Virus genome (UHGV): UHGV-0180032
Length of the DNA stretch: 64,000 nt
Reading direction: 5' to 3' (one strand)
DNA from: a virus
Shown here: one piece after another, positions 1 through 64,000 of the stretch
Numbering within the stretch: the stretch's first letter is position 1
How the letters are laid out: every line of letters starts with the position of its first letter
Translations under genes and position numbers: made by a program
Notes under the pieces: generated by a model
The model's database searches: none
What the model saw: the letters and a program-made list of their open reading frames with translations, nothing else
What the model was told of the DNA's origin: nothing

Positions 1-1
1 T

Positions 2-964
2 GATGATTTCTACAACACCTTAGGCGTTGGGTTCTTGTCAATGGATGAGGTGCACGAGCATTTCCATCTGGTGTACATGGCAGGAATAATGCTCAACCCA
101 CCACCGTCTGTTGAGATGTCTGCGACGTTACAGCCGGGTGAATCAAAAGCGTTTTTAGCCGAACGGTATCGAGAGCGTTTTCCACAAGAGTCACGTATAT
201 TCATTCCGATTATTCCTGCTGTGCATGTTAAAGCGTTGTACTACAGCATTGAGAATAAACGGTTTGCGTGGTGGGCGAATAAGATGACGCCGTATAACCA
301 CAAGCTATTCGAAGGTAAGTTAATAAGTGAGAACATGCACTTATCTTACGCGGATATGGTGTGGGACGTCATCGAGCGAACGTATTTGGCGAGTTACCAG
401 CCTGGTCAGAAAGTGTTGGTGTTGTTTGCAACCGTTGCGATGTGTGAGTTCTTTACAGAGTACGTGCGAGAGAAACTGGCACAGTCTGATAAGTTCCACG
501 CGTTGATGGTTGCGAAATACAACGCGGGGGATTCGTATGACGACTTTATTCAAGCGGATTTCTCGATTTCAACACCAGGGAAAGCAGGCACTGCGGTTGA
601 CAAACCGGGGTTGGTTCACATGTACATTACCACCCCTGTGGAAGACCAGCAGTTAAACCGTCAGATGGCCGGTCGTCCGCGTAAGATACTTCACAACGAT
701 TGGGGTGAACTCGATCCCGTTGTGTGGTTATTCCATTCACTCTCGATAGGGAAACACTGCAATTACTTGAACGCGCGTCAGAAGTCGCTGAGTGATTCCG
801 TGTTGTCGTTTAAGATAGCCTCTTCACCGTATGTTGTAAGGAAAACCAATGTTACTACCGCCGCAGCCGACCGAGCCAGCAGCACCGTATGCCGGGCTGA
901 ACTTAGCAAGTTTTCTCGAAAAGGTTTTAAAGGCATACCCAGACGTCGAAAACGTCGTCGATAA
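2..964 (+). CDS. SF2 helicase, C-terminal domain (5' partial; gene begins upstream of window)
   Basis: Frame is open from window edge with no upstream stop; helicase motif VI-like QMAGRPRK preceded by motif V-like STPGKAGTAVD; last ~115 nt overlap next ORF in another frame. Confidence 0.55.
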   Translation, partial: DDFYNTLGVGFLSMDEVHEHFHLVYMAGIMLNPPPSVEMSATLQPGESKAFLAERYRERFPQESRIFIPIIPAVHVKALYYSIENKRFAWWANKMTPYNHKLFEGKLISENMHLSYADMVWDVIERTYLASYQPGQKVLVLFATVAMCEFFTEYVREKLAQSDKFHALMVAKYNAGDSYDDFIQADFSISTPGKAGTAVDKPGLVHMYITTPVEDQQLNRQMAGRPRKILHNDWGELDPVVWLFHSLSIGKHCNYLNARQKSLSDSVLSFKIASSPYVVRKTNVTTAAADRASSTVCRAELSKFSRKGFKGIPRRRKRRR

Positions 965-1232
965 ACTGTGTACCGACCCAACAATGTCCGTAGCGTTCCA
1001 CTACTACATGGTAACGGAACACTTCGCCGGTATGCAGATTTTCCAACGTGGTAAATGTTATTACATTACGCGTAACTCCAGTATCCGCAATACCTCGTCT
1101 TACGAGCTTTACAGCTGGGTACTGTGGTCTGAAAACCCTGCGGGTAATATTGACGAAAACCCGAAGGTGGCTTATCGACTATACTCTGAGAAATGGCACA
1201 GTTGGGTAGCCGTTCCTCACGATAGCAATTAA
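849..1232 (+). CDS. hypothetical protein (127 aa)
   Basis: ATG at 849 directly after in-frame stop TAA 837-839; SD-like AGGA 7 nt upstream; followed by terminator hairpin. Confidence 0.5.
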   Translation: MLLPPQPTEPAAPYAGLNLASFLEKVLKAYPDVENVVDKLCTDPTMSVAFHYYMVTEHFAGMQIFQRGKCYYITRNSSIRNTSSYELYSWVLWSENPAGNIDENPKVAYRLYSEKWHSWVAVPHDSN

Positions 1233-1244
1233 AAAGTACAGAAC

Positions 1245-1277
1245 GGGTGTATATTGTGTACACCCTTTCTTTTTTTG
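1245..1277 (+). terminator. rho-independent terminator
   Basis: stem gggtgta/tacaccc followed by tttctttttttg. Confidence 0.6.
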
Positions 1278-1293
1278 TTAAAGGAATATTAAA

Positions 1294-1866
1294 ATGTCTC
1301 GTCGTAAGAAGAAACCCGCTTATAACCCACGTGCTCTGGCGAAAAAAGAACTTCGCGATAGCGTGAAATCCGTGTATAAACTACTGGTTATCTTTGAAGA
1401 ACAGATGAAGATTCTGGCGGAGCGTATCGACAAAGAACGTGAAGTCCTGGAAGCTCTGGAGGAGCCAGAATACAAAGCCTTCGCTATTAAAGCGTTGGAC
1501 GAAGCCAAAGCTGCGTTCGTTGGCCTGATGGCAGAAGGGAAAGAAAAACTGGGTGCAAAACTTATTGAGATCGATAAGGTTGCAACCAATGCAAAAACCA
1601 TGCTGGAAAACAACAGCTGGGCGTCTGTGAAAGACGAGTTTAGCGTGGAAAGCATGAACGTAACCACGTTAGAGACCGAAGCTGTGTGGCTGGGTAAAGA
1701 TATCCAGGGCGCTGCCATTGAAATCCTGTCGCTGTATAACGGCCGTGCTGATTTTGTAAAACGTGCGATGCACCAGGGCCACACCTTCGCAGAAGCCTAC
1801 GAACTGCTTCAACAAGCTGAAGCCGCAGTAAAACAACCCGACACTGAAGTCGTTACCGAGGTATAA
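1294..1866 (+). CDS. hypothetical protein (190 aa), probably highly expressed
   Basis: ATG with AGGA upstream; host-optimal codons (ctg, cgt, gaa, aaa). Confidence 0.75.
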   Translation: MSRRKKKPAYNPRALAKKELRDSVKSVYKLLVIFEEQMKILAERIDKEREVLEALEEPEYKAFAIKALDEAKAAFVGLMAEGKEKLGAKLIEIDKVATNAKTMLENNSWASVKDEFSVESMNVTTLETEAVWLGKDIQGAAIEILSLYNGRADFVKRAMHQGHTFAEAYELLQQAEAAVKQPDTEVVTEV

Positions 1867-1868
1867 AG

Positions 1869-3827
1869 ATGTCTGATTCATTAGACCAACGTCCTGGCAA
1901 TGGACGCCGTCGTCTACAGACGGAACCTGTACAGGTTCACATCCCTGAGCTCGACTACAGCACTATGTCAGCGGACGATGGGATTATGGCCATTAAACGT
2001 GCCAACCCACAACTGTCCTTTGCAGAAGCTGAAGAAGCGTACAAAGGACTGAATGTGGTGAAAGAAGAACCTATTCTTCAACCCCCTACGTTTGAAGAAG
2101 AACCCCTTCCTGAATCTCTACAGACCGAACTGACTGGACATCCTGTCATTGCTGAAGTTGTAGAGCGTAAAGAAGTGGTGGTTGAAGAACGTAAGCCGGA
2201 ACCTGTCCTGGTGGCGGAGAAAACGCGGGAAGAATATGTTCCACCGGCTCCTGAACCTCAGGCACCTGCGGCGGATCATGAACCAGAAGCGACACCCGCA
2301 GTAAAAGAGAAAGCTTCTACCGATCGTATCAACTTCGGCGATCAGCCCGCTCACGAAGAGTTCTCGGAATTGGAAGAGGATTCAGAAGCGGCGATTATGG
2401 CCAGCTTCCGTACGCTTATCGGTCTTTGCCAGGACCCGAACCTGGTTGGAAACGATCTGAAGAAATTCTTCTCAAGTATCCCAACGAGCAAAGACGGACG
2501 TCTGTTGTTCAAGTCTGAAGAACAGCGCGATTTGTACGAACGTCTGCGTCGTGCTTTGAACATGACGCCACCGCGTTTGCAGAATAACCTGCAAGCATTT
2601 GATGTGGCACTGTCACGTGACGACACAGCGTGGGAGCAGCGAGTACAGTTGCCGGGGATGAATAAACCGGTAGGTCTGATCAGTACCCGTCTCAACCAGC
2701 AGACAGGTGCAATTGCAGCCCTGCGCCGCCGCCGTAAATCCGGTATTCCTAACTGGGTATGGTTGCCTGCTACGGGTATCTTCGTCGGCTTCCGTGCACC
2801 GCTGGAACGTGAGATTTGTGACTTCGATATTGAACTGGCGTTAGAAACCGCGAAGATTGGGATGCAGACTTACGGTCTGATGCTCTCTGCATCTTCTGGT
2901 GTGTACTTAAGCCACATGATCGAATTTGCCTTACGGTTTGTTACCGATTGCAGCCTAGACTGCGAAGGTAACGACATGAAGACCGTACTGATGGATACCA
3001 TCGACATTGCAGACTACTGGTTACTGTTAATCGGTGTTATGCAGGCGAAGTTCCCAGGCGGTTTACCGTGGACGCTGATTTGTGGTCACGAAGGTTGTGG
3101 TCATCAGGAAGACGTTCGTCTGAACCTGGCACGTTGTATCCGTATGGGGACTTCTCTGTATACGGACATTCAGCGTAACCTGTGGGCACTTCAACGCGGT
3201 AAAGACGACGCGACTATTACCCGTGCTGACCAGCGTAAGTTTGTTGAAGAACACATCAAAGACCCATCGGCGATTTTTGAACAAGACGGGATTATCGTTA
3301 AGTTCGGTCGTTCTACCCTGGGTAAATTCTTCGACAACACCGAACGTTGGATTGAAGAAACCAACGCGGCCACGACCTCTGCTTTAGCAGAGAAGGGCAC
3401 CGAGCGTGAGCGTGAAGACCACTTACGCTTAACCGCTGAGGCACGTCGTCTAACTCGTTATGCGCACATGGTTGAATCTATTACCGTTATGGAAGAAATC
3501 TACGACGGTGAAGAATCCCACGAAGAACCTATCGTAGAGAAAGATTACGATAAGATCGTCCAGATGCTGGAAGAACTGTCGTCCGATCGTAAATACGTGG
3601 CTAACTTCGAAGGCGCTATTGCGACGTACAACGACCGTAGCCGCCTGGCGGTGTTCGGGTATATGGGCCAACGTTGCCCAGCGTGTGGTAAAGCCGATGA
3701 AGGTGAGAAAGAAGGCGTGTATCGCGGTATCGTAACGATTTCCCCGGACCGCGTTTTTTTCGAGCTATCTCGAGTGGTGTTCGAGATTCAGCGGTTTATG
3801 AGGGATCAATTCGGCGTTACTGGCTAG
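1869..3827 (+). CDS. hypothetical protein (652 aa) with acidic/Pro-rich linker and C-terminal Cys clusters (CGHEGCGH, CPACG)
   Basis: ATG 1869 with GAGG upstream; long ORF; stop TAG 3825-3827. Confidence 0.75.
   Translation: MSDSLDQRPGNGRRRLQTEPVQVHIPELDYSTMSADDGIMAIKRANPQLSFAEAEEAYKGLNVVKEEPILQPPTFEEEPLPESLQTELTGHPVIAEVVERKEVVVEERKPEPVLVAEKTREEYVPPAPEPQAPAADHEPEATPAVKEKASTDRINFGDQPAHEEFSELEEDSEAAIMASFRTLIGLCQDPNLVGNDLKKFFSSIPTSKDGRLLFKSEEQRDLYERLRRALNMTPPRLQNNLQAFDVALSRDDTAWEQRVQLPGMNKPVGLISTRLNQQTGAIAALRRRRKSGIPNWVWLPATGIFVGFRAPLEREICDFDIELALETAKIGMQTYGLMLSASSGVYLSHMIEFALRFVTDCSLDCEGNDMKTVLMDTIDIADYWLLLIGVMQAKFPGGLPWTLICGHEGCGHQEDVRLNLARCIRMGTSLYTDIQRNLWALQRGKDDATITRADQRKFVEEHIKDPSAIFEQDGIIVKFGRSTLGKFFDNTERWIEETNAATTSALAEKGTEREREDHLRLTAEARRLTRYAHMVESITVMEEIYDGEESHEEPIVEKDYDKIVQMLEELSSDRKYVANFEGAIATYNDRSRLAVFGYMGQRCPACGKADEGEKEGVYRGIVTISPDRVFFELSRVVFEIQRFMRDQFGVTG
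3755..3787 (+). other. candidate -1 programmed ribosomal frameshift signal (slippery T TTT TTC plus hairpin)
   Basis: Heptamer 3755-3761 in register with zero-frame codons TTT TTC; 5-nt spacer; 7-bp stem atctcga/tcgagat 3767-3787; -1 frame open from 3707 to 4249. Confidence 0.35.
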
Positions 3828-3940
3828 ACCCGAGAGAGATTCCTTCAGACCACGTCATTAACACGCTTAAGTTAGACACCACCTCTTTATTCAAGCAACG
3901 CAGTACCCGCCCTATCACTTATCAGGAAGCGCATGACGAA

Positions 3941-4249
3941 TTGTTAGGTGCCTACGATTTGTCGATAGGGTTGGACACCGGTTCAAAGCACGTCGGTTTG
4001 TCAGATTTCGAAAACCCGGAATACGGGAGCTTACACGAAATCTGGATGGAAGTTTATTTGCGCGAGCAGATAAATGAACATTATCGACTCTCGTTTGACG
4101 AGTGGCTTAATCGTCCTCGTTGGGAGATTATGATGATGCTCCGTGTGCTTAATCGTCGTAAAGCGTCGATTAAGAAAATCATGAACGATGTTGCTGGCAG
4201 TGACCCAGAACTGCAAAATCTTGAGAAAGAGCTTAAGTTGAAAGGTTGA
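3941..4249 (+). CDS. open frame with no credible independent start; possible C-terminal extension of the 1869..3827 product via -1 frameshift
   Basis: Stop-to-stop open frame 3707..4249 in -1 frame relative to upstream gene; first in-frame start is TTG 3941 with no SD; ends immediately before terminator. Confidence 0.35.
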   Translation: MLGAYDLSIGLDTGSKHVGLSDFENPEYGSLHEIWMEVYLREQINEHYRLSFDEWLNRPRWEIMMMLRVLNRRKASIKKIMNDVAGSDPELQNLEKELKLKG

Positions 4250-4251
4250 AT

Positions 4252-4295
4252 TTAAGGGAGTCTATTAAGACTCCCTTAGCTTTTTCTTTTTTTTG
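4252..4295 (+). terminator. rho-independent terminator
   Basis: stem taagggagtct/agactccctta followed by T-run. Confidence 0.65.
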
Positions 4296-4328
4296 CTTTG
4301 GTATGAACCCCTTGTATTGGAAAAGGCT

Positions 4329-5180
4329 ATGATTGACATTTATACAGATTACGCCGCCGTTCTTACCGTCAATCGTTCGGAGGAACGTGCTGCACCGTTT
4401 CTGGATTTAGTCACGCTTTGCATGGACTACGGATACGACGTTGCGTTAAGTGATGTATACTGGCAACCGTCTTCTGACCCGGCAGACGAAACGGTTCGAT
4501 TAGAAGGCATTATCGTTAAGTGTGCGGTAGCGTTAGGTAACCGACTAGGGATAGCGTTAAATCCCCAGGAAGTTTACCATAAACCCAAAGAGACCGTACG
4601 TATTCTGGACGGTATTACTTCCAAGTTTGAAGAGTTCGAAGACACCGATACGCTTTACGGTATTGTGATGTCGGGCGAGACGCCGGAACACATTCTGGAA
4701 AGTATCTGTCGTTATGTTTACGGTGACGATAATATCCATTTCGAAGATCTGGTTGTTCGAGTGTCTCCTCGTGTAATGACCGTGATGAGAAACTACCTGT
4801 CTTCTGTGACCGTAGACGAACAATTAGCGGCAGGTAACGACAGACGTTTGTCTCGTATCGCTGATTACCTTCGTTTATATCCTCAAAACCCATCTGCATT
4901 CGTATTCCTTAACTTACCAGACCTGCCTGATTTGACCGTGGTTCAGCAGTCGCTGGTCTTCGATGTCGAGGACTACTCGGAAGCCGAGCTGTTGGAAATG
5001 TATGCAGTGGGCTTAACGATTATCGATAACGAGGATTACGAAGATGCGTATGGTGCGTTATCAGAGAACCTGGAGAAGCTCAACAACGAAGGGTTAAAAC
5101 CTATTCCTATCTTGCAACCTGCTCTGGAAAGCTTGAAGGAGATTTATAAGGTAGCGGAGGAAGACAATGACGAGATTTGA
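4329..5180 (+). CDS. hypothetical acidic protein (284 aa)
   Basis: ATG 4329 with AAAAGG upstream; ORF-track start at 4293 is TTG inside terminator T-run so internal ATG preferred. Confidence 0.7.
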   Translation: MIDIYTDYAAVLTVNRSEERAAPFLDLVTLCMDYGYDVALSDVYWQPSSDPADETVRLEGIIVKCAVALGNRLGIALNPQEVYHKPKETVRILDGITSKFEEFEDTDTLYGIVMSGETPEHILESICRYVYGDDNIHFEDLVVRVSPRVMTVMRNYLSSVTVDEQLAAGNDRRLSRIADYLRLYPQNPSAFVFLNLPDLPDLTVVQQSLVFDVEDYSEAELLEMYAVGLTIIDNEDYEDAYGALSENLEKLNNEGLKPIPILQPALESLKEIYKVAEEDNDEI

Positions 5181-6468
5181 GTTTCTGGTGGCGGCTTGTA
5201 AAGCCGAAGCCTGGCGTCGTTTAGTGTGGCGTATTGCAATATTCAACATGTCAGTGTTCCCGTCGAATCGTGAAGAACCCGAAGCGTACGATATTACGTA
5301 TATCGACGGAATGCCGCACTACTACGCGGTAGAAGATGGGAAAGGTGATTGGCAGCCGATTACTGATGGCGTGAAAGACCAAGAACTGTTTATTCCTGAA
5401 GAACAGTTTGAGTTGAAAGTCGATGACTACCCAGGATTAGAAGGACCGATTCCTACTACCGTAGGACGTTATATCTTTAACTGGGTTGTTATCTGGTATG
5501 CGTTCGGTACACGCTTGCCGTATATGGGCATTTCACAAAACCCATTAGAGTATCGTAAAGAGATGCACCGCCGTTGTTTGGATCACGAAACCGATGAACC
5601 TGAGAACGAAGGTGCTATTCGTCCGAGCATGATAGAACGCTTTGTAAGCGGCTTACACGAGCTTGCACCGTTAACCGCTGGTATTGCACCAACAGGTACA
5701 CTTAGAAGCCTTACAGTGCATCCTGATGCGTATAAAATACGTGATGCGTTGCTGTTAAAGCATAAGGACGAGTTAGACGACCCCGCTGTGATTGTTAAGA
5801 TAGAAAAAGCACTGGACGAACTGGATAAACAGTGGTTGTCGGGTGACCAATCTATCGAGTTCTATAACTCGCCAAAATCACGAATGCGTCGTCGTAAGTT
5901 GATGCTGATGTACGGGATTGAATCGTCTTTCCAGGAAGGGGGTAACTATACGTTAATTCCTAACGCACTGGTGGAAGTCGATAAGGCGGGAATGGATAAC
6001 CTGGTCGCGAAGTTTAACTCTATTCGTGAAGGTTCGTTCTCGCGTGGTGCGGAAACGGCGAAAGGTGGGGAACAGGTACGTATCATTCAGATGATCTTCC
6101 AGAACCACCGAATCGTTACAGGTGACTGCGGGACGAAACTCACGCACCCTGTGGTTATCACAAAAGACAACGTAAAACGTTACGTTGGGATGAACGCGAT
6201 GGTTAATGGGAAGTTAACCTCCCTGACGGAAGAGTTTTTGAATAGTCAGCTAGGGAAAGTTGTGCGCCTACGCCGACCCATCTTATGTCAATACGGCCAC
6301 ATCGACTGCTGTACTGCGTGCTCCTCCGAAGCGAAAGGTGAAGAACCTCGCGCTATCGCAGCGGATATTTCGTCAGCGTTCTCTAACGTTATGTCCGTGG
6401 CAATGGCCGCAATGCACGGTAAAGAAACCGTCGTTCACGAATACGATCCGTTGATCCATATCACCTAA
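5167..6468 (+). CDS. hypothetical protein (433 aa)
   Basis: ATG 5167 with GGAGG 6 nt upstream; overlaps upstream stop. Confidence 0.7.
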   Translation: MTRFEFLVAACKAEAWRRLVWRIAIFNMSVFPSNREEPEAYDITYIDGMPHYYAVEDGKGDWQPITDGVKDQELFIPEEQFELKVDDYPGLEGPIPTTVGRYIFNWVVIWYAFGTRLPYMGISQNPLEYRKEMHRRCLDHETDEPENEGAIRPSMIERFVSGLHELAPLTAGIAPTGTLRSLTVHPDAYKIRDALLLKHKDELDDPAVIVKIEKALDELDKQWLSGDQSIEFYNSPKSRMRRRKLMLMYGIESSFQEGGNYTLIPNALVEVDKAGMDNLVAKFNSIREGSFSRGAETAKGGEQVRIIQMIFQNHRIVTGDCGTKLTHPVVITKDNVKRYVGMNAMVNGKLTSLTEEFLNSQLGKVVRLRRPILCQYGHIDCCTACSSEAKGEEPRAIAADISSAFSNVMSVAMAAMHGKETVVHEYDPLIHIT

Positions 6469-6480
6469 GGATTATTAGTA

Positions 6481-6990
6481 ATGGCAACCAAAGACATTTC
6501 TACCCAAGATGCTCGTCCTGCTGCTGTTAAGCGCTCCGCAGAAGCGGCAGTAACTTATAGCCAAGACGACTCTTATCAGGTAAACCTTATTGCTGCGCAG
6601 TTAGACGAAGCAGGGAATACCATCGGTACCAACAAACCGAAAAATACGTCGGAAGCAGACGACGCTTTCCGCAAACTGCATCAGTCTTTCCGTAGCCTGT
6701 TTGAACTGCGCGGTCAAGCGTTTATCGACGCTTTTAACGTTTTCGTTGCTGCTGCGATTAAACACAAGCGTAGCATCTTCTATTACCCGAATGTGAACTA
6801 CCACCTGGATTGGTTCCACGATTCTGCTGAACGTGAAACTTACGTGGTGTTTATCAACATGCTGGTACGTTTTGCTAACTCTCAAGATAAAGCAAACTTC
6901 GCACAGCGTGACAACGTTAACCGTCTGCTGCAACGTGTAACCGACCCAGAACTGCAACAGCTGCTGGCGTACTGCTTCAACGCGGCTTAA
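6481..6990 (+). CDS. hypothetical protein (169 aa)
   Basis: ATG with SD-like AGGA upstream; optimal codons; terminator follows. Confidence 0.75.
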   Translation: MATKDISTQDARPAAVKRSAEAAVTYSQDDSYQVNLIAAQLDEAGNTIGTNKPKNTSEADDAFRKLHQSFRSLFELRGQAFIDAFNVFVAAAIKHKRSIFYYPNVNYHLDWFHDSAERETYVVFINMLVRFANSQDKANFAQRDNVNRLLQRVTDPELQQLLAYCFNAA

Positions 6991-6997
6991 TAAGCAT

Positions 6998-7037
6998 TAC
7001 CCTACTCCTCTCGGGAGTAGGGTAGCTTTTATTTTTT
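6998..7037 (+). terminator. rho-independent terminator between convergent genes
   Basis: stem taccctactcc/ggagtagggta followed by gcttttattttttc. Confidence 0.65.
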
Positions 7038-7038
7038 C

Positions 7039-8820
7039 TTAGTGAGTGGTTTTGATGTATTCAAACGGATCGGTAACGGCTTCTCCCTGACGACGTAAGA
7101 ACGCTTCTAACACAACGTTCTTATCCGGCAGTAAGAAGAAGTCCGTTGCGATTTCCATTGCATTAACTCGTCCTGCGGTAAGGTTAATCCCCACACGACG
7201 TCGTACTTCTTCAGGAACGCCATGAATACTCAGCAACTCGATTAACGTTGTTTCACGAGACTGGTTCATCATGTTCGTTGCAGAAGGATACGCCTGGGTT
7301 AAGTCCGCATCTGCGGTTTGCCCACGGAATGCAGTGTAGAAATCATCAAACTCTTTAATGATTCCTCGCAGCCCGTTTTCCGCGTTCATGCACGCAGTTA
7401 ACGTAACAATCCAACCGTCCGTGCCGATAACCTCTTCATCGAAATCATTACGCATTGCGCTACCTACACAACCGATAACCAATCCTTGCTCGTAAAGGTA
7501 ATAGGTGTAGGCAATACAAATACGTTTTGGTAACGAAGGGAAGATATCGTACATCGAATAACCTGCCAGTACGGAGATTGCCGAAGACAAGTCGTTCGTC
7601 TTTTTATCCAACAACACAATCATCAGGTTATCGAAGATGTTGTAAACGCAGTATTCGAGCGGGAACTCTTTCTGTGCTTTTAAGTGCCATTCCAGTTTCT
7701 CCTCGTAAGGCAGCTCTGGCAAGTCTAACTTGTTTAAGCCCAGTTCGGTTTCTAGAATAGCGTTAAGTTTGTAAGAAGGACGTTGACCTTCGTGAACACG
7801 CAGTGAACGAAATAGACACATTGCATCCACACAGTAGAACGATGCGGTACAATAAAGTACGTGCCACTGTTGTGAAGGTGCTTTGGTCAGTGATTTCGAT
7901 TCCGTTTTCTTCGATGCTTCGTCTTTCTTGAAGTAAACACGACGGTATTGTTTCGGTACATCAGGATGGCAAAAGACGTCTTCCGGTGGAATCCCTGCGG
8001 CTTCTAGCGCTTCTAACATGCGTGAAATATCGAACTCGTGGTTCCATGCAACTAATAAGTCAGGTAGACGAGGGTGAATCTCTTCAAACATGCGTTGGAT
8101 ACAGCAGCCAGAGTTTAAGCATTCGTAAACGAAGATTTTATATCCAGCGATAACGTCCTTGATTTCAGTCTTAGGATTGCCTTCTTTGTCTTTGCCACGA
8201 AAAGCAATTTTAGAAAGTAACTCCTGAGCACGTTTAATTAGTCGCGCTTCGAAGTTCTCACGACCACAACGCGCAACGTAGTCTTTCGTTGCGAAGAAAT
8301 GAATTTCGTCATCCAAAACAAAACTCATAATCCAGGGGTCTCGAGATTTGTCTTCTTCTCGAGTTTCCACGTCGTATACGCAAATGCGGTTAGGTGAAAC
8401 GGCGTTAGGCCATTTCTTTACATACCTTTCTTTAATCCAGCTGGTGATAGGTAAGTCAGCCCAGTAAACGTACGGAGAGGTGCAGACTTGACGTAATGAA
8501 CGTTTTTTGTCAGGAAATCTTGCCCCTAAACCCATCTGGATAGTTTGTGACATCATCACATCCGTGGTCATGTATTCCTGACACTTACTGCGTTCTTCGT
8601 ATTCTTTCTTTTCTTGATGGTTACGGTGTTGTGGTAAAGTAATGTAGATAGGCCGTTTCAGATTTTCACGCATGACGATACGCGGGATGAATCTGCCATC
8701 TTTAGTATGGACGACCTCCTTTATGAGCACGAAGTCGTTTTCTTTCTGCTGATCGGTTGCGTACGAAACAAATTTGCACTCTTTGGCAATAACGTCTTCC
8801 GGTGCGTAATAGTTATTCAT
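7039..8820 (-). CDS. DEDDy-type 3'-5' exonuclease domain protein (possibly DNA polymerase proofreading part)
   Basis: Exo I-like YDVET, Exo II-like WNHEFDISRM, Exo III-like YNIFDNLMIV; start refined to ATG at 8820 (MNNYY) with SD-like GAGTG upstream. Confidence 0.6.
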   Translation of the reverse strand: MNNYYAPEDVIAKECKFVSYATDQQKENDFVLIKEVVHTKDGRFIPRIVMRENLKRPIYITLPQHRNHQEKKEYEERSKCQEYMTTDVMMSQTIQMGLGARFPDKKRSLRQVCTSPYVYWADLPITSWIKERYVKKWPNAVSPNRICVYDVETREEDKSRDPWIMSFVLDDEIHFFATKDYVARCGRENFEARLIKRAQELLSKIAFRGKDKEGNPKTEIKDVIAGYKIFVYECLNSGCCIQRMFEEIHPRLPDLLVAWNHEFDISRMLEALEAAGIPPEDVFCHPDVPKQYRRVYFKKDEASKKTESKSLTKAPSQQWHVLYCTASFYCVDAMCLFRSLRVHEGQRPSYKLNAILETELGLNKLDLPELPYEEKLEWHLKAQKEFPLEYCVYNIFDNLMIVLLDKKTNDLSSAISVLAGYSMYDIFPSLPKRICIAYTYYLYEQGLVIGCVGSAMRNDFDEEVIGTDGWIVTLTACMNAENGLRGIIKEFDDFYTAFRGQTADADLTQAYPSATNMMNQSRETTLIELLSIHGVPEEVRRRVGINLTAGRVNAMEIATDFFLLPDKNVVLEAFLRRQGEAVTDPFEYIKTTH

Positions 8821-8891
8821 GTTTTCACTCTCAAATCTAGCGGCTGCTATACTGATTTGTGGGTAATGTAATTTCTCAAAAGGAAACACAA

Positions 8892-10226
8892 ATGGGATAC
8901 TGGCAAAATCACATTGCATCAGTTGCGGATGCAAAGGTTGTAGCCGCAGAATCAATTAAATTCCAAGATAAAAAGAAACTCGCAGAACTGGCAGACATTA
9001 TTGCTAAATTTCGTGCAGCCGGAGACTTCAGTCCGGCCGGTTACGAGAGTTCTGGTGTTTCTGATTGGGTATTTAAAACCAACGGCATTAGCATTAACTT
9101 TAAGAACGGTAGCGAACTCGGTTTATTCGACGTTGCCTTCGCAGGCGTAGAACCGCCTAAACTGGACGCGAATAGCCCGGTAATTGCGTCAATGGCGCGT
9201 GCACTGTACGCAGGCAATAAAGACCTGGACATGTACAGTAAGTTTATTAAAGAAAACGAACTGAACAGTACCATTGACGATTCCAGTGCGAAAATCAGCG
9301 GTGATTTGAGCAAAGTCAGTTCCCCGCTTTACCTGACCCCGGTACTGTTAGGGAAACTGGAGCTCACCGATTTGGAGGTTGCTGCGGTAATCCTTCACGA
9401 AGTCGGACACGTTTATTATTACTTCCGTACGCTGATGCGTACCGTGGTAACGGATTTACTGGCAGACGCTGCGGCTAACCGCATCATGGAAAGCGAAGAC
9501 CCAGCTGTTCGTTTACGTGTGGTTAAAGACGTTGAACGAATGCTGAACACGAAAGTGAATCAGCCTGAGACCATCTGCACTGAGTACAAGAAAGAAAACG
9601 TCTACATGCACCTGGTAACAGATTTGCTGTTAGACCGTCCGTTTATTAGCGGTAGTCAAGGCTTTGCAAACCGTACCTGGGAACGTGCTGCTGACGACTT
9701 CGCTGCCCGCTTTGGTGCTGCCCCGTACTTAGCTTCCGCGCTGTACAAAATGGAAACCAGCCCGTTCTATCTGCTGCGTAACTCGTCGTATATGAACATG
9801 GGTGTCCACCTGACGATTGAGTTGTTCCGTGTGACTGCGCTGATTGCCCAAGCCGCCATTCCGATTCTTCCGGTTATCTCCGTTACGTTTGGCATGATTC
9901 TGAACGACCCAGATAACACCATCTACGATCCGCCGCAGGAACGTTTTGAAGCGATGCGCCGTACGCTGGTAGAAGAACTGAATACCATCAAAGACAAAAA
10001 CACGAAAGCGGCTAACGAGCAACGTAAACGTATTCTGGATGGTATCGCGGTAATTGACCGAATTCTCCTTACGGTTAAAGATAAAGATAACCTGTATCAG
10101 TTTATCTGGAAGACGCTGACACCGAAAGGGCATCGTGACCGTGCTGCGGTGGATTATCAGCGCGCTATCGGGAAGTATATGTCGAATGACCTCCGTATCG
10201 CATCTGCCATGTTTAACGTCGATTAA
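8892..10226 (+). CDS. putative zinc metallopeptidase (HExxH)
   Basis: HEVGH motif in AAVILHEVGHVYYY; hydrophobic segment LIAQAAIPILPVISVTFGMIL; ATG 8892 with AAAGGAAAC upstream. Confidence 0.6.
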   Translation: MGYWQNHIASVADAKVVAAESIKFQDKKKLAELADIIAKFRAAGDFSPAGYESSGVSDWVFKTNGISINFKNGSELGLFDVAFAGVEPPKLDANSPVIASMARALYAGNKDLDMYSKFIKENELNSTIDDSSAKISGDLSKVSSPLYLTPVLLGKLELTDLEVAAVILHEVGHVYYYFRTLMRTVVTDLLADAAANRIMESEDPAVRLRVVKDVERMLNTKVNQPETICTEYKKENVYMHLVTDLLLDRPFISGSQGFANRTWERAADDFAARFGAAPYLASALYKMETSPFYLLRNSSYMNMGVHLTIELFRVTALIAQAAIPILPVISVTFGMILNDPDNTIYDPPQERFEAMRRTLVEELNTIKDKNTKAANEQRKRILDGIAVIDRILLTVKDKDNLYQFIWKTLTPKGHRDRAAVDYQRAIGKYMSNDLRIASAMFNVD

Positions 10227-10240
10227 GTAAAGGTAAAATC

Positions 10241-10684
10241 ATGACGCATAAAGTTTCTCTGAATTCGTTAGTTCTGGATTTTAAACGTGCTAACGAAGGT
10301 AAAGGTGTTCAGGCGCAGCGTGCCCTGACTGGCCTGGTTGCATTCTCGCTGGCGTATAATGCCGATATGCCAGACAACGGACCGTACGGTTCTAACGAAG
10401 TTTCACAAATCAAACTTCGTCCATTGATGAAAAACGTGGTATCCGACGTTAACGAACTTTACTGCGTTGACTTAGGCACTATTGAAGACCTGACCGTTGC
10501 GTTGTTCTGTAACCGTTACGACAGCGCCTGGGGCGGACGTCGTGCAATTGAAAACTTCTCCGTACGTGAGATTTTCAACGAAGCCTTAGGCGATGATGTT
10601 TGGAACACCGTCAACCTGTGGCTGGAACGTTTTGTCGACGCAGTGAAATTCTACATGGATGAAACGCGAGGCAAATTATCATGA
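10241..10684 (+). CDS. hypothetical protein (147 aa)
   Basis: ATG with AAAGG upstream; tightly coupled to neighbours. Confidence 0.7.
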   Translation: MTHKVSLNSLVLDFKRANEGKGVQAQRALTGLVAFSLAYNADMPDNGPYGSNEVSQIKLRPLMKNVVSDVNELYCVDLGTIEDLTVALFCNRYDSAWGGRRAIENFSVREIFNEALGDDVWNTVNLWLERFVDAVKFYMDETRGKLS

Positions 10685-12354
10685 GCATGGAAATGACAGC
10701 AAACATTGCACAACCGCAATGGAAACTCGACGAACTTCCAACCATTATCGAACAGCGAATGGAAGAACGTATCGATTCTGTCAGCCAGCTCAACCTCTAC
10801 ATGCAGCGTAACGAAGCCGATTTGATTTACGGTTCACGTATTATCGCGCAGATTGAAGCGATTCTTCGTGAAGTTCGTAAAGCGGGTCTAAACCGTGACG
10901 TTGCCGTAGCGACGGAATCTTTGCGTCCAGGTACTATTCCGAAAGCGGTGCAGAGCATCCTGACGTCGAACTACAGCCGTACTCATCAGAAAGAAACCGT
11001 CATCGCGCTAGAGTCTTACGCGAACTTCGGTAAGATCAGTCTTATCGTGATGGTAATGATGGGGATTATGAAAATCCTGAACTGGATTATCAGTAACGCT
11101 GTACCGTTTGCAGGGGCTGCTGACGTGGATGGGGACGAGTATCGTGACAAACTCCTAGAGAAGATCGATGCGGTACCTTTCATTGAACGTCTGAAAATCA
11201 CCGCGCTGAAAGAAGCGTATGTGGAAGCGTCGAAGGGACTGAAAGACGGCGAACTGAATAACCTGGAACTGGCTATTCTGATGGCGGATGAAGTCCTGAC
11301 GAACATGAACGCAGAAGACCTGTTGAACAAGCTCAGTGCAGCACTGGGTCGTTCTCCGTTCGTAGGGATGTTTAAAGACTACACGAAACGTCGTCAGAAC
11401 GAACAGCAGGTTATCCACGATATCCTCGATACATTGCTGCGCACTAATGTCGGTTGTGCGGTATTCAGTCAGCAGGTTTGTGACGAAGTGTACAAAGGTT
11501 TACCGGCGGACGTTCGTAAAGCAGGTGTCAACATTCCTAACGAAGCGTTCTACCGCCAGATGGGAAGAAACCTGGAGAGCTTCTCCGCAGGGTTAAAACG
11601 TTTAGAACAGTCGTTAAAAGACCTCAAGACGTATTACTTCTCGGGTGACCGCACGTTGGGCACGGATCAAGAAAACCGCATTAGCGCAACGGGCATCGTT
11701 CAAGCACTGGCGTTGCTTAACGGTGAAATTGAAATGGCATTAACCGATTTTGCATCGTGTCGTGGTGCACCGCTACCAACGATAATGGTGAAATCCGATC
11801 GTGACTTAATCGGCTATTCGTCTCGCGAGTTCGGTAATGGATTCATCATCGCTTCTGCGGGGGTTAACTCGTATTTCGGTTCTGCGGCTAACATGGAAAT
11901 TATGCGCCAGGAGCTGAGCTTTACCAGCGGTGATTCTCGTGAACTGTTAGCGTGTCTGATTACGTTAGTCCGTAGCGGGATTACTAAAGGACCGGCCGAT
12001 ACGTCTCTCGACCGCTTCAAAGTGGTGGAGAAACAGATCGAGAAAGTGGTTAGCCAGTTGAAAGACATGTCTCGTCAATCGCGTTCTGGTATGAACAGCA
12101 AAGCTTGGCAGATGATGGAACAAGCGTTCCGTGACGAAGCACAACGTTCAGATCTGTACGAATTGGGCTTTGGTCGTGAATTGACGACGATGACCGTGAT
12201 GGACCCCGACCGAAACGTGTGGGATTCTGTTGCGTTTACAACGGAACTGATTAAGTCCTGGACAACTGCCGCCGGTGCGCTGGCGACGATTCTGAAACGG
12301 GCTAAGAACAACCCGCTGGTAAAAGGTGGGAAGTTTAATAAACTCGTCGACTAA
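10681..12354 (+). CDS. hypothetical protein (557 aa)
   Basis: ATG overlaps upstream stop (ATGA); long ORF; terminator follows. Confidence 0.7.
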   Translation: MSMEMTANIAQPQWKLDELPTIIEQRMEERIDSVSQLNLYMQRNEADLIYGSRIIAQIEAILREVRKAGLNRDVAVATESLRPGTIPKAVQSILTSNYSRTHQKETVIALESYANFGKISLIVMVMMGIMKILNWIISNAVPFAGAADVDGDEYRDKLLEKIDAVPFIERLKITALKEAYVEASKGLKDGELNNLELAILMADEVLTNMNAEDLLNKLSAALGRSPFVGMFKDYTKRRQNEQQVIHDILDTLLRTNVGCAVFSQQVCDEVYKGLPADVRKAGVNIPNEAFYRQMGRNLESFSAGLKRLEQSLKDLKTYYFSGDRTLGTDQENRISATGIVQALALLNGEIEMALTDFASCRGAPLPTIMVKSDRDLIGYSSREFGNGFIIASAGVNSYFGSAANMEIMRQELSFTSGDSRELLACLITLVRSGITKGPADTSLDRFKVVEKQIEKVVSQLKDMSRQSRSGMNSKAWQMMEQAFRDEAQRSDLYELGFGRELTTMTVMDPDRNVWDSVAFTTELIKSWTTAAGALATILKRAKNNPLVKGGKFNKLVD

Positions 12355-12363
12355 AAAAGAAGT

Positions 12364-12405
12364 ACCCTACTCCCGAAAAGGAGTAGGGTAGCTTTTTATT
12401 TTTTT
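12364..12405. terminator. bidirectional rho-independent terminator
   Basis: stem taccctactcc/ggagtagggta flanked by A-run upstream and T-run downstream; lies between convergent genes. Confidence 0.65.
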
Positions 12406-15358
12406 AGTCTGCGGTGGTGTCGTGACGGTTGTAAACGATAACAACATCGTCTTTCAGACCGATGTCACCACTGGCTTCAATATCCAGTTTCTTACCAATC
12501 GTTGCGCGTGCAGCTTCGGATACCACAGTAAACAGACGCATGTCTTTGTCTGGCCCCATCGCATCCAACTCAACGCCGATAATCGACGTGTCAAGCGTTT
12601 CGCTGAGCTTATTACCAATTTCTGTTGCCGAGATAGTAAGATGTGAACCCAAGTAGTCGTTGATAACTTGAGATGTTTTCTTACGAATCTGCGTTAACAG
12701 ATCGCTGTTGCTACGGTTAGCCGCAGTGAGGTAATAACGAACGGTAAACTGGTTTTCAGCCGGTATCGGTGTAACCACCCCGTCTTCGGTACGTGCATCG
12801 ATATAACCCATCGTGGTGATAGGAACGAAATACCCTTCCGTACGCTCCAACAACATTGGTTTTAACGTCGGTAGAACCACGGTCACGTAGTTAACGATAT
12901 TCTCAATAACTGCGTTCAGATAGGATTTCGCAGACGCTGTGGTAGCGAATTTATAACGTGCGTCGAAGACCGCCATTTCACTACGGAACTTAATAGAACG
13001 GGATTTCGCAATCTTAGGATTACCGTACTCGTCTTTTACTAAGTCCCCTTCGTGGTGCAGGATAATCTGCTGGCCGGTTTCGTCAAGCTTAGGATCACCT
13101 TTACGGTGTTCGTAAGTGATTTGTAGCGGTGGTGTACGGCCTGCGTCATACGTGTAAACCGGAACCCCATTCTCATCACGTTTCACCACGTCAATTTCCC
13201 ACGTCGCTAATACGTCTTTGTCGTAATACTCGTAGTTGATGCTGTCAGTAACAGCACGAGCTTTACGCCAATAGTACGTCATCGCTTTACCCAGTTCGAT
13301 TTTGAATATCTCGTGGGTAATACCGATAGCGTCACGAGAAGGCGCTGTGATTAACGTATCCATCTCTACACGTTCGTAGTTCCCAGGGTAATAACCTGTG
13401 CAACCGTAGAACAGGTTAAAATCTGTCAGCAGTGGAACAGGTGTTTCCGTTGGGTTACTTCCGTTAATGCGAGTGTTGGTCAGTACCAGTTCGTCGTTAC
13501 GGTCAACGTCCAGGTTAGTTTCCAGCAAGAACTCCCAAACACGTTCACTGCCCTGCTTACCGACTAACGTACCGTTAATGTACGCCAAGGTGTTATCGGA
13601 ATTACGAGGACGGAAAGACAGCTGTGCAAAGACTTGGTCATCGGTCAGTGCCTGGTAAGGTGCCTCTGACTTCGTAATCGTACGCAACACATAACCTGCT
13701 TCCGTTTTCTCGATAGTGTAGTCAGCAGTAACGACGCTGAGCTCCGTCGAGACGTTGGTCGCAATAAAGCGTTTGGAGTTTAATAGCGGTTTATCCAACT
13801 GGTAAATACGCACGTCAATCGCTTTGTTGTTAATGTCAACAACGTAATGGAACGGCGTAAACAAATAACGGTTCGTGTTTGCTGCGTTAATCAAGTCTTC
13901 CTTACGCATAGTCTTCGCCAATACCGTCATCTCGGCATCTACAGTCAGACTGGTATCCGTAAAACGATACAGCGTATCAGGAAGAATGGTCAGGCGATTA
14001 CCGTTGACTTTCACTGTCGGGAGATTAACCAGCTCGTTCCAGGAGAAATAGAACGGGGCAGTAATCGTACCAATCGGTGAGCTGACGTTAGCAATCGTCG
14101 ATTCCAACATCGGTGCTGTCATGAAGTACGTACGACTGGTCACGTAGTCGTTAGGTTTAGACAGCGTGAGACCGTAATCGGAAACCGTAGCTTCGAGCTG
14201 CTTTTCCGTCACAGGTAATTTACGTGCACCCACAGCGTTGTTAACAACGCGAGTACGTAAATCGCTGAACGAAAGCTGACTGCGCCCACCCGATAGCATC
14301 TTCCCAGCTTTTGCTGCAAGCTGTTTAATCGAGAACGCTTTAATCGGGTTGATATAGTTCGCGTCGTACTCTTCGTTTAAGTCACGTAGACTGAAGCTAT
14401 ACTCATCAGACGGATAGGCAGAGATGTCCAGCTCCAACGGCCCTAAGGTCGTATAGACGTCCATCCTGATAGTCCCACTGACGAGATTCTTCGCCATGTA
14501 AATAGACGGAATCGTACAACGGATGTTACCGTTACCCACCTGAATCAATGCCGTTGGTGTGTTCGGGTCGTAAACATCCCGGCTGTGGGTGTGCTGAATC
14601 TCTACCCACTTGTTGCTGCCCGTTGCTTTCATCCAAACACGAACGTAGAAGAACTTGTTAGTGTAAGCACGGGTCATGACGAAAGTGTTGTTACCTTCGA
14701 CGGTGTTACTTTCTTCTTTCACCGCGTACTGCATAACCGGGATATGAATAGCCAGCAGCTGTGACGACGTTGTGTTAGTGGACGTTAGTTCCCATTCCAG
14801 TGCGTTTGTGGAAACCGGTGAAATCGGCGATTGTGTTTCAGTAATCCACAGTACCTGGAATGCCGGGTTCTCGTTCGTTCCGTATGGAAGTACACGGATT
14901 TCAATTGGATATTGAATAGCAAACGTGTAACCAGAAACCGTAAAAACGGTGTCACGTGGGATAACGACTTTACGAACCCCCGCGATTTGCAACGGAAACG
15001 CTTTCGAGATTAAGCTGTCAACATCAATTAACAGTAACAGCTCTGTAGTAGCAGGTTGCGCAAAGACGTCAACGTAATCCACGTCTGACATGTGTCGGAA
15101 CAGGTCATCGTAAGTCTGTGCCATTGACGGGAACGTTTTAGGAATAGATTCCTGGAGCCCCATCAACGTCGCGTGCCCCATCATTGTTCCCATTTCTGCC
15201 AAATAAACGACAGGGTCGGTAGGGTCACGGAGATAAATTTGACCATCGGCATCTTCAACATCTTGAAGCTGGTTTAGCAGCATTGTCTGCATCGCCGCAG
15301 GGTTGTGTGCGAACAGCAGAAGTTTCTTTGCCAAAGTATCGTAAGTTGTTGAACTCAT
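12404..15358 (-). CDS. hypothetical large protein (984 aa), possibly virion structural
   Basis: Long uninterrupted ORF; ATG overlaps stop of upstream minus-strand gene. Confidence 0.7.
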   Translation of the reverse strand: MSSTTYDTLAKKLLLFAHNPAAMQTMLLNQLQDVEDADGQIYLRDPTDPVVYLAEMGTMMGHATLMGLQESIPKTFPSMAQTYDDLFRHMSDVDYVDVFAQPATTELLLLIDVDSLISKAFPLQIAGVRKVVIPRDTVFTVSGYTFAIQYPIEIRVLPYGTNENPAFQVLWITETQSPISPVSTNALEWELTSTNTTSSQLLAIHIPVMQYAVKEESNTVEGNNTFVMTRAYTNKFFYVRVWMKATGSNKWVEIQHTHSRDVYDPNTPTALIQVGNGNIRCTIPSIYMAKNLVSGTIRMDVYTTLGPLELDISAYPSDEYSFSLRDLNEEYDANYINPIKAFSIKQLAAKAGKMLSGGRSQLSFSDLRTRVVNNAVGARKLPVTEKQLEATVSDYGLTLSKPNDYVTSRTYFMTAPMLESTIANVSSPIGTITAPFYFSWNELVNLPTVKVNGNRLTILPDTLYRFTDTSLTVDAEMTVLAKTMRKEDLINAANTNRYLFTPFHYVVDINNKAIDVRIYQLDKPLLNSKRFIATNVSTELSVVTADYTIEKTEAGYVLRTITKSEAPYQALTDDQVFAQLSFRPRNSDNTLAYINGTLVGKQGSERVWEFLLETNLDVDRNDELVLTNTRINGSNPTETPVPLLTDFNLFYGCTGYYPGNYERVEMDTLITAPSRDAIGITHEIFKIELGKAMTYYWRKARAVTDSINYEYYDKDVLATWEIDVVKRDENGVPVYTYDAGRTPPLQITYEHRKGDPKLDETGQQIILHHEGDLVKDEYGNPKIAKSRSIKFRSEMAVFDARYKFATTASAKSYLNAVIENIVNYVTVVLPTLKPMLLERTEGYFVPITTMGYIDARTEDGVVTPIPAENQFTVRYYLTAANRSNSDLLTQIRKKTSQVINDYLGSHLTISATEIGNKLSETLDTSIIGVELDAMGPDKDMRLFTVVSEAARATIGKKLDIEASGDIGLKDDVVIVYNRHDTTAD

Positions 15359-16662
15359 CAGTTAGTACCTGCCTCTGTAACAAGACCATTGACGCTGTCA
15401 AGTAATCCTGCTTTCTTGAGAATATATTGATAGTCTGCTTGGTAGACATACCAGGTAAGCTTGCGCCGTACGGAATCGATATGCGGATAGCCGTAATAGT
15501 TAAATAAAGGCAATAACTGTGGCGCGATAGGAACAAGTTGGCTGCTGGCCATCGGGATAAAATTCCCCGAAGCGACTGAGCCGGGTTGTGGGAGCATGTC
15601 CGGGTTAAACATCCCAACGGTTTTGTTGAACATTTCCATGTAAAGTGGATCGTTAAACCGTGCCCCGATTGCTTGCCAGTTGATGTTAATCGTCACGTCG
15701 TCATTTAACTGAGGTTTTGAGTTATCAACGTTCGCCATTTGTCCCGCGTTATCGTTCATCGGCCAGGCTACACAAATTGTCCAGAAACGGGTGATGTTCC
15801 CTAACGCATCGTAACGTAGACCGTAGATACGTGACTGGTAGTCAATGCGTCGTTGGATGGAGTTGCGCATCTTCGGACGGAACTTACCCATCTTAACGCC
15901 CGCCATATACTCCAACCACACGCCCATCATTCTCATTAACGGGTCACCGTAGGGGTTGTTTAGGGACATTGACACAGAGAACGCGTTGTTGATTTCGTGC
16001 GTAGAATCAACCATACCCCATTGTTCACGCATCAACCCTTCGCTGGCCATCCAGTTGTCGACGGACTGATCGGGTGTTCCGCTTAAACTGATCAGCTGTG
16101 TACTGAGTATTGGTATGAACGCTTGTAGATTATCGAATCTTACCTGCGGCATAAACGGAGTACCTAAGCGGTTTCTCCGTATCCCCGTTTTGCTCTCAAC
16201 AGGAGAGTCCGAAAACCCTAGTTCGAAATCAGGGTCGAGAGCAGCAAGTATCGAATAATCTAAAGAGTCCTTAGGCTGCAATGCCATGTTTGACATTTTA
16301 CGCGACTTGGCAATGTTGTCGTAGCACAGGTTGAAATCGGGCCGGGTAATAAATGTTAGACCGCCGTATTCTCGGTTGATTGGCGTGGGGTTAGACGCCA
16401 TCATATGGTTGAACCCCATGTAGGGGTTGGTCAAACGCTGCGCAGCAAGACCCAAACCTACAGTAAGGCGGATACGATCGTTCCATGCCGTAAGTTCGGT
16501 GTTTGCATCGTAAGGTGTCGCCGGATTGTTGTTGCTGAGTCGGTTATTAAAATACCCGGCAACAGAAGGCACCGCGTCCGCGTTATTCGGATTGTGGAGA
16601 GAATCGTCGTAATCAGTATTCGGGTCATACCCCGGATCGTTCTTATCTGTCTCGTCACTCAT
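15358..16662 (-). CDS. hypothetical protein (434 aa)
   Basis: ATG at 16662 with GGAG 6 nt upstream on minus strand. Confidence 0.7.
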   Translation of the reverse strand: MSDETDKNDPGYDPNTDYDDSLHNPNNADAVPSVAGYFNNRLSNNNPATPYDANTELTAWNDRIRLTVGLGLAAQRLTNPYMGFNHMMASNPTPINREYGGLTFITRPDFNLCYDNIAKSRKMSNMALQPKDSLDYSILAALDPDFELGFSDSPVESKTGIRRNRLGTPFMPQVRFDNLQAFIPILSTQLISLSGTPDQSVDNWMASEGLMREQWGMVDSTHEINNAFSVSMSLNNPYGDPLMRMMGVWLEYMAGVKMGKFRPKMRNSIQRRIDYQSRIYGLRYDALGNITRFWTICVAWPMNDNAGQMANVDNSKPQLNDDVTININWQAIGARFNDPLYMEMFNKTVGMFNPDMLPQPGSVASGNFIPMASSQLVPIAPQLLPLFNYYGYPHIDSVRRKLTWYVYQADYQYILKKAGLLDSVNGLVTEAGTN

Positions 16663-16688
16663 CTTTAACTCCGGAGTTCATTAGGAAA

Positions 16689-17795
16689 ATGTTAGAAAAA
16701 ACGTTTGAGACAAGCGTTGTCTCGTTCCTCTCCAGACTTCCCATGCTGTTTCGTTCGCGTGCGGAGTCGATGGAGGAATTTAACTCCGTGCTCTATAACG
16801 AGCACATTACCTTAGTCGAACAAAGCCTGCTGGGTTTAGATTACCTTCCGGGAATTCTGGAGAAAATCCAAGTTTTGCTGGCAGGAAACCAACTTACTGC
16901 AATCTCACTGTTAACGGGTGTGCCTGATGTTGATATTATCGGTACGCTGGATCAAGTAAGTACCCGTCGTAGCGCGCTCGATAACGCAGTGCGTAGCGGT
17001 TCACGCTTAGCAGCACTGGCAGTCGGCGAATCTTCCCGCCTAGGATTACCGTCATACGATAAAATCGGCATTGCTGTAGGTGAATCCACCCGTCGTGTCG
17101 CACAGGAATCCAAAGGTTCCGTTACTGGTGGTAAAGCAGACCCGATTAAACAACTGTTCGATCAGGAAGGACTGTCTAACGGGAAAATGTTCTCTGTAAC
17201 GTTTGAACGTGACGGTAATAAAGTCGAACTTCCAATGCGTTTACGTTTGGACGTTAAGTCTCTTCCGACTGAGCAGATTGAAACTCTGATTGCATTCAGC
17301 GACCAGACGAAAACGTTCTGGGAACGTTGGCTGCGTGCACGTGTAGGTGCACTGAGCTATGTTAAAGACATTGCGTTCTGTAACGACCTGGTAGAAGAAT
17401 ACCGTAAGAACCGTTATCGCGATAAGTCAGGTTACTATCGTAAGATGATGGAGAAGAAAAACGGTAACTGGCTGTCTGGCTTGCTGACGCTGGCACCGTC
17501 TATTAATAACGCTTCTTCTGTCATGGTGGTTTCTCAAGACACTATCGACGGTCTGACTGCCCAGCTAGGCGGTGAGTTTGACGATTTCAATATTCGTCAG
17601 CGTGTCTTCAAAGACACCTTAACCGTCTATTACGTGGTAGTGGACACCGCGTGGAACCGCGTTACTATTTATACTCGCGGTCAGAACGGTTCTCAGGAAC
17701 TTGATAAATCCGATTTCAGCAAAGCGAAGTCCGGTAGCGCCGATGTGAACAAAATCATTGAAGCGTATCGCTCTGGCGCACAGCCAGTTCTTTAA
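16689..17795 (+). CDS. hypothetical protein (368 aa)
   Basis: ATG with AGGAAA upstream; divergent from 15358..16662 across a 26-bp gap. Confidence 0.7.
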   Translation: MLEKTFETSVVSFLSRLPMLFRSRAESMEEFNSVLYNEHITLVEQSLLGLDYLPGILEKIQVLLAGNQLTAISLLTGVPDVDIIGTLDQVSTRRSALDNAVRSGSRLAALAVGESSRLGLPSYDKIGIAVGESTRRVAQESKGSVTGGKADPIKQLFDQEGLSNGKMFSVTFERDGNKVELPMRLRLDVKSLPTEQIETLIAFSDQTKTFWERWLRARVGALSYVKDIAFCNDLVEEYRKNRYRDKSGYYRKMMEKKNGNWLSGLLTLAPSINNASSVMVVSQDTIDGLTAQLGGEFDDFNIRQRVFKDTLTVYYVVVDTAWNRVTIYTRGQNGSQELDKSDFSKAKSGSADVNKIIEAYRSGAQPVL

Positions 17796-17805
17796 GGGGT
17801 AAGGC

Positions 17806-18741
17806 ATGGCATTCCCGAATATGCTCGCTATGTTGTTGCCGAGCTTTGAAGCAACAAACTTGAAAAATCAGCTTTCGTCCAACTGCGATGCAATTGGCGA
17901 ACAACTTTTACCACGTTTCCAGTCTTTACAAGAACTGGTAGCGTCGAAAGAAGGCAAACCGTTTAAATCGAAAACGGTACAAGAAATATCCGATGAAGTG
18001 GTTAACTACCTGCGGACTTCCGGTCTGGAAGCCAAAGGTCTCCGCAATCCATCGATGTTAGAGTACATTGTTTCCTCGATGGAAAACGTGTTGCAGTTGC
18101 GTTCTTTCTTAGACCAATGTATTGCGCGTGACATTGGTAAATCGTTAGTCACGTCTTCAATGACGTTTAATAAATTAACGGTGCTCAGACTGCTTGACCT
18201 GATTGATTTCTTCACAGGTTACAGTGCTACGTTACTTAACTACGTTACCGCAGAAGAGATTGCCGCTGTTGAAGGCTCGAATATTGAAGTGAAGGGCATC
18301 GGTCCGAATGACCTTCAATACCTCAATACTCGTTCGGTCTCTTACTGCATCGCCATCCGTGTTTTGGCAACGCCGGTAAATAAACTGAAAGCGGATTATG
18401 CCGAAATCCCAGAAGCGATTTTCAACGACGAAACTTACGGTGAGTTGGTTCAGCAGTTCGGTTCGGGCTCGACTGACCCGCTGGGAATGAGCAGTGTACC
18501 GTTCCCGATCTCACTGGTACTTCGCGTTCGTTTGAATATTGCTGAAAGGCAGATGGATAAATACGACGAGTGCGTAGAAGCAGCGAAAGCTGCGGAGTTG
18601 CGTATCCTGCTTTACAAAAAGCAAGTAGCGGAAGGTAAGGGAGATGCGCACATCGAAAAACTCATCGAGCTAAGTGAAAAGCATCTGTTGGAACTCAAGC
18701 ATAAGCGTGAGCGTCTTGAGAAGAAATACGGTTTAGCGTAA
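17806..18741 (+). CDS. hypothetical protein (311 aa)
   Basis: ATG with AAGGGG upstream. Confidence 0.7.
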   Translation: MAFPNMLAMLLPSFEATNLKNQLSSNCDAIGEQLLPRFQSLQELVASKEGKPFKSKTVQEISDEVVNYLRTSGLEAKGLRNPSMLEYIVSSMENVLQLRSFLDQCIARDIGKSLVTSSMTFNKLTVLRLLDLIDFFTGYSATLLNYVTAEEIAAVEGSNIEVKGIGPNDLQYLNTRSVSYCIAIRVLATPVNKLKADYAEIPEAIFNDETYGELVQQFGSGSTDPLGMSSVPFPISLVLRVRLNIAERQMDKYDECVEAAKAAELRILLYKKQVAEGKGDAHIEKLIELSEKHLLELKHKRERLEKKYGLA

Positions 18742-18758
18742 ACCGTTAGGAGAGCCTC

Positions 18759-19319
18759 ATGTTTGAGCACGATAGTCCCGATTTTAATGTGGCCGTAGAG
18801 CGCATTAAAACCTATATGTCGATTTTATCAAAAAACCCAATCGACACACACGATGACGAGCTTATTCACAAAACGCTGGAAGCGTGTGCGGTTGTATTAC
18901 CGTACTTTCGTCTGTTAGCTGCTGACTCTGTGCAGCAGGTATTATATGACGAATATCCGCAGGTCGGATTTACCTTTAATACGTTTTATAACGAAAGCGT
19001 AGCCTTCCTGCTTGATGGTAAACGACGCACCGTGACGTTAGGACAGTGGTCCGTATTGCTGTCGTCGTACATGAATGATGTTCGCAATACGAAGAACGTT
19101 GTACAGACGGGCTCATTGGGTGCACGTCTTCTTGCTGCTGCGTTTGGTCGCCGGGGTACTGTACGTAATATGGGTTCCGCTCACCAGTCTGTTGAGTGTA
19201 GCAAACGTCTTTTATCTTATGCAGACCATGAACTGCTGGCACGCTGGATGACACGCCCGAACGGGTTGTCCGACATGATCTCGTCGTTAGCAGTGTTTTT
19301 GAAAATCGCACGTCCCTAA
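18759..19319 (+). CDS. hypothetical protein (186 aa)
   Basis: ATG with AGGAGA upstream. Confidence 0.7.
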   Translation: MFEHDSPDFNVAVERIKTYMSILSKNPIDTHDDELIHKTLEACAVVLPYFRLLAADSVQQVLYDEYPQVGFTFNTFYNESVAFLLDGKRRTVTLGQWSVLLSSYMNDVRNTKNVVQTGSLGARLLAAAFGRRGTVRNMGSAHQSVECSKRLLSYADHELLARWMTRPNGLSDMISSLAVFLKIARP

Positions 19320-19378
19320 GGGGGCCCCTCATTCTAGGGGCGTGTAATTGGGTTATATAACCAAAGGAAATAAACGAA

Positions 19379-19425
19379 ATGGCAAATTTCGCAAAAACTC
19401 GCGCCGCTCGTGAATCGATGGAAGC
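19379..19425 (+). repeat. 47-nt direct repeat, identical to 20727..20773
   Basis: atggcaaatttcgcaaaaactcgcgccgctcgtgaatcgatggaagc present at both gene starts, then abrupt divergence. Confidence 0.9.
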
Positions 19426-20650
19426 GGCCGATGAAGTAATCGACGGTATCAGCAACGTTGAACCGGCAGAAGAGAACCTGGACGTCCAGCTTGCAGACGT
19501 TGCATCTATCGACGGTCAGCTCGAACAGCTGGAAACCGACGGTGAAACCCTGGCTGCCGATACCGAGCGTACTGAAGACGCTATCGAGCAGGCGGAAGAA
19601 GCCGTTGCTAACGGTGAAGAAATGCCGGAAGAAGCGGTTGCCCTGCACGAAGTGGCACAGGAATCCATCGCACGTCGTTGGAACCTGGAACGCACCAAAC
19701 TGGCTCGCGAATCCTATCGCCGTGGCCGTGGCATGACTGCTGCTGCGCAGGAAGGCTGGAAAGAAACCCTGAAAGGTCTTTACGAGCGCTTCATTCAGTT
19801 CTGTAAAGAAGTAATTGCGAAGATCAAAGACCTGAAACTGAAATATTTCAACGTCGGTAAGACCGCACAGAAACGTGCGAAGAAATATCAGGAAATGATC
19901 CGCAAGCTGGGCAAACAAGATAAAGACAACATTTCTGGCGGCTTTATCACCAAACTGTCCATCGAAGGTAAATTCGATGCTGCTGGCTCTATTGCCATTG
20001 CTAAAGAAGTGACCGCAGGTAAAGTTAAAGGTGCTATCAGTGCACTGGAAAAACAAGCTGGTGAAGCTGTGACTGCTGTTACCAAAGGTGACGATGACGC
20101 ATTCAAAGCGATGCGTGGCGATCAGCCGGTTGAACTGTTTGGTAAAGCAGCGTCTAAACTGCATTCTCTGCCGAACTTTGAAAACGGCGATGCGTCTAAA
20201 CTGCTGGCACTGCCGGGCAACGCTTACGTTCAGGCTGGTACTAAAGAACTGGCTGGCGGCCACAAGTTCACCGCAATTGCGTTCATGAGCACCGGTGACG
20301 CTTCTGACGATAAAGAAGTGGCTACTCCGTCTGTTTCCGAAATGGCTGGCGCGGCATCTGCTCTGGAAGCGATCGGTAAAGGCTTCGAAGCCGTACTGAA
20401 AGATTTCCGTGCTTACGATTCTGAAATCGTGAAACTGCAACAGGCTGCTGAAAAAGCGTCCAACGCGCTGAACAACGAAAAAGACGAAAGTAAGTGGGAA
20501 GGACTGCGTAATGCACGTCAGGCCGCTGATCAGTCTGTGAAGAACTACCAGACCCTGAACCGTGCCGTTAGCTATGTTGCTAACACCGTTATTAGCGGTC
20601 TGAACGGTTACCTGGGTGCTGGTATCGGCGCGTACAAAAAGTCTAAATAA
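19379..20650 (+). CDS. acidic virion-type protein, paralog 1 (423 aa)
   Basis: Host-optimal codons; paralogous to 20727..21989 (identical N-terminus MANFAKTRAARESMEA, shared KLGKQ.KD.ISGGFI and LNGY..AGI.AY.KSK). Confidence 0.8.
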   Translation: MANFAKTRAARESMEAADEVIDGISNVEPAEENLDVQLADVASIDGQLEQLETDGETLAADTERTEDAIEQAEEAVANGEEMPEEAVALHEVAQESIARRWNLERTKLARESYRRGRGMTAAAQEGWKETLKGLYERFIQFCKEVIAKIKDLKLKYFNVGKTAQKRAKKYQEMIRKLGKQDKDNISGGFITKLSIEGKFDAAGSIAIAKEVTAGKVKGAISALEKQAGEAVTAVTKGDDDAFKAMRGDQPVELFGKAASKLHSLPNFENGDASKLLALPGNAYVQAGTKELAGGHKFTAIAFMSTGDASDDKEVATPSVSEMAGAASALEAIGKGFEAVLKDFRAYDSEIVKLQQAAEKASNALNNEKDESKWEGLRNARQAADQSVKNYQTLNRAVSYVANTVISGLNGYLGAGIGAYKKSK

Positions 20651-20726
20651 TTAGACTTACGCTCGTACAGTTCTTGAAATAAATCAATAGGGGAACACGT
20701 CGTTCCCCTTAGAGGAAAAGCTTAAA

Positions 20727-20773
20727 ATGGCAAATTTCGCAAAAACTCGCGCCGCTCGTGAATCGATGGAAGC
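20727..20773 (+). repeat. 47-nt direct repeat, identical to 19379..19425
   Basis: Exact nucleotide identity read directly. Confidence 0.9.
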
Positions 20774-21989
20774 TACTGCTACTGTAGTTCCAGACGGCAT
20801 CGAACTGCCAGCAGAATCTGTTGAAGGTACTCTGGCCGATATCGAACATGATACCAAACCGATCGAAGCCCTGGACGCTGACGCTGAACTGCTGGCCGAA
20901 GACGGCGACGAAACCGATGCTCAGCTGGATGTCCTGGACGAAGCTCAGGCCGCTGCTGACGGTGAAGGTGCCGGTGAAGACGGCGAAGAGCCGATGGACG
21001 CTGAAGAAGATATGCCGGACGACGCAGCGACTGCGCTGGACGTTGCTCAGGAATCTATCCGTTCTCGTTGGAACTTCGAACACCGTTCTTCCGTTGCACA
21101 CGAATCCTACGGTTCTCGTAACCGTCGCCAGGTTGCTCGTGAATCCCTGTGGGAAGACATTAAAGCATTCCTGAAACGTATCTGGGAATGGCTGAAAGAA
21201 CAAGGCCGTAAGATCAAAGATCGTTGGCTGAAATTCTCCAACCAGGGTAAATCCATCCAGGCTCGTTCTAAGAAATACGACGAAGCTATTCGTAAACTGG
21301 GCAAACAGAAGAAAGATGAAATCTCTGGTGGCTTCATCAAGTCTCTGTCTATCGACGGTAAATTCGTTGGTGACGATCTGCCGCGCCTGAAGAATATCCT
21401 GAACCACGTTTCCACCTACTACAGTGGTAACGTTCAGAGCTTCCTGAACAACGGTACGGATATGGTTGGTAGCGTCGTTAAAGGCGATGGCGCTAAAGTT
21501 GAGAAACTGAAAGCAGACTTCGCTGCTCTGGCTAAAGAAGACGTTAGCAAGTTCAAACTTGGTAACATGGCGCTGAAGATGGAGTACGACGAAGAAGGCG
21601 GATTTAGCTCCAGCTATGTGGAAGCTGAAAACCGTGCTGAAACCAACGTGAAAACTCCGTCTGTTAGCGAACTGGCTAAGACCAATGCCTTCTTCAACGA
21701 AGTGGGTAAACAGATCGAGAAGAACGTTCTGGAATATCGTAAGACTGAACAGGCTCGCGAGAAATTCAGCCAGCAGATTGAGAAGCTGCTGAAAGAAATC
21801 GACAGCGTGAAGATCGACGAAAAACCGCAACTGACCGAATCTGTACGTACCGCACGTCGTTACATCAACAGCATTAACCAGGCAGTATCTCTGGGCGAGA
21901 AAGTTATTTCCTCTACTCAGAAACATCTGGCTGGCGGTCTGAACGGCTATATCTCCGCAGGTATCGCTGCTTACGAAAAATCTAAATAA
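20727..21989 (+). CDS. acidic virion-type protein, paralog 2 (420 aa)
   Basis: Paralogous to 19379..20650; optimal codons; strong terminator follows. Confidence 0.8.
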   Translation: MANFAKTRAARESMEATATVVPDGIELPAESVEGTLADIEHDTKPIEALDADAELLAEDGDETDAQLDVLDEAQAAADGEGAGEDGEEPMDAEEDMPDDAATALDVAQESIRSRWNFEHRSSVAHESYGSRNRRQVARESLWEDIKAFLKRIWEWLKEQGRKIKDRWLKFSNQGKSIQARSKKYDEAIRKLGKQKKDEISGGFIKSLSIDGKFVGDDLPRLKNILNHVSTYYSGNVQSFLNNGTDMVGSVVKGDGAKVEKLKADFAALAKEDVSKFKLGNMALKMEYDEEGGFSSSYVEAENRAETNVKTPSVSELAKTNAFFNEVGKQIEKNVLEYRKTEQAREKFSQQIEKLLKEIDSVKIDEKPQLTESVRTARRYINSINQAVSLGEKVISSTQKHLAGGLNGYISAGIAAYEKSK

Positions 21990-22007
21990 TCTCTGATTGT
22001 TTAGTAA

Positions 22008-22054
22008 GAGAACCACCCTGTAATGGGGTGGTTCTCCCTTTTCTTTTTTTTTTC
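22008..22054 (+). terminator. rho-independent terminator
   Basis: stem gagaaccaccc/ggggtggttctc followed by an ~18-nt T-run. Confidence 0.75.
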
Positions 22055-22071
22055 GCATTAAAAATAATCTT

Positions 22072-22107
22072 AGATATATATTACCTTAGTGAGATTACGC
22101 TGTAATC
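22072..22107 (+). promoter_or_regulatory. phage promoter motif (AGATATATATTACCTTAGTGAG) plus dyad gattac-N5-gtaatc
   Basis: One of five copies of the motif; contains TATATTAC; sits ~40 nt upstream of ATG 22145. Confidence 0.45.
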
Positions 22108-22144
22108 TTTTAACGACCTGTTTATTACGTTTAGGAGAATTATC

Positions 22145-22786
22145 ATGACACGTTACAATTTAGCTGACTTCTGCGATTGTGCCTTTTCTGTTGAAGGTGA
22201 CAAACTTGTAATGGCTGCGCCAAACGCAAGAGTCTTATCGTTGTATCAAGCCGAAGTTATTGCAATTTCGATTTGGTTAGCAAGGGCTATAGACGGCGGC
22301 TGTAAGGACCTTGATAAAGAAGTGTTGAAAGTCGGTCGTCGTGAATTTGTGTATAAAGCAGAAATCCAGAGCCGTTTACCGCAGACCTTTTTAAGCAACT
22401 TGCTTAAAGATGTCAACACCCCAGTTGTCAGCCGAACATTTGACGGGGTGAAATACTACTCTTTTGAAGATTCGCACATTGCTATCTGTGAAGGCGAGAA
22501 TAAGTTTTTTACGACCGTTATCTACTTTCGTATTGCCGAACCTACGAAAGAAGAACTGGTTTGCAACACTGCGAACGATGTGGCCGTGATGCGTATGGAC
22601 GATATCACCAGTGCACTATCTGGATTAAATGACATACCGCGTATTGTGGAGCGAGTCTTGGAAGGAGACGATTACTTTAAGCTGCTTCCGCTGGTAGCAA
22701 GCGAAGAAACAGAACAGGAAAGCGCTTTCATTCAGGTTAACCTTACCGCTGCGCAGGCGGTAGATCGTTTCTTCGAAGCTTTATAA
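22145..22786 (+). CDS. hypothetical protein (213 aa)
   Basis: ATG with AGGAGAA upstream; own promoter motif and terminator. Confidence 0.7.
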   Translation: MTRYNLADFCDCAFSVEGDKLVMAAPNARVLSLYQAEVIAISIWLARAIDGGCKDLDKEVLKVGRREFVYKAEIQSRLPQTFLSNLLKDVNTPVVSRTFDGVKYYSFEDSHIAICEGENKFFTTVIYFRIAEPTKEELVCNTANDVAVMRMDDITSALSGLNDIPRIVERVLEGDDYFKLLPLVASEETEQESAFIQVNLTAAQAVDRFFEAL

Positions 22787-22793
22787 TCAGAAT

Positions 22794-22819
22794 GCCCTCT
22801 ACGGAGGGCTTTATTTTTT
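22794..22819 (+). terminator. rho-independent terminator
   Basis: stem gccctc/gagggc followed by tttatttttt. Confidence 0.6.
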
Positions 22820-22839
22820 CGACCTTTAGGAGAATAGAA

Positions 22840-23391
22840 ATGAACAAATTTAATATCTTAGACGCTAAAATCGTATCCGAGTCTTCTATTCAGCAAGAAA
22901 TCTTTCGTGTTCAGTTCGGTGAGAAAGTTTTGAATATTCCGCGCCCAGTTATGATTGGGTTAGCGATATTCGTTAACAACAGCCATTGTAACGGTTCGGC
23001 GTTGTCGGTTCTTGAGTACGGTAACTATCAGTTCTATATTCCAGAACACCTCGAGTATAACCGTTTCATCGAACTTAAACCGTTCTATAAGTTCATGCTT
23101 GATGCGGGCTACTCGATTCTAACCAAAACGTATATTCGTGACTACTCGAAGTTAGAATCTTTCTATCGTGCTCGTGGTTTCCGTGTCCCACAACCGTTTG
23201 ACGGATACCAGACCCGTGTTGTGTTAACTGCACCGTTAACGAAAGAATTGGCTTCCTACAAACTGGATATCGAGCAGAAACTGCTGCGTGACGACTTACT
23301 GAAAATCTATAACCAGTTGTCCGTGGTGCCTTCTTCAACTATCTCGAACATTGAACCGGAGTACGGAATAAGACAATACATGGAAGGTTAA
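22840..23391 (+). CDS. hypothetical protein (183 aa)
   Basis: ATG 22840 with AGGAGAA upstream. Confidence 0.65.
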   Translation: MNKFNILDAKIVSESSIQQEIFRVQFGEKVLNIPRPVMIGLAIFVNNSHCNGSALSVLEYGNYQFYIPEHLEYNRFIELKPFYKFMLDAGYSILTKTYIRDYSKLESFYRARGFRVPQPFDGYQTRVVLTAPLTKELASYKLDIEQKLLRDDLLKIYNQLSVVPSSTISNIEPEYGIRQYMEG

Positions 23392-23392
23392 G

Positions 23393-23698
23393 ATGATACC
23401 GAGAGCCGACCGAATAGACGTGATACGTTTTGAAGAGTGTGAAACCGAGTACCAGGTTAAACGTATCGAATTACGTTTAGTTATCCCTAAGCTAAACGAA
23501 CCTGAGTGGAACGGTGAGCTAATGGTACCGCTTGCCGAACCAATTAAAACGGGGACAGGCGAGATTAATTATCTCCATTTAGAGGCGGCGGGTCGAAAAG
23601 TAACCGTTTGGCATCTTGCTGACGGTTACAAAACCAGTCAGCTTACACGTAAAGCATTTATTCGTAAATTGAGAGAATCGATAGGAGTTGTGAAATGA
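23393..23698 (+). CDS. hypothetical protein (101 aa)
   Basis: ATG with AGG upstream; overlaps DHFR start. Confidence 0.6.
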   Translation: MIPRADRIDVIRFEECETEYQVKRIELRLVIPKLNEPEWNGELMVPLAEPIKTGTGEINYLHLEAAGRKVTVWHLADGYKTSQLTRKAFIRKLRESIGVVK

Positions 23699-24231
23699 CA
23701 GTTACTGTATCTTTGATTGCAGCAGCGGGACTTAATAATGAAATAGGGAAAGACAATAAACTCCCTTGGCATATTCCTGATGATCTGAAGAACTTCAAAG
23801 CACTTACGTCAGGTAAGGTCATCGTGATGGGAAGCAAGACATGGAAATCGTTAGGGTATAAACCCCTACCCAATCGCCACCATGTCGTGTTAACGAGAAG
23901 ACCTGGTGGCGTGCCCGAAATAAACGGGGTGCTTAACCTTAAGGGTGAAATGGGTTCGATTATTGAATTCCTCAAAATCGAGGTTGAGAAAAAGGGTTAT
24001 CCTAAGGAAATCTTTATTATTGGCGGTGCAGAGATTTACCAACAAGCGATGCCTTATGCAGATAAGATTTACTTGTCTCGTGTTGAGGTTAAGGTAGAGG
24101 GTGCGGATGCGTTCTTCCCTGAAATCGATCGTGATGTGTTTAAATTGACTTATAACTTAACACACTGCTCGAAACCAGAAAGTGATATTCCGCGTTGGCA
24201 TTATCAGATTTGGAAAAGAGATGGGAACTGA
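23695..24231 (+). CDS. dihydrofolate reductase
   Basis: DHFR signatures: IAAAGLNNEIGKDNKLPW, VIVMGSKTWKSL, IIGGAEIYQ; ATG with GGAG upstream. Confidence 0.8.
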   Translation: MTVTVSLIAAAGLNNEIGKDNKLPWHIPDDLKNFKALTSGKVIVMGSKTWKSLGYKPLPNRHHVVLTRRPGGVPEINGVLNLKGEMGSIIEFLKIEVEKKGYPKEIFIIGGAEIYQQAMPYADKIYLSRVEVKVEGADAFFPEIDRDVFKLTYNLTHCSKPESDIPRWHYQIWKRDGN

Positions 24232-24517
24232 GTTTGTAACTTTAGAAAAACTCTTTTTAGGCAGCGTCGCGAAAAGGAAGATAGCCAGTTTCACTTGGAG
24301 CCCCACTCCCGTAAAATACGCGTTTCTACGTCGTTTACACTACGAGAAAAGCATCAAGCTGGTCTTGGTCGTGTTGTTCGAAAACAAACGCGGATTGTTG
24401 ATTAATAATCATCGTTTTGCGGCGGAAATCTGGGCGACCACATCTGGCGGTGAAGAAGCGTCTGTTGGCTTTGATAACGATAAGGTTATCTTTGAGGGTA
24501 TACCTTATCTGTTATAG
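24221..24517 (+). CDS. hypothetical protein (98 aa)
   Basis: ATG 24221 overlapping the DHFR 3' end; ORF-track start 24182 lies inside DHFR. Confidence 0.45.
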   Translation: MGTEFVTLEKLFLGSVAKRKIASFTWSPTPVKYAFLRRLHYEKSIKLVLVVLFENKRGLLINNHRFAAEIWATTSGGEEASVGFDNDKVIFEGIPYLL

Positions 24518-24530
24518 CACAGATAAACAT

Positions 24531-24566
24531 AAAAGGGGACTTCGGTTCCCTTTTATTTTTTTTTTC
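24531..24566 (+). terminator. rho-independent terminator
   Basis: stem aaaaggg/ccctttt followed by a long T-run. Confidence 0.6.
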
Positions 24567-24607
24567 ATTTCGCGCCTGTGATATGACTATAACGAAGGAA
24601 CAAGCCA

Positions 24608-26116
24608 ATGCAACAGTATTTTGAAATTCCGTCGTTAGACGCGACCATTCGCAAACCAATAATCGATGGCGTTATACAACGTGTACTTAATGAATCAGGT
24701 ATTGATAAAGCAGCGGTTGTTTTCCTTGATGAATTCAATAGCGCACATCAGCCCGATTCCACGTTAGGCGACGGTACAGAAGTTGAGTACAGCTCGCCTG
24801 AAAAGGTGTATGTTGAAGTAGAAGAAGAACGCGATGAGTGGGCCAGAATCAATCGTCAGGTTGGTCAACAAGCCGAACCGTACTTCTTTGAAAACTCCGT
24901 CGATCAGGTGCGTGCCTGGCCCGTTAGAACGATGTATAACGTAACGGTAACGTTACGACGTACCAGTGCTTCTCGTGATGAGTTATTGCGCTGGACAAAC
25001 CGTTTAGACTCGTTAGTGGACATGGGTCGTTATTCGACGATGACCGAGTCAGAAGCGTTTTATTATATTCCGAAACCGGCACTGAAGTTATTGAACGCCT
25101 GTTATGTTGCCGCAGGGACTCGTGTACCGACGTTTGATGATTTTAAAGCCTATCTCAAGGCGTACTTTACCCCCGACGTGTTCCGCGCTGCTAACGTTGC
25201 CGGTGGACAGGAATCTATTGCGGTACGCTATGCACCTACTCGCTTAGAGACCGTATACGACGTTCAGACACCTGCCTGGGATAAAGACGAGAACCACTGG
25301 GAAGCCACATTCGTTGTGCGTTTCTCTTATCAGCGTCCTGAAGAGATTGTGGTTTCGTATCCGTATATCATCAACCAGACACCGCTTCCTGATGAATACT
25401 GGCCAGAGATAGACCCACCGTGGGTGTCTAACGAAGAACTGGTGTATCGACATCCGCAACAAAAGAATCTCGATTCAACGTGGTGGATTAACGAAACCCG
25501 TCAGTATATTCGTTTACCGTATCTGCTGTCACCGACAGAACAGTTCCACCGTACGCATTCCCCGTTAAAAGATAAACTCCTGCACGTCTTCGGCACAGAC
25601 GTTGTATTCGATGAAGACAACATGAGCTCACCGAAAGTGTTATCTGTCGAGGATTTGCCGTACGAGTGGAATCCAGATTTGTTGCCGTACATCGAACACT
25701 GTCGAGTAATAGACCCTACCGGACAGACGGGCGTCTTCCGTGTAGAGCTGTTCGAAGAAGGCCAAATCATCGAACCCCGTTTCTATCATTGGGAAGACAA
25801 TACCTTCTTTTTGAAAGGACGTGATTTAAAAGTTAACAAGAGTTACTACCTAACCGAATCGGTGATGTTCGACTGGCGAGGGATGAACCTGTGGCCACTC
25901 CAGCTTTATCCTAAAGCCGCGAAAGTGTTGATAGAATGGTTATTCCCAAAATGGGATGTACCGGACTGGTGGTGGGATAAACCCGTATTACCGCCGAGTG
26001 TTATCGACGACATTAATAAACTGATTCCTAACGTAGAAGCCCGCGTCTTGCTGACGGTGCTGAACTCGACCGTGATTACCATGCGAGGGACAGAGAATGC
26101 TCAAAGCGAAGCGTGA
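24608..26116 (+). CDS. hypothetical protein (502 aa), first gene of a five-gene operon
   Basis: ATG with AAGGAA upstream; no terminator until 30165. Confidence 0.7.
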   Translation: MQQYFEIPSLDATIRKPIIDGVIQRVLNESGIDKAAVVFLDEFNSAHQPDSTLGDGTEVEYSSPEKVYVEVEEERDEWARINRQVGQQAEPYFFENSVDQVRAWPVRTMYNVTVTLRRTSASRDELLRWTNRLDSLVDMGRYSTMTESEAFYYIPKPALKLLNACYVAAGTRVPTFDDFKAYLKAYFTPDVFRAANVAGGQESIAVRYAPTRLETVYDVQTPAWDKDENHWEATFVVRFSYQRPEEIVVSYPYIINQTPLPDEYWPEIDPPWVSNEELVYRHPQQKNLDSTWWINETRQYIRLPYLLSPTEQFHRTHSPLKDKLLHVFGTDVVFDEDNMSSPKVLSVEDLPYEWNPDLLPYIEHCRVIDPTGQTGVFRVELFEEGQIIEPRFYHWEDNTFFLKGRDLKVNKSYYLTESVMFDWRGMNLWPLQLYPKAAKVLIEWLFPKWDVPDWWWDKPVLPPSVIDDINKLIPNVEARVLLTVLNSTVITMRGTENAQSEA

Positions 26117-27467
26117 TAAGCCGTCAACTTTTGAACCTGTAGACCGGCCTATCCCCGAGTTAAACAAACCCCAGGACGGCGTAAAAGAAACCACCAATAT
26201 CGTTACGCAACCTACACGTACAACCGTTACTGACTTAGACCGTATTCCAAAGCAATACCTAATGAAGTATCTGGAAGGGTCAGCGTGGACGGTGGACTTC
26301 TTTAACTTCCTGAAAGGAAGAAACGACGCTAAGAAGTTTTTCGATTCGAAAGTGCTTACACCTGACCAACAGGTAGAGAAAATCATCGGGTTGGAACTGC
26401 GTGTAACGACACCACTCGACCGTAGCCAGGACAGCACGAACAAAACGTTCAGCATGTCCGGTGCTGCAACAATTGCAAACTCGATTATCCCTAACGAGGG
26501 ATGCTTTTTCATCGCTCCTATCGGTGATGGTCGTTTTGCGTTGTTTAACGTTACCAACGTTGTGCGTATGTCGAATAACAAAGTCGCGACGTACAACATT
26601 GAATACACCTTACTTTTCGAAGTTGACCCAGAAACCGCAGAAACGATTCGTCGTTGCACCGTACGTGAATACTACTACGTTGCAGAGCGTGCCTGGACAG
26701 GTGGCGATACACTTCTCACACCGAAAGAGTACCGTGCGTTCCTGGAAGTCGTTGACGCGATTGAAGACATTGAGCAGACGTATGTAAAACGTTTCTACGA
26801 CGGTGAAACGGCCACGTTGCTGTTCCCACACGATCGGCAGAGTGATGGTTTGCGCAGCCGTGCTTACTACGACGTGTTTTTAGCGTTGTTTGTGCGTGCA
26901 CTGGGGTTACGTACCGTAGGTAAGGATATTCAGATTTATCCGCATCCGCCGATGAACGTGGAAGACATTGAAACGGTGTGGACAGCGCTGCTGCAACAGT
27001 CACCAACGTTCTTAGCAGATTACAAACGTGACAGTACGGTGTGGCAACCGAAAACTTTCCGTACGATGCAACATCGTAACTCGGTAACGTGGTCGTTGAT
27101 CTCTGATACCCGATTCTTTACGGAAGAGTTAAAGCCAGGTTACGGGATGGCACAACGTTTCCCTGGTCAGTGGCCAGAATGGAAACCGTTTGAACCGGTT
27201 GAAGTTGAAAACTATCGTGGGAACGAAGGGGAGTCTATCCCAGCTTTCCTACCGCTGTCCTTTAAACCGTATTTGCTGAGCGAGACGTTCTACGACGGTT
27301 CTTACAGTTCGTTGTTGGAATACGGCTTGTACTTGTACCTGCATAAACGTCCGCTGCCGTCGGTAATTGCGTTAAAACTGTTTGAGGAAGTTTATAAGCT
27401 CCCGAAAGACGCACAGTTCTATTACATTCCGATGGTGTATCTGCTTTTAAGATATTCGAGGGATTAA
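26097..27467 (+). CDS. hypothetical protein (456 aa)
   Basis: ATG 26097 overlapping upstream gene by 20 nt. Confidence 0.65.
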   Translation: MLKAKRDKPSTFEPVDRPIPELNKPQDGVKETTNIVTQPTRTTVTDLDRIPKQYLMKYLEGSAWTVDFFNFLKGRNDAKKFFDSKVLTPDQQVEKIIGLELRVTTPLDRSQDSTNKTFSMSGAATIANSIIPNEGCFFIAPIGDGRFALFNVTNVVRMSNNKVATYNIEYTLLFEVDPETAETIRRCTVREYYYVAERAWTGGDTLLTPKEYRAFLEVVDAIEDIEQTYVKRFYDGETATLLFPHDRQSDGLRSRAYYDVFLALFVRALGLRTVGKDIQIYPHPPMNVEDIETVWTALLQQSPTFLADYKRDSTVWQPKTFRTMQHRNSVTWSLISDTRFFTEELKPGYGMAQRFPGQWPEWKPFEPVEVENYRGNEGESIPAFLPLSFKPYLLSETFYDGSYSSLLEYGLYLYLHKRPLPSVIALKLFEEVYKLPKDAQFYYIPMVYLLLRYSRD

Positions 27468-27468
27468 T

Positions 27469-28008
27469 GTGTCAGTGAAACGTAGTGCAGCATTTATGCT
27501 GTTCCATAAGTGGGTAGCATGGCGTGTTCCTGAATGGACGACCATTACCCAGTATATGTCGCAAGAACACGGATTGTTCTTGCCGGATGACGAAAAGAAA
27601 GCACGGGCGATTTTGTTGAACAAGAAAACGGTGTATATGCGACCATTTGAAGTGGCGGTGTATGCAGAGACCGGTGCCGCGTTAGATGTTCACGATCCGA
27701 ATGACGGTATTATCGTTTACGGGTATATCATGGAACACCTGGCAGATTGGTTACATTACATGCAAGAGCCACATCTGACGACGCGTAAAGTGCCGATAGA
27801 AGGACTCCGCCAGTTCAACGCCTTAGCGTGTAAACTCTTTCCCGTTGCTAACCGATACGGTTACTTTAAGAAACCGGAAGTGACGATGGCGACGTCGGTA
27901 CAAGCGTTATTTGGAGAGGTGCGTTTAGAAGCGCAGCAACACCGTTTTAACGATACGATAATGCGACGTATAGAAACGATTTATCGTAAAAGGGGAGGTA
28001 TACTGTAA
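27469..28008 (+). CDS. hypothetical protein (179 aa)
   Basis: GTG start immediately after upstream stop. Confidence 0.55.
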   Translation: MSVKRSAAFMLFHKWVAWRVPEWTTITQYMSQEHGLFLPDDEKKARAILLNKKTVYMRPFEVAVYAETGAALDVHDPNDGIIVYGYIMEHLADWLHYMQEPHLTTRKVPIEGLRQFNALACKLFPVANRYGYFKKPEVTMATSVQALFGEVRLEAQQHRFNDTIMRRIETIYRKRGGIL

Positions 28009-29327
28009 TGTCGTTTGGTCGGTTACAGAACATAGCAAACGTGCATATCGCACAAGCGGCGGGATTACCGGCCATCGAATACGTACCCATCATTACGGTA
28101 CGTGGCACAGTTATCAGCGTATTTAAAACGTTGTCGATAATCCATGCCAGTAACTTCGCACAGGACTTAACGACTATCACCCATCTTACCGTGATGATAC
28201 CGTTAAGCCAACAGCGTGTGTTAACGTCCTCCGCAGACGGGGATTTGTCCGTGAAAATTCTAATGCGGACAATGAACAAGAAAACCGTTGCGAAACTCGA
28301 CTATCGGGGTATCGTCGTAAACAACTACGATCCTGATATGGAATCGCCCACGATGTTCTTAGGTGAGTCTGACCAGAAAGCGTTAGCGGTCGTCACCCTG
28401 GAACTGATGGACGAGTCAATGTGGTTCTTACGTTGCCGTCAAGTCGGTGGGATTTATCACGAGACAGACGGTCTTAGTGTTGTTCGTGCACTGCTGGCAG
28501 ATACGTTACCTACCGGTGATGCGCCAGAAGGTCAGTTGGTGGGCGTGGAATACGAGGAAGAGGAGCAACAACCGTATCGGGATATTTTGATTCCTGACTC
28601 GGAAAGTTTCCTGTCCGTGTTCGATTACCTTCAGAACCGTTACGGGGTTTATAGCCAAGGGCTGGGGGTGTTCCTTTACAAACACCGTTGGTATATTTTC
28701 CAACCTTGGGACTCTAAGAAGTTTTCATCAGCGAAGAATAAGCTGGTGATTATAAACCTACCGAAAGAGAAAGCGGCGTATCTGAATAAGACCTGTCACA
28801 TTGACGGTGACGTGATTTACCTGATATGTGGGGGTGATGTCCACACCTTCGAAGATAAAGACTCCTTAGCACTAAACCAAGGTACCGGTTATCGTGTGGG
28901 GTCTATCCGTGCGTTGGATGGTCGTGCATCCTCGTTCTCGTCGGGTGACGTTTCTGCTACAACGTCTGATTCGTTCGTGTCAGCGGCTGACCCGACGCAA
29001 TATCCGGGTGGGGTAGTTAACGCACCAATTGACCCGAACCAACACTTCTCAGACACAGATAAACCGCAACGGTCTAAGTTAGCGGCGGCGAAAGGAACGC
29101 TAACCGCAACAACTTGGAACGCATCAACGTATGGCTTACTCCGTCCGGGGATGGCAGTAAAATACATTTATGCGAATAACTATGGTGTATACACGCGTTA
29201 CGGAACATTAGTTGCAGAAGTTTTCCAAGGTGCAATTGATGGCGGTTCAGCGGCTTCACCACGGTTTAATACCATTAGTCAGTTGACGTTGTGGCTGACT
29301 AATGAAAATTTTACATCCACAACGTAA
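28008..29327 (+). CDS. hypothetical protein (439 aa)
   Basis: ATG overlapping upstream stop (TAATG). Confidence 0.7.
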   Translation: MSFGRLQNIANVHIAQAAGLPAIEYVPIITVRGTVISVFKTLSIIHASNFAQDLTTITHLTVMIPLSQQRVLTSSADGDLSVKILMRTMNKKTVAKLDYRGIVVNNYDPDMESPTMFLGESDQKALAVVTLELMDESMWFLRCRQVGGIYHETDGLSVVRALLADTLPTGDAPEGQLVGVEYEEEEQQPYRDILIPDSESFLSVFDYLQNRYGVYSQGLGVFLYKHRWYIFQPWDSKKFSSAKNKLVIINLPKEKAAYLNKTCHIDGDVIYLICGGDVHTFEDKDSLALNQGTGYRVGSIRALDGRASSFSSGDVSATTSDSFVSAADPTQYPGGVVNAPIDPNQHFSDTDKPQRSKLAAAKGTLTATTWNASTYGLLRPGMAVKYIYANNYGVYTRYGTLVAEVFQGAIDGGSAASPRFNTISQLTLWLTNENFTSTT

Positions 29328-29359
29328 GTTATGTCGACAGCCACCTAAAGGATTTGTTA

Positions 29360-30160
29360 ATGAGCAATTTACTTACTTTCCGCATGTCTGGTCAAACGTT
29401 AATGCAGATTGACGAGTACGAAAAAGAACATTTCGCTAAACCGTCTAAACTGTTGGAACGTTGCTTAAAGGTTATTCCAGGCGGCGAGCATTGTCAGCTA
29501 GATTTCGTTATGGCGTCTTCTGCTGACAAAACGGTCTCTGTTATCTACACGGTTGACGGAGTACAGGGCCATCGCTTATTACCGATTGAAGAAAAAGGTT
29601 CTTTGGGTAATTTGTTGTTCTTGCACGCAATCACGACAGCGGTAGTGACGGGTGCACTGGAAGCACAGTACGGTTTCGCGTATTGCTACTTCTACGCACA
29701 GAAGCTGGCGAATGCGGTAGTTCCAGGGGAACCAGAAACGTATCCGAAGTATATCGAACGTTTGCTTCCGACACACTTTGCTGAGTCTGACGACTATGAG
29801 TTCAATGCTTTCCGTTTCACGATGATTGGCGAAGCGCGCGATCCTGAAAACACCATTGCGCTACGTGCTGTTGTTCGTTACGCGGTAATTTCGTCTGACA
29901 GCGGAATGGCAAGCAACTTCAACGAAGTGTTCCCGGTTATGCAACTCGGTCCGTATATCACGTTTAACGCGTACGTACCGTTTACTTGTCAGTTAATCGG
30001 CCCGCAGGATAACGATTCTATCCTCCCGATTACTGAAGAGAAAGGTCTGCATATTCGTGACGCCGTAGAAGTCATCAACGATAAACGTTTTACGATCTCA
30101 TCGAAAAGCGGCATTGCTGATGAAGAACTTGCGGTCGTGAACAAAATGCAAGTGATGTAA
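29360..30160 (+). CDS. hypothetical protein (266 aa)
   Basis: ATG 29360 with AAAGGA upstream; terminator follows. Confidence 0.7.
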   Translation: MSNLLTFRMSGQTLMQIDEYEKEHFAKPSKLLERCLKVIPGGEHCQLDFVMASSADKTVSVIYTVDGVQGHRLLPIEEKGSLGNLLFLHAITTAVVTGALEAQYGFAYCYFYAQKLANAVVPGEPETYPKYIERLLPTHFAESDDYEFNAFRFTMIGEARDPENTIALRAVVRYAVISSDSGMASNFNEVFPVMQLGPYITFNAYVPFTCQLIGPQDNDSILPITEEKGLHIRDAVEVINDKRFTISSKSGIADEELAVVNKMQVM

Positions 30161-30164
30161 AATT

Positions 30165-30203
30165 ATCCCGTTACCTTTGTGGGTAACGGGATGTCCTTTT
30201 ATT
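30165..30203 (+). terminator. rho-independent terminator
   Basis: 11-bp stem atcccgttacc/ggtaacgggat followed by a T-rich tail. Confidence 0.6.
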
Positions 30204-30327
30204 TACTCGTAAATGCGTCTTAGACGCTGTTTTACACCTTAAGACGATTAATGGTGTTTAAAAAATAAAAGGTCGTCAGAATGCGATACAGCGCGTTTTA
30301 GAGGGTGATTTAATTAAAATATTTTCA

Positions 30328-30366
30328 GATATATATTACCTAGGTGAGAGAATTACGTAATACTCA
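30328..30366 (+). promoter_or_regulatory. phage promoter motif (AGATATATATTACCTAGGTGAG) plus palindrome ATTACGTAAT
   Basis: Second copy of motif; 10-bp perfect palindrome 30352-30361; ~30 nt upstream of ATG 30397. Confidence 0.45.
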
Positions 30367-30396
30367 TTTATCGAATACCTAATTAGGAGCTATATC

Positions 30397-30540
30397 ATGA
30401 TTTCTGTAAAACACAAAAAAGCTATCTTCGCTGTTGTTATCGCTGTTGTTCTGGGTTGCCTGTACCTGGATATCGATAAAGGCTACGACACTTGCATCGA
30501 CAACGGTAATTCCGTTGCACAGTGCACTGGTCGTGGTTAA
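30397..30540 (+). CDS. small putative lipoprotein (47 aa)
   Basis: SD AGGAG upstream; signal-like MISVKHKKAIFAVVIAVVLG followed by Cys (lipobox-like VLGC); own promoter motif and terminator; below ORF-track size cutoff. Confidence 0.5.
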   Translation: MISVKHKKAIFAVVIAVVLGCLYLDIDKGYDTCIDNGNSVAQCTGRG

Positions 30541-30547
30541 TGTATAA

Positions 30548-30577
30548 GGCACCTTCGGGTGCCCTTAATTTTTTATC
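30548..30577 (+). terminator. rho-independent terminator
   Basis: stem ggcacc/ggtgcc with ttcg loop, then cttaattttttatc. Confidence 0.65.
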
Positions 30578-30594
30578 TATTGGAGTATTTTTAA

Positions 30595-31410
30595 ATGAAA
30601 ACCATCAAAGACTATTTTCCGACCGGCATCAGTAGCGACCATTTCGTACCAGCGGATTCGATGGAAATTATCAGTAAGTCCGGTAGCGGTGAGTTTGTTA
30701 TTTACCTAACTAATGTAGGAGGTAGACCGAGTTTCATTCTCCTCGAGCCTAAAGAAGTAAGTGTCTGTACGGTTGCTGTAAATGTTTCTTGCGGCCTTAG
30801 CTGGTTGAAGTCCAGGCTGTTACGCTTGCTCGTGGTTAATACTGACCCAGTAGTACGCTTAGAGCGATTAAAAGCAATGAATGAGGTTATCCTAGGTTTT
30901 CTGCTACATCCTATTTACGGTAACCCTAAAGTCGCAGAAGCAATACAAAACGTACAGTTAGCAGAGTGGAGTGATATTGACTACGAGCGTGCCTCTGAAT
31001 TTGTATTACAGGCAGACGACAACACCGGTGTGTTCTCACAAACGTTGGATAACGTAACGGTAACCGCACGTGTGTTGTTTGGTCTGCAACGCGTAGAGTT
31101 TGAATTGAAACACGTCTACGTGAGCAATAAGCCAGAGATGGTGGAGACGTTGATTCGTGCGTTCGCTTATCCGTTAGACGGCGAATGGGAACAGCAGATT
31201 AATGAAGCGTTAGGAGCCATGCATTTCCTGGCTGAAACGTTAAGGAAGGATGAGAAATTGAAAGGTCGTGTTTATCCAGAACACGATTTTGTTTGTGAAG
31301 AATGTGGAGCACAGTATCAAATCCGTGTTCCTTTAACCGGCCTAACATTCCCGCAAGCCAACGTGCAATGTAAGGAATGTGGTCATGTTCAATACGTAGC
31401 GATTAAATAA
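30595..31410 (+). CDS. hypothetical protein (271 aa) with C-terminal zinc-ribbon-like CEECG...CKECG
   Basis: ATG with GGAG upstream; terminator follows. Confidence 0.7.
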   Translation: MKTIKDYFPTGISSDHFVPADSMEIISKSGSGEFVIYLTNVGGRPSFILLEPKEVSVCTVAVNVSCGLSWLKSRLLRLLVVNTDPVVRLERLKAMNEVILGFLLHPIYGNPKVAEAIQNVQLAEWSDIDYERASEFVLQADDNTGVFSQTLDNVTVTARVLFGLQRVEFELKHVYVSNKPEMVETLIRAFAYPLDGEWEQQINEALGAMHFLAETLRKDEKLKGRVYPEHDFVCEECGAQYQIRVPLTGLTFPQANVQCKECGHVQYVAIK

Positions 31411-31415
31411 AAGCA

Positions 31416-31460
31416 ACCCCTAATCCCGAAAAGGATTAGGGGTACACTTTATTTATTTTC
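31416..31460 (+). terminator. rho-independent terminator
   Basis: stem acccctaatcc/ggattaggggt followed by a T-rich tail. Confidence 0.65.
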
Positions 31461-31486
31461 GCAATTTCAACATAGGAGAAAAGTTC

Positions 31487-31645
31487 ATGAAACATGAACA
31501 GTTGTTTCAAAGGTTAAACGAGTTGTCCGTAAAACAGCTCGAATTTCAACGAAGGGTTAGTGAAATAGCGCAACCAACGTTAACTCAGCCCAAAGTTGCT
31601 TACCCAAGAAACACCCAGTTGATAGTTGAAAGGAGAAGTAACTGA
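31487..31645 (+). CDS. small protein, tandem paralog 1 of 3 (52 aa, ends ERRSN)
   Basis: ATG with AGGAGAA 6 nt upstream; paralogous to the next two small genes; G-rich hairpin follows; below ORF-track size cutoff. Confidence 0.45.
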   Translation: MKHEQLFQRLNELSVKQLEFQRRVSEIAQPTLTQPKVAYPRNTQLIVERRSN

Positions 31646-31649
31646 TAAA
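31628..31649 (+). repeat. 22-nt repeat gaaaggagaagtaactgataaa, identical to 31950..31971
   Basis: Exact identity at the 3' ends of two otherwise diverged paralogs. Confidence 0.9.
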
Positions 31650-31799
31650 AAAACAAGGGGGTGCTGTCACACCCCTTATCATAGCTTTATCTTTTCGAAA
31701 GAGAAGATAAAGCAGTAGGGACTGCGCCAACAGTCCTTACTTGTCATCGCTATTACTAAACGTGATAGCACAATTCTAATTTGTTAGAGGCGATCAGAA

Positions 31800-31967
31800 A
31801 TGTTCGACAGTATTACGCAAATTTTTAATACTACCGTAAACAATCACGCTCAGCAAGCGAGGTTTAATGAACGACTAAGAGAAGTTCAACAATTAGGATT
31901 AAATAAAAGATTAAATTCTTCCAATAATCCTCGAGTACAGATCTTCACCGAAAGGAGAAGTAACTGA
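31800..31967 (+). CDS. small protein, tandem paralog 2 of 3 (55 aa, ends ERRSN)
   Basis: ATG with GAGG upstream; shares Q.FN...RFN.R...LGL pattern with paralog 3; hairpin follows. Confidence 0.45.
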   Translation: MFDSITQIFNTTVNNHAQQARFNERLREVQQLGLNKRLNSSNNPRVQIFTERRSN

Positions 31968-31971
31968 TAAA
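31950..31971 (+). repeat. 22-nt repeat, identical to 31628..31649
   Basis: Exact identity read directly. Confidence 0.9.
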
Positions 31972-32065
31972 CACAAGGTTCGCTGTTGTAGCAGCGAACC
32001 TTTTACAACACCATTACGTTTCCGTAATGGATTTCTTTAATCACCCTACAAAGAGGGCTTATGCC

Positions 32066-32137
32066 ATGAACGATACGGTGCCAACGCATAAAGACGTTGG
32101 CGTTTCTTACAACGTTACTAAAGGTAATGAAAAATGA
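32066..32137 (+). CDS. candidate 23-codon leader ORF translationally coupled to paralog 3
   Basis: ATG with AGAGGG upstream; stop TGA 32135-32137 overlaps ATG 32134-32136 of next gene; begins with the same ATGAACGAT as that gene. Confidence 0.3.
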   Translation: MNDTVPTHKDVGVSYNVTKGNEK

Positions 32138-32304
32138 ACGATTATCAATTACAGATGTTTAATGCGGCGATGCGTAACCGTGAAAAACAAATTCAGTTCA
32201 ACCAACGCATGGATGAATATGTTCGTCTCGGTCTTGTTGCGGCACCTAAAACATCTAATAACCAGAATATACAGCAACCCTATGTAAGGAGAACTGGCTA
32301 CTAA
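32134..32304 (+). CDS. small protein, tandem paralog 3 of 3 (56 aa, ends VRRTGY)
   Basis: ATGA-coupled to upstream leader ORF; AGG-AGA pair near stop as in paralogs 1 and 2; G-rich hairpin 32316-32337 follows. Confidence 0.45.
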   Translation: MNDYQLQMFNAAMRNREKQIQFNQRMDEYVRLGLVAAPKTSNNQNIQQPYVRRTGY

Positions 32305-32442
32305 TTAACTAATACAGGGGGTGCACTACCACCCCCTACTTAGTTCAGTAGTTGTCTTTCGTTCATAATTATTAGGTGACTTGTTTTTTTTTGCTTTTCG
32401 GGACGCATAAGGGGTCGTAGGGGGAGCCGAAGCTCCCCAGAC

Positions 32443-34005
32443 TCAAAAGAGTTCGTCTCCCATACCGCCTGTAAAGACGTTAATCGACGATGCAGTCACT
32501 GTTTCTTCTTTATCGCAATCCCAAGGCAGAATGCCAACTTCACGGAAAGGTATTACTGTATAATGGTAAGCTTCTTTAGTATCGATAATTGTACGGTGTT
32601 TACCACGTTGTACTTCTAAGTAACTATGTCCATTGACAACACGTTTGTTAAAATACATCTCACCGTCAGCTTCGTTATCCAAGCTGGAGCAGTTATCGTA
32701 AAGACCGCGACCTGGTAAGTTCTTACAGAAACTTGCTGGGTCTAACGCTTTTAATTTTTTGCCTTCTGGTGAGATTTGGTGTGGTGCTAACAAGAAACCA
32801 CGGTTACGTACTACCTGGATGTTTCGAGCGATACGATAAATTTCTTTAATGTCGCTACCGGCAATCCCGTTACCGTGACCTGCTTTACTGATAGTCCCGA
32901 AATAGTCTCCGCGAATCCCAGCTACATGATAACCTCGACGCTTTAAGTCCAGTATTAAGTCGTTTAAGTAGTGTATTTTAAAATCTGAGTTTGTGTGTTT
33001 CTGAAAGATGTATTCCCAACCGTTAGCCCGCATTTTACTACAGAGGTAGTCCGACATTTTTGTGTTGTGTAAAGCTTTCTCTTCGTCGGTAGCGTTTTCA
33101 GAAGCAACCATAACCGGTGCTTCACCTTCAAAATGGCCGTAGAGCGCTTGGTACGCATACGCCAAGTTAACGTCCAGTTCGTTCTCTAAACTTAAATCGA
33201 GAATAACCGGCTGCAAATCCCCTTTAACGTTTTCCATTACTTTTTCAGGTGTATTGAATACCGGAATACTGATAGACAACAACAGACTAAAAAGTGATTT
33301 ACAGTTAAAGGGCAGTGCAGGCATTAACCAAAGTTCTTCGGTAATCCCTTTGTTACAACCCAGCATCTGGTTAATGGCTTTCCATCCGGTACGTAAACCG
33401 TTACCCGCTGCTTTCTTACTGATGGAGTCGAACACGTGTACGAACGGTGCACGGTTATCGGTAATAAGCTCGCCTACGAGTGAGGGAATCTTATTATGAG
33501 AGCGTTCACTGAACGTAGAGAGACTATCTCTGAGGTCGTTGAGCGCCGTTTGTAAATCAACGCGCGTTTCGGTTCCGTTCAGTGCGCCTAACGTACGACC
33601 TAATTTTTGTTTCAGTTGTACGCCTTGAATAGCTTGACGTAATTGGAAGTAGTATTGTGCTACTTGACGGTTAAGATGCTCGATGCGTGCTTCTGGTTCT
33701 TCTGGAATATCATCTTCCAGGAATTTGGTAATCGTATCGTATAGAGGACGTATTTGCGTAGTGGCCAACTTCAAACGTTTCATGACGTTTGTGTGGTCGT
33801 AAGGCATACCGCCGTCTATGATGGATGTGATGATATCCTTGATTTCGACGAGGGCGGCACGTTCGTCACCTTCCTCTACGTAATCAGGAAGCTTAGCCTC
33901 TAACAGCACTTTTCTTATGACCTCATGATCCTTCTCAGGGTCGGTCAACAGACTTTCAGTGTATAGTGTGGCTAATGCGGTTATCAACATCATTTTGTTA
34001 TTCAT
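32443..34005 (-). CDS. hypothetical protein (520 aa) with possible N-terminal signal peptide
   Basis: Single minus-strand gene between plus-strand units; ATG with AAGGA upstream; N-terminus MNNKMMLITALATLYT is signal-like. Confidence 0.65.
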   Translation of the reverse strand: MNNKMMLITALATLYTESLLTDPEKDHEVIRKVLLEAKLPDYVEEGDERAALVEIKDIITSIIDGGMPYDHTNVMKRLKLATTQIRPLYDTITKFLEDDIPEEPEARIEHLNRQVAQYYFQLRQAIQGVQLKQKLGRTLGALNGTETRVDLQTALNDLRDSLSTFSERSHNKIPSLVGELITDNRAPFVHVFDSISKKAAGNGLRTGWKAINQMLGCNKGITEELWLMPALPFNCKSLFSLLLSISIPVFNTPEKVMENVKGDLQPVILDLSLENELDVNLAYAYQALYGHFEGEAPVMVASENATDEEKALHNTKMSDYLCSKMRANGWEYIFQKHTNSDFKIHYLNDLILDLKRRGYHVAGIRGDYFGTISKAGHGNGIAGSDIKEIYRIARNIQVVRNRGFLLAPHQISPEGKKLKALDPASFCKNLPGRGLYDNCSSLDNEADGEMYFNKRVVNGHSYLEVQRGKHRTIIDTKEAYHYTVIPFREVGILPWDCDKEETVTASSINVFTGGMGDELF

Positions 34006-34018
34006 GGAGCATCCTTAA

Positions 34019-34543
34019 ATGCAAATTCGTTTTAGTCCACCGTGGGAAGTTCAGCCTAACATAGATAAAGGCGCTGCCGTTAAAAGTGTAGAATTGCTCC
34101 AGGCAGGGTTCTTTAACTGGTTATATGACTGTCCGAATGGTTTCAGTTCTATCATTATACCTGAAGTAAGTCGTTCTGCTATTTATAAAGCGTTAATGGC
34201 TCCGCCTGTGCTTCCAGGTAAATATTATGATCAGGTGTTACGTCTGGTCGAATCAGGCGAAAAGGTTTCCCTTGACGATTTATATGGGGAAACAATTCCT
34301 TGTCGCTTACGCTGGGTCTTTACCCAACGTGGTGATACGATTGTGGCGTCATTTGCAGAAGCGAAGTCCGGTTCGGGTTTTTCTTCGGGTGAAGACCACG
34401 CTGCGAAAAAGATGTTCTGCGCAGAACTTTTTAAATATATGCGTACCAAGACTCGCGTCGTGGATGACTGCTTCAGTACCTCAACGCAGTTTGCCGCTAA
34501 CGAAGTGCTGACGCAATTATACGCATGTCATTTATCTCATTAA
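34019..34543 (+). CDS. hypothetical protein (174 aa)
   Basis: ATG 13 nt from the divergent minus-strand start; immediately upstream of capsid-like gene. Confidence 0.7.
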   Translation: MQIRFSPPWEVQPNIDKGAAVKSVELLQAGFFNWLYDCPNGFSSIIIPEVSRSAIYKALMAPPVLPGKYYDQVLRLVESGEKVSLDDLYGETIPCRLRWVFTQRGDTIVASFAEAKSGSGFSSGEDHAAKKMFCAELFKYMRTKTRVVDDCFSTSTQFAANEVLTQLYACHLSH

Positions 34544-34555
34544 GGTATTAAACAA

Positions 34556-36841
34556 ATGAAAGATACCCGAATCTCTAATTTAGAGAAACTCGTAGAAGCC
34601 GGTACTAGTCTGGCCCAAAACGTCATCGGCAACAACACCGCCAGCGAAATGTGGAATACGATTGTTGCAGGCGAGTCCGTACGCAGCAACGCAAAAGTGT
34701 TTGGCGCTCTGCGTGACGAAGCATCACAGCACTATGCCAACGCTTTTGGTGGCAAGAAAATGTCTCATGCTGCGACTGTCGCCTCCGCAATGATTCTGGG
34801 CGCAGCTAACCACGGTAAAGACCTGCAAGAACGTGTTGCCCAGGAATACGCTAAGCCGGAATTCCACACCAAGTATAACCTGGATATTGGTATCCCTGGT
34901 GCGCAAGGTGGTGACTGGGGTCGTGAGCGCATGGTTGTTGCTCAGGAATACTACAGCAACAAAGACTACGACAAAAACCTGGGCCTGACCTGGACCCTGA
35001 ACGTACGTGCTCTGGAAACTCAGTCCAAGTTTGCTGAAACACTGTTCCCGACCATTACCGTTGACACCAACGATGTTGGTATTACCGTACGTACTAAAGT
35101 GACTACCGTTTCTCGCGGTATCATGCACGCGCTGCTGAGCAAAGACGTGGTTGAAGACCATCGTCGTCCGCTGCACAACGCACTGACTGACCACACCGTT
35201 CTCCAGGACGAAGCGATCAACATCGTTCCTTACGTAATGGAAACCGGTGAAAACCAGGAATACTTCGTAAGCGAAGAACTGGTTCCGAACGAAACCGTTC
35301 GCCTGGGTCGTGTACCTCCGTATCCGACTAACTACCTGAGCTTTGCAAACGACACGCTGAACCTGTTCCAGCTGTCTGCGCATCCGGGTATCGTTCAGGA
35401 AGGTTACGATGAAACTGATGAAATCGCACCGGGTTGTGCTCTGGGCAGCCTGCTGATTTCTGTACGTAAACCGACCGAAGAAGCGAAAGCGGGTAAATTC
35501 ATCAAACTGCACGTTCGTGACATGCAGTTCGCAACCTTCCAGCGTCCTGCTGAAGGTGACGGCCGTGAACTGGTTCTGCAATTCCGTCGTACCGCGTTCT
35601 CTCTGAATGCGAAAACTACTGACTGGACTGGTGCAGCTATTCCGGCTCTGCAAGCACTGGGTCAGAACTCCTACACCCTGCGCTACGTTATCACCATCAC
35701 CATGTCCCTGTTCACCAGCGGCCAGTTCGGTGGTAAAGTAGACATTTCCGGCCACAAACTGGAAATCGAAGGTCTGTACGATGCAACTGGTAACAAAGTT
35801 GATACCAAGTCTGGCACCGGTAAAGTTATCCTGGACGGCCTGAAACTCGAACTGATGGGCTGGCGCTTCGATGGTACTCGTACCAACGAAAACCGTCGTT
35901 CCCAGGGTCTGCTGCTTGACCCAATTTGGGAACAGGAAAACTACAAACTGCAATACGGTTCTCCGATTCTGACCAAGTCTCCGGTTGGTGTTGAATACGA
36001 CGACACTGAACGTCTGGACGACCTGATCTCTGCGGTGAACATCCGTAACGAACAGCTGGCGATTACTCAGACGCTGTCTTACACCGAAGCAGTACGTAAC
36101 GCAGCCGCTGCGATGATCACTCCGTGGGACAAACCGGCTATTCGTGGTCTGGGCCGTCACTGGGTTGCTCCGTGGTTCAAAGAGTCTGACTACAAAGTCG
36201 ATGAAGTTGTTCAGTCTCTGGATACCAAAGAAGCGCTGATCAACGCTCGTCAGGGTCTGTTGCAGCGTATCGGTAGCCAGGTAACTCAGGCTATCCAGGA
36301 TTCTCGTTTCATTCCTGCACTGCGCCTGCTGACCGCTGATCCGGACATTCTGCCGAAAGTTATCATCGCAACTGACGAACCGACTGCATCTATGCTGCTG
36401 CTGGTTCAGGGCGACCAACGTCTGCTGGGCGACCGTTATGAATACGAAGTCGTTACCACCAACGATGACCGCTGGCGTATCTACAACGCAGCTGACGATT
36501 CCTGGACTCGTCGTCTGCAATGGTTCCTGAAAGTTCCGACTGCGGACGATGGTTCCTACTGCGTACTGAACTGGGGTAACCACTTCTGGTCTCCGATCAT
36601 GGTTACCAACATCAACATCCAGCGTAACGGTTCTACCTCTAAAGAACTGGCTGTACAGCCGCGTAACGCGCATATCTGCCACTGCCCGATCACTGGTCTG
36701 ATTTGGGTTAAAGGCATCACCAAACTGGTTGAAGAAAAACTGGCTTACAACGTTTCTGTAGAACAGAACGGCCAGAAACAAACCGAAGGTGGTGTAGCAG
36801 GTAATGTTGCTGGCGACGGTAAAGACAAAGCTGGTAAATAA
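34556..36841 (+). CDS. major capsid protein candidate (761 aa, phiKZ-like size class)
   Basis: Very strong host-optimal codon bias (ctg, cgt, ggt, acc, aaa); length matches jumbo-phage major capsid proteins; strong terminator follows; product assignment is by size and expression signature only. Confidence 0.55.
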   Translation: MKDTRISNLEKLVEAGTSLAQNVIGNNTASEMWNTIVAGESVRSNAKVFGALRDEASQHYANAFGGKKMSHAATVASAMILGAANHGKDLQERVAQEYAKPEFHTKYNLDIGIPGAQGGDWGRERMVVAQEYYSNKDYDKNLGLTWTLNVRALETQSKFAETLFPTITVDTNDVGITVRTKVTTVSRGIMHALLSKDVVEDHRRPLHNALTDHTVLQDEAINIVPYVMETGENQEYFVSEELVPNETVRLGRVPPYPTNYLSFANDTLNLFQLSAHPGIVQEGYDETDEIAPGCALGSLLISVRKPTEEAKAGKFIKLHVRDMQFATFQRPAEGDGRELVLQFRRTAFSLNAKTTDWTGAAIPALQALGQNSYTLRYVITITMSLFTSGQFGGKVDISGHKLEIEGLYDATGNKVDTKSGTGKVILDGLKLELMGWRFDGTRTNENRRSQGLLLDPIWEQENYKLQYGSPILTKSPVGVEYDDTERLDDLISAVNIRNEQLAITQTLSYTEAVRNAAAAMITPWDKPAIRGLGRHWVAPWFKESDYKVDEVVQSLDTKEALINARQGLLQRIGSQVTQAIQDSRFIPALRLLTADPDILPKVIIATDEPTASMLLLVQGDQRLLGDRYEYEVVTTNDDRWRIYNAADDSWTRRLQWFLKVPTADDGSYCVLNWGNHFWSPIMVTNINIQRNGSTSKELAVQPRNAHICHCPITGLIWVKGITKLVEEKLAYNVSVEQNGQKQTEGGVAGNVAGDGKDKAGK

Positions 36842-36856
36842 TACCGAATAAAAAGT

Positions 36857-36897
36857 GTCTAAGCCCTTCGGGGCTTAGACCTTTTATTTTTTTCTTT
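36857..36897 (+). terminator. rho-independent terminator
   Basis: stem gtctaagccc/gggcttagac with ttcg loop, then a 17-nt T-rich run. Confidence 0.8.
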
Positions 36898-36910
36898 CTA
36901 TTATTTTTTG

Positions 36911-36940
36911 GATAGATATTATCAAAGGGAGACTGTCAGT
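36911..36940 (+). promoter_or_regulatory. degenerate copy of phage promoter motif (GATAGATATTATC)
   Basis: Resembles the AGATAGATATTACC copy at 57829; start of a low-GC island. Confidence 0.3.
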
Positions 36941-36958
36941 TGGTTTAAAGGAGACTTT

Positions 36959-37009
36959 ATGGAAAAAATACATTTAAGACTAAAGATATGTACCATTATT
37001 AAAACTTAA
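36959..37009 (+). CDS. candidate 16-codon upstream ORF (MEKIHLRLKICTIIKT)
   Basis: SD AAAGGAG 5 nt upstream; rich in rare codons ATA, AGA, CTA; ends 12 nt before ATG 37022, which lacks its own SD. Confidence 0.3.
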   Translation: MEKIHLRLKICTIIKT

Positions 37010-37021
37010 TCTGGCCCCTAC

Positions 37022-38032
37022 ATGAACCGTCTTGATATTGATGTGGTACCCAGTATTACTGACCGTTCGTTGTATCAAAGGTCAGGACTACAAAAACTCA
37101 TCACTTTTGAGAATAATACTGGTGTGCCAATTTACGTCACTGAAACCAGTGGCGGTAGCTTTATTTTAACTCCGTCCAAAAGCCCGGCTGATGAGCATGG
37201 GGTTGTTGTTTATGTAACGTATCAATCGTTCGGAAATCTGGCTAACCTGAACGGGTTTGCAGAAGTCTTACCAGAAAAACAATTCACTAAATTTTGTGCA
37301 GATTTAAAGGAGAAAGGAGAGGTCACACTCCGATACGTGGTTGACGATATCGGTGCTTTATTACGTGGGGACTTGGTTGTATTGAAGCAGCTAGGATTCG
37401 CATTTTCAATTACACCAGTTCGATTAGAAAGTACGCCACCGAGCGTAAGGCCAGGAGGTGAGAGAACTGAATTTACATTAGGTGTTATTGTTGTGCAGCG
37501 TTACGACGATCCCGAACTATATCGTTGGATTAGATTCTACGGAACGCGCATGGAAGTACAACCGATACTATCGCGGTATTACGAACCGGGTGTGTATATG
37601 GTAATCGGAGGAGGAGACAAAGTAGAAGGGAGTAGGATGATTCACTTCGAGTTCGATGACTTATTGTCACCGTTCCGTGTTTTTAAAGATAAAGAAACAG
37701 CCACTGCGTTTCGATGGCAAGAAACGTTACCGGATATTCACGAGATAAAGGAAAAGCTGGAAAGTCAATACAGAGAAAAATTAGAAAGTTTGGATTCGGC
37801 AAAAGACAAACTGGAAATAGAACACAAAAAACAACTACAGAATTTGGCTTTGGAAAAGGAGCGTTTGACTCTAGCGTATAAACAACAAGAACTAGAAGCA
37901 AAGTCTCGGGCAGAGGCACGAAAAGAATTCTACGAGACTCGTTCTTACATTCGTAAAGATGGGTCAGACCTATTTAAATCAGTCCCTGCGTATCTGGCGG
38001 CGGGTGTCGCATTTATAGGGATGCTAAAGTAA
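37022..38032 (+). CDS. hypothetical protein (336 aa) with C-terminal coiled coil and hydrophobic tail
   Basis: AT-rich, rare-codon-rich ORF; heptad-like EKLESQYREKLESLDSAKDKLE; C-terminal AYLAAGVAFIGMLK. Confidence 0.65.
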   Translation: MNRLDIDVVPSITDRSLYQRSGLQKLITFENNTGVPIYVTETSGGSFILTPSKSPADEHGVVVYVTYQSFGNLANLNGFAEVLPEKQFTKFCADLKEKGEVTLRYVVDDIGALLRGDLVVLKQLGFAFSITPVRLESTPPSVRPGGERTEFTLGVIVVQRYDDPELYRWIRFYGTRMEVQPILSRYYEPGVYMVIGGGDKVEGSRMIHFEFDDLLSPFRVFKDKETATAFRWQETLPDIHEIKEKLESQYREKLESLDSAKDKLEIEHKKQLQNLALEKERLTLAYKQQELEAKSRAEARKEFYETRSYIRKDGSDLFKSVPAYLAAGVAFIGMLK

Positions 38033-38042
38033 GGAGCGTGGC

Positions 38043-39818
38043 GTGTTTAAAGATGCAATCAGAAAGCTTAAAGAGGATGGCAAAATAGTACCCTTTAACC
38101 GAGCGATTGCGGAAGGTGTCGGTTATACACAAGCCAAAGACGGTATACACGAGCGTGTTCAGATTATCTTGAAACGTGAGCTGGATTATCATCCCGTTGA
38201 TAATCCGCGTGTTCCTGAAGGGCTGGCTGTATTAGGCGTACGGTTAATGTCACCGTTTGAAACGTTCATCTATAAGCTGTCTCGTTCTGAGAGCAGCAGA
38301 ATGGATAGACGCCGTGGTGTGATGTCCATTGCGAATACTGATGCGTATATGGTCATGTCAACATTCCGTATTCCAGGAGATTCTCGACCGATCTCAAGAC
38401 CGATTAACTTACCCTTTATCCGTCGTGGCGGTTTAATGAACTACTACGGTACGACGTATCACGTTGCACCGGTTATTCACCAGCCAGGTATCTGTCGCGA
38501 ACACGGTGGGGTATTTGTTAACTTTGACTTTAAACGTAAAGCCTCGTTGAAATTCTGTAAGCAACCTGTCCGTGTGTTAGTCAACGGCAAGAAAGAGGAG
38601 CTATTCTTACCAGGAACCAAAAACCTGTTCAAAGCGAAGAACGCAACACATCCTGATACTGACGAGAAACCGTTAATGTATTGGTTGTTCGGACGTTACG
38701 GATTTAAAGAAGCGATTAAACGCTATACTGGTGTTGACGTAGAAATTTATCCGTCGTTTAAGATCCCAGAACTCGATCTCAATGAGAAAGTTGTAATCAG
38801 TTCCGGTGAATCGAAATATAACCGTTCGATAATGTATGCGGTTGTCGTACCCGCAGAAGCATTGCCGAACGTGGATAAAGTCGGTTGGGATCAAAACGAG
38901 CATTTGTTGCTGGCCGCAATTGCTGCGTTCTTCAAAGCCGCTCACTACTATTGCAGTAAACAATCTATTAAGAACGGTAACGTCACGCCGCTCCCGCCGC
39001 TGTTTACCGCAATTAACGAGTTAGCGATGGAAGACGATATTGCTAACCTGAACTCTGCTCCGATTTGGCGTGAGATTCTGGGAAGAAGTATCGTGGGACT
39101 AAAACCTTCCGATATTGAGTTAGCACACAGTATGGCGAAACACTATACTGAATGCGATCGCTACGTTAACTCAACGTTCCGTGCAGAACTGAAGATGACC
39201 GATCCCGACATTCCAGACGATATGGATATGTTCGATTTCTTCTGGTATGCAACGAAACTGATGGTGCGTACCCGTCTGACCAAACAGGGTGATATTCCGT
39301 CAATGTACGGAAAACGTTTAACCGTAACTGACTATTTACTGTTAGGTGACCGTGGGTTTACACCAACGGTAGCGGCTATTCGTTTCCACCTGGGACAAAC
39401 GGAGAATCGTTCGCCAGAATCCTGCGCGAATATGATTCGTAGCGCTCTCAATAAAGAAATTGTCACGAGTCTGGTGTTGCGTAATATCACTGGTAACGGT
39501 GGTGTAAGTTATTTCAACGCATCAACAGAGTCCATGGTACTAGGAGTATCCACACACGCAATCAGTCAAACTGAAACGGAATCTAAACGTAACAGCAAAG
39601 GCGGTAAAACGGTTAACCTTAACGACCGTACGAAACACGCTTCTGCATCGCACCTCGAATGCGGTAACGTTTATTACATTCCGAAATCGTCCCCATTCAA
39701 ATGGGGTGTCCTTAACCCATACATGAAAACTAGCCGTCAGTTAGTGATGGTTCGTAATCCAAAACTTGACGAGTTAATCCAAGCAACCGAAGAAGACATT
39801 GCGAAGATTGGCCGTTAA
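38043..39818 (+). CDS. hypothetical protein (591 aa)
   Basis: GTG start with AAGGAG 8 nt upstream. Confidence 0.65.
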   Translation: MFKDAIRKLKEDGKIVPFNRAIAEGVGYTQAKDGIHERVQIILKRELDYHPVDNPRVPEGLAVLGVRLMSPFETFIYKLSRSESSRMDRRRGVMSIANTDAYMVMSTFRIPGDSRPISRPINLPFIRRGGLMNYYGTTYHVAPVIHQPGICREHGGVFVNFDFKRKASLKFCKQPVRVLVNGKKEELFLPGTKNLFKAKNATHPDTDEKPLMYWLFGRYGFKEAIKRYTGVDVEIYPSFKIPELDLNEKVVISSGESKYNRSIMYAVVVPAEALPNVDKVGWDQNEHLLLAAIAAFFKAAHYYCSKQSIKNGNVTPLPPLFTAINELAMEDDIANLNSAPIWREILGRSIVGLKPSDIELAHSMAKHYTECDRYVNSTFRAELKMTDPDIPDDMDMFDFFWYATKLMVRTRLTKQGDIPSMYGKRLTVTDYLLLGDRGFTPTVAAIRFHLGQTENRSPESCANMIRSALNKEIVTSLVLRNITGNGGVSYFNASTESMVLGVSTHAISQTETESKRNSKGGKTVNLNDRTKHASASHLECGNVYYIPKSSPFKWGVLNPYMKTSRQLVMVRNPKLDELIQATEEDIAKIGR

Positions 39819-39857
39819 CCACGAAAGACGTATTAAGACCTATTAGGAGAATTAAGA

Positions 39858-41468
39858 ATGGCAAGCTACAGCGAAACTCGTGAATTTATCTTGAAAGTTG
39901 TAATGGCTAAACAGGATCAGCTGTTGAACTATCTCGTCGACGCGATGAATGCGAAAGGGATAAAAGAAGATCCGTTTGTTAATGCAGCGTGCATTGTGGG
40001 TAACTGGTATCTGCAAAACCGTCGTCCTAATGACCAAACTAACGTTGCGGTTATCGAAACCTTTAAGGCAACACTCTATAGCCGTCTGTTAGGTTTAGGT
40101 CTGACTCCGTTGCAGCCGGACATTCATAGCGCGTTAGAGAAAGCGTTTGTGCTGGCGAATCAGCTTGCAGAAGAAGCACGTCGTGCTGGGCAGGGTGGCT
40201 TCGGTGTACGTACTGAGCCGGTTAACTTCGGTATTCAGAATTCGCAGAATGCGCAACCAACTGCACCGATTCAGGGTTCTTCTGTACCGATGGCCAGCTA
40301 TACTCCGGCCGGTGTAACAGTGCAACCTGTACAACCCGCTCCGGTATTCGGTGGTACTCCGCAAACTCAACCGCAAACGCAAACACAGCCTGCTATTATC
40401 CAGCCGACTGTTCCGCAGGAAGTGATGAACAAAAGCAAGCCTGTGGATATGAATAAGGAAACGATGGATGATATCATTCAACGTGCTAACCGTCCTCACC
40501 ATGACATTTTGCGGGTAGAAATTGTGGAAGACTATTTAGATCACGAGCTGAAAGAAAAGATTCAGCAAAACGTTGTTTCGCCGAAAGAAGCCAACACACG
40601 CGTCAAGAATTCTGTGTATGCAGAACATCGTGACTGGGGTGATAAGGTTAGTGAACTGGTTGAAGATAACGACAAACAATATTGCTCGTATGACGATGCG
40701 GGTATCATGGTGAAAGTCGAAAGCGAATACCGTCTGTATCCGATGGCACAGACTGAAACTTCTGCGGTGTATCTCCAGGAGTTTTATAGTTCGGTTCGCC
40801 AGATTATCGATGATCTCGATACCGTACGTGATATTGACGATATTGAAAAGCTGATGGAGCGTGTTTCTAATGACGTCTTCAGACTGCGTGACCTTGCACA
40901 ACGTTTGTTAATGTACTTCCTCACCAAATCTGATGAGAATGAAACGTATCGTAGCGAATGTTCAGCGTTTACTCGTCGTTTCATTGCGACATTAACCGTG
41001 CTGGTTCACAACGCTATCTCCGTGGCATCTGCTTACGGTAAAGACGTTCCGGGTACGAAATTCGTACAGTTGGAATGCTGCCTGGATGACATGACCTACT
41101 TTAAAGAGACAGTGTATGGTCGTACCATCGGTGAAAATGGTGTGAGCAAGTCTGCGGATTACTTCCGTGAAATGTTCCTGCTGATCGCACGTTCCCTGCG
41201 TAAGCTGCACATTCGTCTGACCTGTGACAACAAAGCCATTGAACTGTCTCAGGTAACGTACACGATTTCTCTGCAAGCAGATTATCAATCCGCTAACGAT
41301 CGTCATATCGTGGAAATCTCATCGTTTGGCAATAGCTTCGAACCGATTGTTTCAATCTACGAAGTCATTAACCAGAAAGCACCAGAAGCGTTCATTAAAC
41401 TTAAGACTCCGTCTCATGTTTATTCGCTGCTGAGCACAGGTGACGTTACTGCACCAGTTCGCTATTAA
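39858..41468 (+). CDS. hypothetical protein (536 aa) with Q/P/T-rich linker
   Basis: ATG with AGGAGAA upstream. Confidence 0.7.
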   Translation: MASYSETREFILKVVMAKQDQLLNYLVDAMNAKGIKEDPFVNAACIVGNWYLQNRRPNDQTNVAVIETFKATLYSRLLGLGLTPLQPDIHSALEKAFVLANQLAEEARRAGQGGFGVRTEPVNFGIQNSQNAQPTAPIQGSSVPMASYTPAGVTVQPVQPAPVFGGTPQTQPQTQTQPAIIQPTVPQEVMNKSKPVDMNKETMDDIIQRANRPHHDILRVEIVEDYLDHELKEKIQQNVVSPKEANTRVKNSVYAEHRDWGDKVSELVEDNDKQYCSYDDAGIMVKVESEYRLYPMAQTETSAVYLQEFYSSVRQIIDDLDTVRDIDDIEKLMERVSNDVFRLRDLAQRLLMYFLTKSDENETYRSECSAFTRRFIATLTVLVHNAISVASAYGKDVPGTKFVQLECCLDDMTYFKETVYGRTIGENGVSKSADYFREMFLLIARSLRKLHIRLTCDNKAIELSQVTYTISLQADYQSANDRHIVEISSFGNSFEPIVSIYEVINQKAPEAFIKLKTPSHVYSLLSTGDVTAPVRY

Positions 41469-41514
41469 GTTTGGATTGGGGGTGGAAACATCCCCATTTT
41501 TTTAAGGAGTGCGT

Positions 41515-41763
41515 ATGGCCGCTTATGTTGATTACAGTAAAGCCAAGATAGAGCTAAACGTAATTGATACCGTGGAGCGTTTAAAGCAACAACTTTCTTT
41601 GGAGTTATATCAACTTCGCGTCCGTATTCACGAGCGTGAACAACTTATTGAGAAACGTCCATTATTTATCGACGAGCAACAAGTAAAACTTATCACTGCG
41701 GAATTAGAAGTTATGGCCGCAGAGAAACTGTTGCTCGAAGAACGTATCGCTGCTATTGGTTAA
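41515..41763 (+). CDS. small coiled-coil protein (82 aa)
   Basis: ATG 41515 with AAGGAG upstream; terminator follows. Confidence 0.55.
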   Translation: MAAYVDYSKAKIELNVIDTVERLKQQLSLELYQLRVRIHEREQLIEKRPLFIDEQQVKLITAELEVMAAEKLLLEERIAAIG

Positions 41764-41774
41764 TCACCACACAA

Positions 41775-41808
41775 GGAGAGCCTAGGCTCTCCTCCTTTAT
41801 TTTTTATT
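41775..41808 (+). terminator. rho-independent terminator
   Basis: palindromic stem ggagag/ctctcc followed by tttattttttatt. Confidence 0.65.
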
Positions 41809-41852
41809 CCCCAATTTATTATAGCCGCCCACTATAGCGAGGGAATGAGGAA

Positions 41853-42158
41853 ATGATTAAATATGTTGTTATTAATGTAAACTACGAACGTAGCCCACGT
41901 TTTCGCTTCGAATTACCTGAAACCGAAGCAACCATGAAGTTTAATCGCTACTTTTTAGAGCATTCAAACACCAAAGTCAATCGCGGTAGATATTGGCTTA
42001 TCTACCATAATGTCCGTAATGAGTTATTGGAAGCCGTTAAGAAATCAGGTCAGTCAGAACTGTTAGCGAAACTGATGGCGTTTGATAACGATCCTTTAGC
42101 GATAGGAATTATGTTAGACCTTGTTATTAATAAAGACCATATAGCATGGTCCGATTAA
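41853..42158 (+). CDS. hypothetical protein (101 aa)
   Basis: ATG with GAGG upstream; AT-rich codons. Confidence 0.55.
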   Translation: MIKYVVINVNYERSPRFRFELPETEATMKFNRYFLEHSNTKVNRGRYWLIYHNVRNELLEAVKKSGQSELLAKLMAFDNDPLAIGIMLDLVINKDHIAWSD

Positions 42159-42166
42159 AGAAAAGC

Positions 42167-42214
42167 TACTCCGACCCCAGAAGGGTCGGAGTAAGCTCGA
42201 ATTATTTTTTTTTT
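42167..42214. terminator. bidirectional terminator between convergent genes
   Basis: stem tactccgaccc/gggtcggagta flanked by A-run upstream and an 11-nt T-run downstream. Confidence 0.65.
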
Positions 42215-42219
42215 GCTAT

Positions 42220-44937
42220 TTAGAGAGTTTCATCGGTGTTGTCATCTGCACCGGTATCCGTCTCGTCTGTGCCTTCAGTAGAAACGTCTTCTTCCGTCGC
42301 CGTATCGGTTTCCGTCGTTTCATCATCGGTCATGTCCAAGTCTTCATCACCGCCCAGATCGTCACCACCTAAGTCCTCATCGCCTCCTAAGCCACCGTCA
42401 TCTTCAGTGCCGCCACCAAAGTCGCTGCTACCGCCGAAGTTATTGGCGTCTTCAGGATTCAAATCAGCCGCTTTTGCTAACGTTTCAACTTTCCCTGTTA
42501 CACGTTTTGCCAACTGAATCAGTGTCTTAGATGCAGACGCAATTTCGTCAGAGATCATCTTAACGTTTTCACCGCGTTTCTCTTCATCGTAAATCAGGTC
42601 GAACATATCGTTCTCAATGCCCTGATTACGTAGCCAGTTGCGCGCGTAGAAGGTCTTAACCATCGTCTTGAGGTCATCAGGTGACATTTCAATACCTTCG
42701 TTCTGAAGCATATTAGCAATGTCATCCGTGACCACCAGATCTGCAAGTTTCTCGATAAATTCATAGCGTTTATCGAAGAGATCAGCTTGAGATGCTGTTG
42801 CAGAAGTATCAGGCGGCGGCAAGGTGACCTTCATACCGTTGATAAACTTCGCCATATACTCTGACGTTTGTTTTGTCATCTCTTCGCTAGATACATCCGG
42901 ATTCTGCTCACGGATATACTCAACGATAATACGGATGAGTTCTGCTTGCAGTTTCGGTGAAGCTTGCAGACTGTTTGTAACGTAGCGCGTAAGCGGGGTT
43001 GAGAGGATTTCCTGTTTCTTCACAATCTGTTGAGTAACCAACAGCGATTTAGAATAAATCTGAGAAGCAAACTCCAGGTTCTCCGGGGTAAGTACAAGGT
43101 CAGGATCAACACACGCGATGTGACATGTACGGCGTAACAGGTTCTCGTCAATTTGTTGATCAGGAACTTTATACTCCGGCGTGGTATCAGACACAGACAC
43201 TTTGTGGCTGGCGTAGTAATCGTTACCCGTCACGTTAAAGGCAATCCCCGCGTTAGCCCCCATTGACCAGGCGTCGTTGATATCGCCCCACATCGGCAGA
43301 CGTCGATTGTAGGAGTTAAGGATATCTGATTTAACTTGGTCAACAGTTTTTTGACCGTTTGCATCATCTGGTGACAGCTCAATGTCGTACTGCATGTGAC
43401 GTGCCGAGTTCAGTACAGATGAGTTCATCGTTGCGAACAGCAGCGCCATCCTGACAGTAGAGATAATAAAGGAGCGTTCAGTAATAGAAACCCCGATACC
43501 GTCTTCGTTAAAGTCCGTTGCAAAATAGCATAGGTTATTAACCGGAATGTAAACCACCTGAGTATGACGTTTTGCGAGATGACGCGCTAACAGAATACGA
43601 CCGAATGTTTCGGTAATATTCATGCTGATTTCTGCGCCACCTAGTGCCTGACTTAATGCGCGAGCAAATTCGTTTTCAGCGATTTCACCACAACGTGCAC
43701 TTAAACGGTTGGCGATTTCCGGGGTAATACGAGAAGTGTTCCCTAAGCCCAGATTAGAACGGTTAATGATGCTGTCCGTCATCCCGTCGTTGTTCAGGTA
43801 GTTCATAAAGTTCGCATCGCCGTACAGCGAGGAGCGAGCATTGATGAAGTTACCCATGTCATCTACGATGGTCAGATAACCGATAGGGTTACGAACGTCA
43901 TCGCCAATTACCAGTGGCAGCGTTGACTCTGCGGGCAGTAAACGTTCGATGTATTCGATTTTGTTATTCTCATCCATTGAGATAATAGGAATATCACCGT
44001 ACGTTTGTGTTTTCGGCGTTGACTTATACGCCTCGTTTAAATCGCCCAAGTTAATGAACCCTTTTTCAGCAGCGTCACGCTGACGGTCATCGAAAGATTG
44101 GTTAGGGTCGAACGGACTGCCACCGTTTGGTGTAGACGGCTTTTCATATGCGGCTTGCTCTAATTGCCCGTACAATCCTGTGCGTGCGTTCTCATGCGCA
44201 ATACGACGATACAAATCCGGCAGCATGGTAATGCGCGGGTTATCGGTAATCGTGATTTCCATCTGGAATTTATCCGAGAACATCGAATCGTGCTTACCGA
44301 AATCGATTTTCAACGTTTGAGGACCAGTAACGGCTCCGTGTAAACGGTTGAGAATTGATTCTACACCAACTCGCTGCCCTTCTTTCGGCGCATTAATAGG
44401 CCCGAGAATACCGAGCTGTTGTTCGAAGAACGCCGTTTGAGAACGACGAATAGATTCAGTAGCGACCTTTGTATTCAGGCCGAATAATTGGTCGAAGCCG
44501 GTATCCGAGATTATCATCACTGGACTTGCGCCTTTGGTTTTTAACGCATCGTAAATCCACTGATATAATTTCTTAGGTAGCTGACGAATGTTATCGTGAT
44601 AATCACGGGTCGGTGTCAGTAGCGCGTTACGCAGATCAATGGGGATGTCCGCGATGTTGTCGTAAATCAACGTCGTGTTGATTAAGTCTTTTGTTGATAG
44701 CAGGCTCGAAGTTGCAATAGTAACGATTGTTTCGAGTTCAGGTAACGCATCAAAGATACGTTCCGCATTTTTGATAGTACGAATACGTGAACTCGCAATT
44801 GCCGTGAGTTCTTGACGTGTTGGCGTAGAACCACCCTCGCTACGCGTACCGCGTTGTTGCTGAGGTGCTGGGCCCGTAGTTTTACGAAGAATTGCAGCTA
44901 CGGCGGGGTCGCCCGTTAATTTACTAATATCGTCCAT
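42220..44937 (-). CDS. hypothetical large protein (905 aa) with strongly acidic C-terminal tail; possibly virion-associated
   Basis: Long ORF; ATG with GGAGAC upstream; C-terminal ~70 aa dominated by D/E/G/T. Confidence 0.7.
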   Translation of the reverse strand: MDDISKLTGDPAVAAILRKTTGPAPQQQRGTRSEGGSTPTRQELTAIASSRIRTIKNAERIFDALPELETIVTIATSSLLSTKDLINTTLIYDNIADIPIDLRNALLTPTRDYHDNIRQLPKKLYQWIYDALKTKGASPVMIISDTGFDQLFGLNTKVATESIRRSQTAFFEQQLGILGPINAPKEGQRVGVESILNRLHGAVTGPQTLKIDFGKHDSMFSDKFQMEITITDNPRITMLPDLYRRIAHENARTGLYGQLEQAAYEKPSTPNGGSPFDPNQSFDDRQRDAAEKGFINLGDLNEAYKSTPKTQTYGDIPIISMDENNKIEYIERLLPAESTLPLVIGDDVRNPIGYLTIVDDMGNFINARSSLYGDANFMNYLNNDGMTDSIINRSNLGLGNTSRITPEIANRLSARCGEIAENEFARALSQALGGAEISMNITETFGRILLARHLAKRHTQVVYIPVNNLCYFATDFNEDGIGVSITERSFIISTVRMALLFATMNSSVLNSARHMQYDIELSPDDANGQKTVDQVKSDILNSYNRRLPMWGDINDAWSMGANAGIAFNVTGNDYYASHKVSVSDTTPEYKVPDQQIDENLLRRTCHIACVDPDLVLTPENLEFASQIYSKSLLVTQQIVKKQEILSTPLTRYVTNSLQASPKLQAELIRIIVEYIREQNPDVSSEEMTKQTSEYMAKFINGMKVTLPPPDTSATASQADLFDKRYEFIEKLADLVVTDDIANMLQNEGIEMSPDDLKTMVKTFYARNWLRNQGIENDMFDLIYDEEKRGENVKMISDEIASASKTLIQLAKRVTGKVETLAKAADLNPEDANNFGGSSDFGGGTEDDGGLGGDEDLGGDDLGGDEDLDMTDDETTETDTATEEDVSTEGTDETDTGADDNTDETL

Positions 44938-44948
44938 TGGGGTCTCCG

Positions 44949-47132
44949 ATGCAGAGATTTAACATATTTCGTGAACAGAACATCGCGTTGGCGAAATCAC
45001 TGATTATTAAATCAGAATCAATCGCACAACAGATGAATCTGGCAATAACCGAGAACGGCGGTTTCGTTTCCGATAACCGAAGTACGTGGCGATACTACCT
45101 GCATTTAGCAGGACAACGTCACGAATGGGATAAGCCCATTTACATAACGTCGCTCGACACGCAAGAGCAGATAGAATTAACGACAGCCAACCTGTCCCGT
45201 CATAAAAAGACCTCAAACGTATTTCGTTCGAACGGCGAGTACATTGAGGAGCTGATCAGAACGTATCCTGACTACGCGATTTATATCCGAGGTGTGTTTA
45301 ATCCGGTGGATATAAACTACGCCATCCGTGTGGCCGACTGCTCTATCCTCTATTACGACAGTTCATTAGTGGAGTCGCAAGAGACGTCGCTGATGTCGAG
45401 ATTGGAAGACAGAATAAGGGCAGCACACGTTCGCTATATGTCAGAAGGGTGGAAAGTTCACAACGATGCGTTCGTGTTAGCGTTCTACTGTATTCTGTAT
45501 CCGCAGTTACCCGGCATTATTGGTTACATCCGTTCTTCTTTACAGCATACCACGGAAACGCATTCTTTTTACGTGACAGAGTTCTTAGCATCGCACCAAG
45601 AACTTCACGAGTTTATGCCGTATCTGACCCAGAAACAGAAATTCATTCTGTATCGGAATATTCGTTACTGGGAGCGTAACTCAGGGAAAGAGGAGATTTT
45701 TGACTGGCAAATTGATGCGCTACTGACAGGTTGGGGGATGCCTGCGGTTGGGTATAATGTTGCGCAACAGATACACGAACCGAGGGATGATGACGATTCC
45801 ACGTTAACACCATTACCGATTGGTTATCAGCAATCGCTTAACTATACGGAAAAGGATTCTGGTCGAGATCTTGACATTGTAACGACGACGGACATTATCC
45901 AGAAGGAAGTCGCGTTAGCGTACAATAACCCGGCGTACGAACCAGAGTATCAGGAAGACTTAGACACCCGTTTAAGTTTAACGCAATACCCTAACCTGAA
46001 AACCAAACTCATTGAAGTGACAGCAGTCGATCCAGAAGCGATTGAGCGCTTCGAGTATCTGCATAACCTCTTTAACGAATGGGTACATCTCGTCGCGAAA
46101 GGGAAATACAACATTTACCACGAGATTCTTAACCCAACAAACGGGGATACCTTAAAGCTTAGCTCAAAAGAGTTATTGGCGCTGTTTTTGTACGCGGCGT
46201 ATAAAGGGTATTCTGACGTTGCGTTAGAAGAGATTCCTGTGTTCAACGTGTTCGGGGTGTTAATCAAACGCTGGGTTTCATTCGATGAAATGGAACAACA
46301 TTTAATCCCGAGCTGGGAAAACCGGTTCGATGCGTTGATTAACTATTATACCGATACGCACACAGAAGTCGTCGGAACGATTCTTAGTGCTGATGAACTT
46401 TACGACACGGTTAATGAAATCATTACCCAGAAACGTCGTCGTTGGCGTTATAGCCAAAACCGTCGGAAGATTCCTGACCGTGCAGCGGGCTTGATGCTGT
46501 TTAACTACCATTATCGTGACTACCGTTGCGATTTAAAACTGAACTACCGTAACTACGATGAGTTCTTTAAAACGTTTGGGTTAGACTATACGTTGGTTTC
46601 GGCGGAGACGTGGCAAGACATTGCTATTGACGCATTTAACACGGCGACTAACCTGGAAACCCGTGCAACGATTTCACAGTCTGAGATTCAGCGTGCAATG
46701 GTACGACTGATGACGAAGTTGTCATCCTACACCGTACATTTTGCTGCGCGAATGGGGTCAGATTCTTACGACGTTATGGACCCGCTCTGTCCTATCTTAG
46801 GGGATATCCCTATGAGTGGGGAGGGGTCGGTTACCATTATTGAACCCCTCTTAGGCGTACAGCAAGTTACGCGTCACCAGTATATGTCCACCGACACTGT
46901 GTTACCGGCAGCGCCTGTTATTAAAGAACTGTCGATGCCGCAGCACATCAAACTCAGGATGAACATTTACATGGGCATCCGAGTGAAAGTAACACAGCAA
47001 GTTGTGGTGGATATTAACGAGCCGACTACCGGGGTTGTTAAAGTGAAATCTTCGCTTGACGATTGGACGTTAAACGAACAGGTGAAAATTAACGATCTGG
47101 ACGGCTTCACGCTTGACCAGCTACCTAAGTGA
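44949..47132 (+). CDS. hypothetical protein (727 aa)
   Basis: ATG 44949, only 11 nt from the divergent minus-strand start. Confidence 0.65.
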   Translation: MQRFNIFREQNIALAKSLIIKSESIAQQMNLAITENGGFVSDNRSTWRYYLHLAGQRHEWDKPIYITSLDTQEQIELTTANLSRHKKTSNVFRSNGEYIEELIRTYPDYAIYIRGVFNPVDINYAIRVADCSILYYDSSLVESQETSLMSRLEDRIRAAHVRYMSEGWKVHNDAFVLAFYCILYPQLPGIIGYIRSSLQHTTETHSFYVTEFLASHQELHEFMPYLTQKQKFILYRNIRYWERNSGKEEIFDWQIDALLTGWGMPAVGYNVAQQIHEPRDDDDSTLTPLPIGYQQSLNYTEKDSGRDLDIVTTTDIIQKEVALAYNNPAYEPEYQEDLDTRLSLTQYPNLKTKLIEVTAVDPEAIERFEYLHNLFNEWVHLVAKGKYNIYHEILNPTNGDTLKLSSKELLALFLYAAYKGYSDVALEEIPVFNVFGVLIKRWVSFDEMEQHLIPSWENRFDALINYYTDTHTEVVGTILSADELYDTVNEIITQKRRRWRYSQNRRKIPDRAAGLMLFNYHYRDYRCDLKLNYRNYDEFFKTFGLDYTLVSAETWQDIAIDAFNTATNLETRATISQSEIQRAMVRLMTKLSSYTVHFAARMGSDSYDVMDPLCPILGDIPMSGEGSVTIIEPLLGVQQVTRHQYMSTDTVLPAAPVIKELSMPQHIKLRMNIYMGIRVKVTQQVVVDINEPTTGVVKVKSSLDDWTLNEQVKINDLDGFTLDQLPK

Positions 47133-47139
47133 GAAAACC

Positions 47140-47460
47140 ATGGCATATCGCGTCGACTTAACGAAAACTCCGAAACAAATTCTGGTAGATCGTATTAACT
47201 ACGTTTTCGGGGTATCCTATACCACTGACAACATCGATTTTAACGATAAAGGTGTGCAACCGCTGACCAAAGACGACATTATGATCGAGCCTATCAGTGA
47301 GGAACTCGATTCTTATGATGTTCGCTTAGTCCCGAATCACTTATCTTTTAAAGGAACGATTCCGGTCGTATTTACTGACCCCACACCACGCACGTTGGCG
47401 TCTCTCGTGACGAAACTTGCGCTGGACGGGTTCCGCCCTGGAGAATTAATCAATGTCTAA
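47140..47460 (+). CDS. hypothetical protein (106 aa)
   Basis: ATG 47140 with GAGAAAACC upstream. Confidence 0.6.
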   Translation: MAYRVDLTKTPKQILVDRINYVFGVSYTTDNIDFNDKGVQPLTKDDIMIEPISEELDSYDVRLVPNHLSFKGTIPVVFTDPTPRTLASLVTKLALDGFRPGELINV

Positions 47461-48340
47461 TGTCAAAGTTTACGACGGTAAACTCTCGACGGTAACACTT
47501 AATGCGATGCGTCTGGCTACCGCATTAATTACCGGTGCCGATGTGCAATACCCACAGAAGTCCACACTGAATGAGTTTTATAAGCTCATGCAAACCCCAG
47601 TGCCGGACGGTAAAGCACGTCCCCATTTGCAGTACATGGCGATTGGTAACCGTGGCCACATGGTCGACACATCAGACGTTGTTGCTGATGTTGTTCCTGT
47701 AGCTAAAGAACCTATCGCGTCCGGGATGTTTTCACGCGTTCCGTTTGTCCTGCGTACTAAAGACAACGATTTGTCTGATGAACAGCGTAAGAACTACGCT
47801 TTCCGTACTCTGGAAACCATCAACAAACGTGAGTATTGGGCGTACTATTTAAAACGCATTGACATGCGTGCAGTAAAAACTACCGACTACGACATTAAGC
47901 GTGAGAACGGTGTTGAAACTGTAGAAGACTTTGTCTATACGGATACTGAACTGAACCCGGTACCGAAAGTGTTGCCGGACTACGATTACGACGATGACGG
48001 TACCGTTGCAATTCCTGATGGCCGTTATGTGGAATCAGGTGCAGACTTGGTTATTCCGTGGACGGACTTTGACGTTCAGGAGTACATGAACGTGACCAGC
48101 ATTATGCGCGGTAGCCCTCGTAGTTCGATTATCTCTGAACTGGCACTGTGCTCTGGTTTAGACCAGGTAACGTCCGGTGACTCTGCCACAGGTTCGAAGT
48201 TCAGCTACACTGAAGCTATCGGTGTACAAGCCCTGTATTACATTTCGATGTTTACTAACCTGGCGCAGACGAACGATAAACTGTCACTGACAATCCGTAT
48301 CGGTCAACCTGCACCGTTCTTCTTAGGGACAGCGAATTAA
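47453..48340 (+). CDS. hypothetical protein (295 aa)
   Basis: ATG overlapping upstream 3' end. Confidence 0.7.
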   Translation: MSNVKVYDGKLSTVTLNAMRLATALITGADVQYPQKSTLNEFYKLMQTPVPDGKARPHLQYMAIGNRGHMVDTSDVVADVVPVAKEPIASGMFSRVPFVLRTKDNDLSDEQRKNYAFRTLETINKREYWAYYLKRIDMRAVKTTDYDIKRENGVETVEDFVYTDTELNPVPKVLPDYDYDDDGTVAIPDGRYVESGADLVIPWTDFDVQEYMNVTSIMRGSPRSSIISELALCSGLDQVTSGDSATGSKFSYTEAIGVQALYYISMFTNLAQTNDKLSLTIRIGQPAPFFLGTAN

Positions 48341-48984
48341 TGTTGATTCCTGAGCCGAGACTTCCCGATAAAATGGTCAGGATCGCGGCGATAGACCCCG
48401 GTACGAGCCATCTCGGGATGGCGGTGCTGGATTGGGAATATGGCAGCGACCAAGCCGAAGTGGTGTGGGCTGATACCATGCACGTATTAGACCCAACACA
48501 TCCAAGTGCGTTTGCAGAGTGTGTCGGTAAACGCGATGATCGCTTAGTAAAACTCGAAGCGTGCTACCGTGAGTTTCTTCGGATTGCGCGTCCGACGTTT
48601 GTTGCAACAGAAACGCCGTTTATGCGGCGGGCAAAACTCTCCGCGTATGAGTCTGGCGTAGAGTTACAGCTGATGTTAAGACGAGCGTTATGGGACGTGT
48701 TTCCAGAGAAAGTCTTACACGGGTTCAATCCGATTATTGTAAAATCATTCGTCGGTGTGGAAGCGAAAGGAACGGACAAAACAGATATGTTTCGTGCCGT
48801 AACGAAGTTGTATCGCGACCACGCGTTGTTTGATATTACAACGTTGGATGAGCACAGTATCGATGCCGTGGCGGTGGGGAATATCTTTGTCAGGGTAAAC
48901 CTGTTAAACTTGAATAGTCTCCTACCGCCAAAACAAAAGTCTGCTAAGACAGCAAAACGGCGGAGAAGACGTCGGAGGAAATAG
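48340..48984 (+). CDS. RuvC-like Holliday junction resolvase with poly-Arg C-terminus
   Basis: RuvC-like IAAIDPGTSHLGMAV near N-terminus, VATETPF and DAVAVGN acidic motifs; C-terminal KRRRRRRRK. Confidence 0.55.
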   Translation: MLIPEPRLPDKMVRIAAIDPGTSHLGMAVLDWEYGSDQAEVVWADTMHVLDPTHPSAFAECVGKRDDRLVKLEACYREFLRIARPTFVATETPFMRRAKLSAYESGVELQLMLRRALWDVFPEKVLHGFNPIIVKSFVGVEAKGTDKTDMFRAVTKLYRDHALFDITTLDEHSIDAVAVGNIFVRVNLLNLNSLLPPKQKSAKTAKRRRRRRRK

Positions 48985-48986
48985 CG

Positions 48987-49565
48987 ATGTCGCAACCAAC
49001 ACAAGACGTGTCAGCCGCAATTCTTGACATTCTTATCCAAGCAGGGAACAGAAAGTTAAGTAAAGAGCAGTCCGAAGAACTGTCTAAGATTCTCAAAGAC
49101 AACTTCGGTGACGACGTCTCTGTAGACGTAACGCGGTCGGGTACAAAGATTCTGTCGGAGTTACGCCCAACGCTTCTTGAGAACATTGGAAAGATGGCGG
49201 AAAACTTTCAGCAGCAAGCCACAAACGCTGTAGAAAGTTTAGGTGACGAAGTAAGCAAAGAAACGATGCTGACACTGTGGCCAAAACTTGCCGGTGCACA
49301 GAAGTTCATTATTGTTCTGCTTGCACTCGCCACCGTGGTCGTGACAGGCTTCTTAGCGTACGACACGCATCAGAACTATCCAACAGACAGTATGGAAGTG
49401 TTGTTTGTATCCTTACTTCCGCTGTTCGGACTGGTAGTATTTGCAACGTGGCCGATTAAAACATTGGCTTACAAGTCGTTGGAGATTGCTACCAAAGTTG
49501 TCGAGAAGAAACTTGAGAAATCAGGTCAGGTCGTCGCGAAGACGGAAACAAAGACAACGAAATAA
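48987..49565 (+). CDS. membrane protein (192 aa, two predicted TM helices)
   Basis: Hydrophobic segments FIIVLLALATVVVTGFLAY and VLFVSLLPLFGLVVFATW; terminator follows. Confidence 0.65.
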   Translation: MSQPTQDVSAAILDILIQAGNRKLSKEQSEELSKILKDNFGDDVSVDVTRSGTKILSELRPTLLENIGKMAENFQQQATNAVESLGDEVSKETMLTLWPKLAGAQKFIIVLLALATVVVTGFLAYDTHQNYPTDSMEVLFVSLLPLFGLVVFATWPIKTLAYKSLEIATKVVEKKLEKSGQVVAKTETKTTK

Positions 49566-49569
49566 AACC

Positions 49570-49609
49570 AACCTCTACCTTCGGGTAGAGGTTTTCTTCT
49601 TTTTATTTT
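49570..49609 (+). terminator. rho-independent terminator
   Basis: stem aacctctacc/ggtagaggtt with ttcg loop, then a T-run. Confidence 0.75.
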
Positions 49610-49653
49610 ACAATTTTTGATCATACTGTGAGACTTGAACATGGAGACTTATC

Positions 49654-50307
49654 ATGGAACCACTACGTTTAATGACCAGAACGCTACTGATTCCTATCTG
49701 GGAATTGAAGCTTACCCCATTGCCTGCCTCTAATGGGGAGTTCATCGATTTTATTAAAGACGAAGAATTTGTGTTGACGGCTTTCCAGGAGACGCTGCAT
49801 CGTTACTATAATGCGGTGCCTTTATCTGGCGGATTAGATTGCCCTGGTGTAGAAGGGAGTACGTCTGCGTTAATCGCAGAGTGTTTAGAACAGAAAGGAA
49901 TTGGGGTTGGGAAAGGTCGGGTTTATGTGGACGCTGATAAACTGAGGAGTTACCAGATTGAGCTGACGTTTCAGATAAGAAGATTACTTACCCAGTACGG
50001 TCTTTTCTCAATTAACTGTAAGGTTGATGACGTACGGATGTTAGACCACGGTTTTACCACCACCCTCAAAACTTGTCGCGGTAAAAGATTCGTACAGTTT
50101 GCGTGGTGGGTCCCGGTATTGCGTGGTGAGAGAAAAACGGTGGAGGGGTTGTACGGCTGGGCGCTATGGAGCGAGGTTCCAGTAAATAAACTCGATGCGG
50201 TTATTCCAAAGCACCGAAACGTTCCGCTTAGCAGTTTATTTACTTCCGGCGAGAACACTACGTGGGCTGAATTCGTTAATAACGTTATGTCAATTGGGGA
50301 ACAATAA
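49654..50307 (+). CDS. hypothetical protein (217 aa)
   Basis: ATG with GGAG 7 nt upstream. Confidence 0.65.
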   Translation: MEPLRLMTRTLLIPIWELKLTPLPASNGEFIDFIKDEEFVLTAFQETLHRYYNAVPLSGGLDCPGVEGSTSALIAECLEQKGIGVGKGRVYVDADKLRSYQIELTFQIRRLLTQYGLFSINCKVDDVRMLDHGFTTTLKTCRGKRFVQFAWWVPVLRGERKTVEGLYGWALWSEVPVNKLDAVIPKHRNVPLSSLFTSGENTTWAEFVNNVMSIGEQ

Positions 50308-50783
50308 TGCAGCAGTTAGATATTACTGAAGACAAAATCTCCGCTAAATTTCCACAATTACGTGAATACATCAAGGACTTAAACTCGATACGCGAATCAC
50401 CTGTTCGCATTACCTTAGCGGTAGAAGACGATATTACGCACGGTATTGCGATTTGGGAACCGGGTAATCTTATCTATTTGGTGGTGGCGGAAGGTTCTCG
50501 GCGTTTCGGTGTGGGTTCGTTCTTATTGCAGTACGTTCAGTTAAATTCCGATCGTCAAATGGTGACGTGTCGTGTCCACCCATCGAACATTGACGGTCTG
50601 TGTTTCTTTTCGAAAAAAGGCTACCAGATTGACCGTTGGTATATCGCCAGCGACTCTCGTCGGTATTTTCGTATGACGAACGGTAACGTTGTTTCGTCAT
50701 ACGCCCCGCCGGAAGAAGGATATTTGGTGGATTTTATCGAAAACACGCCCATCTTTCTCTCTGTTGCGGATAAAATTTATTAA
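50307..50783 (+). CDS. GNAT-family N-acetyltransferase
   Basis: GNAT motif A-like SRRFGVGSFLLQYV and motif B-like NIDGLCFFSKKGYQ. Confidence 0.6.
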   Translation: MQQLDITEDKISAKFPQLREYIKDLNSIRESPVRITLAVEDDITHGIAIWEPGNLIYLVVAEGSRRFGVGSFLLQYVQLNSDRQMVTCRVHPSNIDGLCFFSKKGYQIDRWYIASDSRRYFRMTNGNVVSSYAPPEEGYLVDFIENTPIFLSVADKIY

Positions 50784-50799
50784 CCGTTGAGAGTCTAAA

Positions 50800-51279
50800 A
50801 TGATACGTGTCGAGTATGAGACGCGGTGCTTAGAAGACAATCGAGCAAAAGCATTACGTTGTGTTGAAATTGTCCCCGCACACGAACTGGATATTCAAGC
50901 TGGTAAGGTTCGGGGCGTTCCGGTTAAGATCGTACAACATAGCCATTGTTCGCAATATAAAGAGAAAGCTGTCCCAGTAGTACGTTCCAGTAAACGAGAA
51001 GACTTTTCAGAACTCCGCAAGTGTTTTCAACGACACTACCGTCGGAGTAAATGGAAAGTGTTGGTATTAATGTTAGTCGACGATTTCATTAAAGACCTGG
51101 TTTGGGAAGAAGTGCTTAAAGAGCGTGGTTTTCAACCCAAACCGTTCTCGTATCACTGGGAACGTTTCAAAAAGAAATACCACGAGTCATTGCGTTGGTC
51201 TCCGAACACCCGGAATATGATGCCGCGTTTGGAATCAATGCCTTGGCTTCGTGTTTATCTCGATGAGGTAAACAGATGA
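50800..51279 (+). CDS. hypothetical basic protein (159 aa)
   Basis: ORF with SD-like upstream sequence. Confidence 0.6.
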   Translation: MIRVEYETRCLEDNRAKALRCVEIVPAHELDIQAGKVRGVPVKIVQHSHCSQYKEKAVPVVRSSKREDFSELRKCFQRHYRRSKWKVLVLMLVDDFIKDLVWEEVLKERGFQPKPFSYHWERFKKKYHESLRWSPNTRNMMPRLESMPWLRVYLDEVNR

Positions 51280-51665
51280 AACGTCTTATTACTCCATTTC
51301 TAATGTTACTTTCGTTTTCTGTATTAGCGGATTTTAAACCATTCGATATCAGTCGTTACGAACCCGCTGTTCCTGGCGATAAACCGGTTGTGTTTAAAGC
51401 AGATGACCAACCCGTCACTGCGGTTCAAAACGATGAGTTTGCAGTGGTGAATTACGGCAAAACGGACTTATGCCCTGCGGGTGGATTTTATCTGGTGAAC
51501 ATCAAACGCCGAACTTATCAGTTTGTTGATCCAGGTAGCTGCTCTGCAATGGTTAAGGTGACGTTAGAAACCGTACCTTACACGAATAAAAACATTAATA
51601 TACAACGTTTAACCTTTTATGCGGGTGATGAAATCACAGCACGTTATCCGTTATACGGGTATTAG
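51276..51665 (+). CDS. putative secreted/periplasmic protein (129 aa)
   Basis: N-terminal signal-peptide-like MKRLITPFLMLLSFSVLA followed by DF. Confidence 0.6.
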   Translation: MKRLITPFLMLLSFSVLADFKPFDISRYEPAVPGDKPVVFKADDQPVTAVQNDEFAVVNYGKTDLCPAGGFYLVNIKRRTYQFVDPGSCSAMVKVTLETVPYTNKNINIQRLTFYAGDEITARYPLYGY

Positions 51666-51689
51666 TGATTAGCCCCCCACGGAGTTCGT

Positions 51690-52325
51690 ATGTCTTTTGT
51701 AATTGATTTCGACGTTGGCCACAGACAGAACTTACTTAATCTCGTTAGTTATTGTAACAGCGACAGTGTACGGAAAAAGCTTTCGGCTGAAAAGGTAGAC
51801 GTTACGCTCGTCGGTGCCCCAACACCGGAAGGACGCTATAAGGTAAAGTTAACGAACCGTAACGACATAAACGATGCGGTACTGATTACCTACACAAAGC
51901 TTCAACTGAACGACTTCCTTGAGATTCCTGCCAAGTATCTGGATTGGTTTGATTTCGAAAACGGTCAACCTAAGAACTACGATACGTGGGCAGCTTCCGC
52001 TAAAGTCGCCGTAGAGAAAATGTGCCAAGACCGAGGTATGGGATATCGCGCTTGGGACACCGGTTCACAGTGCCACATTGAGTTTGACGAGTCTATCGAA
52101 CGCTATGTGGTTGTCTACGAGTGCGACTCTTTTATTTATAGTGCGAGAAACCGATTCATCTTACCCCTACACTTAGGGCAGGTGATTAACGACACGACAT
52201 TAGACGGTCTTGATTACAATAACGAACTGAACAAGAAACCATTGGCGGATTTGGACGGTGAGTTAGAAGTGTGGATGGGTCAGGCGTTGGTTGAGACAGT
52301 GGTCTTAAGCGGCCTGGAGATGTAA
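51690..52325 (+). CDS. hypothetical protein (211 aa)
   Basis: ATG with GGAG upstream; terminator follows. Confidence 0.65.
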   Translation: MSFVIDFDVGHRQNLLNLVSYCNSDSVRKKLSAEKVDVTLVGAPTPEGRYKVKLTNRNDINDAVLITYTKLQLNDFLEIPAKYLDWFDFENGQPKNYDTWAASAKVAVEKMCQDRGMGYRAWDTGSQCHIEFDESIERYVVVYECDSFIYSARNRFILPLHLGQVINDTTLDGLDYNNELNKKPLADLDGELEVWMGQALVETVVLSGLEM

Positions 52326-52337
52326 TAGTAACGGTGG

Positions 52338-52379
52338 GTAGAGAGAGCTTTCGGGCTCTCTCTACTTTTCTTTTTTTTC
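52338..52379 (+). terminator. rho-independent terminator
   Basis: stem gtagagagagc/gctctctctac followed by a 14-nt T-run. Confidence 0.8.
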
Positions 52380-52407
52380 ATTATCGACGGTCTTTATGGA
52401 GGTGACC

Positions 52408-52962
52408 ATGAAAGAATATAAAATCGCGATTATCGGGTCTCGAGAAACACCGGAAGACGTTATGCAGGAAATGTTAGACACGTTACGGGAAGGGTTTCGA
52501 ATCTTACGAAAGAAAGGTTACACGATTACCACCCGTTCTGGAGGGTGTTATAAAGGCCCAGACCAACTTCAGTTCATGTTAGCGCGTACCGAGGACGTTA
52601 AGAGCGTTTGTTATCTGCCGGATGAAAAGAAAATGTGGTTAGGGAAAATACACCCTAAGGTAGAGTTCCGTTATATCCCACAAGACGTGCAGTACCGAGC
52701 CGTTGTTGCTTCACTTCACCCAAACCCAGATAAGCTCTCACCGATTGCCTGGGCGTTACACGGTCGTAATCTGAACATCATCGCAGGTGACTGCTTAGAC
52801 GAACCGGTAGATGCAGTCTATTACTTTAGCGACCACGACAAACACGGAAACGCAAAAGGTGGTACTGCGATGGGTGTAAAATACGCGAAGTCAATCGACG
52901 TTCCTTGTTACTACCATACCGCCGATCGGGATAAGTGGTTAGAAAGTCTTCGTTTATTATGA
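52408..52962 (+). CDS. SLOG/DprA-like Rossmann-fold protein
   Basis: KIAIIGSRETP and TITTRSGGCYKGPDQ resemble the DprA/Smf GSR and SGGA.GID motifs; ATG 52408 with GGAGG upstream. Confidence 0.5.
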   Translation: MKEYKIAIIGSRETPEDVMQEMLDTLREGFRILRKKGYTITTRSGGCYKGPDQLQFMLARTEDVKSVCYLPDEKKMWLGKIHPKVEFRYIPQDVQYRAVVASLHPNPDKLSPIAWALHGRNLNIIAGDCLDEPVDAVYYFSDHDKHGNAKGGTAMGVKYAKSIDVPCYYHTADRDKWLESLRLL

Positions 52963-52998
52963 ACTTGACTTTAACCGTTTTACAAAGGAAATCTCGAT

Positions 52999-53883
52999 AT
53001 GCGTCGTAGTTGGATTGGCCAACAGGTGGGACACGAGTCTCGCGATCGTACCGACTCTTCTGCCTCGTATGGCCACCAGGTCTATTTGGAAATTATCGGT
53101 TTAGTGAACAACCGGTTACACGATGCTAAACGTGTTGTCACCGGCAAAATGAAAACGATGAAAGAAGACGCTGACCGATTAGAAGATCGGTTGAAAGACG
53201 TCAAAACGTTTTCTGCCAAAGTGGTTCCTGCGGGCACCTGGTGTGCGCGTGTGTGTTACGAAGACGTTCCTGATTTAAAAGAATGTCTTAAGTTAGTCGA
53301 TTCCGTAAACGGGTTCGAGGCGGCTGCGAAGAAATTCCTGGTTGTGACTAACCCGATGGCTATCGGCCCTAAAGAAGTTCACCGTAAAGTTGAAGACGGG
53401 ATGTTAAAAGAGTTGAGCTACTCCAGTAGTTCAGCGATTCACCGTGCGATGGGGTATATCCCTAATCTGATGGGAACGGAAGTTACTGCGTATCCGTTAG
53501 CAGGAAACGTCTACGTCGTTACGCAGGGTGAACTGGGTAAAAGTAAGACCACGTTCGGTATCGGTAACGGCGGAATGTATAAAGACACCATTGCCGCACT
53601 CACCGAGCGTGAATGTCACCAGGCGCTAAAAGCGGTGCGTAAGATTGCAGACATCATGGAATCTCGCAACGCGAAAAACGGACTTTTTGGCTACAGCGGT
53701 ATTTACCAAGAAGCTGAAAAGATTAAAGATAAAATGTACAAAGTCGATCGGGATGAAATCTCCGAGGTTAAACGCGCTTACAAAAACGTTATTAAGTTGG
53801 AAGACGCGGTGACCACTGCACTCGACCGAGTAGCGGATGGGTTGTTATCCTGGGTGAAAGCGACGATCAAAGCAAACGAGTAA
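52999..53883 (+). CDS. hypothetical protein, tandem paralog A (294 aa)
   Basis: Shares with 53890..55023 the pattern W..KVC.ED.P..K.C, AYP..GNV.VV, GY.GIY.E, YKN...LEDA.TT.L.RVA.GLL.W. Confidence 0.65.
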   Translation: MRRSWIGQQVGHESRDRTDSSASYGHQVYLEIIGLVNNRLHDAKRVVTGKMKTMKEDADRLEDRLKDVKTFSAKVVPAGTWCARVCYEDVPDLKECLKLVDSVNGFEAAAKKFLVVTNPMAIGPKEVHRKVEDGMLKELSYSSSSAIHRAMGYIPNLMGTEVTAYPLAGNVYVVTQGELGKSKTTFGIGNGGMYKDTIAALTERECHQALKAVRKIADIMESRNAKNGLFGYSGIYQEAEKIKDKMYKVDRDEISEVKRAYKNVIKLEDAVTTALDRVADGLLSWVKATIKANE

Positions 53884-53889
53884 ATTATC

Positions 53890-55023
53890 ATGTCAACGTT
53901 AGATAGCGACTTAGAAGTGCTTTGTGACGATTACGACCGACTCGTAGCGTTAGAATCCATTGGAGTAAAAGATAATTATCCGGCTATCGTTGCTATCCGT
54001 AAACGTTGGCTTTTGGATGATGTGGTTGTTGCGTCAGAGTCTGCGGCCATGATGCACCGTGCACAGTTTTTGTCAGACACGGAACCTGATAAAGGGATAG
54101 GCAAAGCGGCGGCGCGACTCACCGGACGTGCGGTTCGTGGCGTAAGTCGGGTAGCAGGACGTGCTGCCAGTGCAGGTGCAAAAGCATCCGCGAACTTTGC
54201 AGGTAAACATTCCAAACAACTTGCTCTACGTTTTGTGGATTTTGCTGAAGCTGCCGGTAAAGAAGTCATTAAGGAATTAAAAGAAGCGACGTCTAAAGCG
54301 ACGACCTTAGAACGCAAACTGCAAAAGTTAAATGCACGTTTAAGTTTAATCGGTGACAAAGACACCTTAAAACCGGTTGACTGCGACACGGGAAGCTGGA
54401 CGACCAAAGTTTGTTTAGAAGACAAACCTAACGTAAAAGCGTGTATTGAGTTCAGTAAGAACCTGAGCGCAATGGATGCGATGGTCAACGAGTATACCGT
54501 TAAAACGCGCACCATTATCGGTAAGAGCAAGAAAGTTACTGAGAGTGGCTTGGAGAAAGTAGGCCGGTCGACGAACTGGGCGATTAAACGTAGTGCAGGG
54601 TTGTTCGGTATTATCGATCCGTTTAAAACGGTGAAAGCGTATCCGTGGCCAGGTAACGTGGTGGTCGTTGAACACGACAACGGTAAGATTGAGTGGGCGA
54701 TTGCCCGTGATGGTGATTTTGGCCACACAATCAAATCTCTGAACTTACACGAAATCGGTTCAGCTCTCGAAGCCGTTGAAAAAATTATCCGAGCTTTACG
54801 TCAGCGTGGTACGAAGCGACGTAGCGTTGGTTATACCGGTATTTACGATGAAGTTCAGCGAATGAAAAAAGAGCTGAAGTCGTTAGACGGTCGTGAGTTA
54901 CGTGACGCTACCGTTCGGTATAAGAACGCACTGCGTTTAGAAGATGCGTTTACTACCTCGTTAGTGCGTGTTGCGGAAGGCTTACTGGAATGGTGCAGGT
55001 TGTCGCTGATTGAGGTTAAATAA
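53890..55023 (+). CDS. hypothetical protein, tandem paralog B (377 aa)
   Basis: Paralogous C-terminal ~220 aa to 52999..53883. Confidence 0.65.
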   Translation: MSTLDSDLEVLCDDYDRLVALESIGVKDNYPAIVAIRKRWLLDDVVVASESAAMMHRAQFLSDTEPDKGIGKAAARLTGRAVRGVSRVAGRAASAGAKASANFAGKHSKQLALRFVDFAEAAGKEVIKELKEATSKATTLERKLQKLNARLSLIGDKDTLKPVDCDTGSWTTKVCLEDKPNVKACIEFSKNLSAMDAMVNEYTVKTRTIIGKSKKVTESGLEKVGRSTNWAIKRSAGLFGIIDPFKTVKAYPWPGNVVVVEHDNGKIEWAIARDGDFGHTIKSLNLHEIGSALEAVEKIIRALRQRGTKRRSVGYTGIYDEVQRMKKELKSLDGRELRDATVRYKNALRLEDAFTTSLVRVAEGLLEWCRLSLIEVK

Positions 55024-55490
55024 TGCGCATCACTATTATTCTCAAACCCGACAGTAAATACGGAAAGTTATACGGCGACCAGGTACTCAAACTGCACAAC
55101 ATGTTGTTCGCAGAAGAGAAGGTGCGTATTAGTCAGTTAACTGGACGTGATACGTTCAACCCCATCGAACGTTTAGAAGAGATTTGGCCTCAAGATTATC
55201 TCTGTGCGTGTGCGGTGGGTGACAACGAACAGCTTCTGGGTTTTATGACGTTCTCATTGGGTTCTTGCTCAAAAGACACGTTTGTTTACATCGGGAATTA
55301 CTATGTGATTCCTGAAGCACGCTCTCAAGGGGTAGGGCGTGCGCTTATGGACAAAGTCCGTGAATACGGAAAGTCCAAAGGTTGTGGTTGGATGAGTCTG
55401 GATGTGTTAGACAACAACGTTAAAGCTATCTCCTTGTATGAGAAAATGGGATTCCGTACCGAATGCAGGGAAATGATAAAGGAAATCTAA
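55023..55490 (+). CDS. GNAT-family N-acetyltransferase
   Basis: ARSQGVGRALMDKV (R-x-x-G-x-G/A) and NNVKAISLYEKMGF motifs. Confidence 0.65.
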   Translation: MRITIILKPDSKYGKLYGDQVLKLHNMLFAEEKVRISQLTGRDTFNPIERLEEIWPQDYLCACAVGDNEQLLGFMTFSLGSCSKDTFVYIGNYYVIPEARSQGVGRALMDKVREYGKSKGCGWMSLDVLDNNVKAISLYEKMGFRTECREMIKEI

Positions 55491-55491
55491 A

Positions 55492-56124
55492 ATGGCTGCA
55501 AGATTCGTACCGTTTCATGACGGGTCTAGATATACTTTTGGTGTAGAGCGTTACGCTGTGGGTTTTCGTCCTGGTTGGAGAGTGGTACGGATCGATAAAG
55601 CGTGTTGGTGTTTACCGACCGGTATTTTTGATTACTTTACGCCTGAAGCTTTAACGCGGTTTGTTTCTCTGGGTTCTCCCACGCAACGTGCTGCGTGGGA
55701 AAAGAATATTCGTTGCCGTTATTTGGGTAAAACACGAAACGCGACGGTACGCGGTGTTTATCACGTAGGAAGCCGTTGGTTACACGTTGAGCCAACACAC
55801 CACCGTTGTGCGGTCACGCCCTTTAACGGTGAATATCACGGTCAGGTGTACACGGGGTTACATTTTGCGTTCCCGGATAACCCTGACCTTAATTATTTTC
55901 TGGCTACCCCGAAAGACGTTACATTAGCCACGTTCTATAAATACCTTTTGTTCTATCCTGCCTACGTCGTTGCAGAATACGAACACAAAGCATTTCCTCT
56001 GCCTTACGGTAGAGACAGGAGATTAGCAGGATGTTCTATCGAGAACTTCAGCAATACACCGACGCTCTCCGAAAAGCGACCATTGATGCTCACAACAACC
56101 TCAGAGATGTCGTTAGCGTTATAG
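55492..56124 (+). CDS. hypothetical Cys/His/Trp-rich protein (210 aa; 3' end uncertain)
   Basis: ATG immediately after upstream stop; last 94 nt overlap next gene in another frame. Confidence 0.5.
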   Translation: MAARFVPFHDGSRYTFGVERYAVGFRPGWRVVRIDKACWCLPTGIFDYFTPEALTRFVSLGSPTQRAAWEKNIRCRYLGKTRNATVRGVYHVGSRWLHVEPTHHRCAVTPFNGEYHGQVYTGLHFAFPDNPDLNYFLATPKDVTLATFYKYLLFYPAYVVAEYEHKAFPLPYGRDRRLAGCSIENFSNTPTLSEKRPLMLTTTSEMSLAL

Positions 56125-56402
56125 AACAGTGTTCGGATGTATTGTATGCGGAAACGATTGAAACGCCAACCCGCGACGGTGTGAAATCGCTCCAGCTACA
56201 CGTTTGTAGTAAACACGGCAGTCTGTCGTTAAACTTCCGTGTAGGTTTAGATTATTACATGGTTCGTAAGAGCTATTTAAGTTGTGACGGTGACCTCTAT
56301 CCGGTTGTCTGGAACAACGATTATTCTAAGTTTGTTTATCCACTTGAAGAACACCGACGCACGGTTTATGAATTTGTGAAAGCTGTTCTCGAGGGGTTCT
56401 AA
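56031..56402 (+). CDS. hypothetical protein (123 aa)
   Basis: ATG with AGGAGA upstream. Confidence 0.6.
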   Translation: MFYRELQQYTDALRKATIDAHNNLRDVVSVIEQCSDVLYAETIETPTRDGVKSLQLHVCSKHGSLSLNFRVGLDYYMVRKSYLSCDGDLYPVVWNNDYSKFVYPLEEHRRTVYEFVKAVLEGF

Positions 56403-56415
56403 AGAGGGTATTGTG

Positions 56416-57021
56416 ATGTCAGAGATGATTCTCGACTCATTACTGCTGATTACGGTGGCGTATATCAACAAAACCGGTAAGCTACCAAAGCGTGGGGTGA
56501 CGATTGAACGGGAGGGGTTTAAGCACCGCTACCCGTTAACGAAAGTTCTCGATTTGGCAGCGCGGTTAGCGAAGATGCGTAGACCGACGTCAGACGCAGC
56601 ACCGAAGTACGTCTTAGTGGTACTCCAACGTGCGATTTCTGAAGTTCGTCGTGCGCGTCGTCGTGCCTCGTTTCGCTTTTATCCAAACTCTACGCAACAG
56701 GTTGTGGGGGTCTATAACGAAATGGTTGTTGATTTACGTACCGAACACTGTAACGTTACAGGACTTGCGTATAACCGCCTCAAACGCATTCTGGACGACT
56801 CAGACGCGTTTACCACACCGCAAGAAGGTCAAGCGGCTTTAGCGCTTCTACGGGGCGCTGAGCTCGTTATTGTGGACACCGCAGTACAGGCCGCAAGAAT
56901 GCAGCACTATCTTGCTAAGCAAGGGTTAGTTTTACTGTGTGTACCGTCTGCACAGGCTGCTAATCTTACCGCACCGGAAACGTCAGAAGTGTGGAGTGGT
57001 CCAATTGTTGACCATCAATAA
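56416..57021 (+). CDS. hypothetical protein (201 aa)
   Basis: ATG 56416 with AGAGGG upstream; terminator follows. Confidence 0.6.
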   Translation: MSEMILDSLLLITVAYINKTGKLPKRGVTIEREGFKHRYPLTKVLDLAARLAKMRRPTSDAAPKYVLVVLQRAISEVRRARRRASFRFYPNSTQQVVGVYNEMVVDLRTEHCNVTGLAYNRLKRILDDSDAFTTPQEGQAALALLRGAELVIVDTAVQAARMQHYLAKQGLVLLCVPSAQAANLTAPETSEVWSGPIVDHQ

Positions 57022-57028
57022 AACCTTA

Positions 57029-57063
57029 CCCCTACCTCACGGTAGGGGCGGGTTTCTTTTTTA
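57029..57063 (+). terminator. rho-independent terminator
   Basis: stem cccctacc/ggtagggg followed by gggtttcttttttatc. Confidence 0.7.
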
Positions 57064-57159
57064 TCCTAAAATTTATTACAACCAATAGCTATTATGTGAA
57101 CGCCGGTATGGAATAAAGAAGTATCGGTTTAAATTTTTGTGCGTAAAGGTAAAACAATA

Positions 57160-57783
57160 ATGCTTAAGACAGTGTCTATTGATGGCCCTGACTTTTCTGG
57201 GAAATCGACGTTGTGCAAAATGGTAAAAGGTATGCTGGAATCTGCGGGGTTAAAGGTCTGCATCCGTAATCACCCTACGACGGAGACCGAAGCGGGTATC
57301 CGTGCACGCAGTTTAGTCATTCAGTCCGCAGCAAAAGCAAAAATTGCCGAAGCGATGTGCGACGATTTCCTTCACACATTAGACCATGTTGTTGACGATT
57401 ACGATGTTGTTATTTTCGACAGGTTCTGCCCCTCTACAGTCGTTTACCAGGGCGTCGACGGTAAAGACGAAGTTTTCCGACGTAAGCTAACGCGTCATTT
57501 CCACGCACCCGATTTGTACGTTTGGACGGACGTGGATTACGACGGCGCAGTAGCACGCTTTAAGAAACGGGTAGAAGAACAAGGTAAGAATTGGGACGAT
57601 GAAGTCCTTACCGTTAAGTATTTAAAAGACAGCCAAAGCTGGGAAGCGTTACGTGACCACTACCGTTTCGCACACCACATTCTCACTGAAGGCGGTTGTC
57701 TGCACCATTTATTACCCGTGAAGCAAGACGACGATTACCGTTTAAAAGCGGCTGAAATCGTTGCTTGTATTTTAGAGAATTAA
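57160..57783 (+). CDS. tmk: thymidylate (dTMP) kinase-like
   Basis: P-loop IDGPDFSGKST; DRF.PSTVVYQG matches the Tmk DR(Y/F)..S...YQG motif; ATG 57160. Confidence 0.7.
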   Translation: MLKTVSIDGPDFSGKSTLCKMVKGMLESAGLKVCIRNHPTTETEAGIRARSLVIQSAAKAKIAEAMCDDFLHTLDHVVDDYDVVIFDRFCPSTVVYQGVDGKDEVFRRKLTRHFHAPDLYVWTDVDYDGAVARFKKRVEEQGKNWDDEVLTVKYLKDSQSWEALRDHYRFAHHILTEGGCLHHLLPVKQDDDYRLKAAEIVACILEN

Positions 57784-57790
57784 TCACACA

Positions 57791-57826
57791 CCCCTACCTT
57801 CGGGTAGGGGGTTATTTAATTTTTTC
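57791..57826 (+). terminator. rho-independent terminator
   Basis: stem cccctacc/ggtagggg with ttcg loop, then a T-rich tail. Confidence 0.7.
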
Positions 57827-57828
57827 TC

Positions 57829-57866
57829 AGATAGATATTACCTTAGTGAGATTACGCTGTAATCTC
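57829..57866 (+). promoter_or_regulatory. phage promoter motif (AGATAGATATTACCTTAGTGAG) plus perfect inverted repeat GAGATTAC-GCT-GTAATCTC
   Basis: Near-identical over ~75 nt, including 5' UTR, to the copy at 22072; ~35 nt upstream of HTH gene ATG 57902. Confidence 0.5.
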
Positions 57867-57901
57867 TTTACGACTTGTTCTACAGATTAGGATTAATTAT
57901 C

Positions 57902-58261
57902 ATGGCTTACAATCACAACTCTATTGTTTTAGCAAAACGTAAATTCGGTCTTCATCTTTCTTACGTGATTCGTCATTTGACAGCGAAAGACATTACACAG
58001 CGTGAACTTGCTCAGCTTGCAAAAGTTTCACAACCGGTTATTTCATCCATTAAGAACGATCATAGCGAACGTCCGAGTCTACCAATAATGATGAAGGTTG
58101 CTGATGCAATTCGTCTGAAATATCAGATTACGTTTAATTCCGTTAAAGGACGTTGCTCAGTAACGGTTCACGTAGAGTCTGCGTTGGACTACGTTGCAAA
58201 TACGTCCCTTAAACGTACCGCGAAGAATATTCGTTTTGTTACTAACAGCGCAACACATTAA
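57902..58261 (+). CDS. XRE-family helix-turn-helix DNA-binding protein
   Basis: ITQRELAQLAKVSQPVISSIKNDHSERPSLPIMMKVADAI matches the HTH_XRE pattern; ATG 57902. Confidence 0.65.
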   Translation: MAYNHNSIVLAKRKFGLHLSYVIRHLTAKDITQRELAQLAKVSQPVISSIKNDHSERPSLPIMMKVADAIRLKYQITFNSVKGRCSVTVHVESALDYVANTSLKRTAKNIRFVTNSATH

Positions 58262-58282
58262 TCAACCTAAAGGAGTATTATC

Positions 58283-58966
58283 ATGGCACCGAGAACTAAG
58301 AAAACCGAAGTTAAAGAAGCCGTAGAAAAACCGGTTGATACTAAGGAAGCGGAAGTTAAGCAGACTGAGCCTAGCAAGAAGCTTGCGCTTATGCCGCCTG
58401 CCACAGAAATACACGGGGATAAAATCTTAAGTTACACTCCGCGCGCGAGTTTAACGATCGATATTTACCATTACCCAGTATTCGACCTGTACACGCTTGT
58501 CTGTCGACTCGACGATGAGATACTGGCAGTCGTGCCAGGCATCCACAAAGAAAAACTGCTTACGGGTTCAGTCATTAGCGAGATTTTCCTGCGTTTGATG
58601 TTTAAATCAGACGATAAGATGATCAGCCAGATTGCTAGTAAATTGACTGACTTCTTTGTTGAGGCTTCAACGTGGTTAGGCTTTCACCCAACGGCTTATT
58701 TCGTTTTCGACACCAAAATGTTGTATGCTGAAATGGGTGATAGTGTTAAGTATCCTATCTTGCTTAATGAAGAAGTCGTTCCGTTTTCCCTTACCAGTCC
58801 TAACAAACATCTTCGCTTTCATCCGGCGTTAGAAAGCCTGATTGAATACAATCGGTTGGAAAAATATTACGCTTATCATCGCATGTTCTTTGAACTTCTG
58901 CGTGATAAATTAAGAGGAAAAGTTCCAGATTCTAGTGCGGCATTCACTAGTTCTAAGCTTTGGTAG
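58283..58966 (+). CDS. hypothetical protein (227 aa) with Lys/Glu-rich N-terminus
   Basis: ATG with AGGAG upstream; terminator follows. Confidence 0.65.
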   Translation: MAPRTKKTEVKEAVEKPVDTKEAEVKQTEPSKKLALMPPATEIHGDKILSYTPRASLTIDIYHYPVFDLYTLVCRLDDEILAVVPGIHKEKLLTGSVISEIFLRLMFKSDDKMISQIASKLTDFFVEASTWLGFHPTAYFVFDTKMLYAEMGDSVKYPILLNEEVVPFSLTSPNKHLRFHPALESLIEYNRLEKYYAYHRMFFELLRDKLRGKVPDSSAAFTSSKLW

Positions 58967-58979
58967 TTTGTAACAAACA

Positions 58980-59007
58980 GGGAGCTTCGGCTCCCTTTTT
59001 CTTTTTA
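58980..59007 (+). terminator. rho-independent terminator
   Basis: stem gggagc/gctccc with ttcg loop, then tttttctttt. Confidence 0.7.
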
Positions 59008-59052
59008 CAACTTTTTCTTTTGTTGTGAGGAAAGCCGATAAGGAGTATTAAA

Positions 59053-60039
59053 ATGGTATATCGTAAAACGATAGAAAGAACCTCTTCTGATTTAACCGTA
59101 GGACGCTTAGCCCGTAGAGATATTCGCAATCCTCAACTTCAGGAATGTTTAACGGGTCCCAACGGTGCGGTGATTCGTGAAGCGCTGTGCAATACCGAGC
59201 TGAATACGTTCTCTTTACAAAAAGGAAAAACAATCCAAGGGTTTATCATCACAAAACACATTTACGGTGACCCAACGTTACACTGTTTGTATATGCATGA
59301 AATTGTACCTGGGTGTTTGAACAAACTGAGCCTTCTATTGGTACTTGACTATACGGGTTTTACGTACCTTAACCGAATTGCCAGAGGTGTGGAAGAAATT
59401 GCCGAGCTTAACGATTTAGGGTTTAGACATACCCGCACAGCATATCGTTTAGGTACACGTACGTTATCGGATGTCACTTTACCGACGAACGTGAAGAACG
59501 TCTCCGGCGATTTCTATAAAGACTTAACCGGAGCACAACGTGAACAGCTCATGATGTTGTTTGGCACTAGCGTCGTTGAAAACATCAATGCTGACCCTGT
59601 ATCGCGTTCTCGACAAATAATGCCGCAAGTTGAAACATTGGTGGAGTTAGTGCGACACGTCAATCACTACACTTACGTTTGGATGGACGGTAATGACGTC
59701 GTGGGTGTGGTGCAAGTTAAATCACGTAATCTTAGTGAGTGCGAACTAAAAGCCATTGCGGTAAGTGAATCACATCGGGGTCGTGGGATTGGGCGTGCGT
59801 TGTTGTACCGTGCTTTACAGATTGCATCGACAACAGCAGCGCCATTAGAAATAGGGTGTTACAATAACAACCCAGCATTTAGACACCTGGCCGTAGATTT
59901 GTTTAAATTCCGTCCCTACGAGTACGAATTTGTTTTAGTGCGCGACGACGATGTCGTCAGTTGGGAGCGTCGGAAAAACCGCGTCGAGTTAGTGTTAGGC
60001 AACGAAATGTCATCGTTACAAGGCGGAATTAATGCATAA
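59053..60039 (+). CDS. two-domain protein with C-terminal GNAT acetyltransferase domain (328 aa)
   Basis: C-terminal SHRGRGIGRALLYRAL GNAT motif; ATG with AAGGAG upstream; overlaps Dam start. Confidence 0.6.
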   Translation: MVYRKTIERTSSDLTVGRLARRDIRNPQLQECLTGPNGAVIREALCNTELNTFSLQKGKTIQGFIITKHIYGDPTLHCLYMHEIVPGCLNKLSLLLVLDYTGFTYLNRIARGVEEIAELNDLGFRHTRTAYRLGTRTLSDVTLPTNVKNVSGDFYKDLTGAQREQLMMLFGTSVVENINADPVSRSRQIMPQVETLVELVRHVNHYTYVWMDGNDVVGVVQVKSRNLSECELKAIAVSESHRGRGIGRALLYRALQIASTTAAPLEIGCYNNNPAFRHLAVDLFKFRPYEYEFVLVRDDDVVSWERRKNRVELVLGNEMSSLQGGINA

Positions 60040-60847
60040 ACCAATTATAAAGTGGATGGGTGGCAAATCGCGGATTATCGACACCTTACTACAAGTCTTA
60101 CCTGAACGTACCACTTTCGTTGAACCGTTTGTTGGAGCAGGGTCAGTGTTTTTGAACACACGTTATAAACGTTACATTCTTGCTGACTCTAACCCTGACT
60201 TAATCCAGTTGTTGAATGTGGCAAAAGACCAACCTGAAGAACTTATCTTAAAGTCGAAACCACTATTCGAAGACGGCAACGATTGTATTAAGTATATGGA
60301 GAGACGAGAACTGTTTAATCGCGAAACGGATATGGCTCCGTTAGACCGGGCAGCGATGTTTCTGTACTTAATGCGTCACGGTTTTAACGGGATGTGTCGT
60401 TACAACGGTAGCGGCGGATTTAACGTTCCGTTTGGTCGCTATCCTAACGGTGTGTATTACCCGTTAGAAGAGATTCGTGGATGGGCTAAACGTTGTCAAG
60501 AACCGGAATACTTAGAAATTGTTTGTGAAGATTTCCGAACAGTTTTAGAACGTACACCGGAAGACAGCGTGATTTACGCAGACCCACCGTATATACCGCT
60601 CTCAGAGACCGCTAAACACGCACAATACCATCGGAAGGAGTTTTCCCAGGCCGACCATCGAGAACTCGCCAGAGCGCTGTTTAAGCAGGTTGAGAAAGGG
60701 AATAGCGTTGTGTTGTCCAATGCGGATACGTTACTAACGCGTGAGATTTATTACGGTTTTGAATGGCGTTCTGTGGAAGTAGGACGGTATATGGGTGCGT
60801 CAGGTGCTGCTCGTAAAACGGTAACGGAATTGTTAGGAGTGCTCTAA
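60032..60847 (+). CDS. dam: Dam-type DNA N6-adenine methyltransferase
   Basis: KWMGGKSR, FVEPFVGAGSVF (AdoMet binding) and catalytic DPPY in ADPPYIPL. Confidence 0.8.
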   Translation: MHKPIIKWMGGKSRIIDTLLQVLPERTTFVEPFVGAGSVFLNTRYKRYILADSNPDLIQLLNVAKDQPEELILKSKPLFEDGNDCIKYMERRELFNRETDMAPLDRAAMFLYLMRHGFNGMCRYNGSGGFNVPFGRYPNGVYYPLEEIRGWAKRCQEPEYLEIVCEDFRTVLERTPEDSVIYADPPYIPLSETAKHAQYHRKEFSQADHRELARALFKQVEKGNSVVLSNADTLLTREIYYGFEWRSVEVGRYMGASGAARKTVTELLGVL

Positions 60848-61620
60848 TGCGTATAGTGGATATCCACGATTATCGTAATGACCATTTAGCGATTGGTGTC
60901 GAAGGGAAAATGGTTTCGTTAACCCGTGTACGCAAAGGGTTAATGGAAAAGGAAATCATTCGGGAATCTGAAGACCCCACCTTTATCATCCTTTCGAACA
61001 CTAACCAGTTACAGGGTATCTTTTCAGGGCGTGCTGACGGTAAGATTTTCTATATGTCCGCAATCGTTGTGTTTGCGAAGAAGAACATCAACTTCGCCCA
61101 ACTCAAACGTTTGTTAAACGTGAAGATGTTTGACGTTACATACCCTGCTAATGACCTAAAACGCCGTGATCAGTTAATGGCGTTTTTGGGTATGCAACCA
61201 ACGTCAATCGATTATGACCTTACGATTACTGAAAAGCCGGAAGTGCGCACTGACTTACCTGACGTGGTCGACGTTGAATCCCTAACGTTAGAAGAGACGT
61301 TTACGATTCCTAAGGTTGTTAATGTCAACCTGGACACGCACTGTTTAGGGTTGTTAGCTGTAGGTGCAGCAGAAGGGTTGTGTTGTCGTAAAGACGGTAA
61401 GGTTGAAGGAATCTTAGTCTATTCGAAAATCAACGAAAAGACGTTTGCCACCGAAGGCTTTTTCTATAACGAGTGTACTTACGGAAACGCGCTACTGACC
61501 ACGTATTTCCGTATTGCTTATCTGAAAGGCGCAACTGTTCGCCTCACGTTTCCATACACAGCACCACCGTCTATGGGTGGAGTTGAGGTAGAACCACTAA
61601 CAGGCCACTTTATCTTTTAA
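60847..61620 (+). CDS. hypothetical protein (257 aa)
   Basis: ATG overlapping Dam stop. Confidence 0.65.
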   Translation: MRIVDIHDYRNDHLAIGVEGKMVSLTRVRKGLMEKEIIRESEDPTFIILSNTNQLQGIFSGRADGKIFYMSAIVVFAKKNINFAQLKRLLNVKMFDVTYPANDLKRRDQLMAFLGMQPTSIDYDLTITEKPEVRTDLPDVVDVESLTLEETFTIPKVVNVNLDTHCLGLLAVGAAEGLCCRKDGKVEGILVYSKINEKTFATEGFFYNECTYGNALLTTYFRIAYLKGATVRLTFPYTAPPSMGGVEVEPLTGHFIF

Positions 61621-61629
61621 GGATGATGA

Positions 61630-61857
61630 ATGGAAATCAAACGTATTGTAACCAAAAACAAACAGATTGTTTACGTCGCGGGTGATAACGAATTCTCGGC
61701 GGTAATCAACAGCGAAAATGTGCTCGTTATCGGTTATCCGGGTAAAGTTATTACGCGCAGTCACCAACGTGTGATTGACAAACTTATCGCAAAAGCGAAA
61801 GCGCGTGACGGTGTTGGTTCAGTACAAACCCACACGGGGTTAACGCTGGCCCTCTAG
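61630..61857 (+). CDS. hypothetical protein (75 aa)
   Basis: ATG with GGATGA upstream. Confidence 0.5.
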   Translation: MEIKRIVTKNKQIVYVAGDNEFSAVINSENVLVIGYPGKVITRSHQRVIDKLIAKAKARDGVGSVQTHTGLTLAL

Positions 61858-61896
61858 TCAGCAGGTAATATGACCTCTTAACTGGAGACTTTAATA

Positions 61897-62403
61897 ATGA
61901 GTGAGACTCTGGATTTTAATCAGCTCGAACAACACGATTTCGACCTCGGTGTTCGTGATATCGATGCTGATCATGAAACACGTTGTAAAGAGCTGTTTAA
62001 CCGTTACGGTCAGCTCATCACCGGTGCATCTGACGACACCGAATTCAGTTTAGATGAGTTTGAAAAAGTTCTGTCGTGTTTTATCACTGACTGTCTGGCG
62101 AAGAAAGCGTTGCTGGTCGAACTGAACTTAGACTCCGTCGAACCTACTGATGCTCATGCTGTGTTGAAAGAATCCATTATCCCAACCGATGAGATTATGG
62201 ACACTGTCGCAGGTATTCGCGGTACGTTTGAAACTGCCGTAGAAGAATACACGGAACAGCTTCGTGAATCAGGACTGACGTTGTGTGCGCCAGCAGGTGA
62301 ATCATTACCGTCCGACGAAGAAACTGAAGAAGCGCGTAGTCGCTTAGCGCGTTATGTTATTACGTCTATCTTGGTAGATGATCGCGAAGAGAATCTGCTA
62401 TAA
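61897..62403 (+). CDS. strongly acidic protein (168 aa)
   Basis: Roughly a quarter of residues are D or E; last gene of the GNAT-Dam operon; terminator follows. Confidence 0.65.
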   Translation: MSETLDFNQLEQHDFDLGVRDIDADHETRCKELFNRYGQLITGASDDTEFSLDEFEKVLSCFITDCLAKKALLVELNLDSVEPTDAHAVLKESIIPTDEIMDTVAGIRGTFETAVEEYTEQLRESGLTLCAPAGESLPSDEETEEARSRLARYVITSILVDDREENLL

Positions 62404-62407
62404 GCTG

Positions 62408-62446
62408 CCCCTCTCTCCGTTTGGAGAGAGGGTGTATTTATTTTTA
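62408..62446 (+). terminator. rho-independent terminator
   Basis: stem cccctctctcc/ggagagaggg followed by tgtatttattttt. Confidence 0.7.
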
Positions 62447-62500
62447 CGCGTATAGCCGTAGTTATGCACAAGTAAACAAAATTAATTGAGGAACAATCTG

Positions 62501-62818
62501 ATGTGGTTAAGTGCTATTCACCGTGATTTGCCAAAACGTGACGTGTCGTTTACTGTTGAGGACGCACCGATCACGGTAGGTGTCGCTAAATTCGAAAGAA
62601 TCGAAGAAGGGCAGTTTGTTGTAATGGATGACAACGACAACGAATTTATGTTGTATCATCCCGAAGTGGACACCTCTGAAATTTGTGACGGTGTTCTTTT
62701 GTTGTCCTGGCAAAACCCTGAAACCAAAGAATGGAAGTGGTGCGTTGCTAAACCGACAAATGAAGCCGGAACCGCATACGTGTTTGGGGAAATTTATGTC
62801 GAACCAGAACCACACTAA
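62501..62818 (+). CDS. hypothetical protein (105 aa)
   Basis: ATG 62501 with GAGGAA upstream. Confidence 0.6.
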   Translation: MWLSAIHRDLPKRDVSFTVEDAPITVGVAKFERIEEGQFVVMDDNDNEFMLYHPEVDTSEICDGVLLLSWQNPETKEWKWCVAKPTNEAGTAYVFGEIYVEPEPH

Positions 62819-62864
62819 TTTCGATATAACTTCAGCATTGTGTTGTTAACGGTCTAAAAAATTT

Positions 62865-62896
62865 AAGATATATTTCATCTATGTGAGAATTCTCAC
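62865..62896 (+). promoter_or_regulatory. phage promoter motif variant (AGATATATTTCATCTATGTGAG) plus 14-bp perfect palindrome GTGAGAATTCTCAC
   Basis: Fifth copy of motif; palindrome 62883-62896; ~25 nt upstream of ATG 62920. Confidence 0.4.
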
Positions 62897-62919
62897 TTAA
62901 CTAAATGGAGTAATCTAAA

Positions 62920-63189
62920 ATGGCTAAGATTTACATTGTTGAAAAACGTTCAGGTAATGTTCTTTCTTATCACGAAGAAGGTAAACCCGAAAAAGTTAAA
63001 ACGCTCAAGCTTGAAGGTTTTGATGTGAAAAGCCTGCGTAAAGGCGTGAAGATTACTTTCAAAGGTTTGATTCGTGCAGGTAACTTACACATCATCAAAA
63101 CAGATGGAACGATGGTTGCGTTAGCACCGGCCACCGCTGCGAAAACGACAGCCGGTCGTGGTTGCTACGGCAGCAGTCGTAAGTTTTAA
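62920..63189 (+). CDS. hypothetical small basic protein (89 aa)
   Basis: ATG with AATGGAG upstream; terminator follows. Confidence 0.55.
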   Translation: MAKIYIVEKRSGNVLSYHEEGKPEKVKTLKLEGFDVKSLRKGVKITFKGLIRAGNLHIIKTDGTMVALAPATAAKTTAGRGCYGSSRKF

Positions 63190-63195
63190 GCAGTG

Positions 63196-63234
63196 CCCCT
63201 CTCTCCTAGCGGAGAGAGGGTACTTTTATTTTTC
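63196..63234 (+). terminator. rho-independent terminator
   Basis: stem cccctctctcc/ggagagaggg (same arms as 62408) followed by tacttttatttttc. Confidence 0.7.
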
Positions 63235-63247
63235 TTCGAGGTGTGCG

Positions 63248-63736
63248 ATGACAACGGTATTGGTAACAAAGGATTACATTTTAGCCGATCGGTTGGTTGA
63301 TTACGGCGGTACAGTTAAAGAGCTTCCTAAATTACACAAATACAAAAACAAATTCGTTGTTTACACTGGGGAACGTGTATTGGACTCGGATCTCTGGAAA
63401 ACGATGATAATATCCGCAGCAGAAAAATATTTGATTGAAGAAAAGCGAACTAAAGTTGAAGGGATATTTAAAGATCTTATCGAAAAAGAACGACTTTTCG
63501 ATCAGGTTATTATTTTTACAGCTAAGGAAACGTTTTGGCTAGGGTTGGTAGCAGATAAATTTGAAGCCCACACATTGAATAAAAACACAGTTTGGGCATC
63601 GGGTTCGGGTCAAGGTTTTGCCCGTGCAGCATGGGCGTCAGGCATAGCCGAAAAGAATATCGTCCCCTTAGTAGGTTCGATTGATACAGCTTCATCACAA
63701 ACGTACGACTTGTTTTACAGGAAGCAGTTACGATGA
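63248..63736 (+). CDS. hypothetical protein (162 aa)
   Basis: ATG 63248; ORF-track start 63158 lies upstream of the terminator. Confidence 0.6.
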   Translation: MTTVLVTKDYILADRLVDYGGTVKELPKLHKYKNKFVVYTGERVLDSDLWKTMIISAAEKYLIEEKRTKVEGIFKDLIEKERLFDQVIIFTAKETFWLGLVADKFEAHTLNKNTVWASGSGQGFARAAWASGIAEKNIVPLVGSIDTASSQTYDLFYRKQLR

Positions 63737-64000
63737 AAATAAATGCGGTTTTAATTGGCGATGAAATATTCGTGAATACAAAAACACAATATTTGTGTTA
63801 CGAAGGTATTACTGTAATAGACGACTATTACAGTAAATACGGTTGGTGGATTCCGTCACCTAACTCTTTGCGATTAGAAGAAGCAATAACTGCCGAAGAA
63901 AACAAACTGGATGATGAATGGACTTATATCAGCTCCGTAATTGACGTTAGCGGACGAATTAAAGACGTCTTCTGGGCTAAAAGTATAGGGTGGCGTGTTA
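63733..64000 (+). CDS. hypothetical protein (3' partial; runs off window end)
   Basis: ATG 63733 overlapping upstream stop (ATGA); open to 64000 with no stop. Confidence 0.5.
   Translation, partial: MKINAVLIGDEIFVNTKTQYLCYEGITVIDDYYSKYGWWIPSPNSLRLEEAITAEENKLDDEWTYISSVIDVSGRIKDVFWAKSIGWRV

Follow-up and report, generated by a model that had tools for sequence, protein, structure and literature searches.

Twin early leaders in an SPN3US-like jumbo phage belong to a family of hairpin-bearing promoter modules

Introduction

The early promoters of phiKZ-related phages consist of an AT-rich box and a GTG: TATATTAC in phiKZ, TATATTACDWHDGTG in 201phi2-1, and TTTCARRYAKATATTATYWAAGTG in OBP and N1M2. 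The centre of the conserved AT box lies near −10 (PMC7598289, PMC8244752), and the early motif of 201phi2-1 ends at about the transcription start site (TSS; PMC11512511). These promoters are intergenic, co-oriented with the genes they precede, and present several times per genome, in phages that encode a split β/β′ RNA polymerase (RNAP; PMC7058600, PMC7598289, PMC8244752, PMC11512511).

In T4-like phages, promoter-early stem-loops (PeSLs) are composite terminator/promoter cassettes for modular shuffling (Arbiol et al. 2010, PMC2839356; Comeau et al. 2014, PMC4122927). The virion RNAP promoters of phage N4 are likewise early, are used by an injected enzyme, and contain a small hairpin with a 3-nt loop; this hairpin is a DNA structure of conserved sequence that lies upstream of the start and serves a single-subunit RNAP (PMC4496689). 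The ompA and papA mRNAs carry stabilising stem-loops at their 5′ termini (Emory, Bouvet and Belasco 1992; Bouvet and Belasco 1992; cited in PMC3997798).

Here, we analysed a 64,000-nt stretch of the virus genome UHGV-0180032, hereafter the window. A sequence-only reading had described a promoter, leader, and start-codon module duplicated upstream of two genes, and had regarded its inverted repeat as a plausible operator.

Results

The window phage is an SPN3US-like, phiKZ-related jumbo phage. The window encodes PhiKZ_MCP and phiKZ_IP domains (Pfam), and its major capsid protein is 78-79% identical to those of phiEaH2 and SPN3US. An RNAP β-like subunit gene at 5167-6468 (+ strand) specifies a product with 72% identity to SPN3US gp224, annotated as 'RNA polymerase beta subunit', and matches phrog_2962 at 8.6e-170. 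The SPN3US annotation lists eight multisubunit β/β′ RNAP genes.

A promoter motif family matching the early-promoter consensus of N1M2, OBP, 201phi2-1, and phiKZ (PMC7058600) is enriched in the window, with 7 sites observed versus 0.9 expected. The sites at 22072, 30327, and 57829, plus those at 62866 and 36910, are all on the + strand, intergenic, and co-oriented with the downstream genes, as in phiKZ-related phages. At 22072 and 57829, hereafter copies A and B, the promoter is AGATAKATATTACC-TTAG-TG; both have the AT-rich box with a downstream GTG at the fixed spacing of phiKZ-type early promoters. Based on homology and the published consensus, the polymerase for promoters of this type, termed class I, would be the virion RNAP. 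A literature search found no mapped start site or transcriptome for the SPN3US-like clade; the TSS offset for class I modules was adopted from published related phages, and the +1 positions given below are predictions.

Copies A and B are near-identical, as the sequence-only reading had noted. Specifically, 22072-22122 and 57829-57879 match at 47 of 51 aligned positions, from the promoter to TTGTT. The exact 29-mer ATTACCTTAGTGAGATTACGCTGTAATCT, at 22080-22108 and 57837-57865, occurs nowhere else in the window; the number of such matches expected by chance was 0 (100 dinucleotide shuffles). Pairwise alignment thus extends the likeness well beyond the promoter core. Over the last ~22 nt before the ATG, the likeness is partial: TTAGGA and AATTATCATG are common to both copies, with indels. 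The leader is 54 nt in both, from the predicted +1 (G22091 or G57848) to the ATG (22145 or 57902). The first codons, which had been counted as part of the repeat, lie outside it: the similarity of MTRYN and MAYN comes from a TACAAT displaced by 3 nt, and orthologues of gene A begin MSRIN or MNRFQ while the HTH gene retains MAYNHN. The identity of the A and B leaders is 0.85, versus a median of 0.64 over 71 intragenomic module pairs.

The two gene products, an XRE-type HTH protein and a 213-aa protein encoded about 35 kb away, are unrelated, as had been described, and paralogy of the two genes was rejected on this basis. An assembly artefact was also rejected as the source of the twin, which is present in independent assemblies: three independent ENA contigs give the same sequence for copy A, and two other assemblies also have the A-type leader at locus B. 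An exact 28-mer had two matches in all of IMG/VR, both on the 151.6-kb contig containing the window. When the B region was compared by megablast with 50,697 phage records, no match was returned; relatives were located by protein search.

At locus A, all features are on the + strand. An intrinsic-terminator-like hairpin and T-run at 22008-22050, found by terminator scan with a 13-bp stem (GAGAACCACCC..GGGTGGTTCTC), closes the internal-head-protein operon just 5′ of the module. Both copies are directly 3′ of such a hairpin (22008-22036 and 57791-57810). The class I early promoter AGATATATATTACCTTAGTG, of the predicted virion-RNAP type, spans 22072-22091 and was assigned by its match to the published consensus (PMC7058600 Table 2; PMC7598289), with the putative +1 at G22091. 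The hairpin GAGATTAC-GCT-GTAATCTT (22091-22109) corresponds to the first 19 nt of the predicted transcript and pairs from nucleotide 1 in the RNA fold; its pairing is supported by covariation among 44 distinct modules. A G-poor spacer follows at 22110-22144, with a TTAACGAC box at 22110-22117 and a Shine-Dalgarno (SD) sequence, AGGAG, at 22133-22137, spaced 7 nt from the ATG.

Homology searches identified gene A (22145-22786) as a clade-restricted 213-aa orphan in a variable slot. The protein had no Pfam or PHROG match, and the gene had no tblastn match among 50,697 phage records. Homologues were confined to the clade of the window phage, plus one at 36% identity from an exhaustive HMMER search; a weak HMMER match to cadherin repeats is too little to assign a function, and the AlphaFold model (pLDDT 44.6) was unusable. 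Gene A is unrelated to gp211 of SPN3US, which occupies the same slot. In the closest relative, a 58-aa ORF replaces the 213-aa ORF; homology at locus A stops right after the ATG and returns 33 nt before the stop codon.

Locus B, also on the + strand, follows a thymidylate kinase gene (57139-57783; Pfam). The terminator scan located a terminator-like hairpin CCCCTACCTTCGGGTAGGGG with a T-rich tail at 57791-57826. The class I early promoter AGATAGATATTACCTTAGTG spans 57829-57848, with the putative +1 at G57848, on the same consensus basis as for copy A; an orthologous promoter precedes the HTH gene in SPN3US and 14 relatives. The hairpin GAGATTAC-GCT-GTAATCTC (57848-57866) folds as RNA from nucleotide 1 (z = −4.7). 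The stems of copies A and B are AT-rich and modest, at −5.5 and −8.2 kcal/mol, respectively. The spacer (57867-57901) contains a TTTACGAC box at 57867-57874 and an SD sequence, AGGA, at 57889-57892, with 9-nt spacing. Gene B (57902-58261) encodes a 119-aa XRE/Cro-type HTH protein (PF01381/PF13744/PF13443; phrog_7126 at 2.9e-31). Based on synteny after the thymidylate kinase gene, it is the orthologue of the SPN3US 'HTH DNA binding protein' ACQ60_gp165.

Copies A and B are members of a family. Class I modules were found at 52 sites in 18 IMG/VR contigs and at 7 sites in SPN3US, corresponding to about 4-7 per genome and 6-7 in complete genomes. Each module, ~75 nt in all, would comprise a promoter, TTTCAGATAKATATTACYTWRGTG, for the virion-packaged multisubunit RNAP, with transcription starting at its last G; a stem-loop made up of nucleotides 1 to ~19 of the transcript; a spacer that is poor in G, free of structure, and in many cases furnished with a TTWAC/YGAC box; and an SD sequence and ATG, ~54 nt from the start. 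The TYGAC box was present in 22 of 47 modules and, not being universal, is not claimed as a defined element. Unlike phiKZ leaders, this class I sub-type of the window clade adds a hairpin at +1 and a 47-67-nt leader, an architecture of which we found no description in the cited early-promoter papers on phiKZ-related phages.

The window contains a third class I module at 30327-30399 (+ strand), with the same promoter, a different and weaker hairpin (GAGAGAATTACGTAATACTC), a TTTATCGA box, an SD sequence, and the ATG of a 47-aa gene (phrog_8574). This module folds poorly, and the covariance model matched it at 30335-30377. A degenerate relative at 62866-62922 (+ strand) combines a perfect palindrome, AGATATATTTCATCTATGTGAGAATTCTCAC, with TTAAC, an SD sequence, and the ATG of an 89-aa gene; it scores below the covariance-model threshold.

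The hairpin is conserved as a structure. Counted from the predicted TSS, 37 of the 47 distinct modules pair from nucleotide 1 and 6 more from nucleotide 3. The mean minimum free energy was −6.1 kcal/mol, versus −1.8 kcal/mol in control windows (p = 1.3e-8; mean z = −2.3). RNAalifold detected no structure in a MAFFT alignment of the hairpins because loop lengths vary, and a covariance-model alignment was used instead. In this structure-aware alignment, which was fitted to the model structure and includes many related sequences, such that the shuffle statistics overstate independence, 91.3% of cells were paired versus 73.8% in shuffles (0/500), and 60 cells had double changes versus 21.4 expected (0/500 shuffles), with compensatory change affecting 4 of 8 pairs. 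Slid controls scored at most 0.084 versus 0.381 for the true hairpin alignment. Rfam at the gathering threshold returned 0 matches across the window. Once the first pair was removed, G.U pairs numbered 11 versus 6 A.C pairs. Such an asymmetry is expected of a sense-strand RNA element; it is weak and only suggestive, which leaves some probability to a role at the DNA level. Class II promoters are without the hairpin and have 33-nt leaders. The early leaders of phiKZ have no consistent hairpin, indicating that the structure is not generally required by this polymerase family.

The distribution of leader types differs between the two loci. At locus A, an ATTRC/GTAAT stem is present in SPN3US and all relatives. 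At locus B, the leader in 12 relatives is GAGAGTTA..TTAACTCT, with a similar form in SPN3US; the ancestral sequence there, GAGAGTTAnnnTTAACTCT..TTGTTAACCTAAAGGAGTATT, is retained in these 12 other genomes and is near-alike in SPN3US. The A-type stem, a derived CCTTAGT, and TTTACGACTTGTT occur at locus B only in the window phage, 078609, and SRR9646721. In these features, the minimal tract of putative gene conversion from the locus-A module runs from 57841 to 57879 (+ strand; positions −7 to +32), and the flank upstream of −19 remains B-type. The replacement is of equal length; its 5′ boundary falls within the promoter and its 3′ boundary no further than the SD sequence and ATG, a 3′ limit that is ambiguous in that the SD-proximal part of B is close to neither parent. 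The loops of A and B are both GCT in the window, versus ACA at A and ATC at B in relatives. A second twin pair, 29126 L027/L034, is found in a sister genome with a sharp junction between the SD sequence and the ATG; a further parallel is the phiKZ twin 2665/4516.

Discussion

The A-type leader is ancestral at locus A and confined to three genomes at locus B, which argues that locus A supplied the sequence that overwrote the HTH leader. We infer that this occurred by non-reciprocal homologous recombination, or ectopic gene conversion, in which the shared promoter would have primed conversion from A to B in the ancestor that the window phage shares with its two closest relatives. In the window lineage, the loops would have been homogenised again. 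Crossing-over between the direct repeats would delete 35.7 kb including the major capsid gene, such that only conversion products would be expected to survive. Taken as a whole, the explanation that a family of modules gave rise to an early leader twin by conversion, and that the inverted repeat is an RNA 5′ stem-loop rather than an HTH operator, is probably correct.

The sequence-only reading had instead considered the inverted repeat a plausible autoregulatory operator; on this hypothesis, GATTAC-GCT-GTAATC would be a double-stranded DNA site through which the XRE-type HTH protein autoregulates its own gene and co-regulates gene 22145. In its favour, the near-perfect palindrome overlaps the promoter of the HTH gene itself in its start region, the spacing of its half-sites fits a dimeric HTH protein, and the HTH_3 domain in the gene B protein is bona fide. 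However, all class I modules, across 18 contigs, place a hairpin at this position, each with its own sequence; this holds for modules preceding unrelated genes too, and the stems tolerate G.U-type pairs. Moreover, the palindrome of the HTH gene was exchanged from GAGAGTTA..TTAACTCT to GAGATTAC..GTAATCTC, and the HTH recognition region, TQRELAQLAKVSQPVISSIKN, is invariant in 15 genomes, such that palindrome and recognition region do not change together. A palindrome that changes without a change in the reading head argues against an operator, and we consider this role improbable. Nor would the predicted co-regulation be peculiar to this pair: as SPN3US and the sister clade show, early promoters of one class already preceded both genes prior to the event, and each genome has several more genes with such a promoter.

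As to how the twin arose, the earlier suggestion of a recombined or transposed cassette holds for recombination of a regulatory module. Transposition does not fit, as a homologous promoter and leader of equal length, already there, was overwritten in place, with no ends, target duplications, or change in length. A mobile promoter cassette, in which gene 22145 and its promoter inserted in the manner of a moron and one locus derived from the other, would accord with the restriction of this orphan gene to one clade, with the varying content of its slot among relatives, and with the resemblance of the terminator-promoter composite to PeSL cassettes (PMC2839356, PMC4122927). Yet SPN3US, of a different genus, already has a class I module at both loci, the A-type hairpin is ancestral at locus A, and at locus B an existing module had part of its sequence replaced, length for length, and kept its B-type flanks; neither terminal repeats nor target duplications accompany the change, nor does a recombinase gene. 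Such insertion is very hard to credit. We attach equally little weight to convergence of the leaders by independent point mutations under a common functional constraint. Class I leaders do share an architecture and about 64% background identity, and few changes would turn the ancestral B hairpin into the A type. Nevertheless, convergence would have to reproduce every one of the 16 stem positions, together with the derived promoter sequence CCTTAGT and the same 3-nt loop, GCT, which is absent from both loci in relatives; the 29126 L027/L034 pair, with its sharp SD-ATG junction, repeats the pattern.

By analogy with phiKZ, 201phi2-1, and AR9, the hairpin would lie at the very 5′ end of the transcript. 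A hairpin 0-2 nt from the 5′ end, an open leader, and a strong SD sequence make up the geometry that blocks attack by RNase E and RppH; the T7 phi10 leader has another such 5′-terminal stabilising stem-loop. The window modules resemble the ompA and papA leaders in having a hairpin 0-2 unpaired nt from the predicted 5′ end, an unstructured leader, and a strong SD sequence, and differ in that their stems are shorter and AT-rich, their 5′ end is predicted, and the stabiliser role is putative. Based on the position of the hairpin and the established biology of mRNA decay in E. coli, its role is most likely that of a protective 5′-terminal stem-loop of early transcripts. It would hinder 5′-end-dependent decay (RppH/RNase E) of early mRNAs, those made before the phage takes over the cell.

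A hairpin acting at the level of DNA or transcription, as an extended promoter or initially transcribed region that the sigma-less virion RNAP requires for opening or escape, or as a pause or attenuator, with its hairpin and U-run, that meters early transcription, is unlikely, though to be taken seriously. It keeps a fixed position relative to the promoter throughout class I, T-runs (TCTTTT) come after many of the hairpins, and the G.U/A.C asymmetry is weak; in addition, the region downstream of the TSS reportedly matters for the phiKZ non-virion RNAP (PMC7598289), and premature termination in 5′ UTRs has been reported for 201phi2-1 (PMC11512511). Against this, the terminator scan did not call the stems, which contain just 2-3 G-C pairs, several modules lack a T-run (CTCTCACTTAAC type), class II and phiKZ early promoters work without such a hairpin according to the literature, and, in the manner typical of RNA structure, the sequence is free to vary provided that pairing persists. 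An N4-type hairpin promoter was rejected: the window hairpin, of variable sequence, lies downstream of the box and of the predicted start, and the RNAP genes are of the multisubunit type.

The modules may also be compared, in part, with PeSLs. As with PeSLs, they pair a short, repeated early promoter with a stem-loop beside a terminator, are scattered over a large lytic phage genome, and would be a substrate for homologous recombination; at locus A, the orphan adjoining the cassette is not the same in close relatives, and the 5′ breakpoint falls at the ATG. Unlike in PeSLs, which use sigma-70, the window promoter would serve a phage multisubunit RNAP; the conserved stem-loop lies in the leader, 3′ of the predicted start and distinct from the terminator; and the main event would be the conversion of one cassette by another rather than an exchange of genes between cassettes. 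Locus A is the one variable slot seen; the other three modules precede conserved genes. We found no report of such cassettes in this phage lineage in the literature.

The twin leaders are thus an interesting but fairly ordinary case of phage genome evolution and, most probably, not a repressor binding site. What appeared to be a special regulatory link between two genes turns out to hold for the phage group in general: some of the early promoters are accompanied by a standard leader, and the modules, with their covarying ~19-nt hairpins, exchange sequence among themselves. The concerted evolution of regulatory modules is documented here, together with one module-bounded replacement of an orphan gene. 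More speculatively, the class I leader, with its +1 hairpin, G-poor spacer, and fixed ~54-nt length, could be an address label for the first virion-RNAP transcripts of SPN3US-like nucleus-forming phages, used for vesicle exit, preferential translation, or later selective shut-off, kept interchangeable by frequent ectopic conversion, and serving as a PeSL-like landing pad for swapped-in early (anti-host or anti-defence) orphans such as 22145; this is a long shot. The module family provides a simple means of recognizing the earliest genes, and likely transcript starts, in SPN3US-like jumbo phages. It also suggests that early mRNAs, produced with the injected genome still inside the early-infection vesicle, may come with a 5′ structure of their own; SPN3US, being genetically tractable, would allow a direct test of this idea.

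Genomic surroundings

ORFs in the window lie almost entirely on the + strand. Domain and family matches identified a PhiKZ-type major capsid protein, two phiKZ internal head proteins and a thymidylate kinase, and an RNAP beta-like subunit is 72% identical to SPN3US gp224. The capsid protein is 78-79% identical to its counterparts in Erwinia phage phiEaH2 and Salmonella phage SPN3US. The window sits inside IMG/VR contig 3300045988_095954 (151.6 kb); related contigs include three of 221-225 kb in IMG/VR and further ones in ENA/Logan. One ENA metagenome series holds many relatives of 224-226 kb. Gene B (57902-58261) encodes an XRE/Cro-type HTH protein and, following the thymidylate kinase gene, is syntenic with the SPN3US gene for an 'HTH DNA binding protein'. 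A 97%-identical homologue (P0013), on a 222.8-kb contig, carries the NCBI name Salmonella enterica. The phage probably infects Salmonella or a close enterobacterium and probably has a full genome of about 225 kb.

The twin repeat

Pairwise alignment bore out the sequence-only reading that two near-identical regions lie far apart. Copy A (22072-22122), before gene A, and copy B (57829-57879), before gene B, agree at 47/51 positions and have in common the exact 29-mer ATTACCTTAGTGAGATTACGCTGTAATCT (22080-22108 and 57837-57865). This 29-mer has only these two copies within the window, with 0 expected (100 dinucleotide-preserving shuffles). Over the final ~22 nt 5' of the ATG, small indels occur and the likeness is confined to TTAGGA and AATTATCATG. 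Both leaders measure 54 nt from the inferred start (G22091 and G57848) to the ATG (22145 and 57902), and terminator-like hairpins lie upstream of both copies. The leader identity, 0.85, ranked second among 71 intragenomic pairs (median 0.64). An assembly artefact was ruled out, as the same sequences recur in independent assemblies. The similarity reported for the first codons did not hold: it is TACAAT in a shifted register, and orthologues of gene A start MSRIN or MNRFQ, so the likeness is due to chance.

Early promoters and inferred transcript start

The 5' part common to both copies belongs to the motif family AGATAKATATTAYC, which matched seven times in the window (0.9 expected). Four copies are clear (22072, 30327, 36910 and 57829) and a fifth, at 62866, is degenerate; all are intergenic and on the + strand. 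The motif, TTTCAGATAKATATTACYTWRGTG, agrees with early-promoter consensus sequences published for phiKZ-related phages: TTTCARRYAKATATTATYWAAGTG for N1M2/OBP, TATATTACDWHDGTG for 201phi2-1 and TATATTAC for phiKZ (PMC7058600). Within that group, such motifs are early promoters of the virion-packaged multisubunit RNAP, with the box centred near -10 (PMC7598289; PMC8244752). We infer that the virion RNAP uses the A and B promoters. Because the final base of the 201phi2-1 motif is the TSS or lies ≤2 nt from it (PMC11512511), +1 would be the last G of GTG and transcripts would start GAGA... A literature search found no TSS data for SPN3US-like phages. The degenerate, promoter-like site at 62866-62922 is AGATATATTTCATCTATGTGAGAATTCTCAC. 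Its 14-nt palindrome, located at the inferred start, is perfect, and downstream come TTAAC, an SD and a gene for 89 aa (phrog_12339). The site could represent a divergent version of the module.

Two classes of module

A module scan of SPN3US and IMG/VR contigs yielded two promoter sub-classes with different leader designs, both present in the window's clade. Every class I promoter (...TTACYTWRGTGAG) leads into a hairpin beginning in GAG, then a G-poor spacer (often with a box, TTWAC or YGAC), then SD and ATG; the leaders span 47-67 nt, chiefly 50-60. In class II (...TTATC), leaders are ~33 nt long and lack a consistent hairpin, with a mean MFE of -2.0 kcal/mol. The class II promoter GGATAGATATTATC at 36910-36950, directly 3' of the major capsid gene, has a short leader and no hairpin, and matches SPN3US 72488.

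At SPN3US 165689-165790 (about 15689-15790 of locus L009), a class I promoter and hairpin run directly into the terminator GGCTACCTTCGGGTAGCC and a T-run, with no ORF start between; the site is a candidate locus for a ~55-nt early small RNA. In three contigs (L019, 5935-6060; L023, 1273-1400; L063, minus strand), a class I promoter and hairpin are followed by ~90 nt to GGCCCTGTAG...CTACAGGGCC and a T-run, without SD or ATG; this conserved element is a candidate non-coding early RNA.

The leader hairpin

The class I modules form a repeated promoter-leader family with a covarying hairpin at a fixed position. Pairing begins at nt 1 in 37/47 distinct modules. In the first 30 nt, MFE averaged -6.1 kcal/mol, versus -1.8 kcal/mol for windows lying 75 nt further 3' (Wilcoxon p = 1.3e-8); relative to dinucleotide shuffles, the z-score averaged -2.3. 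Stem sequences vary by module (ATTAC/GTAAT, AGTTAA/TTAACT, CGTTA/TAACG, CATTGA/TCAATG, ATGAG/CTCAT). Six seeds went into a covariance model, with which 49 sites were aligned; in this alignment, which is fitted to the model and includes many related sequences, 91.3% of cells were paired versus 73.8% in shuffles (0/500), and both sides had changed in 60 cells versus 21.4 expected (0/500). The covariation score was 0.381 versus 0.136, and slid controls were all ≤0.084. G.U-type pairs outnumbered A.C pairs 37 to 6 but only 11 to 6 without the first pair; this favours a sense-strand RNA structure without proving it. Rfam contained no matching family.

Probable leader conversion between loci

The distribution of leader types across relatives upheld the proposed recombination: the finding is real, and this part of the earlier reading is right. 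Locus A lies directly 3' of the internal-head-protein pair. There, SPN3US has the promoter with GAGATTGCATTGGTAATCTT and TTTAACCGAC, and three IMG/VR relatives have GAGATTAC-ACA-GTAATCTC and T(T)TACGAC; at this locus the ATTRC/GTAAT stem is thus an old feature. At locus B, SPN3US carries GAGAGTT-ACTACTA-AACTCTC ... TTAATCTAAAGGAGTATT, and twelve genomes of the window's own clade carry GAGAGTTA-nnn-TTAACTCT ... TTGTTAACCTAAAGGAGTATT. Only three genomes have the A-type stem with TTTACGACTTGTT at locus B: those of the window phage, of contig 078609 and of a contig from run SRR9646721. These are also the three with HTH proteins of ≥97% identity. The same three have the derived CCTTAGT at -7..-1 at both loci. 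Upstream of -19, locus B retains its own flank, and its coding region is untouched. The loop is GCT at A and B in the window phage; in relatives, it is ACA at A (three) and ATC at B (the other two converted genomes).

This phylogenetic pattern requires copying between loci. The simplest account has two steps: the A module (at least -7 to +32) would have been copied ectopically and non-reciprocally onto B in the ancestor that the three genomes share, and further homogenisation would have followed within the window lineage. The event was presumably conversion rather than crossing-over, because a crossover between these direct repeats would delete 35.7 kb including the capsid gene.

The top-ranked of the 71 pairs, in contig 3300029126_000001 (L027 757-830 and L034 9507-9580), is an independent case. 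The MKNELF... gene has a GAGCGTT-type hairpin leader in 078609, 3300014543_2 and SPN3US; in 3300029126_000001 the leader of the MNFT... gene has taken its place, and the junction falls between SD and ATG. The type phage, phiKZ, exhibits the same twin-module phenomenon (L081 2635-2745 and 4486-4596): early promoters 2665 and 4516 are identical over ~64/66 nt, from about -20 to the SD, and precede the unrelated proteins gp006 and gp010.1.

Elsewhere in the window, 49 nt at the 5' ends of the tandem internal-head-protein paralogues (19377-19425 and 20725-20773) are 100% identical, and the paralogues have diverged outside this stretch. In relatives, the second paralogue begins MANFYKNKIARESMES, not MANFAKTRAARESMEA. 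Here too, a local gene conversion seems to have occurred.

The gene A slot

Gene A (22145-22786, 213 aa) is an orphan. Its 3' neighbour (22792-23391) is orthologous to SPN3US gp210 (E = 7e-37), and in SPN3US the slot of gene A is taken by gp211, which is unrelated to it. Between the window and 078609, its closest relative, homology extends through the leader to the ATG, breaks, and returns 33 nt before the stop. The 078609 slot (L012 2315-2491) holds a 58-aa ORF with only the last 10 residues in common with gene A; its 140-nt middle segment had no match among the fetched loci. The replacement resembles the PeSL-bounded gene replacement of T4-like phages (PMC2839356, PMC4122927), as a single case; the remaining class I modules precede conserved genes. 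In the gene A protein, residues 80-169 match six cadherin-domain repeats of a metagenomic protein of 1749 aa at ~27% identity (E = 4e-11, whole protein). The protein may include a beta-sandwich of Ig/cadherin type; its AlphaFold model was of too low a quality to test this.

Proposed function of the hairpin

The inverted repeat had been proposed as an autoregulatory operator for the HTH protein. An operator would be expected to be conserved with its protein and to be target-specific, and neither was seen: each class I module has its own palindrome, and the palindrome 5' of the HTH gene has been exchanged while residues 28-50 of the protein (KDITQRELAQLAKVSQPVISSIKN) are invariant in 15 genomes. 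The operator reading is thus not supported; the putative target of the HTH protein may instead be something common to all modules. We infer that the hairpin is a 5'-terminal RNA stem-loop. Its most likely effect would be to shield early mRNAs from 5'-end-dependent decay, a proposal based on established E. coli mRNA-decay work (Emory, Bouvet and Belasco 1992; Bouvet and Belasco 1992; RppH favours single-stranded 5' ends, PMC3997798). The G-poor spacer would leave the SD accessible. Alternatively, the hairpin could serve promoter escape or attenuation, in line with the T-run after it in many modules.

The twin exemplifies how repeated early-promoter modules generally behave in phiKZ-related phages, and this behaviour is rather ordinary. 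Two elements are modestly new: the class I leader architecture, whose +1 hairpin covaries, and the concerted evolution of the modules, which is documented here.

Follow-up and report, generated by a model that had tools for sequence, protein, structure and literature searches.

A conserved five-gene operon encoding predicted tandem-GNAT, Dam and acidic proteins in an SPN3US-related jumbo phage: a probable mosaic of separate functions

Genes and boundaries of the operon

The region between positions 59053 and 62403 of the stretch of viral DNA that was analysed (64,000 nucleotides of UHGV virus genome UHGV-0180032, here termed 'the window') contains five co-directional, tightly packed open reading frames on the + strand, flanked by two terminators of the hairpin and T-run type. 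The phage itself appears to be an uncultivated Enterobacteriaceae jumbo phage of approximately 225 kb, related to SPN3US and to the nucleus-forming Erwinia phages of the Machina/Asesino type. The features of the locus are as follows.

58979..59007 (hairpin 58979-58996), + strand: upstream terminator-like hairpin and T-run, GGGAGC-TTCG-GCTCCC with tail TTTTTCTTTTT
59005..59028, + strand: 'class B' promoter-like motif TTACAA-N13-TGTGA, some 25 nt before the first gene
59053..60039, + strand: predicted tandem-GNAT protein, 328 aa, ortholog of SPN3US gp104
60032..60847, + strand: predicted Dam methyltransferase, 271 aa, ortholog of SPN3US gp105
60847..61620, + strand: predicted degenerate tandem-GNAT paralog, 257 aa, ortholog of SPN3US gp106
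61630..61857, + strand: small conserved protein, 75 aa, ortholog of SPN3US gp108
61897..62403, + strand: acidic protein, 168 aa, ortholog of SPN3US gp109
62409..62446 (hairpin 62409-62432), + strand: downstream terminator-like hairpin with T-rich tail, CCCTCTCTCC-GTTT-GGAGAGAGGG

The initial annotation of this DNA had described a five-gene operon between terminators, in which a 328-aa protein overlaps the start of Dam; both the reading frames and the hairpins in the two flanking gaps are as described, with overlaps of 8 nt between the first gene and Dam and of 1 nt between Dam and the gene for the 257-aa protein. The upstream hairpin (7-bp stem, five GC pairs) closes the preceding HTH/227-aa operon, and its identical sequence is found 5' of Dam in phage Asesino, while the downstream hairpin displays a 10-bp stem with seven GC pairs. 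The hairpin scan was overall unenriched relative to shuffled sequences (eight found, 7.1 expected); both hairpins of the operon fall exactly within the flanking intergenic gaps.

The class B motif occurs three times in the window (0.38 expected), in each case in an intergenic position directly after a terminator, and is kept in place upstream of the gp104 orthologs of SPN3US, Parshik and pEa_SNUABM_29; in Asesino it sits upstream of Dam. An AT-rich early motif, AGATATATATTACC (the concept of an early promoter being taken from PMC7598289), is present at positions 22072, 30327 and 57829, and was not found upstream of the operon in a motif scan of the window. The operon appears to be transcribed from a conserved promoter-like element, this class B motif, which is presumably of a non-early type.

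All five reading frames are real genes under purifying selection. In comparisons with two relatives (86-89% identical), four of them display dN/dS ratios of 0.03-0.12; for Dam, compared with the same two relatives, dS is saturated so that no ratio is computable, and dN is 0.14.

Properties of the encoded proteins

The C-terminal GNAT domain initially recognized in the 328-aa protein corresponds to a Pfam match (PF00583, residues 199-279; E 6e-12; 46.3 bits, cutoff 20.7), and is canonical, with an intact acetyl-CoA loop of the form R242-x-x-G245-x-G247 (R242-G-R-G245-I-G247) whose final glycine, G247, is invariant across the gp104 family. The N-terminal domain displays a degenerate GNAT fold, such that two GNAT folds are present in one polypeptide. 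Judged from its profile and from AF2 models (the models having been built on shallow alignments of 10 and 7 sequences), the protein corresponds to a classical, acetyl-CoA-type tandem GNAT similar to MshD and VipF, and the existing annotation 'GNAT' can be refined to that of a tandem GNAT. A protein of this type would act as an acetyl-CoA-dependent N-acetyltransferase; by analogy with MshD, catalysis would likely fall to the C-terminal domain, with the degenerate N-terminal domain likely contributing to the substrate site. The substrate would most likely be a protein or a small-molecule amine.

The 257-aa and 75-aa proteins had both been listed as unknowns, a description that still applies to the second, as a conserved protein of unknown function, and no longer to the first. 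The gp106 family, to which the 257-aa protein belongs, is related to the gp104 family both by profile and by a two-domain GNAT fold. A Pfam search of the 257-aa protein returned no GNAT match, its beta4-alpha3 loop is shortened (about 4 residues, YNEC, with pLDDT below 50), and the Q/R-x-x-G-x-G/A CoA loop is absent from it, the aligned positions being unconserved across the family. Profiles and models identify it as a paralog of the 328-aa protein that has diverged, lacks the motif, and is probably either non-catalytic or uses another ligand; having lost the CoA-binding loop, it would probably function as a pseudo-enzyme or as a partner subunit. Because the two families are paralogous, the clade would carry an array of two to three double-GNAT genes, and the SPN3US gp106 family, previously hypothetical, gains an annotation as a motif-less tandem-GNAT paralog. 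The 75-aa protein matches phrog_7896 (E 7e-22), is 43-55% identical to its orthologs in SPN3US and Asesino, is approximately 20 codons shorter than orthologs of 92-98 aa, and displays a dN/dS of 0.05-0.07; its ortholog in Cronobacter phage CR5 (CR5_102; hhalign 98.8%) adjoins the GNAT array there.

The Dam-type DPPY methyltransferase noted initially is borne out by a match to the D12 N6-adenine methyltransferase family (PF02086; E 1e-57; 195.9 bits, cutoff 22; spanning residues 8-250 of 271) and by a full-length alignment to the structure of E. coli Dam (2g1p; E 1e-63), in which its AdoMet motif FxGxG (FVGAG) and catalytic DPPY (ADPPY) both align. Five of the seven GATC-recognition residues are identical to those of E. 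coli Dam (K9, N120, R124, N126 and P134), and the two changes at contact positions (L122 to M and Y119 to F) are conservative. In PADLOC, its best-scoring model is 'orphan methyltransferase'; no restriction-endonuclease model there was matched by the five operon proteins or by the upstream 227-aa protein. By homology, the enzyme is almost certainly an E. coli-type, GATC-specific orphan methylase, and would methylate GATC adenines in the phage DNA. Of the DNA-modification module that had been proposed for the locus, one part stands (a DNA-modifying enzyme is indeed encoded), and the other, a dedicated hypermodification machine, is not supported.

The last gene product, described at first as about a quarter D/E, contains 23.8% of these residues, with a net charge of -26 and a pI of 4.15, and is, at 3.4 SD above the mean, the most acidic of the 66 proteins predicted in the window. 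This acidity is kept across seven phages that represent five or more genera (net charge -21 to -26, pI 4.1-4.3). The protein matches phrog_8221 (E 2e-56) and is 41.7% identical over its full length to SPN3US gp109, which occupies the same position, and 56% identical to Parshik gp122; searches of Pfam, PDB and PADLOC gave no match, the best PDB E-value (0.47) being to an unrelated Cas7. SPN3US gp109 (17.7 kDa) was detected in purified virions by mass spectrometry, with 93% coverage, and was assigned to the head, where it is moderately abundant, whereas gp104-gp108 are absent from the virion protein list (PMC5694885). The mass of SPN3US gp109 agrees with that of the 17.7 kDa head protein. The acidic protein thus belongs to a family of head proteins verified by mass spectrometry, a new annotation for this locus; a role as a head component, shown for the SPN3US ortholog, would extend by inference to this phage.

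Conserved gene order and independent inheritance

Collinear orthologs of the operon genes are found in Seoulvirus, Machinavirus, Wellingtonvirus and Erskinevirus. Gene order and orientation are those of the window in SPN3US (gp104-gp109; SPN3US_0104-0109), Parshik (gp117-122) and Asesino (gp121-125), and the SPN3US-like relatives further share the upstream neighbourhood (Tmk, HTH) and the promoter-like motif. Amino-acid identity to SPN3US is 29% for the GNAT, 68% for Dam, and 24%, 43% and 42% for the gp106, gp108 and gp109 orthologs, respectively; DNA identity to SPN3US and to the Erwinia relatives is too low for megablast. Unlike SPN3US, the window lacks an ortholog of gp107, such that five genes are present rather than six, and the overlap of GNAT and Dam is particular to this phage lineage, a 30-nt gap separating the two genes in SPN3US.

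The content of the locus differs among relatives. In Asesino, Dam, gp106, gp107, gp108 and gp109 are present and gp104 is missing from the locus. In CR5, two gp104-like GNATs are followed by a 295-aa protein, gp108, an insertion and then gp109, and no Dam was found in the whole 224-kb genome. The gp109 family is represented in 62 phage records (Dam-less CR5 included), Dam in approximately 53 jumbo-phage records (at the syntenic position, 49-73% identical) and gp104 in 48. On this comparison of sequences, GNAT and Dam are not co-inherited, and the position of Dam between GNAT paralogs is confined to a subclade. The pattern indicates that Dam is a later insertion, outside any GNAT pathway; it would have been inserted between the GNAT paralogs in one subclade and exchanged since by recombination. 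The saturated dS of Dam, set beside values of 0.6-0.9 for the flanking operon genes, was counted as mosaicism of Dam.

On balance, the region is a genuine five-gene operon, and probably a syntenic mosaic in which separate functions lie side by side without forming a single pathway. The maintenance of the GNAT-Dam-gp106 order across several genera, together with translational coupling in this phage, could reflect a functional link. The locus nevertheless looks like a product of conserved gene order, and not like a dedicated machine for DNA hypermodification or anti-restriction. It is an ordinary accessory cassette, of which the GNAT and Dam are already annotated in public records of SPN3US-like phages.

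Alternative readings and known systems

Among tetramers, only one is more depleted than GATC, and palindromes of six letters are likewise avoided (p = 4e-10). Such strong avoidance of GATC and palindromic hexamers extends, with or without Dam, across the nucleus-forming phages of this clade, which are supposedly shielded from restriction, an observation that may be of more interest than the operon itself.

An alternative to a mosaic of separate functions is that the locus centres functionally on Dam, which would act in anti-restriction against enzymes of the MboI/DpnII type, which cleave GATC when it is unmethylated, or in protection from host MutH, with the remaining genes as unrelated passengers. 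The retention of GATC-contact residues in an E. coli-type Dam and the lack of a cognate endonuclease nearby are consistent with this reading, as is the fact that the hosts of the clade are all Dam+ Enterobacterales; it is a classical finding that methyl-directed mismatch repair counter-selects GATC in enterobacteriophages. GATC depletion is also weaker in the window and in SPN3US (observed/expected ratios of 0.41 and 0.36) than in Dam-less CR5 (0.17). However, Dam-carrying Erwinia phages, with ratios of 0.17-0.20, are as depleted as CR5, which argues that Dam gives no relief from selection; moreover, the operon is presumably not early, GATC sites display no regulatory-looking clustering, and restriction-modification systems meet a physical barrier in nucleus-forming phages (PMC12908238). 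Dam as the core of the locus is therefore considered unlikely.

A second alternative, developed from the initial suggestion that the acidic protein is a DNA-mimic anti-restriction factor, holds that this factor (or an anti-defence factor of the same kind) travels in the head, leaves it together with the DNA and guards the genome until an early vesicle or nucleus has been built. Its acidity, the strongest in the window and conserved across orthologs, would suit such a role, as would the presence of a moderately abundant ortholog in the SPN3US head, and the avoidance of palindromes and GATC shows that the clade does feel restriction pressure. Against it, no sequence similarity was found to solved structures or to Pfam, PADLOC or PHROG functional families (including Ocr and ArdA), and the early-promoter motif is absent. 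Within the operon, only Dam is better conserved than the acidic protein (identities of 36-59%, where the GNATs show 20-30%), a pattern more in keeping with a structural partner than with an arms-race factor. A DNA mimic, for which no known counterpart was matched and whose ortholog is a virion head protein, is accordingly regarded as improbable. Were it correct, nucleus-forming phages would possess a virion-delivered, Ocr-like function that blunts restriction, other nucleases and sensors, and the otherwise puzzling avoidance of restriction sites in the clade would be accommodated.

That both tandem-GNAT-fold proteins might instead be dupli-GNAT transferases using aminoacyl-tRNA or long-chain acyl donors (FemX-, MprF- or NMT-like), rather than acetyl-CoA enzymes, is very improbable.

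Least credible is the view first put forward for the locus, that the GNAT-fold proteins and Dam jointly hypermodify adenine against restriction, through Mom-like N6 acylation or through an acylation that is added to m6A or takes its place. It draws on the overlap of an acyltransferase-fold gene with the start of Dam, the second GNAT-fold paralog after Dam, the conservation of the GNAT-Dam-gp106 order in Seoulvirus, Machinavirus and Wellingtonvirus, and the existence in other jumbo phages of GNAT-superfamily enzymes that modify DNA bases (PMC7824862). The 328-aa protein, however, carries the acetyl-CoA loop in its classical form and is similar to MshD, VipF and WecD; Asesino possesses Dam and, at the locus, no GNAT, and CR5 possesses GNAT paralogs and no Dam at all; the GNAT/Dam overlap is not conserved; and strong avoidance of GATC and palindromes is unexpected for globally hypermodified DNA. 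Neither the 328-aa nor the 257-aa protein matches the Pfam Mom family (PF25680) at E <= 1, a search in which Mu Mom itself, as a positive control, scored 2e-75, and alignment of the 328-aa protein to Mu Mom by hhalign gave a probability of 0.17%; the 328-aa protein is not a Mom relative. That Dam appears to be a later insertion spares effort on the hypermodification hypothesis.

The link between Mom and Dam in phage Mu is regulatory, not chemical; likeness of the window to that system is limited to a distant GNAT-superfamily fold and to Dam in the biology, and the phage differs from Mu in that no Com-like translational activator is present, and that GNAT is retained independently of Dam (CR5) and Dam independently of GNAT (Asesino). 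The phage Dam shares the D12 class and the FxGxG and DPPY motifs with E. coli Dam and DpnM, but is only about 43% identical to enterobacterial Dam and is encoded in a GATC-depleted genome. The 328-aa protein resembles the tandem GNATs MshD (1ozp), MAB_4324, Legionella VipF (6wqb) and WecD, at just 10-14% identity; it differs from MshD-type enzymes in that conservation within the phage family is highest at motifs of the N-terminal domain (GDPTL and LDYTGF), and that the second gene downstream encodes a motif-less paralog. The acidic protein shares small size and high net negative charge with Ocr (T7 gp0.3) and ArdA, and is set apart from them by the lack of a detectable sequence relationship, by its presumed place outside any early transcription unit, and by an ortholog that resides in the virion head.

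Organization and inheritance of the operon

Each of the five open reading frames (ORFs) that the initial annotation had placed on the plus strand is present, and each is preceded by a Shine-Dalgarno-like sequence. The products are named here after their orthologs in Salmonella phage SPN3US:

58979-58996, flanking intergenic gap: upstream terminator-like hairpin, T-rich tail
59053-60039, + strand: ORF, tandem GNAT (acetyltransferase-fold) protein, 328 aa, gp104 ortholog
60032-60847, + strand: ORF, Dam (N6-adenine methyltransferase), 271 aa, gp105 ortholog
60847-61620, + strand: ORF, GNAT paralog, 257 aa, gp106 ortholog
61630-61857, + strand: ORF, small protein, 75 aa, gp108 ortholog
61897-62403, + strand: ORF, acidic protein, 168 aa, gp109 ortholog
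62409-62432, flanking intergenic gap: downstream terminator-like hairpin, T-rich tail

The 328-aa ORF overlaps the start of Dam, as originally described, by 8 nucleotides, and the Dam and 257-aa ORFs overlap by 1 nucleotide. The proposal that terminators bound the operon was likewise borne out by hairpins with T-rich tails in both flanking gaps; while such hairpins are not enriched across the window (8 versus 7.1 expected), these two sit exactly in the intergenic gaps, and a hairpin identical to the operon's also stands ahead of the orthologous operon in the Erwinia jumbo phage Asesino. Comparison with two relatives (86-89% protein identity) gave dN/dS values of 0.03-0.12 for four of the five genes; for Dam, dS was saturated and hence yielded no ratio, with a dN of 0.14. 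These values therefore establish all five as real, constrained genes. Scanning the window for Rfam families and tRNAs returned no matches, and a literature search found no paper on the function of gp104-gp108.

A megablast search with the operon as query produced no match in 50,697 phage records, and its relatives were recovered by protein-level searches only. No near-identical phage genome was found in GenBank; an IMG/VR contig matches the window at 100%, three viral contigs (approximately 221-225 kb) match it at 86-98%, and assemblies that carry the labels E. coli and Shigella also contain close protein relatives. At the protein level, the neighbourhood is collinear with those of SPN3US (Seoulvirus) and of Erwinia Machinavirus, Wellingtonvirus and Erskinevirus phages, in the shared order of internal head protein, small GNAT, three hypothetical genes, thymidylate kinase, HTH protein and then the operon. 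In SPN3US, gp104 is a GNAT and gp105 a Dam, while gp106, gp108 and gp109 are orthologs of the remaining three products; the window lacks a counterpart of gp107.

Within this conserved order, the GNAT, Dam and gp109 genes are not co-inherited: gp109 is carried by 62 phage records, Dam by approximately 53 and gp104 by 48, and the start-stop overlap of GNAT and Dam is not conserved (a 30-nucleotide gap separates them in SPN3US). The Asesino locus consists of a terminator and a promoter-like motif followed by Dam-gp106-gp107-gp108-gp109, with no gp104 there. The genome of Cronobacter phage CR5, assembled to completeness, contains no Dam homolog in any part; beside its thymidylate kinase lie two tandem GNATs of the gp104 type, each with a CoA loop (hhalign 97.6-97.7%), followed by a 295-aa protein and the gp108 ortholog. 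The acidic gp109 ortholog is found beyond an insertion of approximately 9 kb (97-106 kb) that harbors thymidylate synthase (thyA), mazG, an Arn.3-like protein and other genes, which shows that the genes of the 'operon' need not stay together. In the simplest history, an ancestral array of double-GNAT genes with gp108 and gp109 later received Dam in one subclade. The operon is real, and the best reading is that independent functions sit together in conserved synteny. Its GNAT and Dam annotations are already in public records; the tandem architecture, the gp106 paralogy, the history of Dam insertion and the tie to the SPN3US virion proteome are new here.

Several further features of the region were recorded. 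Downstream of the operon (63158-63736) lies a homolog of an HslV-like peptidase (phrog_1040), and the matching region of CR5 carries annotated genes for an HslV-family peptidase and an HslU-domain ATPase. Three tandem paralogous small ORFs of 52, 55 and 56 aa (31487-31645, 31800-31967 and 32134-32304, + strand) share a pattern resembling ...Q..FN.R..E...LGL...ERRSN; a GC-rich hairpin-like sequence stands 3' of at least two of them, and all three fall within a 1-kb stretch that has no ORF longer than 60 aa. Experiments have shown that Asesino forms a phage nucleus (PMC11724907). The 652-aa ORF, checked as a candidate chimallin, was negative against Pfam and PDB.

The tandem GNAT protein and its paralog

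Word-indexed protein searches yielded almost only relatives at least 86% identical, so that the alignments used for structure prediction were shallow. The AlphaFold2 model of the 328-aa protein (10 sequences; pLDDT 81, pTM 0.75) displays two successive GNAT folds. The C-terminal domain, already recognized as a GNAT and now matched by PF00583 (residues 199-279, E 6e-12), contains a canonical acetyl-CoA pyrophosphate loop (R242-G-R-G245-I-G247) together with motif B; the N-terminal domain is a degenerate GNAT, yet harbors the most conserved motifs of the family, GDPTL and LDYTGF. The pairing of this protein with Dam had been likened to the Mom/Dam system of adenine hypermodification in phage Mu. 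The Pfam Mom family (PF25680), which finds Mu Mom at 2e-75 as a positive control, gave no match to the 328-aa protein, and profile comparison with Mom returned a probability of 0.17%; kinship with Mom is rejected on these grounds, and Mom-like hypermodification is not supported. The protein is best read as a predicted acetyl-CoA tandem-GNAT enzyme.

The 257-aa protein, initially listed as unknown, is paralogous to the 328-aa protein but degenerate. Across 196 columns in collinear order, profile-profile alignment related the gp106 and gp104 families at 68-86% probability (E 5e-6 to 5e-5); each remaining neighbouring family scored below 13%. By hhalign, gp94, gp96-gp99, gp102, gp103 and the upstream 227-aa protein were not GNAT-like, and the gp107 family showed no significant relation to those of gp104 or gp106. 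The AlphaFold2 model of the 257-aa protein (pLDDT 77) gives independent matches to two-domain GNAT proteins, in which 157-191 residues align. Because its CoA-loop position is occupied by a short, low-confidence and non-conserved loop, the protein is probably non-catalytic or has another ligand. An exhaustive phmmer search against 1.84 billion representatives gave six matches, none tying it to a named family, and the gp106 family is very narrow. BFVD matches to the 328-aa model include many proteins of 214-289 aa from the same Erwinia phages, an abundance that suggests that double-GNAT proteins have expanded specifically in this clade.

GNAT-fold genes are unusually many in this clade. A 155-aa GNAT (PF00583, E 9e-19; 55023-55490) adjoins a phiKZ-type internal head protein (PF12699; 53890-55023); in SPN3US the ortholog of this GNAT, gp95, is itself among the virion proteins. 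A weak GNAT match was given by a 158-aa protein (50307-50783).

The Dam methyltransferase and GATC avoidance

The assignment of the 271-aa protein as a Dam enzyme with a DPPY motif was upheld: PF02086 spans it (E 1e-57), DPPY is accompanied by FxGxG, and the whole protein can be aligned with E. coli Dam (E 1e-63), five of whose seven GATC-contact residues are identical and two conservatively changed. Its best model in the PADLOC defence database is "orphan methyltransferase"; across the operon proteins and the upstream 227-aa protein, no restriction-endonuclease model was matched, and matches to defence-system models were to methyltransferases only. Syntenic orthologs (49-73% identity) occur in approximately 53 jumbo-phage records, after which the nearest matches are enterobacterial and prophage Dam proteins (approximately 43%). 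Saturation of dS in Dam, as against 0.6-0.9 in the flanking genes, suggests that the allele was replaced through recombination. Immediately before the operon, the 227-aa protein (58283-58966) retains only 39% identity in close relatives where its neighbours retain 86-93%; at 58283-58966 and 60032-60847, comparison of close relatives thus shows the locus to be a mosaic. The 271-aa protein is best read as an inserted orphan Dam with predicted GATC specificity.

Only one tetramer is more under-represented in the window than GATC (119 observed versus 289 expected, O/E 0.41), and hexamer palindromes show class-wide avoidance (median O/E 0.86 versus 0.99, p = 4e-10), eight of them, such as CTGCAG and AGTACT, being absent. 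This avoidance is the mark of unmodified, restriction-exposed DNA, not of globally hypermodified DNA. The phages that show it are nucleus-forming ones, thought to be physically shielded from restriction. For GATC it is clade-wide (O/E 0.17-0.57) and independent of Dam carriage, in a comparison that covered the window, six further loci and the assembled CR5 genome.

Dam carriage and GATC representation in related phages
Phage; Dam; GATC O/E
CR5 (whole genome); no; 0.17
Parshik; yes; 0.18
pEa_SNUABM_11; yes; 0.17
Asesino; yes; 0.20
SPN3US; yes; 0.36

A relaxation of GATC avoidance by Dam is rejected, since the Dam-positive Erwinia phages are depleted like the Dam-less CR5, as is a grouping of leftover sites like that of the P1 pac site, since they show no clustering in the window.

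The acidic protein and the timing of expression

The product of the last gene, about a quarter acidic residues, had been judged compatible with a DNA-mimic anti-restriction protein. The acidity was confirmed (23.8% D/E, net charge -26, pI 4.15; the most acidic of 66 proteins predicted in the window) and is kept in seven phages of at least five genera (net -21 to -26, pI 4.1-4.3); with 36-59% identity, the protein is the best conserved in the operon after Dam. The protein had no match in Pfam, PADLOC or PDB-profile searches. SPN3US gp109 (17.7 kDa) is a virion protein assigned to the head (PMC5694885 Supplementary Table 1), with 93% sequence coverage and a rank of approximately 17th in normalised spectral counts (PMC5694885); the numbering is confirmed because the computed mass of SPN3US_0109 is also 17.7 kDa. 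The SPN3US virion also contains gp94, gp95 (the small GNAT), gp97 and gp98 (PMC5694885), while gp104-gp108 are absent from its protein list (PMC5694885 Supplementary Table 1). The 168-aa protein is best read as an acidic head protein, its location taken from the SPN3US ortholog; a virion-delivered DNA-mimic role is possible but unsupported. A partnership with the basic 75-aa protein was rejected, the basic character of the latter not being conserved (pI 6-10) and CR5_118 being unrelated.

Two classes of promoter-like motif in intergenic regions bear on expression; SPN3US and Erwinia phages retain both at the orthologous sites. Class A (AGATATATATTACC followed by GTGAGA) lies at 22072-22085, 30327-30340 and 57829-57842, with weaker copies at 36910 and 62866, and is consistent with the AT-rich early promoters (virion RNA polymerase) described in RNA-polymerase-encoding jumbo phages (PMC7598289). 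Class B (TTACAA-N13-TGTGA) has three matches in the window versus 0.38 expected, each directly after a terminator:

49608-49631: class B copy, which includes a GATC
57076-57099: class B copy
59005-59028: class B copy of the operon

The position of class B is conserved before gp104 in SPN3US, Parshik and pEa_SNUABM_29, and before Dam in Asesino. From these motifs, the operon appears to be a non-early (middle or late) transcription unit, a timing that agrees with its inclusion of a head-protein gene and that speaks against an immediate-early role in the style of the anti-restriction protein Ocr.
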